A stretch of DNA of 56,632 bases from Prorocentrum cordatum (Eukaryota). The position numbers were made by a program, and so were the translations under genes. This document shows positions 1-56,632 of this stretch, piece after piece. The first letter of the stretch is position 1, and each line of letters starts with the position of its first letter. The notes under the pieces were generated by a model. The model searched no databases. It saw only the letters and a list, made by a program, of their open reading frames with translations, and had not been told where the DNA came from. The DNA lies in assembly GCA_963575745.1 (NCBI GenBank), contig CAUYUJ010000080.1:62001-118632 (forward strand). The letters are read 5' to 3'.

Positions 1-647
1 CGGGCTCTCCACCCCCGTGGAGACCCCGCGACGCGGGTGGCACGCCCTCTGCTTCCGAGGCCGGCTGTGTTCGCGCTTCGCGATGCGCGAAGTGCGACGA
101 ATCCTTCAACGCTCTCGCGCTGCCCCCCTGGGGGCGCAGAGGAGGATGAGGGAGGATGAAGGGGGAGGAATCGCGAACCGCGAATGCCTTCGAGCCCCCG
201 TGGCGTGCCCTCTGCTTCTGCTCGAGACTCGGCGCCGCACGAGAGGCCGCTGCTTGGCCAACTGGCGACGCTCCGAGGAGGCGTGCGCCTCGGGGGGGGG
301 GCCGCCTCCACTGCCCGAGAAGTCCGGGGAGGGGCCCGATGCAGGAATCGGCTGCCATTAGCTCCGATGCGGACTGTGGCGCTGCTGCGTCACGGTGCGC
401 CCTCGCCATGGCGAGTGTCTGAGCGGTGGCCGGCCCTCCCTCCCTGTATGCCCTCCTCCCTCCTCTGTGGCCTCCTGCCTCCCCCCTCCTCCTCTCCCTC
501 CTCGCGTCTGGCAAACCGAGGGGAGGAGCAAGAATCTGCGCGCCAACAGGCTGAGATGGCACTCCCTGCACGGCGAGTGCAGCGAAGGCGCCTACGCGTC
601 GCAGGAGGGAGCAGAAACTCAGCTACCAATAATGCAACGATATAGAT

Positions 648-1320
648 ATCCGCCACCATTCCGTAGGCACCGAGTGGAGTGTCGCCAGGTCCCCGTCCTC
701 CAAAATTGATAATGCAAATGCTTCCTCTGTAAATGACGGAGCCACAGGGATCCCGGAATTCTCGGGCGCAAATGTGCGCGCCTGGGGCTTGTAGCGCTGC
801 TTCTCCCAAGGCCTCAGGAGCATTGCTGGGATTCCGGACTTCCCACGTGTCCCAAGATGGCCCCGGGGGGTCGTCCTGTGGCTCTTTCGGGGGCATCCTG
901 TGCCGTCTGTGAGGCCCTGGGGGTCGGCCCAAGCCAAAATCAGTGTAACGCAATTGGACATTGTATGCTATCAGTTTGCTCCGCCTTTCGATCTTTAGCT
1001 ACAAGCGTCCATGGCGGCCCAACAGGCCCCAAAGATCCCACCAAAACGGCCCCCAGGGCCCCCGAGAGATGCTCAATAGGCCACGCCACCGCTGCGTCGC
1101 TTTGAAACCACTCCTCCAAGAACGCTCCGAGACCCCAATAGGCCTCCACGAGGCAGCTGACCAGCCCCAGAGAGGCCCCGGAGGTCTCCAAGAGGCCCCC
1201 CAGTAACCTTCAAGAGGCTGCGAGGCAGCCAAGCGATCTCCCGGGAAACCCCAAGAGGCATCACAGAGGCCATTTGTCCACGACCCAGGCATGGTGGCGG
1301 GACGGGCGGAAGGCCACTAG
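648..1320 (+). mobile_element. Non-autonomous Helitron2/DINE-like element, family A (degenerate copy)
   Basis: Head ATCCGCCACCATTCC, internal CCAAGA array (~1010-1260), tail GGCATGGTGGCGGGACGGGCGGAAGGCCACTAG. Confidence 0.55.
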
Positions 1321-3362
1321 ATAGAAAGGACATGGGAGCCCAGAACGACCCCCGATCCCCTTCGATCGGACCTGTCGGACGTCATCGCCCAATGCGTAGA
1401 CCATGACGCTGGGATCACCCCCCTTCCATCGGAGAACCCAGGATTCGCACGACAAGGCTCTGGAGAACCACGCCACACACTTGCAAACGCTTGCCTGGAA
1501 TGCCCGAACCGAACATGCGGAGGCTGGAAATCCTCCCCATTGCTCCCGTCCCCCGCCCTGCTTCCAGTACCACCTTCTCTCCAATGGTCCTATCGAAGAG
1601 ACTACGAAGCGTCGGTTTGGGCTCCTGCGGAAACACACGCCGTCAATCACTGATGATCCCGTCTAGCCTCGGCCGGAAGTCATGGATGAGGGAGAACAAG
1701 AAACAAGAGGAACAGCATGCAATTGTCCGCGGCCGTCCTCCCCCGCCTCCCCCTGCTTCCCCCCCTAAACAAAACGACCCGATGCTCCTTGGCACCCGCC
1801 GATCGGGACGGGAGAGGAGGCAAGACAGGAGAGGCGGGAAAAGCGGAGGGTGAAGAGACAAGGGTTTGGGTGACCCAACCTGAAAGGGAGTGGGGCATTG
1901 TAAGTGTATTGCGCCGGAGAACTGTATCGCATTGTATTGCAAGTAATGTCTTGCACACGAAAATACAGCAAATACATTTGCGCCCCGAACTGTATCGCAC
2001 GCCCCAAATGTATTGCAACCCCACAAATCTATCGCACCAAATCCATTGCACCACCCCCTTGTCGCTGGACCCCCTTTTGGGTCAACGCTTTGGAGTCCCG
2101 AGGCGGTGCGGCGACACACCGTGCGGTGACCTCGAAATCCCCCAAGACCTCACCGCACGGTCCGTCACCGCACGGTTCTGGGACCCTGGAGGCCCCTGTC
2201 GCCCGAGACGTCCTCGGCGAACGACCCGAGTCCCAAAACCGTGCGGTGACCCCGAATCCCCACCGACTCACCGCAAAGTGTGGTCACCACCCCGTTTGGG
2301 GGCCCCCGAAACCCGAAAGGGGGGACGGGAGCAAGGCAAATCGGCAGGGAGAACGAGGATCAGCGTCACGCCGCCGTTGGGGCGAGCCCGTCAGCGTGCC
2401 ACTCCTTCGTCTCTGTCCGAAGCCCCAGCGCTCCCCCCACAAGAACACGACTTATGGGTTCCACACGGCGCCGTGCCATTCTCGGCGGCCAGCCAGGCCG
2501 GGGGGGGGAAGGGAGAGGGGGCGGGCCTGCTCAAAGAGCTCGAAGAGTCCTCTGGCCTTCTGGACAAAAATTCCGAGTCGCCCCCGAAGGCGCAGACAAC
2601 CCGTCAGAGGCCGGCAGGGCTTTTGAGAAGCCCCGCCGCCCTCTACGAACGCCTCCTCACTCTCACCTCCCCCCTTCGCGCACCGCTGAATTTGGCTCTT
2701 GGGTCAGAAAACTCGGGTCTCCAGCGGGCGCTCGGGACGACCCGGGCACCCCCTGGGACGCCCTCGCGCCGAGGCGCAGCTGCTGGCACTAGGCTTCCCG
2801 AGTCTGGAAGGCCGCCGGGAACCGACGGGAGCGCCCGAAGACCACGAACCTCGAGCCCGCAACTTCCCCCCTTCGCTCGCCCCGAAATTCTGGTGGGGGA
2901 CGGACGACGGGAGGGGGCAGCGAGATCGCGCCGCGGCCGCCTGTGCTTGTCATTGTTGCGGGGGGCCGGCACTGGCCCTTCCGGGGGGGGGAGGCACACG
3001 TGGAGAGGCTGGCAGCCAGGACGATGGAAGCGAGGTCGCCGTGAGGCAAAGCAAGCGGGTCCTGAGGGAAGCGAGTCCCGCGGCGTTTCGCCGCGTCCAG
3101 CCTCTCGGGCCTCTCGGGGCCCTCTCTGGGCCCCGAGGCCACCCAGGAGGCTCGAAGAGGCCAGAACGAGGAGCGGGGAAGCTGCGGGCAAGACTCGGAT
3201 CCACGTTCACTGCGTCGTGGAGCTTCGGACCCAGTGGAGATGGACACATCCAGGGCCCTTCTTGTCCATGCCCACTGCGCTTCGGCCTCTTCGGCGCCCC
3301 TTCCCAGAGGAAAGCCCGAGACGCAGAGGACGCGGACACAGAGGTTGCCCGCAGTCGCGGCA

Positions 3363-3542
3363 CAGTGGAGGCCAGTCCACAAGAAACCTTCAACAAGAAA
3401 CCCAACCCTGAGACCCCAGGACGTCCACAATCTTCTAGTGTGGGAACGTCACGCCTTCCATGGCAAAGCCACCGAAACCCACGACACCCAGGGAGGGCAC
3501 CCTGGAGGCAGTCAGGGTGCTTTTTGGCATGGGCACCCACTG
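3363..3542. mobile_element. Tc1/mariner-type MITE, diverged copy
   Basis: CAGTGGAGGCCAGTCCACAAGAAACCTT ... GGCACCCACTG-TA, colinear with 28803-28978. Confidence 0.7.
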
Positions 3543-3600
3543 TATCGGTGCGGCCTCCTCTGATGGGCCTGTTTTCCACCACGACCACCACCATAAGCTG

Positions 3601-3734
3601 GAGGGGGGAAGGAGGTGGAGGAGGAGGTGGAGGAGGAGGAGGACGAAGAGGAGGAGGAGGAGGAGGAGGAGGAGGAGGAGGACGACGACGAAAAGGAGGA
3701 GGAGGAGGACCCCCTCCCCTCCCCCTCCAACGTA

Positions 3735-3795
<61 letters not shown>

Positions 3796-3840
3796 GGTGG
3801 TGGTGGTGGTGGTGGTGGTGGTGGTGGCGGTGGTGGCGGT
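3601..3840. repeat. Compound trinucleotide microsatellite (GGA)n-(GTT)n-(GGT)n
   Basis: Read directly. Other (CCT)n/(GAG)n tracts lie at ~4260-4390, 14190-14300, 23800-23900, 24600-25200, 25960-26130 and 27250-27320. Confidence 0.95.
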
Positions 3841-4064
3841 GAAAAACAGGCCCATCCTCCTCGCCCTGAAGGGGCGGGGCGCCCCCCGAGGGAGGCGCGG
3901 AGCCCCGGGAGGGGGCAGCGGCAGGCGGGGCGGGGCGGGCAGCACTGGGGCGCAGCGGCGGGCGAGCGGCAGGACGCGGGCGGCGCGGAGGAGCGGGGGC
4001 CTCTCTCTCTCTCTCTCTCTCTCTCCACGGGATGGGGCCCGAGACTGCGCGGGGGAGGCCGCGC

Positions 4065-4161
4065 CTGAGGACTCTGAGGGCCTCCTCGATCCGCCTGGAC
4101 AGCTCCTCGTGGCTGGTGAGGTTGAGGAGCAGCTCGCTCTGGGGCAGCTCAAGCAGCATGC
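4065..4161 (-). CDS. Exon encoding the C-terminal half of the MLLE/PABC domain
   Basis: Acceptor CCACAG|GC ATG. Translates (G)MLLELPQSELLLNLTSHEELSRRIEEALRVL, matching the MLLE pattern GMLLExxxxELLxxLxSxExLxxKVxEAxxVL. Phase-compatible with exon 11489-11600, giving ITG|MLLE. Probable GC donor at 4064. Confidence 0.8.
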
Positions 4162-5759
4162 CTGTGGCCAGGGCGAACCATCAGCACGAATACGCTCAAA
4201 GCGGCAGCCGAGCCTGAAACATTGGCATCCAGCCTCCCAGAGGCCTCCCTCCATGTTCTCCTCCTCCTCCTCCTCCTCCTCCTCTCCTCCTCCTCGTCCT
4301 CCTCCTCCTCCTCCTCCTCCTCCTCCTACTCCCCCTCCGCCTCCTACTCCCCCTCCGCCTCGTCCCCCCCACTGCTCCGCCCCCTCCTCCTCCTGATTCC
4401 TGATGGCTGGGAATATCGTCGATCGTAGCCCTCGTCTCCTCCTCCTGATGGCTGGGAAGATCGTCGATCGTAGCCCTCGCCTCCTCTGCCTCTTTCTCCT
4501 CCGCCTCCCCACGTTATCCTGACCCAGAAATCCGATCAGAATCGGTCCCTGGACCCTCCCTTCCAGGATCCTCAGACATCTGTCCTCCTGATTTTCCACC
4601 ACCTAGCTCGCAAGGGGTCTGGACTCTTTCCTGGGGGCCCTGTTTTCCACCCTGGCTCGGTTCTTGACAGCCCCGTGGCCTGGCAAACGCCCTCGGAGAC
4701 AATTTCCCGAAACCTTCCGTCGTACTGATCTCGCGACGCGCGGCTGGCAGGGGTCGGAAATCCGCCTGGCCTCGTCCTGGGCCGACGCTGCGGGGCTTGA
4801 AGGAGGGCGTCCGAGGCCAAGACTCGAGAGAAGAACCTTGGGCGCGGTTTTCTGGAACCCCCTATTCCTCTTCTTCCTCCTCCAGAAACGCAACATTGTA
4901 GATCACACATCAAGCGCTATGCTTTCAAACCTCCTCCGCTGTCCTCCCTTCTCCTCCCTCTTCCTCTTGCTGTTCCTCGTCCTGTCAATATCCGTCCCAC
5001 TGTCTTTTATACAAGCAACCCCTCCTTGTCGCACCACCTCACGTGTCCGTATGCTCGGACGGGCGTTCAACTTGAGACTTCCCTGTCGTGTATTTCATCG
5101 AGGTCAAGAGCTTCCAGGAATTACGCTGATGCAGGGCCCGTTGTTTTCAAGCTGTAGGTTTCGCCTCATCGCCGCGCAAATTGGTGTTACACTTTTCCGT
5201 TATTTACACGGACTGCGGGCCAGGCGTCTTAAAAAGTCACTCTCGCCTGCGCAACGAACACACATTGGTCTCAAACAACTCCAGCACTTAAACGGATGGA
5301 GGTCAGCACGTTTTCGAAAAGAGGATCTCGCTTGAGGCGTCCTCAAGGAAGAAATACGATTCGTGAGAGGATGCGTAAACATAACATGGATGAGAGGCGG
5401 CTCCTTTTTCGAAATGGTGCTATCGCCCGAGGCTGCGATTGATCTCACGACCGGATGCCAAATAATTGTGCAGAAGCTCTACAGACACAGGGCGGTCCGT
5501 TGTTCAGAGCGGGGCTGTCGCTGGGCACTTCCAAGAGCTTCAGAACACGCCCTGTCGCATTCCTTTTCGGGGAGACGAAAGACTTGGGTACGGGGGACTC
5601 GGGTTGGCCTGACGGGGCCATTATAAAAAATAACGAGACGCGAACTCTCGCTGCAAACCTCCCACGACAACTGGGCCGTCAAAATCGAGGACGCGCTCGT
5701 CAAAAAACGTCGGCAACCCCGAGTTCCGGCTTACTCGAGTTTTTACGCTTCCCCGACTT

Positions 5760-6571
5760 ATCCGCCACCGTGCCTCTGGGCACGGAGTGGGCCTGCACTC
5801 AGGTGCTTTCCCTCATCCTCGAAGCCTCAATCCTCACTCCTGCTGATGCTGAGTATTTCAAGGGCCCGGACCCAAAATTGCCAAACCTCGCGGGGCTTAA
5901 CGCGTGCGCCCTGGGGTTCCTGGCATCTCCTCGCTTGACTTTCGCGGGTCCAAGGGGCCCCAAGACGGGCCAAGAAGGCCCCACGAGGCCCTCAAGACGG
6001 TCCAAGAGGGCCCCGAGACTACAAAAGATCGCCCCAAGACGCCCAAGATGGCCTCAAGACGGCCCAAGAGGCCTCCAAGAAGCCCAGAGAGGCCTCCAAT
6101 AGGCCTCGCAACATGGCCCCAGGATGCAAACATCATTCATTTGCCGTAGGTGTTTGAAGGACGTTTGCGTTATTACATGTTCGGCTTCCCGACGCTCCCA
6201 GATGGCTCAAGAGGCCCCCAAGACCACATCAAGGCGGCCCCAGAGGCCTCGAAAAGGGTCCCCAAAGGGGGCCTCAGAAAGTCCCAACAAAGACCCAAGG
6301 GGGGGAACATGAACCGAAAATCCGAGACTTCCGCCCTAAGTGGCCGCCAGGAGCCCCCAAGAGGCCCTAAGAGGCCTCCAAGACAAGAGGCCACCAAGAG
6401 GCCTCAAGGGGCCCAAACGAGGCTCCAAGAGGTCCCAAAACAGCCCCTCAGAGGCATCATAAGCTGCCTCCAAGAGGTTCCCGAGAGGCCTCCCACGAGA
6501 TCCCAACGAACATCCAGCAGGCTTCACACCCACAACCGAGGCACGGTGAAGGATTAGCCGAAAGCCACTAG
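5760..6571 (+). mobile_element. Non-autonomous Helitron2/DINE-like element, family A
   Basis: Head ATCCGCCACCGTGCC-tctg-GGCACGG (hairpin), ~11-bp CCAAGA array, tail GGCACGGTGAAGGATTAGCCGAAAGCCACTAG. Confidence 0.6.
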
Positions 6572-8716
6572 ACCTGCTTGGCATGGGGACGGAAAGCGCA
6601 CTTACTTTCAGAGCGCACGAAACCGCTGGCTCGTCCGCTCTTACACCTCTTATTGACTCCCTTCCCCTCGCTCTTGTCCTATCCCAGCCTCGGAGAGTCG
6701 CGGAGCGTTCTTTGAGCGCGTTTCTTGTTTTGGAGGGGGCGGTCGGGTCGTGTTGCGTTTTCCGCGTTTGGGCTGCCAGCTTTCCAGAACCCCTCGTTTT
6801 CCTTGCGTGGACCGCTCGTTGTCCACGCGTTGCCGCCCGTCCCTGTGCCCTGGCGTCAAGAACTTATTACGCCGCAGCTCTCTATTGGGAGCTTTGGTCG
6901 TATCAGCTCGATTACGTCACCGCTCGCTCTTGGGAGCCGCGGTGCTAAGAGTCTTTGGGAGTTTTTTGGGGCCTCTTGGGGGGCTCTTGGGGAGCCTCGT
7001 GGGTGCCTCTTGGGGACCGTTTGGGGCTTTTCGGGGGCCTCTGGGGGCCTCCGGGGAGCTTCTGGGCTGCGGGGGTGAAGGGATTAGGCTGCCTTTGGCC
7101 GTCTTTGGGCTCTCTTGGGGGCGGTCTTGGGGGCCTTCTTGGGGCCGTCCTGGGGCCGTCTTGGCGCCTCTTGGGCCGTCTTGGCGCCCTCTTGGGCCGT
7201 TTTGGGGCCTTCTTGGGGGCATCTTGGGCCTTCTTGGGGCGCTCTTGGGGGCCTCTTGGACAGTCTTGGACGACTCTTGGCCCGTCTTGGCGCCCTCTTG
7301 GGCTATTTTGGGGGCTTCTTGGGAACATCTTGGGCCGTCTTGGGGCGGTCTTGGGGGCCTCTTGGACCGTCTTCAACGCCATGAAAAGCGAAAAACCGTA
7401 TATGCTAGAAATGCACGTTTTCCTCAAGAAAATCAATGAGTTTGACCTCTTGGGGCCCTCTTGGGACGCCTCGTGGGCGCCTCCTGGGGCGTCGTGGAGG
7501 CCTCTTGGGACGTCTTGGGGCCGTCTTGGGCGGTCTTGGGCTCTCTTGGAGCGCTCTTGGGCCGTCTTGGGCGCTTCTTGGGCCGTCTTGGGCCGTCTTG
7601 GGCGCTGTCTTGGCCGCTTCGTGGGCTGTCTTAGGCGCCTAAGACGGCCCAAGAAGCGCCCAAGAAGCGTTCTCCGATGATGTCTCGAGCGAAACGCTGT
7701 GTTTAAGCCCCAAAGGCCGTCCTACTCGATAAAAAACGAGGCGGGAAGGCAATTCGACCTGCTCGGCACGGGGACGGAAAGCGCACTTACTTTCAGAGCG
7801 CACGGGATCGCTGGCTCGTCCGCTCTTACACCTCTTATTGACTCCCTTCCCCTCGCTCTTGTCCTATCTCAGCCTCGGAGAGTCGCGGAGCTTTCTTTGA
7901 GCGCGTTTCTTGTTTTGGAAGGGGGCGGTCGGGTCGCGTTGCGTTTTCCGCGTTTGGGCTGCCAGCTTTCCAGAACCCCGCGTTGTCCTTGCGTGGACCG
8001 CTCGTTGTCCACGCGTTGCCGCCCGTCCCTGTGCCCTGGCTGCAAGAACTTATTACGCCGCAGCTCTCTGTTGGGAGCTTTGGTCTTATCAGCTCGATTA
8101 CGTCACCGCTCGCTCTTGGGAGCCGCGGTGCTAAGAGCCTTTGGGAGTATTGTGGGCCTCTTGGGAGGCTCTTGCGGAGTCTCTTGGGTGCCTCTTGGGG
8201 ACCTTTTGGGGCTTCTCGGGGGCTTCTTGGCGCCTCCTGGGGGCTTCTGGGTGGCGGGGGTGAAGGGACTAGGCTGCCTTTGGCAGTCTCTTTGGGCTCT
8301 TGGGGCGGTCTTGGGGGCCTCTTGGACCGTCTTCAACGCCATGAAAAGCGAAAAACCGTATATGCTAGAAATGCACGTTTTCCTCAAGAAAATCAATGAG
8401 TTTGACCTCTTGGGGCCCTCTTGGGACGCCTCGTGGGCGCCTCCTGGGGCGTCGTGGAGGCCTCTTGGGACGTCTTGGGGCCGCCTTGGGCGGTCTTGGG
8501 CTCTCTTGGATCGCTCTTGGGCCGTCTTGGGCGCTTCTGGGGCCGTCTTGGGCCGTCTTGGGCGCTGTCTTGGCCGCTTCTTGGGCTGTCTTAGGCGCCT
8601 AAGACGGCCCAAGAAGCGCCCAAGAAGCGTTCTCCGATGATGTCTCAAGCGAAACGCTGTTTTTAAGCCCCGAATGCAGTCCTACCCGATAAAAAACGAG
8701 GCGGGAAGGCAATTAG
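6572..8716. repeat. Two head-to-tail copies (6572-7757, 7758-8716) of a ~1.0-1.2-kb element with TCTTGG (reverse CCAAGA) arrays
   Basis: Both start ACCTGCTYGGCAYGGGGACGGAAAGCGCAC and end GAGGCGGGAAGGCAATTMG. Copy 2 has a shorter internal array. Confidence 0.85.
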
Positions 8717-8896
8717 ATCCGGGCCCGCGGATGCCACCCCCCTCGAACTCCCCCAACTCCAATTTCTTCCGACTAACGGACCGCACGCTAACGCGCGCTT
8801 TCCGTCATCCGGGCCTGGCGATGCCACCCCCCTCGAACTCCCCCAAATCCACTTTCTTCCGACTAACGGACCGCACGCTAACGCGCGATTTCCGTC
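8717..8896. repeat. 90-bp tandem duplication (2 copies)
   Basis: ATCCGGGCC...GCGCGMTTTCCGTC units start at 8717 and 8807. Confidence 0.9.
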
Positions 8897-9049
8897 ATCC
8901 GCCGGCCCCTGTTGATTCATCATAACAGGGGTACCTGGCGTGCTAGATCCTTTCGGTTTTGGTTTTGGTTCTTTTTCCAAGAGAACTCCCCCTGGGGCTT
9001 CGGCCCGTCCCGCCGGCCACCGGGAAAGGAGCTCAATTGCGCAATTGGT

Positions 9050-10290
9050 CCTCCAAGACGGCTCAAGATGGCCTCCATGATGGCCACGTTGGCCCAACAT
9101 GGCCTCCAAGATGGCCTCCAAGTCCGCCCAAGAGAGGAGGAGATGCCTCCAAGTTCGCCCAAGAAACCGCCGGGACGGCCCAAGACGGCCTAAGAGGTGC
9201 CCAAGAGGCCTCCAAGACGGTCCGAGAGGCCTCCAATAGGTCCTCCAGGAGGGCCCGAAGAGGCCAAACTCATTCATTTGCACTAGGATTTTAGAGGTTG
9301 TTCGTGTTTGCTCCTTTTCGGCTTTTCGACGACCGAAGACGGCCCAGGAGGCCTTCAAGATCGCCCCCACAGCGCCCAAGAGGCCTCCAAGATGGCCTCA
9401 GGACTGCCCAAGAGGCCCCTAAGACATCCCCAAGAGGGCACAAAGACGACCCAAGAGGCCTCCAAGACGCCCAAGATGGCCACTAAGACGGCCCTGGAGC
9501 ACCCCAAGAGGGCCCCAAGTCGGCCCAGAGAGGCCCCCCAAACGGCTTCCGACGGCGTCTGACGGGCCAGGAGCCCTCCAAGATGGCCGAAGTTGGCTCG
9601 AAGCTGGCCCAAGAGGCCTCCAAGAGGGCCTCCAGGCCAGAAATGGCCAACAACCTTGATTGCCCTTAGATTTTTGAAGGGTATTGACATTTGCTTCTTT
9701 TCGGCCTTCCGACGGCCCGAGACGGCCCAAGAGCCCCCAAAGATCGCCCAAAGATCGCCCAAGAGGCCCCCAAGATGGCCCCAGAACAGCCCAAGAGGCC
9801 CCCAAGACGGCCCCAAGAGGCCCCACAGACGGCCCAGGAGGCTTCTAAGACGCCCAAGATGGCCTCCAAGACGGCCCTGGAGCATTTCAAGAGAACCCCA
9901 AGTCGGCCCAGAGAGCTACCCAAACAGCTTCCGACGGCGTCGGACGGGCCAGGAGCCCACCAAGACGGCCGAAGGTGGCCCTAAGATGGCCCAAGACTGC
10001 CCAAGAAGCTTTCAAGAGGGCCTCCAGGAAGGGCCGAAAAGGCCCAAATCATTGACTACCCATGAGTGTTTGAAAGATCGTGGCATTTGCGTGTTTTCGG
10101 ACTTCCGACGGCCCGGGACGGCCCATGTGCCCCCGAAAATCGCCCAAGAAGCCCAAGACGGTCCCAAGAGGCCCCCCAGACGGCCCAAGAGGCCTTCAAG
10201 ACGCTCACGATGGCCTCCAAGACGGCCCAAGAGCCCTCCAAGACGTCCTCCAAAAGGCCCGAAAGGGTCAAAATGGAAGCCACACGGCCA
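9050..10290 (+). repeat. Long degenerate 10-11-bp CCAAGA(C/G/T)GGCC array
   Basis: CCAAGA recurs with 10-11-bp spacing (e.g. 9791, 9802, 9813). Similar arrays lie at ~13330-13760, 20610-20680, 25440-25920 and 30850-30970. Confidence 0.85.
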
Positions 10291-11488
10291 AGATGACCTT
10301 CCAGATGCCCACGTCTTCCCCGAAGGCTTTCCGAACCGATTCGGGGCACACGTGGTCCGATAGCTCGGTAGGTCTGGCCTCAACGTTCGGCCACATGGGC
10401 GCTTCCAAAAAGGCAGGGGGCGGCGGTGACTCGCCGTAGGCGTCTTCGATAGCTGGCTCGAAGGATGAAGGCGGTGTGCGGGCACATGGGCGGATTGCCG
10501 TTCCAGGGGGGCGCCCCGCGCAGCGAAGAGACGAGGAATTCCTGCAGGGACTGTCGAGGGGACTCGGGGTGGGAGGGCGGATTGCAGCGCCGCTGAAACA
10601 TCTTGGGCAAAGACTGGTCCTCCTCCTCCTGCTCCGCCTCCTCCTCCCCTTTTGACGCTGCCCAGACGTGAAGAACAAGCTTGTTGCGCTCCCTCCTCAT
10701 CCCTCTTCCTCCCCCCTCCTACGTGTTCCTGCCCCTCCCAACTCGTTCCTCCTCGCCCCCTTCCCTCTTTCCCCCTCATCGCTCTTCACAAGAGCCCTCC
10801 AAGAGGCACCCCAAGAGTCCCTCTACGCATTCAAGAGGCCTCTAGTCCACCACCCAGTGCACGGTGGTGGGATGGGTCGAAGGCCACTAGATTGAGGTGG
10901 CTCGGTCTTCTGTCTTTGCTCCTGTCTCGAAGTGCTCTTCACGCCCCTCTTGGATCATCGTTGGCCTGTCTTCGCGCGAGGGTCTGCGGAACCGACCGTA
11001 AGGCCTATCTAATTTCGCTCTCCCTTTCTCTCTCTGTCGGTCTCTGGCTTTGACACACGTTCTCTATCTCTCCTTCTCTCTGTCTCTCTCTCTCTCTCTC
11101 TTTATATACACATGCATACACACCTATACTGCAAACGTACATACCATCATGTTGCGATTGGCGCAGGATGCACTCTGGGAGTTCCAGAGTTTCTCGCGGC
11201 CCTCGGCCACTCGTCCTGGGCCATGCGTCTCTGGCCGCGGAGGAGACAAAGAGAACCTGGAACTCTTGGAACGCATCATGATCAATGCGTCCCGCTCCTC
11301 TGGCTACAGGGCGCGCAACCGAGCTCCCACACACTCGCGTGCAGGTGGCCGATGGCCCCTGGGGGCTCCCGACCAGGATTGCCGCTGTTCGGGGGCTGCA
11401 GAACGACGGCCGTGGGAGGCAACGACAAGACCCGCCCAGCCCCCAGGAAGAGCACGCAGGCACGAGCAGAGCGGGACGAGCCCAGCGC

Positions 11489-11600
11489 CTGTGATCCTCT
11501 GCGTGAGCTCCATGCGAGGCTCTATGGCCTGCACCAGATTGAAGAGCTGCTCGCCGTACCGGTGGCGCTGGTCCTCCAGCCGGCGGAACTCCGCCTCTTC
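11489..11600 (-). CDS. Exon encoding the N-terminal half of an MLLE/PABC domain
   Basis: Translates EEAEFRRLEDQRHRYGEQLFNLVQAIEPRMELTQRIT-G, resembling the MLLE pattern QKQxLGExLFxLIQ..P.LAGKITG. Candidate acceptor GAG|G at 11601/11600 (less certain); donor ACAG|GC at 11489/11488. Confidence 0.75.
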
Positions 11601-12003
11601 CTCCGGACGGGGACGGGAACGAGCACGCCAATGGCGAAGACCAGGAGGAGAATGCCAGTGGCGACGACAGCGGCGACGACGATGGTGACGATGAAGGCTG
11701 CGACGGCGACTGTGATGCTGGTGGCGGCTGTGGATATGATGATAATAGTGATCGTATTGTTTGGGTGCGTGTGTGTTTTGTCTGCGTGTGGGGGCAGAGG
11801 AGGGATCTGCCAGTGGCTCGACGGCATCCCGTTCCACTGGTTACGTGTGTCGTGGAACCGTTGTGTCCAAGGGGCGGCCGACCAGTGGGTCGGGCAGGGT
11901 AGGGTAGAGAAGCAGCTCGAAGGGGGCCAGCCAGTGGTCAACACGTGTGGCCCTGGGCAACGAGGGCGCCCACATGCTGGCGTGCACACGTCCCTCCGTG
12001 TAC

Positions 12004-12913
12004 ATCCGCCACCGTGCCGCTGGGCACGGACTGGGCGTGTCCTCGGGTCCTTGGCCCCATCCTCTAAGCTTCCATCCTCAACCTCCCTGTAATCCTCAGT
12101 CCCCAGTCCTCGGTCCTCGGGATTGAGAAGTAAGGGGCCCAGACCCCAGAATTCTCGGTTTCTCCGTGGCGTGTGCCCCCTGGGGCTTGTCGCTTCTTGT
12201 CACGTGACCGTTGCGGGCCCAAGTACATTGTTGCAATGGCTTAGTACTCTGCTCCGTCCTCTGAGCCAGCATGAAGACCATTTTGATATCAGCCAGCAGC
12301 CCAAGACAGTCAAGTAGGGCCCCGAGTCGCCGAACCATCGCTCCAATACGCTCGAGATGGCCCCCTGATGGCCGAAGAGGCCTCCACGACGCCCAAAGAG
12401 GCCTTCAATAGGCCTCCCAAGAGGGCCCCAATAGGACAAACTCATGATTGTTCCTTGGTTTTTGAAAGATTCTGGCGTTCTCGCCTGCTCGGCTTCCCAA
12501 CGCTCCCAGACGGTCCTAGAGCCTAGAGGCCCCCAAGACCGCGCCAAGACGGCCCAAGGCCGCCTCCAAGAGAGCCTCTAAACTACCCAAGAGGACCCCA
12601 CGATAATCCAAGGGGCGCCCAAAACGGCCCAAGAGGGCCCCGAAGGGGCCCCAAAAAGAGAACACGAACCGAACATCCGAGCCTTCCTCCCAAAGAGGCT
12701 CCCAGGAGGCTCCCAAGAGGCGCCGACGAGGCGCTAAGAGGCCTTCAAGAGCCCCCCAGAGGCCCCAAGAGGCCCCCAAGAAGCCCCAAGTTGCCCCCAA
12801 ACGGCCCCTCCGAGAGGCCCCCGAGAAGCCCCACGCGAAATCCCACCGAAACATCAAATAGGCTTCGTACTCACAACCCAGGCACGGTGGCGGGATGGGC
12901 TGACGGCCATCAG
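12004..12913 (+). mobile_element. Non-autonomous Helitron2/DINE-like element, family A
   Basis: Head ATCCGCCACCGTGCC is the inverted repeat of the tail GGCACGGTGGCGGGAT (12881). Internal CCAAGA array; tail ends GGGCTGACGGCCATCAG. Confidence 0.6.
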
Positions 12914-13004
12914 ATACGGGGCTGGGGCACCGCACCTGCGCCCGGCGTGCAGGCGGCGCCGAGGCGGGGAGCGAGCGGCCAGCCCAACGACGGCTGCCCC
13001 AGGC

Positions 13005-13236
13005 TGAGCAGGGACCGACCATCCCGGCATTCCTATGGGCCTACCACGAGATGGTCTTAGAACCCCAAACTGTTCTAAGAACAAAAGCAATATTCTATGA
13101 GCATCAGCCCGATGTGTTAAAACATGTCAGTCCCAACCAAACATGCTCTAAGATTATCTCGTACAACCCACCAAAGTTTCTCGTAAGGTTATTTGGTGGG
13201 CCTATAGGCGAGCCAGGACGCTTCGCCACTGCTTGA
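13005..13236. mobile_element. MITE-like family 2 (~230 bp, imperfect TIRs GCAG...CTGC, flanked by (T/C)TGA and TTGA)
   Basis: Three co-oriented copies of near-equal length: 13005-13236, 17625-17855, 21185-21416. Confidence 0.75.
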
Positions 13237-14309
13237 CCAGGGGTCCCAAAACAAAGAAAAAACAAAAACGGCAAGGTCCTGGCCCCAGCAAGGGGTTGGC
13301 TCAAGGATGCCGGAACTCCCCAGGGCGGTCGGACTCCAAGAGGCCCCCAAGACAGTCCAAGAGAGCCCCGAATCGCTGACCGATCGGTGGAAGACACCCA
13401 AGATGGCCGCCGGTCAGCCGAGAAAGCGCTCAAAACGTCCCAAGAGGCCCCCAGGGCCCCAAGAGCCCAAGAGCTGTCCCAAGAGGGCCTCGAGAGGCCA
13501 AACGCATTGATTTTCATGAGGTTTCTGAATGTTTTTGGGTTCTCCACTTCTCGAGCTTCCCACGCTGCAAGACGTCCCAAGACGCCCCCAAGACCATCCC
13601 AAGACGGCCCCAGAGGCCCACAAGAGGGCTCCAAGACGGCCCCAGAGGCGCCGCCCAAGACGGCCGCAAGAGGGGCCCAAGAAGGGGAACACGAACTGAA
13701 AATCCGAGCCTTCTGTGCCAACAGGCGCTCAGGAGGCCCCTAGAGGCCACTAAGAGGCCCCACCTCAGCAGAGCTAAGAACAGCCCACCCGAAGGCCTCA
13801 GAACTGCATCCAGGAGGCCCACAACAAGCGTCGACAAGATCCCGACGAACATCCAAAAGACCTCAGACCCACCAACCAGGGATGTTGCCGGGATAGGCCG
13901 AATGCCATTAGAAATGGGCCAGCGGAACGAGCGAAACGATAAAATGAGGTGGGTATTGTTTTTGTGTGTGTGTTGTCTGTGTATGTGTGTTGTGTCTGTG
14001 TCGTGTAATGTGTGTGTGTGTGTGTTCACCTGAACAGTGCACGCCCGGCTCTTCGCCTGCTACTTCACGCGCGCTCGCCTGGCGCAACCGCGTCTCTGCT
14101 GCACGCGACTCGCCCAGCGCAGCCGATTTTTTCCCAACAATCCTGTGGTGTTGGGTCCTCGTTTTGAAGAGACAGCGTCCCGCCCTCTCCTCCTCCTCCT
14201 CTTCCTCCTCCTCCTCCTCCTCCTCCTCCTCCTCCTCCTCCTCCCCTCTCCTCTCCTCTCCTCTCCTCTCCTCTCCTCTCCTCTCCTCTCCCCCTCCTCC
14301 CTCTTCGCA

Positions 14310-15890
14310 GGGTCCGCACGCGTCAACGCCACCCAGGACAGCGTCAACGCAACCCAGGACAGCGCTTCGTGGCTCCATAGGGAGCTCAACCGAAGGCTCC
14401 AGTGGCACACGCCGCATGCGTCAACGCCACCCAGGACAGCGCTTCGTGGCCCCACAGGGAGCTCCACCGAAGGCTCCAGTAGCACAGGCCGCATGCGTCA
14501 ACGCCACCCAGGACAGCGCTTCGTGGCCCCATAGGGAGCTCCACCGAAGGCTCCAGTGGCACAGGCCGCATGCGTCATCGCCACCCAGGACAGCGCTTCG
14601 TGGCCACAGAGGGAGCTCCACCGAAGGCCCCAGTGGCAGGGTCCGCATGCGTCAACGCCACCCAGGACAGCGCTTCGTGGCCCCACAGGGAGCTCCACCG
14701 AAGGCTCCAGTGGCAGGGTCCGCATTGCGTCATCGTAAGACAGGGCAGCGTTTCGTGGCTCCAGGGGGAGCTCCACCGAAGGCTCCAGTGGCTGGGTCCG
14801 CATGCGTCATCGCCGCCCAGGACAGCGCTTCGTGGCCCCACAGGGAGCTCCACCGAAGGCTCCTGGTGGCAGGGTCCGCATGCGTCAACGCCACCCAGGA
14901 CAACGATTCATAGCCCCATGGGGTGCTCCAAGGCTCCAGTGGCTGGGTCCGCATGCGTCATCCAGGACAGCGCTTCGTGGCCACAGAGGGAGCTCCACCG
15001 AAGGCCCCAGTGGCAGGGTCCGCATGCGTCAACACCACCCAGGACAGCGCTTCGTGGCCCCATAGGGAGCTCCACCGAAGGCCCCAGTGGCACAGGCCGC
15101 ATGCGTCAACGCCACCCATGTAGGCACACCCCTCACACGGTTCGTGGTCTCACAGGGAGCTCCACCGAAGGCCCCACTGGCAGGGCCCGCATGCGTCACC
15201 GCCATCCATGACAGAGATGCGTGGCCCCATCGGGAGCTCCTCCAAAGGCCCCAGTGGCACCGTTCGCATGCGTCCCCAACACTCAGGACAACGTCTTGTC
15301 ACCCCATAGGGAGCTCCACCGAAGGCCCCAGTGGCATCGTTCGCATGCGTCCCCCCCCCCACCCAGGACAACGTTCCGTGGCACCATAGGGAGCTCCACC
15401 GAAGGTCCCAGTGGCACCGTTTGCGTGCGTCTCCCCCGCCTAGGACAGCGCTTCGTGGCCCCACAGGGGGCCCCACCAAAGGTCCCAGAAGCACCGTTCG
15501 CATGCGTCTCCCCCATCCAGGACAATGCTTCGTGGACCCACTGGCAACCCCACCGAAGGTCCCAGTGGCACCGTTCGCATGCGTCTCCCCCATCCAGGAC
15601 TATGGTTCGTAGACCCATAGGGAGCTCCACCGAAGGCGGCAGTGGCGCAGTCCACATGCGTCTCCCCCACCCATGACAGCGTTTCGTGGACACAGAAGGG
15701 CTCCAACAAAGGTCCAAATGGCGCAGTTCGCATACGTCTCCCCAACCCAGGACAACGCTTCGTGGCCCCATATGGAGCTCCACCGAAAGCCCCAGTGGCA
15801 GTGTCCACATGCGTCCGCGCCACCGATTTCGGCGCACCCCTCGCACGCTTCGTGGCCCCATAAGGAGCTCCACCGAAAGCGGTGCCCACA
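14310..15890. repeat. 77-bp minisatellite, ~20 copies
   Basis: Unit AGTGGCACAGGCCGCATGCGTCAACGCCACCCAGGACAGCGCTTCGTGGCCCCATAGGGAGCTCCACCGAAGGCTCC starts at 14401, 14478 and 14555; copies become more divergent to the right. Confidence 0.95.
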
Positions 15891-16199
15891 ATGAGGCACT
15901 CGCAGCTGCATATGGTTGGGTCCTTCGTCAGGCAAATTTCCTGACGTCACTCGGCCGCTGGATGTGTGTGTGTGTGGGTGTGTGTTTGTGTGCGTCATGC
16001 ACGCGTGCGAAGGTGATACAGGCACCCCGTATAATAAGGACGCGCAGAAAGGATGCAAGGGCCTCAGAAGGCCATTTCAACACTTCGCGAGCGGGGCGCG
16101 GTCAGCGAAAGCGGCCAAAGGCGGACCGAAGGGAACGGATGCAATGATAAACTTGGGAAAACGTGTCATCCTTACTTACTGTGCCGGTTGACTGTACGC

Positions 16200-16249
16200 T
16201 GTGTGTGTCGTGTGTGTGCGCGTGTGTGCGTATGCGTGTGCGTGTGCGT

Positions 16250-16323
<74 letters not shown>

Positions 16324-16407
16324 GTGCGTGTGTGTGCGTGTGTGTGGTGTGTGTGGTGTGTGTGTGGTGCATGCGTGTGTGAATGTGAATGTGAATGTGT
16401 GTGTGTG

Positions 16408-16449
<42 letters not shown>

Positions 16450-16930
16450 GGGGTTGGGTGTGGGGGGGGGGTGTGGGTGCGTGCGTGCGCGTGTGCGTGT
16501 GCGTGTGCGTGCGCGCGCGCGCGCGTGCGCGTGCGCGTGCGCGTGCGCGTGCGTGCGCGTGCGCGTGCGCGTGCGCGTGCGCGTGCGCGTGCGCGCGTGC
16601 GCGTGCGCGTGCGCGTGCGCGTGCGCGTGCGCGTGCGCGTGCGCGTGCGCGTGCGCGTGCGCGTGCGAGTGCGCGTGCGCGTGCGCGTGCGTGCGTGTGC
16701 GTGTGCGTGTGCGTGTGCGTGTGCGTGTGCGTGTGCGTGTGCGTGTGCGTGTGCGTGTGCGTGTGCGTGTGCGTGTGCGTGTGCGTGTGCGGGTGCGGGT
16801 GCGGGTGCGGGTGCGGGTGCGGGTGCGGGTGCGGGTGCGGGTGCGGGTGCGGGTGCGGGTGCGCGTGTGCGGGTGCGGGTGCGGGTGCGGGTGCGGGTGC
16901 GGGTGCGGGTGCGGGTGCGGTGTGTGTGTA

Positions 16931-16977
<47 letters not shown>

Positions 16978-17041
16978 GCGTGTGTGTGCGTGGATCTGCG
17001 TGTGTGTGTGTGTGTGCGTGTGTGTGTGTATGTGTGTGTGG

Positions 17042-17088
<47 letters not shown>

Positions 17089-17124
17089 TGTGTGCGTGTG
17101 CGTGTGTGTGCGTGTGTGCGTACG

Positions 17125-17156
<32 letters not shown>

Positions 17157-17340
17157 TGTTTGTGTTTGTGTTTGTGTTTGTGTTTGTGTTTGTGTTTGTG
17201 TTTGTGTTTGTGTTTGTGTTTGTGTGTGTGTGTGCGTGTGTGAGTGTGTGTGTGTGCGAGTGTGCGTGTGTATATGCGTGTGCATGTGCGTGTGCTTGTG
17301 CGTGTGCGTGTGCGTGTGTGTGTGTGTGTGCGTGTGCGCG
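16200..17340. repeat. Compound GT/GC microsatellite: (GT)n, (GTGCGC)n, (GTGCGT)n, (GCGGGT)n, (GCGT)n, (GTTTGT)n
   Basis: Read directly from the sequence. Confidence 0.97.
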
Positions 17341-17624
17341 AATGGTGCGATCCCTGGAGGCCGAAACCGAGGAGAAGCGCCAGGATCGACACGAGATCCC
17401 GCCTCGCGAAGTCTGAACACGTCAGGAGTGGCAGCCCCCCCCCCCCCCTGCGGGGGCGGCAGCCCGAGAAGGACGCACGCAGACAGCCACTCCGAGAACC
17501 ATATGCCCCCTCCCCCCAGTTCGCGAGGCCGCTGGCACGGGCCGCGAGCGCTCGCGTAGGGACGCTCTCTCGAACGCCGCGTGAGGTTGTGTGCGCGTGC
17601 GCCTTAGCATAATTAGCTCCAGAT

Positions 17625-17855
17625 TGAGCAGGGACCGACCGTCCCAGCATTCCTACAGGCCTACCACGACATGTTCTTAGAACCCCAGAAAATGTCCTTA
17701 GAACGAAAACAATGTGCTCAGAACATCAACCCGATGGGTGAAAACGACACAGACTCGGCCAGAAGTGTTCTGAGAACACTTCGTTGAAACCACAAAAGGT
17801 TCTTAGGACATTCCTTGGTGGGCCTGCAGGCGAGCCAGGACGCGCCACTCCTTGA
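17625..17855. mobile_element. MITE-like family 2 copy
   Basis: TGAGCAGGGACCGACCGTCCCAGCATTCCTACAGGCCTACC ... GGTGGGCCTGCAGGCGAGCCAGGACGCGCCACTCCTTGA. Confidence 0.75.
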
Positions 17856-18454
17856 CCTGAGGCCGCAGCTGGTCGAACACTTCAGGCCGTCACTTCTGTC
17901 ACGGCGCGCGAAGGTGTCAAGGTCTCTGCCTCGCTCCTGGCTTCGCTCGCCCTCCTTTCTCGGGTCGGGCGAACATGGGGAGGGGGGTCGCAAAGAGGGG
18001 ACAGCGGATCAGCTAAGGTAGCTGATTTTCCCGACGCCTCCCGGCGCCAGAGGCGCGAATGTGCGCCCGGCGACGGGGCCGAAACCAGCTGCATCCAGCA
18101 AATGTCGTGACCTCCCCCCTTCCCTGCTTCTCGTCCGATCCGTCTTGGAATAGACGCCGTGGTTGTTGGCTAAGGCGATGGTGGTTACTTCTGTATGCCT
18201 GCGCACTCACAAACAACCCAGACCAGCCTGACCACGATTTCACAATAGACTTGGCATTGCTGCTGGCTGGTTTCGCAGACGGTCTACAGAGCTATATTAC
18301 CAAATTCTGATTAGGAGTTTGAGGCCCATCAGAATGAGGGGGCCGAACGGTCATTCACTGTCCCTGGGCGCGTGGCTGAAGTGAGGTTCTGCGGTGCGGA
18401 TTACTGTTGTTGTTTTTTGTTTGTTGCTGGTGTTTCTTGTCAACGTCTCCCCTG

Positions 18455-18610
18455 CGACCCGGCCCGCGACCGCCCCGCGACCCACCCGCAACCCACCCGC
18501 GACCCACCTGCGACACACCCGCGACCCGGCCCGCGACCCGGCCCGCGACTCACCCGCGACCCACCCGCGACCCACCCGCGACCCACCTGCGACCCACCCC
18601 GCGACCCACC
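18455..18610. repeat. 11-bp tandem repeat CGCGACCCACC (~13 copies)
   Basis: Read directly. Reverse-complement relics GTGGGTCGCGG occur at ~33310-33550 and ~47290-47330. Confidence 0.9.
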
Positions 18611-19255
18611 AACTTTTGCCCGACGAAAAAATCCTCGCCTACGGCGGGCTCGTTGTATTATTTGTAACAATTCGGCGCCTGCGGCGGGTTTCTTCAGAGC
18701 CTCGCAGACTGCCGAAATCCCCGCTGACCCCTCACTCTTATCCGCAACTGCGGGGTGCTATGTATTCTGGTATTTCAGACTGCTGTTGAACACTGACCAC
18801 CAAGGCCTCAACCACCATTACGGAACTCCGACCCGACTGTGGGGTGGGTGGGGGCCAAGCCCCCCTGCGGGGCAACGATAGCAGGCCTGGAGGGGGCGCC
18901 CCCCCCCGCCCCTTGCGGGGCAACGATAGCAGGGGGGGACCAGCTCAGGGGAGACATCGAGCTCGATAGCACGTCCGCACGTTCCTGGGCGGGGTGGGGG
19001 TCTATCAGACCCCTATCGGCGATGAATGGGCAATGAGGGGTCGACGCATCCCCCCCTGAGCCAAACTCCCGACGTCGTGATTTTTTCACAACGTCGAACC
19101 CCAGAAATCTGGACCCCTTCCCCAGGACCGGGCTTTCAACCCGAGTCGTTTTCTTGACGGTCCCGAGGCCCCGTGAGGGCCCCCCGAGGAACAACACCCC
19201 GTCGCGATTTTTTCATGGCGCGAGCGGGACCGGGAAGCCTATCCCCCCCCTATCG

Positions 19256-19421
19256 TTAGGTCGGGCATGTCCCCCTACAGGCGGATGTTGCACGACAGAC
19301 AAATAAAAAACATTCAAACATACAAAACAGTTGTCAACAAAAGTGCTCAAACATCGCCTCCTGACAATTGTTTTTAACTACTTTTGGATATTCCTCCTGT
19401 AGAGGGCCAGGCCCGACCCAA
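19256..19421. mobile_element. MITE-like family 1 (~30-bp TIRs GTCGGGCATGTCCCCCTACAGG / CCTGTAGAGGGACATGCCCGAC, AT-rich spacer)
   Basis: Five copies: 19256-19421, 19891-20013, 21711-22986 (interrupted), 24031-24181, 29713-29868. Confidence 0.8.
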
Positions 19422-19890
19422 CCCCATCGTTGCCCCCGACCCCCCCCCCCCCTCCGAGAAGGGGCCGCGCAGCGCCCGTGGGGGGGGGGGAGCGGCGGCC
19501 CGTCCTCTGGGCTCCGCTGCTCTGCCTGCTCTTTCGACTGGGCGCGGCCGCGTCTCCGGTTTTTGCTCCGCGCCGCGAAGGGGGGGGGGAACCCCCGACC
19601 TCCTTCCAGGAGGGCTCGAACGCAGCGGTCCGGGACCTCGACATCCGAGTGCCCGCCGACGTTTCAGGCAGTCCCCATCGTGCCCATCCTGCCCCTCCGC
19701 CTCCCCTTCGCCCTCCTCCTGCTCCTCCTCCTCCCGCCCTCTCCCTCTCCCTCATCATCCTCCAGACCTTTCCTCACCCTCGTCCCTCGCCTCCCTTCCT
19801 CCCCTTTTGTCACCCCCCTCCTCCGTCGACGAGGAGTGCAAGGACGAGAAAGAAGAGCCCAACAACTGACGTCGTGAAAGCAGCGTAACG

Positions 19891-20013
19891 TTAGGTCTGG
19901 CATGTCCCACTACAATTATATTTTGAACGAAAAAATAAAACAGACCCCCAAACTATTCAAAAATATAGGAAAGTCGTGAGTATTCCTCCTGTAGAGGGAC
20001 ACGCCCGACTTAA
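19891..20013. mobile_element. MITE-like family 1 copy
   Basis: TTAGGTCTGGCATGTCCCACTACA ... CCTGTAGAGGGACACGCCCGACTTAA. Confidence 0.75.
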
Positions 20014-21184
20014 TCGCAACGTTCGGGAATCATGAGCCTCGACCCCCAGCCTCGTCCCCCACTTTTGGGGCCGGGCCGATCCGTCAGGGTGCCAGGGAAA
20101 ACCAACAGGTACCGATACCGCTGCTCCCCGGACCTCGCCCAAGGTGCGTTGTAACCAGAATGTCGAGGCGCATCCAGCCGTGGCGATGAGGGCCTCCCAG
20201 GAGGCCCCAAAGGCGAAAACAAGGGAAGGGCAACAGAATGGGTAGCTGTTCCTCCTCCGAGTTCTGGGGGCCCCAAGCGGGGGGAAAGAACAGTCGTGAT
20301 TCTCCACGACGCCCAGGCGAAAGCCCTGCCGGCGACAGTCTGTTCATCGGGGGGACTTGAAGGTGCGGTAGGGGCCGAGGTGGGGTTAGAAGAACATCGG
20401 GCATCCAGCTGGGCTCGTTCCCTAACCCCACCTTGGGATAACCCCCCCTCCACGAAACCCCCCTGGGTTCAGAGGGGGGTTAGACGAACATGTGTCCGAC
20501 TGCCCCCCTGGAGAAAAGAGATGTGAGCATCCAGCTGGGCTCGTTCCGTATCCCCACCTTGGGTTCTGATGTTCCCATCGTACTTAAGGACTTCATCCCA
20601 GAAATAAGTGGCCCCCAAGAGGCCCCTAGGAGGCCCCAAAGAGGCCCCCAAGAGGCTTCAAAGAGGCCCCATAGAGCGCTCGAGGGCCGGCGGAATGAGC
20701 GAAGCGATTGAATAAGTCCGAGCACCCGGAAAATGGTCGAAGCAGTGTCGAGACCGTGTCGAACGAGTGCCTCCCAGGGCCCGACGCGCGAACACCCTCC
20801 AGCTTCGGCACTTTCTCTTGGTGCTCGACATTATTGAAGGGGCCCTCGGACACACAGATAGATACACACAAATAACAGGATTCCCCAGATTTTCCCATAT
20901 TTTCTGGGTTTCTGTCTTCCGCCCAACTTCCCATATTTTCAAATTGTTTCCTGGGGATCGACGATGACTTGTGTCTGTGTGTTTTTTCCCCTCCTGAATT
21001 CTTCCTGGGGATCCAGGCTAGAGAGCAGGCCGGAACATCCTGCACCCTGGGATGACCCCCCCCCCCTTCCGCGAAGACCCCCCCGGGTTCAGGGCCCGCC
21101 CCCGGGCCCGGGCCCGTCCCCGAGCGCGCGCCGCCCGCGGAGGAGTCGCCCTCCGAGGCCGCGCCCGAGGCCGCGCCGACGGGT

Positions 21185-21416
21185 TGAGCAGAGACCGACC
21201 GTCCCCGTGTTCCGATAGCCCTAGCACGACGTGTTCTCAGGACCCAGAAATGTTCTGAGAACAAGAGCCATGCTCTTAGAACATAGACCCGATGTGATAA
21301 GACAAGACAGACTCCGCCAGAAATGTTCTGAGAAAATGTCGTAGAAACCACAAACGGTTCTTAGAACATTGTTTGGTAGGGCTGCAGGCGCGCCAAGACG
21401 CTTTGCCACTGCTTGA
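21185..21416. mobile_element. MITE-like family 2 copy
   Basis: TGAGCAGAGACCGACCGTCCCC ... GGCGCGCCAAGACGCTTTGCCACTGCTTGA. Confidence 0.75.
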
Positions 21417-21820
21417 ACGGGGGGGGGCGCCGAGAAGCCTGGGAGCCTCTGGCCATAACATTTTGTCGGTGGTGGACAAGCCTCCCTTTAGTGAACTACC
21501 CTTTGGTGAAAACGGCCTAAGACCCAAGCCGACGGACCTGGACCCGCAAAAATGACGGCCGCGATGCCCTCTCGCGAACCGAAAACGGCCGATTCACTAA
21601 TCGACGTGTCAGGGTAGGAGGTCTGTCAACCTCCGATTTTGAGGGGCGATGGCGTGGAGCTCTGGGTCACAGTGACAGGGGATGTGGCGACACCCACAGG
21701 CAGACTTGATTCAGGTCGGGTGTGTCCCCCTACAAGGGGATGTTGGGCGAACAATGACAAATGCTCCAAACATACTCCAAATAACTATTCAAACATACTA
21801 ACAAAAAATCGTCCCCCAAT

Positions 21821-22932
21821 AATCCCACCAGCCCTCTGGGCGTCGGTGGTTTAGGGCGTTTCCTTTCCACCCCTCCCTCTTCCCCTTCGGGGAGGGGTTT
21901 ACCCCTCCCCCTACCCCCTCCCCACTGACCTGGACAGGAGGGGCGGGGAGCGGTCAGAGCGTCCAAAACGGCCTCGGCGAGGAAGCCAAAATCATTGATT
22001 TTACTATGGTTGTGGCCCCATTTTGGCCTTCTGAAGGGGCAGCGCTAATTAGAGCTCCCCTCTTCTTTCATCGATTTCCTCCACGATGACCGCAAGAGGC
22101 CCCCAGGATGCCCCAAGAGGCCCCGAGATGGCCCCAAGATGGCCCCATGTGGTCCCAAGAAGCTCCCAAGAGGCCCCCAGGATGCCCCCAAGAGGCTCCC
22201 AAGAGACCCCCACGAGGCCCCAAGAGACCCCCCAGAGGCACCCAAGACGCTCCAAGAGGCCTCGGCGAGAATGCCCAAATCATTGATTTTACTAAGGTTT
22301 TGGCCACATTTGGGCCTCCTGGGGGGGGTGGCACTGCTTCAGATGACTCCAAGAGCGCCTGGGAGAGCCCAAGATGACCTCCAAGATGGCTCAAGATATC
22401 CCAAGATGCCTCAAGATGGCTCCCACGATGCTCCAAGAGGCCCCAAGACCGCTTCAGGACGGCTCCAAGTGGCCAAAGAGCTCCCCCAGGAGGCCCCGAA
22501 GAGGCCAAAATCCTTCCAAAACCTTCGGAAAATCAACATTTTGGGCTTTCTCGCCTTTTCGCTTCCGATGGCCATCCGAGGCTTCAAGATGACTCCAAGA
22601 TGGCCCAAGAGGGCTCCAAGAGCGCTCTGAAGGCTCCCAAGAGCGCTTCAAGAGGGCCCCACGAGGCGCCCATGAGGCCCCAGGAGGCCCCAACAAGCGC
22701 CCCAGAGGCCTCCAAGAGGCCCCCAAGAGACCCCCAAGAGGCCCCAAGAAGCTCTCCAAAACACCCAAGACGCTCTAAGAGGCGTCCGGGACCGCCAAGA
22801 GGCCCCTAAGAGACGCTCCAACCGGCCTCCACTGGGGTACCCTTCCTTTGTGTGCTGCCCACTTCCCTGATCGAGGCACTTCCTCTGGGCATCGTTTCTG
22901 GATGGGCTGGTGGGGTTACGCGAAGCGTCTAG
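21821..22932 (+). mobile_element. Non-autonomous Helitron2/DINE-like element, family B, nested inside a MITE
   Basis: Head AATCCCACCAGCCC is inverted to tail GGGCTGGTGGGGTT (22904), then hairpin ACGC-GAA-GCGT and CTAG; internal CCAAGA array. A related degenerate copy spans ~25300-26325. Confidence 0.6.
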
Positions 22933-23507
22933 AATTTTTTGACTATTTTGGAATATTCCTCCTGTAGAGGGACATGCCCGACTTAAGACTTGATTGCGCT
23001 GGACACGCGACAGGACACAAGACTCTTCCGACGGCAATGTGGCCTCCAAAACCACAGGACACACGGGCACACTGCCGAGGCCGCGACCGCGGCCACCCGT
23101 GGCCGAACCGCAGCCCAGAGAAGGGGGGCGAACGTCGGACAGGACTCAAGAGTACCTTGCTCCCTGACTGACGGCACGACGCGCGATGCATATGAAACAA
23201 CGAGTGCCCTTGATTTGGCAGTGACGACCTGCGAAAATCCGGGCCAGCTATCCCAGGCTCCGTGGGGATCTCGACAGGACCAACAGTGCGAGGCCCAACT
23301 CGGGGACGCAGGGCAGGGGGGCGTCTATCCTCGACAGGGCTGCGTCCAACGAGCTCCCCTGGGCCGTGCTCTTTTCTGAGCGGCCTGATTCTTCGTGGGA
23401 ACGTCGGGGGGGGGGGGGGCGAGAAATCGCCTGCGACACAAGGCGAGAACAATGTCAAGATTTCGCTTGGCTTAGATTGCTTTCCAGGAGTGCCAGGAAT
23501 TCCTCGC

Positions 23508-23569
23508 CTCGGAAGCCCCTTGCAGACCAGCCGCAGATCGTGGAAACCGGACAAGTCCAGGAACGCCTC
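23508..23569 (-). CDS. Candidate small upstream exon (EAFLDLSGFHDLRLVCKGLP; F-box-like or RRM-like fragment)
   Basis: Bounded by CAG|G acceptor and AG|GC donor like the MLLE exons, on the same strand. FLDL...LRLVCK resembles the F-box motif. Short, so it could be chance. Confidence 0.3.
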
Positions 23570-24030
23570 CTGACCATGGCCTCTTGCCCCGTCTAAGATC
23601 AGCCGCGACGCCTGCGGCCGGGGCAGATCAGAGGCGGGGCGCGCAAACAAACCCCCGCCCACAGTGCAGGGCGGCACTGGACAGCGGGCGCCGTGTGCCC
23701 GACCCGCAGGGCCGCCCGGGAGAAGGCGCTGGCCCCTCACCGCCTGTCGTCGACGTCCAGGAACCGCGCTCTCGCAGGAGACCTCCTCAAAGTCTCCTCC
23801 TCGTCCTCCTTTTCCTCTTCCTCCTCCTCCTCCTCCTCCTTTTCCTCTGCCTCCTCCTCCTCCTCCTCCTCCTCCTCCTCCTCCTCCTCCTCCTCCTCCT
23901 CCGCTCAAGACTCGTGCTCTCGCCAGGGGCCTCTCTTCCACAGGGGCACGATATTCTCGCTTCCATGCTGGCAGGCAGCCCCCCACCCACGGAACCGAAC
24001 GAGGGCAACGGGCCTCGCGCGTGCTTGGGG

Positions 24031-24181
24031 TTACGTCGGGCGTGTCCTCCTACAGGCGAAGTTTGGTAGAACAATTAAACAAAGAGTCAGCAAATAAGTC
24101 CACAAATAAAAGAAATCATCCCGAAACTTTTCTATGACTATTTTTGAACATTCCTCCCATAGAAGGACATGCCCGACTTGA
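24031..24181. mobile_element. MITE-like family 1 copy
   Basis: TTACGTCGGGCGTGTCCTCCTACAGG ... CCCATAGAAGGACATGCCCGACTTGA. Confidence 0.75.
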
Positions 24182-24448
24182 GCTTGGGGGGGGGCGCCTC
24201 GGTGCAGAAGGCGGCCACGCCTCAACACCTGGAAGGCTCTGGGGGCGCTGCGCGCCCCTGGCTCCCGAGGGCCAGGGAGGGTCAGGAAGGCCCAACGACC
24301 TCCAGGCTCGGAGCTCGGCTCTCCAAGGAGCACGCCCCACGGACTCCTGCAGGCGTCGTCGGCGTCGGCGTCGGCGTCGTCGGCGACGTCGTCCTCGTCG
24401 TCGGCGGCGTTGTCATCGGCGTCCTCGCCCTCGTCAGCGCCGTCGCCG

Positions 24449-24480
<32 letters not shown>

Positions 24481-27400
24481 GTCGTCGTTGTCGTCGTCGA
24501 AGAACACCTCCACCCTAAGCCCCTGAACCCAGAAGGCCCAACAAGTGCAGACGACGCACAGAAAGCTCTATGCTCAAACCCTTGGAGGAGTCGGGGGAGG
24601 AGGAGGAGGAGGAGGAGGAGGAGAAGGAGGAGGAGGAGGAGGGGAGGGAGGAGGAGGAGGAGGAGGAGGAGGAGGAGGAGGAGGAGGAGGAGGCGTCGGC
24701 GCCGTCGCGTCGTCGTCGGCGTCGGCGTCGACCTCGCGTCGTCGTCGTCGGCGTGCGGCAGCGGGCCTTGCTGGCGCCCTTGGCCCTGGCCTTGCCGCTG
24801 GCCTCGCCGCCGCGAGGCGCGCCCCCCTCTCTTCGGCTGCTCCTGCTGAATCCTCCCTCCCTCCCTCCCTCTCCTCGATCTCGTCCCTCCCCATCCTCTT
24901 CCTCCTCCCCCTCCTCCTCCTCCTCCTCCTGCTCCTCCCCCTCCCCCTCCTCCTCCTCCTCCTCCTCCTCCTCCTCCTCCTCCTCCTCCTCCTCCTCCTC
25001 CTCCTCCCCCTTCTTTTCCTATTTCTCCTCTCCTCTAGTTCATCTAGTACCTGGAAAGCGCGGTCGGCTCGGCTTATCACTTACACCTACTTAAAGCAGG
25101 ATCCGCCGCGAGGTCGAGGGCCCTTGCCTCACACCGCCGTCTCCTCCTCCTCCTCCTCCTCCTCCTCCTCCTCCTCCTCCTCCTCCTCCTCCTCCTCCTC
25201 CTCCTGTTCGCGACTGTTGTGTCCATGGGAGTCTGGCGCTCGCCCAGCAGCTGCAGGCCTTACCTGCGCCTGCGAGGGCGGCCGAACCCATCCTCCACAG
25301 TCCCACCAACTCAGCTCTTTGGGCAAAGGCAGTCTAACGAGTTCCGTCTCTCCTCTTCCAGAAACCCTCTTCCTTTTAGGGAGGGGTACCCTCCCCCGCC
25401 CCCTCCCCGAGGTTTTCTGGGGGGGCTGCAAGGTGACAAGGCGCCCAAGTTGGGCCATGACGGCGGCTCCAAGAGGGCCTCCGACCCCTCCAAGGTGACC
25501 TCCAAGGCGGCTCAAGATAGCCGAAGATGGTTCAAGATAACTACCAACATGTATCCGAGAGGCCCGACCAGGGCTACAAGAATATTCCCAAGCCCGTCAA
25601 ACACGAAGCATAAAATCAATGATGCTTGACTTCTCGCCTTTTCGATTCCGATGCGCTTTTTATGCCTCAAGCTGGCCCCAAGATGTCCCAAGAGAGGCCC
25701 GAGAGGGGCCCAAAATACCCCCAAAACGGCCCAATAACGCCCAAGATCGGCCAAAGAGCGCACCAAGAGGCGATGTTAAAGGTCTCCCCTCCTTTGATCG
25801 ATAGCCTCCAAGATGGCCTCAAGATGCCCTCCAGGGCTCCCAAGAGGGCCCCAAGACCCCCCAAACGAGCCCCAAGAGGACACCAAGATTCCCCACAAGA
25901 GTCCGATCAGGGCTCCAAGAGTCGATTTTGAGGGTTCTGTCCTCGTCATCGTCGTCCTCCGCCTCCTCCTCCTCCTCCTCGTCCTCGTCCTTGCCCTCAT
26001 GGTCTTCCTTCTCCTTTACCTCCTATTCCTCGTCGTCGTAGTCGTCGTTGTCGTCGTCGTCGTCGTCTTCCTCTGCCTCCTCCTCCTCCTCCTCCTCCTC
26101 GTCCTCCTCCTCCTCCTCCTCCTCCTCCCTCCCTCCCTGGCCCCCACAAGGGCCCCCGGGATGGTCTGAAGAGGCCCTCCGAAAGCACCCCCTTGCTCCT
26201 AAAAATCTCTCTGTTTACGTCAATTGCCCGCTTTGTTTCACTTCTGCTACGTGTATCTCTTCGTCCCTCTCCCCGTCAACTCTCACGAACAGGGTTGCTG
26301 AATGGGCCGGTGGGGCTACGCAAAAAAAGAAAATATCTCAATCTACCCCCCTCTTCCCGAACAGTGTCCACCGGAACCCCACCACTCGTGCGTCCTCACA
26401 ACAAGAAGTTATGGGTCGTGCATTTCCGGTGCTGTTTCTAATCGGAACGTCCTTGGTCATTCAAAATCGGTGTTCCTGGTGCGACAGTGGCACCACTTGA
26501 GGATCGGATCTTGCTCCCGTCGTTTAGGATGGCGGCCTCGCCCAAGCGCGGACCTCGTTGGTGGATCCGACTCCTGCCTCTTCGCCGCAATCCCCCTCAT
26601 GTTTGTTCCTTTACGCTACCCTCGCCAATCCGTCTCATCTTGCTCCTCCTGCTCCTGTTCCTCGTCTCTCCTCCGCCACCTTCTCCTCTTCCTCCTCCTC
26701 CTCAAGCTAAATCCGTCTCTTCCCCTCTCCAAACTTCCTCATGCTCCTCTAAGTTCAGAGCCCCCCTTCCCGACTGCGCAGCAAACGATGGGGAAATTCC
26801 TGCAAATGTCATTCGAGGATCAGGGGCAGCAAATGAGTGGGGTAGGATGTCAGTTGTGGCGCCAGCGCACCTATCGGGGGCGCGCAACACATGGATTGGC
26901 GATCCATGGATTTGGCGCGCGGTTGCCAAATCCATGGATCGGGGGAGGTACACTCCCTAAAATGCGGCCGGTGCCGCCTCGTTCGGCGGCGGAAATCCGC
27001 GATTTCACATGGAAACGGGACCCGCCGCTAATCCACGCCCCCGTAATCAATGTTTGCGATCGCCTGAACATAGCTTGACCAATCTCCTCTCCCCTCCCCC
27101 TCCCCCCCTCCCCTTCCTGGCCCCCCATTTCCCCATTTCCCCCCCCCAGATTCCTCCTTCCGTACATGCCCTTACCTTCCAATCCCTTCCTTTCCTCTCG
27201 TTTCCTCCTTCCCACCTCCACCCTTCTCTATATCCTCCCTCCCAGTCAGTCCTCCTTCCTCCTCCCTCCTCCTCCTCCTCCTCCTCCTCCTCCTCCTCCT
27301 CCTCCTCCTCCTCCTCCTCACAGCCCCCACCTCCGTCCTCAGTCCACCGTCAAGTCTCCGATGTCTCCCCCCCCCCGTTCGACCTTCCCCGCGCACCCGC

Positions 27401-28802
27401 CCCGAATCCGCCTTGACTGCCTTACTCCCTCGCCCGGCGCCCCCCTCGCTCCTCCACGCTTCCAGACCTCGCCTCCTCCGATCCCCCCCCCTGCAGGGAG
27501 AGCCCAAACGCGAATCGACAAATCGGATCGGCGATCGAAAAGGATCGGATCGGCAGAGATCGGCAGCCGAGTCGGGAGAAGTCGAGTCGGCGGAAATCGG
27601 CAGGCTACTCCAGGGGTGCGTTCTGACCAGGACTTCGAGGCGCACTCAGCGGTGGCGACGAGAGCCTCGGAGGAGGCCCAAACAGGGGGACACCGAGGGA
27701 AGGGCAGCGGCATGGGTACCTGTTCCTCCTCTGAATGCGAGGCCTGCCTGAAGAAGGCACATTTAGTTCGCCATTTTGGCCCCAGCAAGCTGGGAGCCCC
27801 AAACTATCATGGAAAATGACCCGGGGCGACGAGAAGCAGGCCCCGGGGAGGTGTCCGAGAGGTCCCCGGGGGCCCGTGGCCCCCGGGGAGGTGTTCGAGC
27901 CGCTGAATGTCTGGGTGCTGCGAAGTGTCAATGCTGACCAAACTTCTCAACCAAACTTCACCATGCGTTACATAAAACGCTGCCCAAAGGCATGTGCCGT
28001 GAGGGCGAGGGAGGGGGAGAAGCAACGCTCCAACGAAACCACGGGGGAGGCAATCATCTAAGTTATGGTGGGGGATTCTCCCCGAAGGCAAATCCCCCGA
28101 ATCGGGAAATCGGATCGGACCAGAACGTGAGTCGGATCGGCCTGCATCGGCACAGAGAGTCCGAATCGAATCGGATCGGCAACGCAAAAATGCACAACAG
28201 CACCGTGTCACCGCCGGGTCGCATCGGATAGTCTAGATTTCTGATCAGAGTCGAATCGGGTCAGGCCTACTGGAATCGAATCGGCTCGATCGGACCGAAC
28301 TGGGTCCTGGCCTCCTGACACCGCACGGACTGCTCGCCATCGACCTGCCTAGAGAACTGAAGAAAAAAACACCCCCATAATAAGCACCCCGACAAGCGAA
28401 GCCATCGACCGCGGATGGAAACGATTAACGCGAAACTAACTCGTAACGTTGGAATTTCGCAATTCGAAGTCCGCAGGTTCCAAGCTGGGCACGATCGGCG
28501 GCCGTGGCCGAAAACGTAAAAAATGAACGCGAACCAGAAGTGCAGGCTTTTGAGCCCCATGCTGTCGTGGCCCGGATGCATTGAGTTTCCCTGAGCGGCG
28601 GAAATCCAACGTTATGCTTCGTTTTCGCGCTAACTTCTCACGTCCGCGGTAACCAACGCACCCCGGGAAGGAATCCAAGCGAGGCAGGGCTGTTCAGTGA
28701 ACGCCCAGGGCCGTTTAGCAAACGCCAGTCATCAGGGTCGGGCTGCTGTGTCCTCCCTTGGCTGCTCTCTCGGAGGTCCCCTTTCCAGAGTGCTAAAAAT
28801 TA

Positions 28803-28978
28803 CAGTGGAGGCCAGTCCACAGGAAACCTTCCACAAGAGACCGAACCCTGAGACTCCAGTAGGTCCATCGTTTTTTGGCGTGGGAAGGTCACGCTTCCCA
28901 TGGCAAAACCATCGAAACCCAAGAAACCCAGGGCACCCTGGAGTCAAGCAGGGTGTTTCTTGGCATGGGCCTCCACTG
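28803..28978. mobile_element. Tc1/mariner-type MITE (TIR CAGTGGAGGCC, TA target-site duplication)
   Basis: TA-CAGTGGAGGCC ... GGCCTCCACTG-TA; a second diverged copy is at 3363-3542. Confidence 0.8.
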
Positions 28979-29712
28979 TAAACCTATTTGGACCGCCTCA
29001 AACCCCGACTGGAATTTAGATGTCAAGGCCCTAGTGCTGTTTTGTAGCCCTCATGGAAGGTCAGGCTTCCTGACACCGCGCACTGCTCGACATCGACCTG
29101 CTCTCTTGGAGGTCCCCTGGGGCCTTCGTGCCGCGGGTCTTAGCATGGAGGATATGGGTTCTGAGGGAAGCGGGTCCTAGACCCTGGGGCCTTCCCCGAG
29201 GGCGAGTTCTTCATCCTGAATTGTTTTCTGACGGTCCCCGGGCCCGTTGAGGGTCCCGAGAACCCGAAAACGGCGAACAATCGCAGGACCCGCTTCCCCC
29301 AAGGCCCGTTTCCCCCACGCCGATCCCAGGGCCTTCGTCGTGCCGCGGGTGGTTCTCCGAACGGCCCCCCGCCTGAGGGTGGTCTGAGCCTCGCGAGCGC
29401 GGGCCAGCGCCGCGGCCCTGCCCCGAATGGTTCGGTGAGGGTGCCCCCTCGGAGCCGGGCGCAGGCCAACGTGGATTACGGTAGGCTCGTGCGGCTTCGA
29501 CGCGCGCAAAAGTGTTTGGCACCAGCCTCGTCCCACCTGGAATCGATCGCGGCCCCGATTTTTCAAAGTTGAATTCCGTCAGGCCCAACGGCGTCACCGT
29601 GTCCCTTGATGCTTCCGCACCGCAGAAAATTCAACCTTGAACGCCTTCGCCGGCGTCGCCGGTAAGCCAACGCCGCGTACGCATCCGTGGACCTGGCGCG
29701 TGGGCGCCAGAT

Positions 29713-29868
29713 TTAGGTCGGGAATGTCCCCCTACAGGCGGATTTTGAGCGAAAATCAAAAACATCCACGAATACCACCAAATAGTCAAACAAATCAAGA
29801 AACGGTCCCGAGACTATGTTGAAACTATTTTTGGATATTCCCCCTGTAGGGGGACACGCCCGACTTGA
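29713..29868. mobile_element. MITE-like family 1 copy
   Basis: TTAGGTCGGGAATGTCCCCCTACAGG ... CCTGTAGGGGGACACGCCCGACTTGA. Confidence 0.8.
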
Positions 29869-32800
29869 CGCCTGAGCCACGGAGCGGGAAGGCAGCCCCC
29901 GAACCATGAGGCGGCCAAGGCCGCACAATTCAGGGGAACCCCCCCAAAAAAGGTACAGCTACCGCTGCTCCCCGCACCTCTCCTGGGGTGCGCTCTGCCC
30001 AGGGTGCCGAGGCGAACCCAGCGGCGGCGACGAGGGCCTCCCAGGAGGCCGAACAAGGGGGACACGAGGGCATGGTCTCGGTACCGGTGCCTCCTCCCCC
30101 TCTGAGGTCTGTGGACACGGAGCGCGCCGACTCTGTCGAGAGGCAGACCCCCGGCGAGTCCACGCGCCTCGACTCGGGCTCGCGCTTCCCCGAGGGACGA
30201 GGACCAACGCCCCCCCCCCGCCCCTGTGGCCCGAGCCTCGTACGCACCCCTGCCGTGCGATGGCCTCCCCGCGCCCCAGGCGCCCCCCTTCATGGCGCGC
30301 GCGGGGGGGCGGTCGTCGTCGTCGTCGTTGCACTGCCACCGCGCCGCCCTCCGCATCGCGCCCACGTGATCTGCCATCTGACTCATACGTTGTGGCAGGT
30401 TCTCTCCACTGCAGCGCGCACATTCGCACACGGCACCACTGTGATCGACTCTCCTCCCCTCCTCCTCCCGCAGGCGGCCCACCTGAGCAGTCGCCATCGC
30501 CAACGAATCGATAGGGCCTCTGCTAGCTCCAGGGGGACGCTGGCCTTGTGGTCTCCCAAGACGCGCACCACCACGCGTAGGGAACCCTACACGCCGCCAC
30601 GCTGGTCCCGGGCAGGCGAAACATGCCTTGGCAATTCGCCGGCCCAACGGGCCAGAGGCGTGCTAAGATCTCCAGTAACTACTTAACAATATTTCTAGGC
30701 CCCTGGGGGCCCCCGGACGAAAAGTACCCCGGCCGATCCCCGGCTGGGTCCCGAGCGATCCCCAAGGGGGAGGCTATTTTTCGCCACCCCTCACGAGGAT
30801 CGTGGCCTCCGAGAGGGTGGCTGCAGTCGACTACCCCCCCCTCCCGCCCCAAGGGGCCCCCAAGAGCCCCCTAAGAGGCCCCAGGGGGGCCCAAGACGCC
30901 GCCAAGGAGCCCCAAGACGCTCCCAAGAAGCCCCCAAGAGGCCCCAAAGACGGCCCCAAGAGGCCCCAAATAGCGCTCCAGGGCCGGCGGAATGAGCGAA
31001 GCGATTAAATAGTTGGCACTGGCTTTGCACTGCTTGGCCTTGCGTGGCGCTCCGCGGTATTGCTTGGAGTCGAGGAACCCGAGGCTTGACATTACAACCC
31101 AAGGCCGAGGAACCCGAGAAAAGCCCGAGGAACCAAAGACTCAGGAGCCCGAGGAAAGCAGGGGGAGCAGAAGACCGAGCAACCCGAAGACGGCCGCATG
31201 CCGCCCCTCCACCGGGGCTTCGGACCCAGCAACGTCTTCCGCACGCAAGCGGGAAACCCTTAGACAGATCCCAATTGTGGAATCCAGGCACTAGTCATAT
31301 CATGACCATGGCCATTACCATGGTGATCGCAAGTTGCACCCTTATCGCTATTTCAACCGCCCTCATCGCCATGCTGACCATCACCATGGACTACATTCGC
31401 AGTTTCGTTAGGCGGGCCTGGACATGAATTGGGGCGCCTCCCTGTAGGGGGGGATCTAGATTGGTCGATCGTGAAGCAAGGGGGGGGAGTGGTTTTGGTG
31501 GACAAAGGGAGTCTTCTGCGGGATACCGGGTGCGCGCGCGAGGAGCGGGCATGCTCGTGCCCTCACGCCGACCCCCCCTAAAAGAAGGGCAGCTCGAAGC
31601 CCCTGCCCCTGCCCCTGCCAGCGGAGGACCTACAACCGACGGACCCAAGTCCCACTGCCAGTGCTACCCACAATAGGGTACAGACCATGGATGAGGCACA
31701 GCTGGCCCCCCAGACATCAAGGGCTTCATCGAGCGTCGGGTTCACGTGCGCGTTGGAGCCTCCAGGGCCTGGAGCGCCACCGATCTCGGACAAAGAACGT
31801 GCTTCATGAGAGAAGGCTGGGCAACCTCTAGAGAAACCCTGGACAGCCCGGGAAACAACCGCCCGGGTAACCCTTTTCTGCGACATCTGTCTGGGAAGTC
31901 ATGCGGCAAACTCCCTTACGAGGATGCCAATCGGGCCATGAAGTAAAACATAGGAGAAAGGATGTCGAGGAAGGGTACAAGACCATGGAAAGTTCAAGCT
32001 GCAACAACTGCGGCGGCGGGCCAGTGTGCACGAGGTCGAGCGGGCACGGATTCGAGGGCAGCAACCCCGATGAAGCGCTGCATTCGCGGCCCTTCGCCGC
32101 GGGCCAACCTGGAGGGCAGGATCTTCACCGCGTATCGCTCATTCGATGGTCTTCGAGCCCGCGAGTGGCGCCAAGGACAATTTTGGAAAACTCCCAGATT
32201 GCCTCATCAGGGCCCCGCCGGTGCCCCCACACACACCATTGTTTGGAGGGGAGGGGGTCGGCATGACTCGAAGCCTGGGCGTCAATGCCGTGGTTGACGG
32301 CATCACCCTCGCGCCTCTCCCAGCGCTCGCCCTGCTTGCCCCGTGCCCGGGGGGACACCGTGGACTCGGCTCTCGAGCGCGGTTGCTGCGCGTGCGACTG
32401 CAGTCCGAGCCTGCGAGCCCCGCATCTCGCGCACTGGCCTCTGCTGCAGCTGGGGTGAACCCAAAGCTACCCAGACACCGCTGCTGCACGGACCTCTCCC
32501 GGGGTGAATTACGACAAGGATTCCGACGCGAACCCGGCGGTGGCGACGAGGGCCACCCAGAAGCCGACAAAAGGGGAAAACGGGCGGAGGGCAGCGGCAT
32601 TGGCATCGTGTCCTCCTCCGCGCAGCGCCGCGGCGCAGCACCTTCGCACTCTCGCGGCCTGCGCCCGTGCCTGCGCTGCCTGCCCCGACGCCCCCCCCCC
32701 TCCCCAGACCCGGGCGGAGCGCCGCCCCTGCCGGTGGCACTCTGCACCTCGGGCGCAGGCGGCCAGCGGAGGAGGGGCTGGTCATCGCTCGGACGTCCAT

Positions 32801-34129
32801 TTCCTTATTTTTTTTGTTGGCTTCGTGCGTGATTTTTTCGCCAAATGGTCGAGAATGCTCCTCGATTGTCCTCGCCGAAGGAAAAATACACACGTCCGAG
32901 CGATGCCAAGGGGGAGCACGAACTGCGCAGCAGCGCCGATCCTGGCCAGGCCCATCCTGGGCCAGCCTCACGAATCGCTGTGCGCGCCCGCTCGGCTTGG
33001 CGCGCACAGATCCACACCCGGGGCTAGCCTGGCAAGGAGCGGCGTCGGTGTTCAGTTGGCGCCCCCGGGAGGGAGGCGGACGAGGACGAGGGCGAGAAGG
33101 CCAAGTGGAGGACGGCGCACGGCGAGGATGACAGGGATGCAGGCGGGGGTGGGGTGGGGCATGGGTGTGAGGCAGAGGTGGGTACGAAGAGAGGATCGGA
33201 GAGAGAGGGGTGGGACAAGGGCCAGAGCGCCTGCTTGTTGTAAATAGCCAGCCCGCCGTAGGCGCCGATCTTTTTCCAAACAGAGTGTGCGTCTGTGTCG
33301 AGAGGCGGGTCGTTTGTGGGTCGCGGGGTTTGAAGGCAAATGTCAAGACGCACGCCACAAACCCCGTTCGTTTCTTTATGTGCGAGCCGGGCGGGGTTTG
33401 AGCTATGCAGGTTTTACACAGCCAGCCAGCCGCCGTAGGCGGCGACTCTCTCCAAAACAATGTGAGTGGGTCGCGGATGCGTCGCGGGTGTGGGTTGCAA
33501 GTGTGGGCCGCAAGCGGCTCGAGGCTGGGTGCAATTGGGTCGCGGGGCGGGCGGCGACAACTTCTGCCAGCTGCGACAGCGGATCTCAATCAAGAGATGA
33601 CCCGCCATGCTAGTCGAACGGTCGCCACAACATATTGGTAACGATGACGCGTGTTCAAATGAGAAGGCGGTGGACAACCTGGTATTCACTGGCCGGTGAA
33701 ACTATAACAGTGAAAGCGGGCCAAACCACATAACGTATTGGTCGAAAGTGAGACAGGCATGACAACATGGACATGGCTGAATAGCGCGTATAATAATAGT
33801 GGGAATCTGGAAGGATGTGGCAATTAACCGGCCACTGAATATCAAAAACAACGTGCCATAAGATAAAAACAATAAAACAAACTAACGGGCGTTGGACGCA
33901 CGTTGCAGCAACACACGAACAACTGCAACTGCGGAAATAACAGGTATGACACCATGATGAAACAAAACCACTTTCATCCAGTGAACACGCTGAGCACTCG
34001 CGCACTATACGTCTGGTCTCGCATTCACTGGCTCACACAAGGTGTGCGGAGCAAACCCCTGCAGCACGTGATGTTGGTCAGACTTGTACCCTTCCCAGTA
34101 CGAGGAACATTGCTCGCAAGCGAGCTCAA

Positions 34130-35413
<1,284 letters not shown>

Positions 35414-35434
35414 CCGTAGCCATTTTGGCTCAAG
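35414..35434 (+). other. Dinoflagellate spliced-leader (DinoSL) sequence at the 5' end of the LINE
   Basis: Exact 21-nt match CCGTAGCCATTTTGGCTCAAG to the DinoSL consensus DCCGTAGCCATTTTGGCTCAAG. Followed by GCTGAG rather than the GT donor of an SL-RNA gene, and preceded by (ACT)n. Confidence 0.95.
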
Positions 35435-35597
35435 GCTGAGCCCGCATAGGCAATCACGGAAGCTGCTGTCACCGTAGCAGGCAGAGCTGTTCAGCTCGGC
35501 ATCCATCTTTCGCGCTGTTCTGGTCCGCCCCAGTCAGCGCCTGCCTCCCGCTGCCCGCGGGTGAGCAGACTCTTCGTACGAGCCCCTGTCGGTGCCC

Positions 35598-36839
35598 ATG
35601 GTCCCAGGTGTCGGAGGGGCTGGAGGTAGCCATGGTGGTTGGACGTACGATCCGTGGATCAAGGTCGGCCGCGGTGGCGCTAAGGCTGGCCACGTTCCTC
35701 GTCGTGGGCGTCCTTACACTGTGTGCTCTTGTGGGCACTGGACGTGGGACGACTTGCTTGCCAAGCGCAAGTGGCTTTGTGTCGGATGCCAGGACATCTG
35801 CGATCCCTACGGCCACTCCACCCGGGACACCTACTACCCGATCGGTTGCAACGGCTCGGCGATGGCCTTGGCCGACGACCCGCATGGTGGTGACGGTGGT
35901 GCCATGCCTAAGGGGCGCTGGCGCCGCCACGCGGAGGAGCAGGCCCAGAAGGAGGCCACCATCAACTTGTCGTCCGAGGCGCTGGCAGCCCTTCGGCAGG
36001 CGGCGGGGCAGCTCTCCCAGCCAGAGGCGCAGAAGCTCTTGGCGCCCTTCCAGCCGCCCGCGCCCGCTGCTGCGCCCATGTCGGCTCAGGCATCCTGGAA
36101 CCGTGCCAACCAGATTCGCAAGGCTGCGTCAGACCGTTTGGATAAGGCTCTGCTCAAGCGCGTCGACTTGGACAAGCAAGTCGCAGAGTCCAACAAACTA
36201 CTTGACGACCTCATGGCGAAGGACATCGCTGCTGAGGAAGCCCTGGCGGAGGCTACCCGCGTCTTGGCAGCAGGTGTTATCAAGCCGTGCGAGTCCAAGG
36301 TCAACACCATCAACATCACATCTCTGTTCAAGGATTCTGCAGACGATCTCGCGCTGGAGTTCGGTGAGGACATCGACCTCTCAGGCCCCGCCTTCTCCGA
36401 CGCTGACCGCGCAGACTTCCAGAAGTTCCAGGGCGAGCAGTCGGCCAAGATCAAAAAGCTTCTTCATGATGCTCTCACGACGGTTAAGACGCAAGCTGAT
36501 GCACATCAGCAGGAGTATCTTACCCGCATGGGAGAGCTTCGCAAGAAGCGCAAGGTTGGCGAGGCCGGCTCAGGCTCGGTGGCCGTGGCGGCGGAGGCCC
36601 CCTCTGAGGCGAGCCATGGCGCTCAGGCAGCGGCTCGCGCCCCCGCTGCCGGGGCCAGCTCCCTACCAGAGGCGGCGTCCTCCCAGCCCGCCCCCGGGCC
36701 TGCCGAGCCACATGCGCCCGCTGACAAGTCTGACAGGAAGCTCCAGGCGGATCAGCTCAAGACTGAGCTCCTGGCCAAGGCTAAGCAGAAGGCAGAGCAG
36801 GCCAAGAGCGAGGCCAAGGGCGAGAAGCCACGCTCCTAA
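35598..36839 (+). CDS. LINE ORF1 protein (N-terminal Cys cluster, Ala/Lys/Glu-rich coiled-coil-like body)
   Basis: First ATG after the SL (35598), ~413 codons to TAA at 36837-36839. Motif CSCGHWTW...WLCVGC may be a Zn ribbon. Helical segments such as SDRLDKALLKRVDLDKQVAESNKLLDDL. Position upstream of the pol ORF is typical of ORF1. Confidence 0.8.
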   Translation: MVPGVGGAGGSHGGWTYDPWIKVGRGGAKAGHVPRRGRPYTVCSCGHWTWDDLLAKRKWLCVGCQDICDPYGHSTRDTYYPIGCNGSAMALADDPHGGDGGAMPKGRWRRHAEEQAQKEATINLSSEALAALRQAAGQLSQPEAQKLLAPFQPPAPAAAPMSAQASWNRANQIRKAASDRLDKALLKRVDLDKQVAESNKLLDDLMAKDIAAEEALAEATRVLAAGVIKPCESKVNTINITSLFKDSADDLALEFGEDIDLSGPAFSDADRADFQKFQGEQSAKIKKLLHDALTTVKTQADAHQQEYLTRMGELRKKRKVGEAGSGSVAVAAEAPSEASHGAQAAARAPAAGASSLPEAASSQPAPGPAEPHAPADKSDRKLQADQLKTELLAKAKQKAEQAKSEAKGEKPRS

Positions 36840-39800
36840 CGCCACGAGGTCCCAGGGCCTCCGGGCCAAGAGGGCGCGTCGCCCTCTTGCGGGGCCCCCG
36901 CCGGGGAGCGAGCCCCCAGTTTCAGGCGAAGTTTGCAAGACGCTCAAGTTCATTTACTCCAACATTTCTTGTTGGGGCCCCACTGCGGCCAGATGGATTG
37001 CCCACACCGACGCTGATGTGGCGCTGTTCGTTGAACACCGCCAGCGGGGCAGCAAGTTCTCTGACATGGTCAAGAAGTTGCACAAGCTCGGCTGGCGAGT
37101 CGTCGCTCGAGAGGCACACCGCACCGACGCAGACGATGCCTCTTCGGGGGTGTTCGTGGTTGCACGATCCCACCTCGGCCTGACGAGCCAGACGTTTTCT
37201 GCAGGTGAATGGTCGGAGGCAGGCTCCTCCCGCTGGCTCATTTGTACGCTGCGCCTCCGGCACGTCTCGCTTATGATTGTGCTTGTGTACCTGCACACGG
37301 GGGGGCAGCTCAACGGAGACAACTTGAGGCTTCTCGCCGATGTTGGTGCACACCTGAGCGTTGCAGGTGCGCCCGCCTTTGTCGTCGGCGATTGGCAGGT
37401 CGCTCAAGAGGTTATTGAAGAGTCGGGTTGGCTGGAGCCTCTTGGCCTCGTTCCTGTTCCGATGCCTGGAGTCTCGGTCACGTGCACCGGAGTCTCGACC
37501 AGCCGCATCGATTATGCCTTGTGTTCTACAGTTTTTCTGTCTGCCTGCCGTTTTGCAGGGACCGTGCCAGTGCCGCGGGGCACTCATGCAGCTTTAAGCT
37601 TTGACATATTGGCCACGCCTCGAGCCATAATGGTTTGGAAGGCCATGCGGCCGAAACCCCTTCCTGTCAAGGGCATTGCAGCACCACTGGCTCCGTGGGC
37701 GCACTTCCTTGTGCAGGCGCGACTCCTCAAGCATCACCGCCCTGCTTTCTTTGAGGCTAACTTTCCTCAGGCCGCTTTGCTGCGTCTGCACCACGACAAT
37801 TCGGACGTTTCTGTTGCCCTAGGAAACAGTCTTTCCTGTTGGGTCCTCGCTCTCGAGCTGGAGGCGTTCTCCAAGTTGGGCTTTTCCCAAGAAGATGTGT
37901 TTCAGTATGTTGGGCGTGGCCAACAACCCAGATTGCGTGAAGTTCCTCTGATAGCTGCTCAGGTCGAGGGCCCGTGCCTCTCCGATCGAGCCGCTCGCAT
38001 GTGGCAAGCATCATATGTACAGCTGAAATTTCTCATGAAACTCGTGCCTTCTGATTCTGACCCTACCCTTCCCCCTCAGCCTGCATTGGCTCACGCTGCG
38101 CAGTTTCGGTCTACCCTGACTTGGCTTTCCCAGCAGGTACCCCCGGAGCCTTCGGACACTCGCGATGCGAAGCAGGATGGGCTTTTTAATTTGTGGTCGG
38201 CCCGATTTAAAAATATCGCCTCCACTCCCTACGACGGGCTGGAGGACCTGCTCGAGGAATTACGCCAGATGGCTCATCAGTCGCACCGCGAGGCCCTCAA
38301 GGCGCAAAACGCATCGTGGCAGGCATGGTTGAAATCTGCCCTGTATCGCAGCGCAGGCCCGGCGCACCGATTGCTCCGCACGCCATTCGACCCTCTCCCT
38401 CCTGACAAAATTGGTGTCGACGGCCCATGTGCTGCTCTTGACCAGATGCTGGATTTCGAAGCCGCCGCTTGGTCGGCCATCTGGCAGCAGCACAGCCTTG
38501 AGGGCGCTAGAGCGGCGTTAGCTGACCTGCGTAAGCGTGCCTGGGAGTCTCCGCGTTTGCCACCGATAAGTATGCACATGTTGGAAAGAGCCCTTGCTTC
38601 GATGCCGGACGCTAGGGGGCAAGGTTTGGATCACCTGGAGCCCCGCCTGGTCAAGGAAGCCAGCCTGGAAGCTAAGCAACATTTGATTGACATGTTGCAT
38701 AGCATTGAGGAGCAGTGTACAATCCCTTTCCAGCAGTTGTTCGCCCTCATTGCTTTGATTCCTAAGCCTGACGGGGGTAAGAGACCTATCGCTCTCCTCG
38801 GCTTCGTCTACTCCCTCCACCTCCGCATAAGGAAACCCCTTATCACCCAATGGGACCGTGGAGCCCATGGGCCCTGGGACGCCACGGTTGGAGGCTCCGC
38901 GGATTTTGCAGGCTGGGTAGACGAGCTTGAAACTGAGCTCGCCCTCCACGCAGGTTTTCAGGTAGGCGGCCTTTTGCTGGATATGAAGAAATACTACGAT
39001 CAGGTGTGCTTAGAAGATTTGGTCGAGGCAGCAGTTGCTCTCGACTATCCTCTCCGCCTCCTTGTCCTAGCTATCGACATTTATTCAGGCGTCCGTCACA
39101 TTTCCATGGATGGCGCGGTGCACCCCGGGATCTTAGCTCATGGAGGCATGCTCGCTGGGTGCGGCCAGGCTACTTCTCTTGCGCGTGCGCACCTCCATGA
39201 GCCCCTCGGGTGTGCTTACGGCTCTGTCTCAGGCCTCCGCCTTCGCGAGTGGGTGGACGATGTTTCTGCCAGGCTCTTCGGCACGCATTACAGTATTTCG
39301 GCAACGTTTCCTACCTTGCTTCGAGCCCTTTTGGTCAGCCTGAAACGTCGCCGTTGTCAGCTGGCCGTTGATAAGTCTCATCTGTTGGCGTCGTCGCCAG
39401 AGCTTCGCTCAGAGCTTTCTGCTGCTGCCGTCGCCGAGGGGTGTGCATTCACGGTTTCTTTAGCCGCCAGGGACCTGGGGCATGATACGGCTCTCGGAGC
39501 GCGCCGCACGGTAGCAGTTCGCAAGGAGAGGTTTTCCAAGGGCCGGCACGCTACGTGTAGGATTTTCCAGTTCTCCAAAACAAATCGCAGCGCTTCCAAA
39601 CTGTTTTACCCGAATGCTTTTGCGAAGGCCATGTGGGCCCCTGAGCTCCAGGGAGTTTCCCCCTCAATGTTGCGGGGGCTCCGAAGCATGGCCCGGGCTG
39701 CTAGCAAGAGCCCTCAGAAGGGTGTTTGTGCTACATCTGCTATTCGGCTCACCTTTGGTCTGGGGCAAGACCCAGTACAGCTGCATTATCGCAAGATTGT

Positions 39801-41721
39801 TAAGTCCTGGTTCTCACGCATTGCAGGCAACCAGAAGCTTCTTGAGCGTTTGGCTCGATTCTGGGATGCCTCGCTCGAGAAGGTTCGTCGAGGCTGGGCT
39901 TGGGTCCGAGGTCCGATGGCTGCCTTTCAGGCCTCCTTGCTCGCCATTGGGTGGGCTTGCCCCTCTCCCTTTTCCTTGGTCTCCCCTTCTGGCGACTACT
40001 GGGAGATGAAAGCGGGCGGTCGAGGACCCTTGGGACCCCTTTTGGAAGCCTTCGACGAATCGATCGACGCCCTGCAGTGGAACCAGGCAGCAGAACATCT
40101 CGACGGCAAAGGAATCCAGGGCCCGGTTTCGCTTTTCCACGTTTGGGAGCTCCTGGCCTCTCTTGAGAAGGAAGGCCGTCGAGATGTGAGTTCTATGGTC
40201 AGGTTGATCGCTGCCGGCGGCTACTGGACGGAGGAAAAGAGGCATGCTGAGCAGTTGGCCCCTGACCCCCTCTGCCGCCGCTGCAAGCGTGACCCTGAAT
40301 CTTCATCTCATCGCTTCTGGTCTTGCATGTGCAACGATAGCTGTACAGTTCCAGATATTGCCGATTCTCAGCATTTGCGCCATGCGGCGCTCCAGGAAGT
40401 GTCAGACTTCCCATGCTTTTGGGTCCGGGGGCTCATTCCCCTCTCTTGGTTTCGGTTGCCGCCCCTCCCCGATTCGAGGTTGCTCCGTGGCGTCCGCGTG
40501 CCTGGGCCCCTCGTGCCGGGATCTCTCCCCGGGGGATTGTACGGCACCGATGGGTCGGGAGGCCCTTTCTCTAAGCTGCCTGTGCTCAGGCGCGTGGCTT
40601 TCTCTTTCGTCAGGATGGTCCCAGGGTCTGATTTTGACTGGGATTGTGCTGTTACGGGAGTTCTGGACTCCAAGAGGCAGACTGTTCCACGTGCAGAGCT
40701 TGCGGCCATCGTTGAGTGTCTGAGGCTGGTCGACCCTTCCCAAGATCTGCACGTGGTCAGTGATCATCATAACATAGTCCGGGCCTTCTTTTCAGGCAAG
40801 GCCCACTCTTCTAAGCTGGCTAATCATGACTTGTGGTGGGAGTTCTGGGAGCTGCTCGACTCTCGTACCGCCTCCTTCCGCCTCTCTCATGTTCCGTCAC
40901 ACTTGCTTGAAGACCCCGTGAAGTTTGCGCGCTTCTGTGATTCAGCTAATTGGGACCATGTCGTCTTGAATGCCCTCGCAGATTCGTTGGCTGACGCACG
41001 AGCGGAAGAGTGCCAGGTTCCAGCGGATGTTGTCCGCGATCACAACGATTTAGTTCAGCAGGCTTGTGCAATTCTTAAGCGAAATGCGTGTATCATCCTT
41101 GAGTGTGCCGCTCTTAAGGTGGAGACAGACCGGCGTTTGAACAAGCAGCCCATTGACTTGGTGCTAAGGCGCCGCAGGTGGATCGAGTCAGATGTTCGGT
41201 CCAGCTCTCACCATTGGTCGCTCTCTGAAGGTGTGTGGTCTTGTTCACTTTGCCAGGGCCAGGTCAAGGACACCGCCCCTTCTCTGCGCGCTCGCCTTGC
41301 TTCCACATGCCTCGCCACCTTGGAGGGAGGAGGGGGGCTGTGTGTGCGTGAGCGTGTGTGTGAGGGCGGGGACGGGGGAACATTTTCGAAGAAATGGGCC
41401 CGTCCAGGCAGGCAGCTTCTGCCTCGAGACGAGTCCCTGTGGCGGTCCCTTCAATTGGACCCCATGCCAATTCGAGTTTCTCCTTGGATTTCCGGCAAGC
41501 CTGTGCACCCCACGCACGTGCTGTGGCGTAAGGCCTCCTTTTACTTTTGTGGCGAGTGCGGGTCTTGGGCCAACAGATCTCCCAGTGCTTTCTTGAGGGG
41601 TCCGTGCCCTGCCGTCACGCTCGGACCGCATGCTGTAACCAAGGCGCAGTTGGAAGTCTTGCAGAGGATTTGTAAAGGCCTTCCTCCAGCCAAGACCGTC
41701 GCATCTTGGGCTGATGCTTAA
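36712..41721 (+). CDS. LINE ORF2 polyprotein: APE endonuclease, reverse transcriptase, Zn finger, RNase H, C-terminal Cys/His motifs
   Basis: APE ~36943-37610: IYSNI, LFVEHR, VVGDWQ, SRIDYAL, GTH. RT ~38600-39480: LIPKPDGGKRPIALL, LLDMKKYYDQV, GMLAGC, WVDD at 39250-39261, RDLG. CRRC...HRFWSC Zn motif. RNase H ~40540-41010: TDGS, RAEL, VSDH, VPSH, NALAD. C-terminal CSLC and HPTH...CGECG. The start is uncertain: 36712 is the last in-frame ATG before the APE domain, but the frame is open from at least 35608. Confidence 0.92.
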   Translation: MRPLTSLTGSSRRISSRLSSWPRLSRRQSRPRARPRARSHAPNATRSQGLRAKRARRPLAGPPPGSEPPVSGEVCKTLKFIYSNISCWGPTAARWIAHTDADVALFVEHRQRGSKFSDMVKKLHKLGWRVVAREAHRTDADDASSGVFVVARSHLGLTSQTFSAGEWSEAGSSRWLICTLRLRHVSLMIVLVYLHTGGQLNGDNLRLLADVGAHLSVAGAPAFVVGDWQVAQEVIEESGWLEPLGLVPVPMPGVSVTCTGVSTSRIDYALCSTVFLSACRFAGTVPVPRGTHAALSFDILATPRAIMVWKAMRPKPLPVKGIAAPLAPWAHFLVQARLLKHHRPAFFEANFPQAALLRLHHDNSDVSVALGNSLSCWVLALELEAFSKLGFSQEDVFQYVGRGQQPRLREVPLIAAQVEGPCLSDRAARMWQASYVQLKFLMKLVPSDSDPTLPPQPALAHAAQFRSTLTWLSQQVPPEPSDTRDAKQDGLFNLWSARFKNIASTPYDGLEDLLEELRQMAHQSHREALKAQNASWQAWLKSALYRSAGPAHRLLRTPFDPLPPDKIGVDGPCAALDQMLDFEAAAWSAIWQQHSLEGARAALADLRKRAWESPRLPPISMHMLERALASMPDARGQGLDHLEPRLVKEASLEAKQHLIDMLHSIEEQCTIPFQQLFALIALIPKPDGGKRPIALLGFVYSLHLRIRKPLITQWDRGAHGPWDATVGGSADFAGWVDELETELALHAGFQVGGLLLDMKKYYDQVCLEDLVEAAVALDYPLRLLVLAIDIYSGVRHISMDGAVHPGILAHGGMLAGCGQATSLARAHLHEPLGCAYGSVSGLRLREWVDDVSARLFGTHYSISATFPTLLRALLVSLKRRRCQLAVDKSHLLASSPELRSELSAAAVAEGCAFTVSLAARDLGHDTALGARRTVAVRKERFSKGRHATCRIFQFSKTNRSASKLFYPNAFAKAMWAPELQGVSPSMLRGLRSMARAASKSPQKGVCATSAIRLTFGLGQDPVQLHYRKIVKSWFSRIAGNQKLLERLARFWDASLEKVRRGWAWVRGPMAAFQASLLAIGWACPSPFSLVSPSGDYWEMKAGGRGPLGPLLEAFDESIDALQWNQAAEHLDGKGIQGPVSLFHVWELLASLEKEGRRDVSSMVRLIAAGGYWTEEKRHAEQLAPDPLCRRCKRDPESSSHRFWSCMCNDSCTVPDIADSQHLRHAALQEVSDFPCFWVRGLIPLSWFRLPPLPDSRLLRGVRVPGPLVPGSLPGGLYGTDGSGGPFSKLPVLRRVAFSFVRMVPGSDFDWDCAVTGVLDSKRQTVPRAELAAIVECLRLVDPSQDLHVVSDHHNIVRAFFSGKAHSSKLANHDLWWEFWELLDSRTASFRLSHVPSHLLEDPVKFARFCDSANWDHVVLNALADSLADARAEECQVPADVVRDHNDLVQQACAILKRNACIILECAALKVETDRRLNKQPIDLVLRRRRWIESDVRSSSHHWSLSEGVWSCSLCQGQVKDTAPSLRARLASTCLATLEGGGGLCVRERVCEGGDGGTFSKKWARPGRQLLPRDESLWRSLQLDPMPIRVSPWISGKPVHPTHVLWRKASFYFCGECGSWANRSPSAFLRGPCPAVTLGPHAVTKAQLEVLQRICKGLPPAKTVASWADA

Positions 41722-41799
41722 ATTTTCTTCCCTAGCGGCCAGTCCCTGGCAGGTTCTCTGCCCTTGGAGCCTGGGTGTTAGCGGTGCACTGTAAAAAAA

Positions 41800-41839
<40 letters not shown>

Positions 41840-41849
41840 GCTACTACTG

Positions 41850-41916
<67 letters not shown>

Positions 41917-42198
41917 AATTACTACGACGACCGACGACCGACAACACCAACAACAACAATCATTTTAAGACTGTTCGCCCTTATATGCTCGAGTGTCCAA
42001 TAACGCGGATTTCCCGAACCCTCGATACCCGCCCTCTTCGTCTTCGATCGAACCCCTTTGGGGGGGTCTACCTTTCTTCCCTGCAGGCCGGGCCCCGGCA
42101 AGCGGCGGGGCGGCCGCGGACCGTCGGCCTGGCCAGCGGCAGCGCTGATCGGCGGGGCGGCCGCGGACCGTCGACCCGACCCCAACAGGGGACCGACC

Positions 42199-42229
<31 letters not shown>

Positions 42230-42939
42230 AGACGACGGCGACGACGGCGACGACGAGCGAAAGCGAGAGCGAGAGAGAACGACAGCAGGGCCACGAAGGG
42301 CACGAAGTAGGCCACGAAGGGCGACAGCGGGGACACGAAGGGAATGCGTATGGGGCCACGAAGAGTGCGAACGAGCGGGGGCCACGAAGTGCAGATAATG
42401 CGGGGCCACAGAAGGCAACTATGGGGCCACTGAGGGTAGCAACTGGGCCACGTAGGACAATGAGGGGGACACAAATGGCGACAGCGGGGCCACGAAGGGC
42501 ATGCACATGTGGCCACAACATGCGTGATTCCTGGGTGCCTGGGTATCGGGAGCGCGGCGCGTGGGCAAATTGCAGGAAGTTCCAACGCAAGGCTATTCTT
42601 CAGTAAGTTGCAAGCAAGTCTCCAGCGAGAGCGCGACTCCAGGGCTCCGGGACAGCGATTCCTGAATACATTGTGAGGAAGTCCCAAGCGAGAGCGCGTT
42701 TTTGTTGAATAAAATGCGAGGAAGTCTCGGGCGGGAGCGGGGGTCCTGCCTAAACTGTAAGGAAGTCTACAGCGGGAGCCGTTGTTGTTGTAACCCCGGG
42801 GCTAGGGGGCCAGTTTGAGCAGGCAGATTTCCCCTGTCAAAAAACAGGGTGCTAGCGTCGAGGGGCACAGTTTGATTGAGAAGAACAGTATGCACCGGTG
42901 TGGGGGGAGCAACAATAGTTATTCTTCAGAAATGAGAAC

Positions 42940-56632
<13,693 letters not shown>

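What the first reader, a model, noticed from the sequence alone, without database searches (positions are those of the whole stretch)
35413..35600. A LINE whose 5' end is the host spliced leader: trans-splicing may define the retrotransposon's end
Seen: the element starts exactly with the DinoSL, pure (ACT)n lies upstream, there is only one SL copy (no stacked relict SLs), and no SL-RNA intron follows. Known: dinoflagellate mRNAs receive this leader by trans-splicing and retrocopies keep it; NeSL and SLACS/CZAR elements instead insert into SL-RNA genes. Inference: this LINE's RNA was trans-spliced and reverse transcribed to its very end. The integrated SL ends in AG and could act as the acceptor in the next round. 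Read-through transcription plus trans-splicing would then regenerate a capped, full-length RNA without an internal promoter.
Basis: partly seen in the sequence, partly recalled or inferred. Interest (0 to 1): 0.9.

Follow-up and report, generated by a model that had tools for sequence, protein, structure and literature searches.

The report
LINE retrotransposon capped by host spliced leader
An intact 6.4-kb LINE retrotransposon sits inside an (ACT)n microsatellite and starts with the dinoflagellate spliced leader, so its RNA was trans-spliced like a host mRNA and copied back into DNA almost to its 5' tip, which links LINE activity directly to the spliced-leader-tagged "retrogenes" of dinoflagellates.

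Summary
A perfect 21-nt DinoSL lies at 35414-35434 and is the only copy in the window. It has (ACT)n directly upstream, no relict leader and no SL-RNA intron.

It opens a 6.39-kb unit of 5'UTR, ORF1, ORF2, 3'UTR and A7, after which the same microsatellite resumes. A family profile shows that ORF2 is an APE-endonuclease / reverse transcriptase / RNase H protein. There are no LTRs.

The best explanation is a trans-spliced, polyadenylated LINE mRNA that was reverse-transcribed nearly to its cap and inserted into a microsatellite.

Public DNA contigs show several related copies. One independent metagenome contig crosses the (ACT)n-SL junction. A near-identical copy carries 16 extra bases exactly between the leader and the body. 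The SL/body junction therefore varies, as expected from repeated trans-splicing, and the window's junction is not the family's fixed end.

A second LINE of the same ORF2 superfamily also begins microsatellite | SL (L258). Two other SL retrocopies show the same SSR | SL ... A4-5 | SSR architecture.

Still untested are reuse of the leader's terminal AG, a promoter-less cycle, and expression. Four literature searches found no paper describing an SL-led LINE. I rate this a new variant of a known kind.

The parts
34186..35412 (+). Upstream part of the (ACT)n microsatellite domain; perfect (ACT)22 at 35347-35412 abuts the element.
   Evidence: Perfect ACT-phase runs cover 9.7% of the window. All lie at 34186-56632 and all but 16 bases are on the + strand.
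35413..35413 (+). Extra C at the position of the leader's first (D) base. It is either junction filler or a homopolymer-length difference.
   Evidence: It is left out in the single X2 contig that crosses the junction (table 4). C precedes CCGTAG in only 6 of 96 retrocopy-like loci.
35414..35434 (+). DNA-encoded dinoflagellate spliced leader (DinoSL), bases 2-22, 21 of 21 matching.
   Evidence: unique in the window, 0 matches in 100 shuffles. The sequence is as given in PMC7245778 and PMC5585692 (passages read).
35435..35597 (+). 5' UTR of the element (163 nt). Another copy has 16 more bases at its very start.
   Evidence: A 16-nt insertion sits behind 35433 in 1 contig each of X1 and X2. Diverged relatives keep only the block at about 35537-35568.
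35598..36839 (+). ORF1, 413 aa plus stop. It has a Cys-rich motif (CxC...CxxC) near the N-terminus and then an Ala/Glu/Lys-rich region. No Pfam family matches.
36712..41721 (+). ORF2, counted from the nearest in-frame ATG, which overlaps the ORF1 end; there is no ATG between the ORF1 stop and the endonuclease. Parts: APE-like endonuclease about 36940-37600, RT core about 38758-39387 (motif A Asp at about 38980, VDD at about 39256), Cys/His knuckle about 40273-40330, RNase H about 40540-40910. The frame is open from 35440.
41722..41792 (+). 3' UTR (71 nt).
41793..41799 (+). A7, the remnant of the poly(A) tail and the 3' end of the insertion.
41800..41916 (+). (TAC)n, which is (ACT)n resuming directly after the tail. 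A target-site duplication of 3k+1 bases is possible but cannot be read in a repeat.

Best explanation
The unit 35413/35414-41799 is a young, intact, autonomous APE-type LINE with ORF1 and an ORF2 carrying endonuclease, reverse transcriptase and RNase H.

Proposed mechanism:
1. A source copy was transcribed. How is not known.
2. The pre-mRNA received the 22-nt DinoSL by SL trans-splicing upstream of ORF1, like host mRNAs.
3. It was polyadenylated 71 nt after the ORF2 stop.
4. Target-primed reverse transcription started within the first A's of the tail at a nick in an (ACT)n microsatellite.
5. The cDNA ran to within one base of the cap, so the leader became the DNA 5' end of the new copy.

What is shown:
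- the domain content
- the boundaries SL...A7 inside one repeat array
- the absence of SL-gene sequence
- the existence of related copies with a different SL/body junction

What is inferred:
- the trans-splicing event itself
- the priming mode
- whether SL-bearing copies can in turn act as sources
For: Boundaries:
- A perfect 21-nt SL at 35414-35434, unique in the window, with 0 of 100 shuffles matching.
- The unit ends in A7, and (TAC)n resumes at once.
- There are no direct repeats of 20 nt or more within the unit, so no LTRs.

LINE identity:
- ORF2 has 4274 relatives at E<=1e-3, of which 289 are at <=1e-30.
- A 21-sequence profile that includes the window's ORF2 hits human LINE-1 ORF2p at 4.8e-17, R2 RT at 7.8e-9, RNase H domains at 7.2e-11, and L1-type endonucleases and ExoIII at 2.9e-6 to 2e-5.
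- Of the 21 aligned members, 11 match Pfam RVT_1, 10 match RNase_H and 6 match Exo_endo_phos.
- The catalytic Asp columns (D631, D723/D724 in the numbering of the window's ORF2 translated from 37090, as used in alignment A1) are invariant, including in the window's sequence.

Not an SL gene: the comparison with 25 SL-RNA introns is at shuffle level, and Rfam gives 0 hits.

A real genomic junction: a contig of an independent marine metagenome (X2) crosses the (ACT)n-SL junction (table 4).

Family and repeated SL addition:
- In X1, 140 contigs were laid, in identity classes 29 / 28 / 39 / 44 (>=99, 95-99, 90-95, <90%).
- One 791-nt X1 contig has 1 other letter over 35418-36182 but carries a 16-nt insertion exactly at the SL/body boundary. 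The same insertion is in one X2 contig (tables 1, 4, 8).

Generality:
- L258 reads (AGAGAGAC)n | SL | ORF1 with a RanBP2 zinc ribbon | one open frame ending in Exo_endo_phos (5.9e-9) and RVT_1 (6.1e-12). It is 28% identical to the window's ORF2.
- L189 and L185 read (CA)n | T+SL ... about 3.3-3.5 kb ... A4-5 | (CA)n.
Against: - No RNA evidence. No listed run is on record as RNA, and the one guessed RNA run gave only short, diverged pieces.
- Only one full copy was seen end to end.
- The base at the leader's first position is C, which the canonical leader does not have.
- A target-site duplication cannot be read.
- In the 16-nt-longer copy, the bases before the window's junction are CG/GG, not AG. 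The short form is therefore not explained by a canonical acceptor in that sequence as it stands.
- The window's ORF2 alone reaches no Pfam family at E<=0.001. Alone it gives only RVT_1 0.16, RNase_H 0.0068 and zf-RVT 0.075, and no PDB hit better than 0.86. The domain calls rest on the family profile.
- SL-led LINEs were not common among the loci I could fetch: 0 of 119 IMG/VR SL loci (3 query proteins), 0 of 126 metagenome SL loci (154 query proteins) and 1 of 19 genome contigs SL loci. Only 4 and 7 of the GC>=0.45 SL sites in the first two sets have 2.5 kb or more downstream.
- In L258, the 4.7 kb between the SL and the endonuclease has no relatives. Its unity with the LINE rests on an open frame of 1168 codons, against a shuffle maximum of 609, and on the lack of any A-run of 6 or more, or any SSR, in between.
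Confidence: 0.85

Rival explanations
1. The leader is a by-product. The family is propagated by master copies that have their own, longer 5' region or promoter. Trans-spliced RNAs are occasionally retrotransposed, and SL-bearing copies such as this one are dead ends that play no part in the life cycle.
For: - The 16-nt-longer junction form shows that family sequence exists upstream of the window's first body base.
- Diverged relatives in X2 and X17 have different sequence upstream of about 35533-35537 (table 7).
- The window copy has a single leader and no relict, as expected for a first-generation copy.
- In trypanosomatids, which also trans-splice, LINEs use an internal promoter that gives unspliced transcripts (PMC1874656 and PMC8190864, abstracts in the listing).
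Against: - Both junction forms seen at high identity carry the leader.
- The copy is intact in both ORFs.
- An unrelated member of the ORF2 superfamily also starts with the leader (L258).
- No copy lacking the leader was actually seen. However, the contig tables were cut: 71 loose ends and 182 pieces were not shown.
Confidence: 0.4
2. The element is a site-specific LINE of SL-RNA genes, like NeSL/SLACS/CZAR, and the leader at its 5' end is part of a disrupted SL-RNA gene.
For: LINEs of that kind exist in other trans-splicing organisms.
Against: - Both flanks are (ACT)n.
- No SL intron is present after the leader, compared against 25 real SL-RNA genes.
- Rfam gives 0 hits in the window.
- The endonuclease is APE-like and N-terminal.
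Confidence: 0.02
3. [quoted passage not shown] Alternatively, it is a cDNA or assembly artefact.
For: Template jumps at LINE 5' ends are known (recalled). A unit bounded by SL and a poly(A) remnant is also what a cDNA looks like.
Against: - The leader ends exactly at its splice donor and nothing of another mRNA follows.
- The unit lies inside a 56-kb contig with the same repeat on both sides.
- An independent metagenome contig crosses the 5' junction.
- The tail is only 7 A.
Confidence: 0.05

Closest known systems
DinoSL-tagged retrogenes ('mRNA recycling'; Slamovits & Keeling 2008 as cited in the papers read; Song et al. 2017, PMC5585692)
   Same: A DNA-encoded leader at the 5' end of a retroposed, polyadenylated transcript. 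The same SSR | SL ... short A run | SSR architecture is seen here in L189 and L185.
   Different: Here the retroposed mRNA encodes the endonuclease and reverse transcriptase itself. Song et al. report the GO term 'RNA-dependent DNA replication' enriched among DinoSL retrogenes but treat it as a sign of the driver, not as LINEs starting with the leader (passages read). [quoted passage not shown]
SymbioLINE / SymbioLINE-Dnmt of Symbiodinium (de Mendoza et al. 2018, PMC5890265)
   Same: A dinoflagellate LINE with ORF1 plus an ORF2 bearing Exo_endo_phos, RVT_1 and RNase_H, and with conserved UTRs (figure legend read).
   Different: Those elements are described as having TSDs and no poly-A tail, and some carry a DNMT in ORF1. 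The passages shown for my search terms do not mention a spliced leader. The window's ORF1 has no Pfam domain, and the element ends in A7. Sequence relatedness was not tested.
NeSL-1 / SLACS / CZAR (LINEs inserted in SL-RNA genes; recalled)
   Same: A non-LTR element physically associated with the host spliced leader.
   Different: Those elements interrupt the SL exon of SL-RNA genes and use a restriction-enzyme-like endonuclease (recalled). This one carries a whole leader as the 5' end of its own RNA, lies in a microsatellite, and has an APE-type endonuclease.
L1Tc / ingi with the Pr77 internal promoter (PMC1874656 and PMC8190864, abstracts only)
   Same: APE-type LINEs in a host where essentially all mRNAs are SL trans-spliced.
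   Different: Pr77 produces abundant unspliced transcripts, so the leader is avoided. Here the leader is incorporated.
Microsatellite-targeting LINEs (R1-clade Waldo/Mino, Kibi/Koshi, Dong; recalled)
   Same: Insertion within a simple-sequence repeat, with the repeat on both sides.
   Different: Target specificity of this family is not shown. (ACT)n makes up a large share of this part of the window, and the SSR type differs between the SL retrocopies seen.
dinoRNAV (+ssRNA virus) transcripts and EVEs with a 5' DinoSL (PMC10235124 and PMC9651163, passages read)
   Same: A selfish genetic element that carries the host leader at its 5' end. L067 here is such a contig, with RdRP_1 at 4.9e-7.
   Different: That is an RNA virus whose integration is thought to be mediated by host retroelements. 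Here the retroelement itself carries the leader.

Membership tests
APE-type non-LTR retrotransposon (LINE) | Reverse transcriptase domain with catalytic Asp residues | tested here: met
   The family profile hits LINE-1 ORF2p at 4.8e-17 and R2 at 7.8e-9. RVT_1 matches 11 of 21 aligned members. D631 and D723/D724 are invariant, including in the window. The window sequence alone gives RVT_1 at E=0.16 over 192 of 205 profile positions.
APE-type non-LTR retrotransposon (LINE) | Apurinic-endonuclease-like domain N-terminal to the RT | tested here: met
   Profile positions 8-217 hit L1-type endonucleases and ExoIII at 2.9e-6 to 2e-5. Exo_endo_phos matches 6 of 21 members. The window's own sequence does not reach Pfam significance on its own.
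APE-type non-LTR retrotransposon (LINE) | No terminal repeats; ORF1 upstream of ORF2; A-rich 3' end | tested here: met
   0 direct-repeat families of 20 nt or more within the unit. ORF1 is at 35598-36839 and ORF2 runs to 41721. A7 is at 41793-41799.
APE-type non-LTR retrotransposon (LINE) | Target-site duplication | tested here: inconclusive
   Both flanks are the same trinucleotide repeat, so any duplication of 3k+1 bases would be invisible.
DinoSL-tagged retrocopy (mRNA recycling) | DNA-encoded DinoSL at the 5' end of the unit, not followed by the SL-RNA intron | tested here: met
DinoSL-tagged retrocopy (mRNA recycling) | Poly(A) remnant at the 3' end | tested here: met
   A7 is followed by the resumed repeat. 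L189 and L185 have tails of similar length, A4-5.
DinoSL-tagged retrocopy (mRNA recycling) | A parental copy without the leader | not testable with these tools
   No genome is held for the window. The contig tables were cut.
SL-RNA gene | Leader followed by a GT intron with the conserved ...GCAGGCCTTTTT end | tested here: not met
   25 of 25 SL-RNA genes fetched have it. The window continues GCTGAGCCC and aligns at shuffle level.
NeSL / SLACS / CZAR | Insertion inside SL-RNA genes; restriction-like endonuclease (features recalled) | tested here: not met
   The flanks are (ACT)n. The endonuclease is APE-like.
SymbioLINE-Dnmt | DNMT domain in ORF1 | tested here: not met
   No Pfam family matches ORF1 at E<=0.01.
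Microsatellite-specific LINE | Copies consistently in one kind of repeat | tested here: inconclusive
   The window copy and the X2 junction contig are in (ACT)n. The first 10 letters of the X1 long-form contig did not align to the (ACT)n flank.

The most novel reading that the evidence does not exclude
This LINE lineage has handed the definition of its 5' end to the host. Any read-through transcript is trans-spliced upstream of ORF1, so every full-length copy is reborn with a capped leader. That leader also carries the TTT(T/G) motif proposed as the dinoflagellate core promoter (Song et al. 2017). The same enzyme, with the same preference for microsatellites and short A tails, would then be the long-sought machinery that makes the thousands of DinoSL-tagged retrogenes.
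Probability: 0.2. Interest if true: 0.85.

Novelty: new variant of a known kind. Interest (0 to 1): 0.6.

Why it matters
Dinoflagellate genomes hold thousands of retrogenes tagged by the spliced leader, but the papers I read say the machinery is unknown.
- Song et al. [quoted passage not shown] - The preprint 10.1101/783902 calls retroposition and retrotransposition independent.

The element here is an intact autonomous LINE that carries the leader. It shows the same insertion signature as SL retrocopies of other genes: a microsatellite on both sides and a short A tail. That makes it a concrete, testable candidate for this machinery.

It also shows how a LINE can acquire a capped, defined 5' end in a genome with few conventional promoters.

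The enrichment of microsatellites directly 5' of genomic leaders (8 of 81 loci against 11 of 1980 random positions) is a second testable lead.

Tried and rejected
Whole genome:
- None is held for this window, so no census of copies was possible.

Earlier notes of this scan:
- Nothing turned up by place, sequence, relatives or words.

RNA:
- No RNA holder is listed for the element.
- X17, guessed to be RNA, gave 9 short pieces at 90-99% identity with joints, so it was not used.

Single-sequence searches:
- The window's ORF2 and ORF1 alone gave 0 Pfam families at E<=0.01.
- ORF2 alone gave no PDB match better than E=0.86.
- The word-indexed protein search found only 2 relatives.

Searches for related loci:
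- ORF1 gave no confirmed relative in viral contigs (41 pattern matches) or metagenome contigs (594 pattern matches).
- Alignment A2 gave none in viral contigs.

LINEs downstream of exact leaders:
- 0 of 119 IMG/VR loci (3 queries).
- 1 of 19 genome-contig loci.

Other negatives:
- A possible origin of the 5' UTR, or of the 16-nt insert, from the SL-RNA intron was rejected.
- The window holds no other copy or remnant of the family.
- 22 long ORFs outside the element gave 0 Pfam families, so no upstream gene could be named as a source of read-through.
- The L258 region between ORF1 and the endonuclease has no relatives.
- The window's exact ORF1 and ORF2 proteins are not in the protein collection.
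- ORF1 of the window and ORF1 of L258 are not significantly alike (E=0.86).

Literature:
- Four full-text searches and one on other taxa were run, and passages were read in 14 papers.
- None states that a LINE begins with the DinoSL.
- Supplementary tables, for example the retrogene lists of Song et al., were not opened and may list RT genes with leaders.
Full report
**What is in the sequence**

The 21 invariant bases of the dinoflagellate spliced leader, CCGTAGCCATTTTGGCTCAAG, occur once in the window, at 35414-35434 on the + strand. There is no other match at up to 3 mismatches, and none in 100 shuffles.

The base at the leader's variable first position (35413) is C, whereas the canonical leader has T, A or G there. 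Among 96 retrocopy-like genomic leaders that I fetched from public contigs, the preceding base is T in 54, A in 30, G in 6 and C in 6.

Directly upstream lies a perfect (ACT)22 (35347-35412). It belongs to a degenerate (ACT)n domain that starts at 34186 and runs to the end of the window. It is interrupted only by the element and by about 1 kb of other sequence.

There is no relict leader.

The bases after the leader (GCTGAGCCC...) are not an SL-RNA intron:
- 25 SL-RNA genes recovered from metagenome contigs all continue GT[AT][AC]...GCAGGCCTTTTT.
- The window's next 90 bases align to them no better than shuffled sequence: score 16 against a mean of 17.6, with 252 of 300 shuffles at or above 16.
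- Rfam finds nothing in the window.

**The unit that the leader opens**

The order is:
- a 163-nt 5' UTR
- ORF1 (35598-36839, 413 aa, a Cys-rich motif followed by an Ala/Glu/Lys-rich region, no Pfam family)
- a second frame open to 41721
- a 71-nt 3' UTR
- A7 (41793-41799)
- (TAC)n immediately afterwards, which is the same repeat resuming

No ATG lies between the ORF1 stop and the start of the endonuclease. The nearest in-frame ATG (36712) overlaps the end of ORF1. The unit has no terminal repeats. No other copy or remnant lies in the window.

**It is a LINE**

The ORF2 sequence alone is too divergent for Pfam:
- 0 families at E<=0.01
- in pieces, only RVT_1 at 0.16, RNase_H at 0.0068 and zf-RVT at 0.075
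- no PDB match better than 0.86

It nevertheless belongs to a very large family, with 4274 representative proteins at E<=1e-3 and 289 at <=1e-30. The best full-length relatives are 26-36% identical.

A profile of 21 aligned members (A1) gives these hits:
- human LINE-1 ORF2p at 4.8e-17
- R2 reverse transcriptases at about 1e-8
- retroviral and cellular RNase H at 7e-11 and weaker
- L1-type endonucleases and exonuclease III at 3e-6 to 2e-5

Of the 21 members, 11 match RVT_1, 10 match RNase_H and 6 match Exo_endo_phos. The motif A and motif C aspartates are invariant columns that include the window's sequence.

So this is an APE-type non-LTR element with an RNase H domain and both ORFs open.

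**What the boundaries mean**

A unit that begins with the leader, ends in a short A run and has the same repeat array on both sides is the footprint of a trans-spliced, polyadenylated RNA. That RNA was inserted by reverse transcription into a pre-existing microsatellite and copied to within a base of its cap.

This is the architecture of the DinoSL-tagged retrogenes of dinoflagellates (passages of PMC5585692, PMC7245778 and PMC12014239). The difference is that the RNA here encodes the retrotransposition enzymes themselves.

The alternatives fare badly:
- The flanks are not an SL-RNA gene.
- Nothing of another mRNA follows the leader, as a template jump would leave.
- A contig from an independent marine metagenome (X2) crosses the (ACT)n-leader junction, so the junction is genomic (table 4). 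That contig lacks the C at 35413.

**Other copies**

No genome is held for the window, so I laid public contigs on 35398-41821.

The best DNA holder (X1, 78% of sampled words, possibly the source of the window) gave 140 contigs. They fall in four identity classes: 29 at 99% or more, 28 at 95-99%, 39 at 90-95% and 44 below 90%. There are therefore several related copies of different ages.

The informative result concerns the junction. One 791-nt X1 contig matches 35418-36182 with a single other letter. It nevertheless has 16 extra bases exactly between the leader and the first body base. One X2 contig has the same insertion (tables 4 and 8).

An indel at precisely that boundary, between two copies that otherwise differ by about 0.1%, is what alternative trans-splice acceptor use in a common precursor would produce. 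It is hard to explain otherwise. It also means that the family's RNA extends further 5' than the window's copy.

Two caveats apply:
- In the longer form, the two bases before the window's junction are not AG.
- The contig tables were truncated, with 71 loose ends and 182 pieces not shown, so I could not see what precedes the leader in that copy.

The alignment of that contig starts at the AG of the leader (35418), with 10 unaligned letters before it. That pattern fits a leader-plus-relict arrangement (...CTCA|AGCCATTTT...) and the way k-mer contigs break in shared sequence. This is an inference, not an observation.

More diverged relatives in X2 and X17 share only the block at about 35537-35568 of the 5' UTR (table 7).

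**Is it general?**

I scanned three public collections for the exact leader and searched the loci with ORF2-family proteins:

| Collection | SL loci | Query proteins | Loci with a LINE on the leader's strand |
|---|---|---|---|
| IMG/VR | 119 | 3 | 0 |
| genome contigs | 19 | 154 | 1 |

Few of these loci could have shown one. Only 4 (IMG/VR) and 7 (metagenome) of the GC>=0.45 SL sites have 2.5 kb or more downstream.

The positive case, L258, is a 9.1-kb, 71% GC contig in a MAG labelled bacterial. It reads:
- (AGAGAGAC)n at 1-116
- leader at 117-137
- a 93-nt UTR
- ORF1 with a RanBP2-type zinc ribbon (1.4e-7, above Pfam's cut-off)
- 15 bases later, one open frame to the end of the locus

The last 758 residues of that frame carry Exo_endo_phos (5.9e-9) and RVT_1 (6.1e-12). 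They are 39% identical to family member P0099 and 28% identical to the window's ORF2.

The 1168 codons before the endonuclease have no relatives. The frame is nevertheless far longer than in 200 shuffles (maximum 609), and no A-run of 6 or more, and no repeat, separates it from the leader.

I take L258 as a probable second, independent SL-led LINE. It again abuts a microsatellite.

**A recurring insertion signature**

Among metagenome loci with GC>=0.45 and at least 20 bases upstream, 19 looked like SL-RNA genes and 81 like retrocopies; 6 were skipped for short flanks. In 8 of the 81, a perfect microsatellite of 12 bases or more ends within 4 bases of the leader. The control is 11 of 1980 random positions in the same loci.

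I hand-picked 15 loci with a repeat upstream. In two of them the same repeat recurs downstream, directly after a short A run:
- L189: (CA)n | T+leader ... 3.26 kb ... A4-5 | (CA)n
- L185: the same pattern with 3.47 kb

Their ORFs match no Pfam family.

The window's LINE therefore shares its insertion signature with leader-tagged retrocopies of other genes.

**What remains open**

I have no RNA evidence of any kind. I also cannot say whether SL-bearing copies are sources of further copies.

Host retrocopies fetched here show the other outcome, a relict made by the AG inside the leader, in 10 of 96 loci.

Song et al. proposed that the leader's TTT(T/G) acts as a basal promoter for retrogenes. 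The same idea could apply here and is equally untested.

No gene could be recognised upstream in the window, so read-through cannot be assessed.

**Comparison with what is in print**

Five full-text searches and passages read in 14 papers gave no statement that a dinoflagellate LINE begins with the leader. The closest are:
- Song et al. 2017, where an RT-related GO term is enriched among leader-tagged retrogenes
- de Mendoza et al. 2018, whose SymbioLINEs have the same ORF2 domains but are described with TSDs and without poly-A tails, with no mention of a leader in the passages found
- work on dinoRNAV, an RNA virus with a 5' leader

[quoted passage not shown] In trypanosomatids, LINEs use an internal promoter that gives unspliced transcripts (abstracts). 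I did not open supplementary tables.

**Verdict**

- The core inference, a trans-spliced LINE RNA copied to its end, is well supported (0.85).
- The proposed self-renewing, promoter-less cycle is possible but untested, and the variable junction argues against its simplest form.
- This is a new variant of known things: LINEs, and leader-tagged retroposition.
- Its value is as a concrete candidate for the enzyme behind dinoflagellate mRNA recycling.

Noticed in passing
L120-L264 (metagenome and genome-contig loci with an exact DinoSL); examples L173, L178, L189, L185, L235, L249, L258: Genomic leaders of retrocopy type often abut a microsatellite on their 5' side: 8 of 81 loci against 11 of 1980 random positions, by a strict perfect-repeat rule. 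In L189 and L185 the same (CA)n resumes after an A4-5 tail. This suggests that leader-tagged retroposition in dinoflagellates prefers simple repeats.
   Followed up: partly
L258:1-7137 (9096-nt contig in a MAG labelled Pseudomonadota): A probable second SL-led LINE: (AGAGAGAC)n | DinoSL | ORF1 with a RanBP2 zinc ribbon | long ORF ending in Exo_endo_phos and RVT_1. GC is 0.71. It is probably eukaryotic DNA binned into a bacterial MAG.
   Followed up: partly
L001-L119 (IMG/VR), e.g. L011, L013, L051, L106: The exact DinoSL is encoded many times in AT-rich 'GVMAG' giant-virus MAG contigs, directly upstream of ORFs. It is preceded by recurring AT-rich motifs (e.g. TTTTTATTTTTAAATATAAATTTTA | SL). 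These are either viruses that encode the host leader at gene starts or AT-rich dinoflagellate DNA binned as viral.
   Followed up: no
L067:1-5319: A contig that ends in the DinoSL and encodes a 788-aa ORF with a viral RdRP_1 domain (4.9e-7). It looks like the leader-bearing dinoflagellate +ssRNA virus described in PMC10235124.
   Followed up: partly
L247 (a 5.3-Mb chromosome of a MAG labelled Ekhidna sp.) and L253: An exact 21-nt DinoSL lies inside long contigs labelled bacterial. It could be chance, a chimeric assembly or transferred DNA.
   Followed up: no
window 36712-36940: ORF2 has no ATG between the ORF1 stop (36837-36839) and the endonuclease. The nearest in-frame ATG overlaps ORF1 by about 127 nt, in the +1 frame. 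Translation would therefore need an overlapping start, reinitiation or a frameshift.
   Followed up: no
window 34186-56632 and 41917-42960: A domain of 22 kb or more is rich in (ACT)n on one strand only, with strongly negative GC skew. An island of about 1 kb inside it holds imperfect repeats of a GGGGCCACGAAGG-like unit and (GAC)n.
   Followed up: no
window 16001-18000: A composition outlier, with GC skew +0.32 and AT skew -0.40 in a 2-kb bin.
   Followed up: no
P0142 (125 aa): A protein 73% identical to the start of the window's endonuclease comes from a EukProt transcriptome labelled as a Pyramimonas culture. This hints that a close relative is transcribed somewhere. It may be cross-contamination of that data set.
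   Followed up: no
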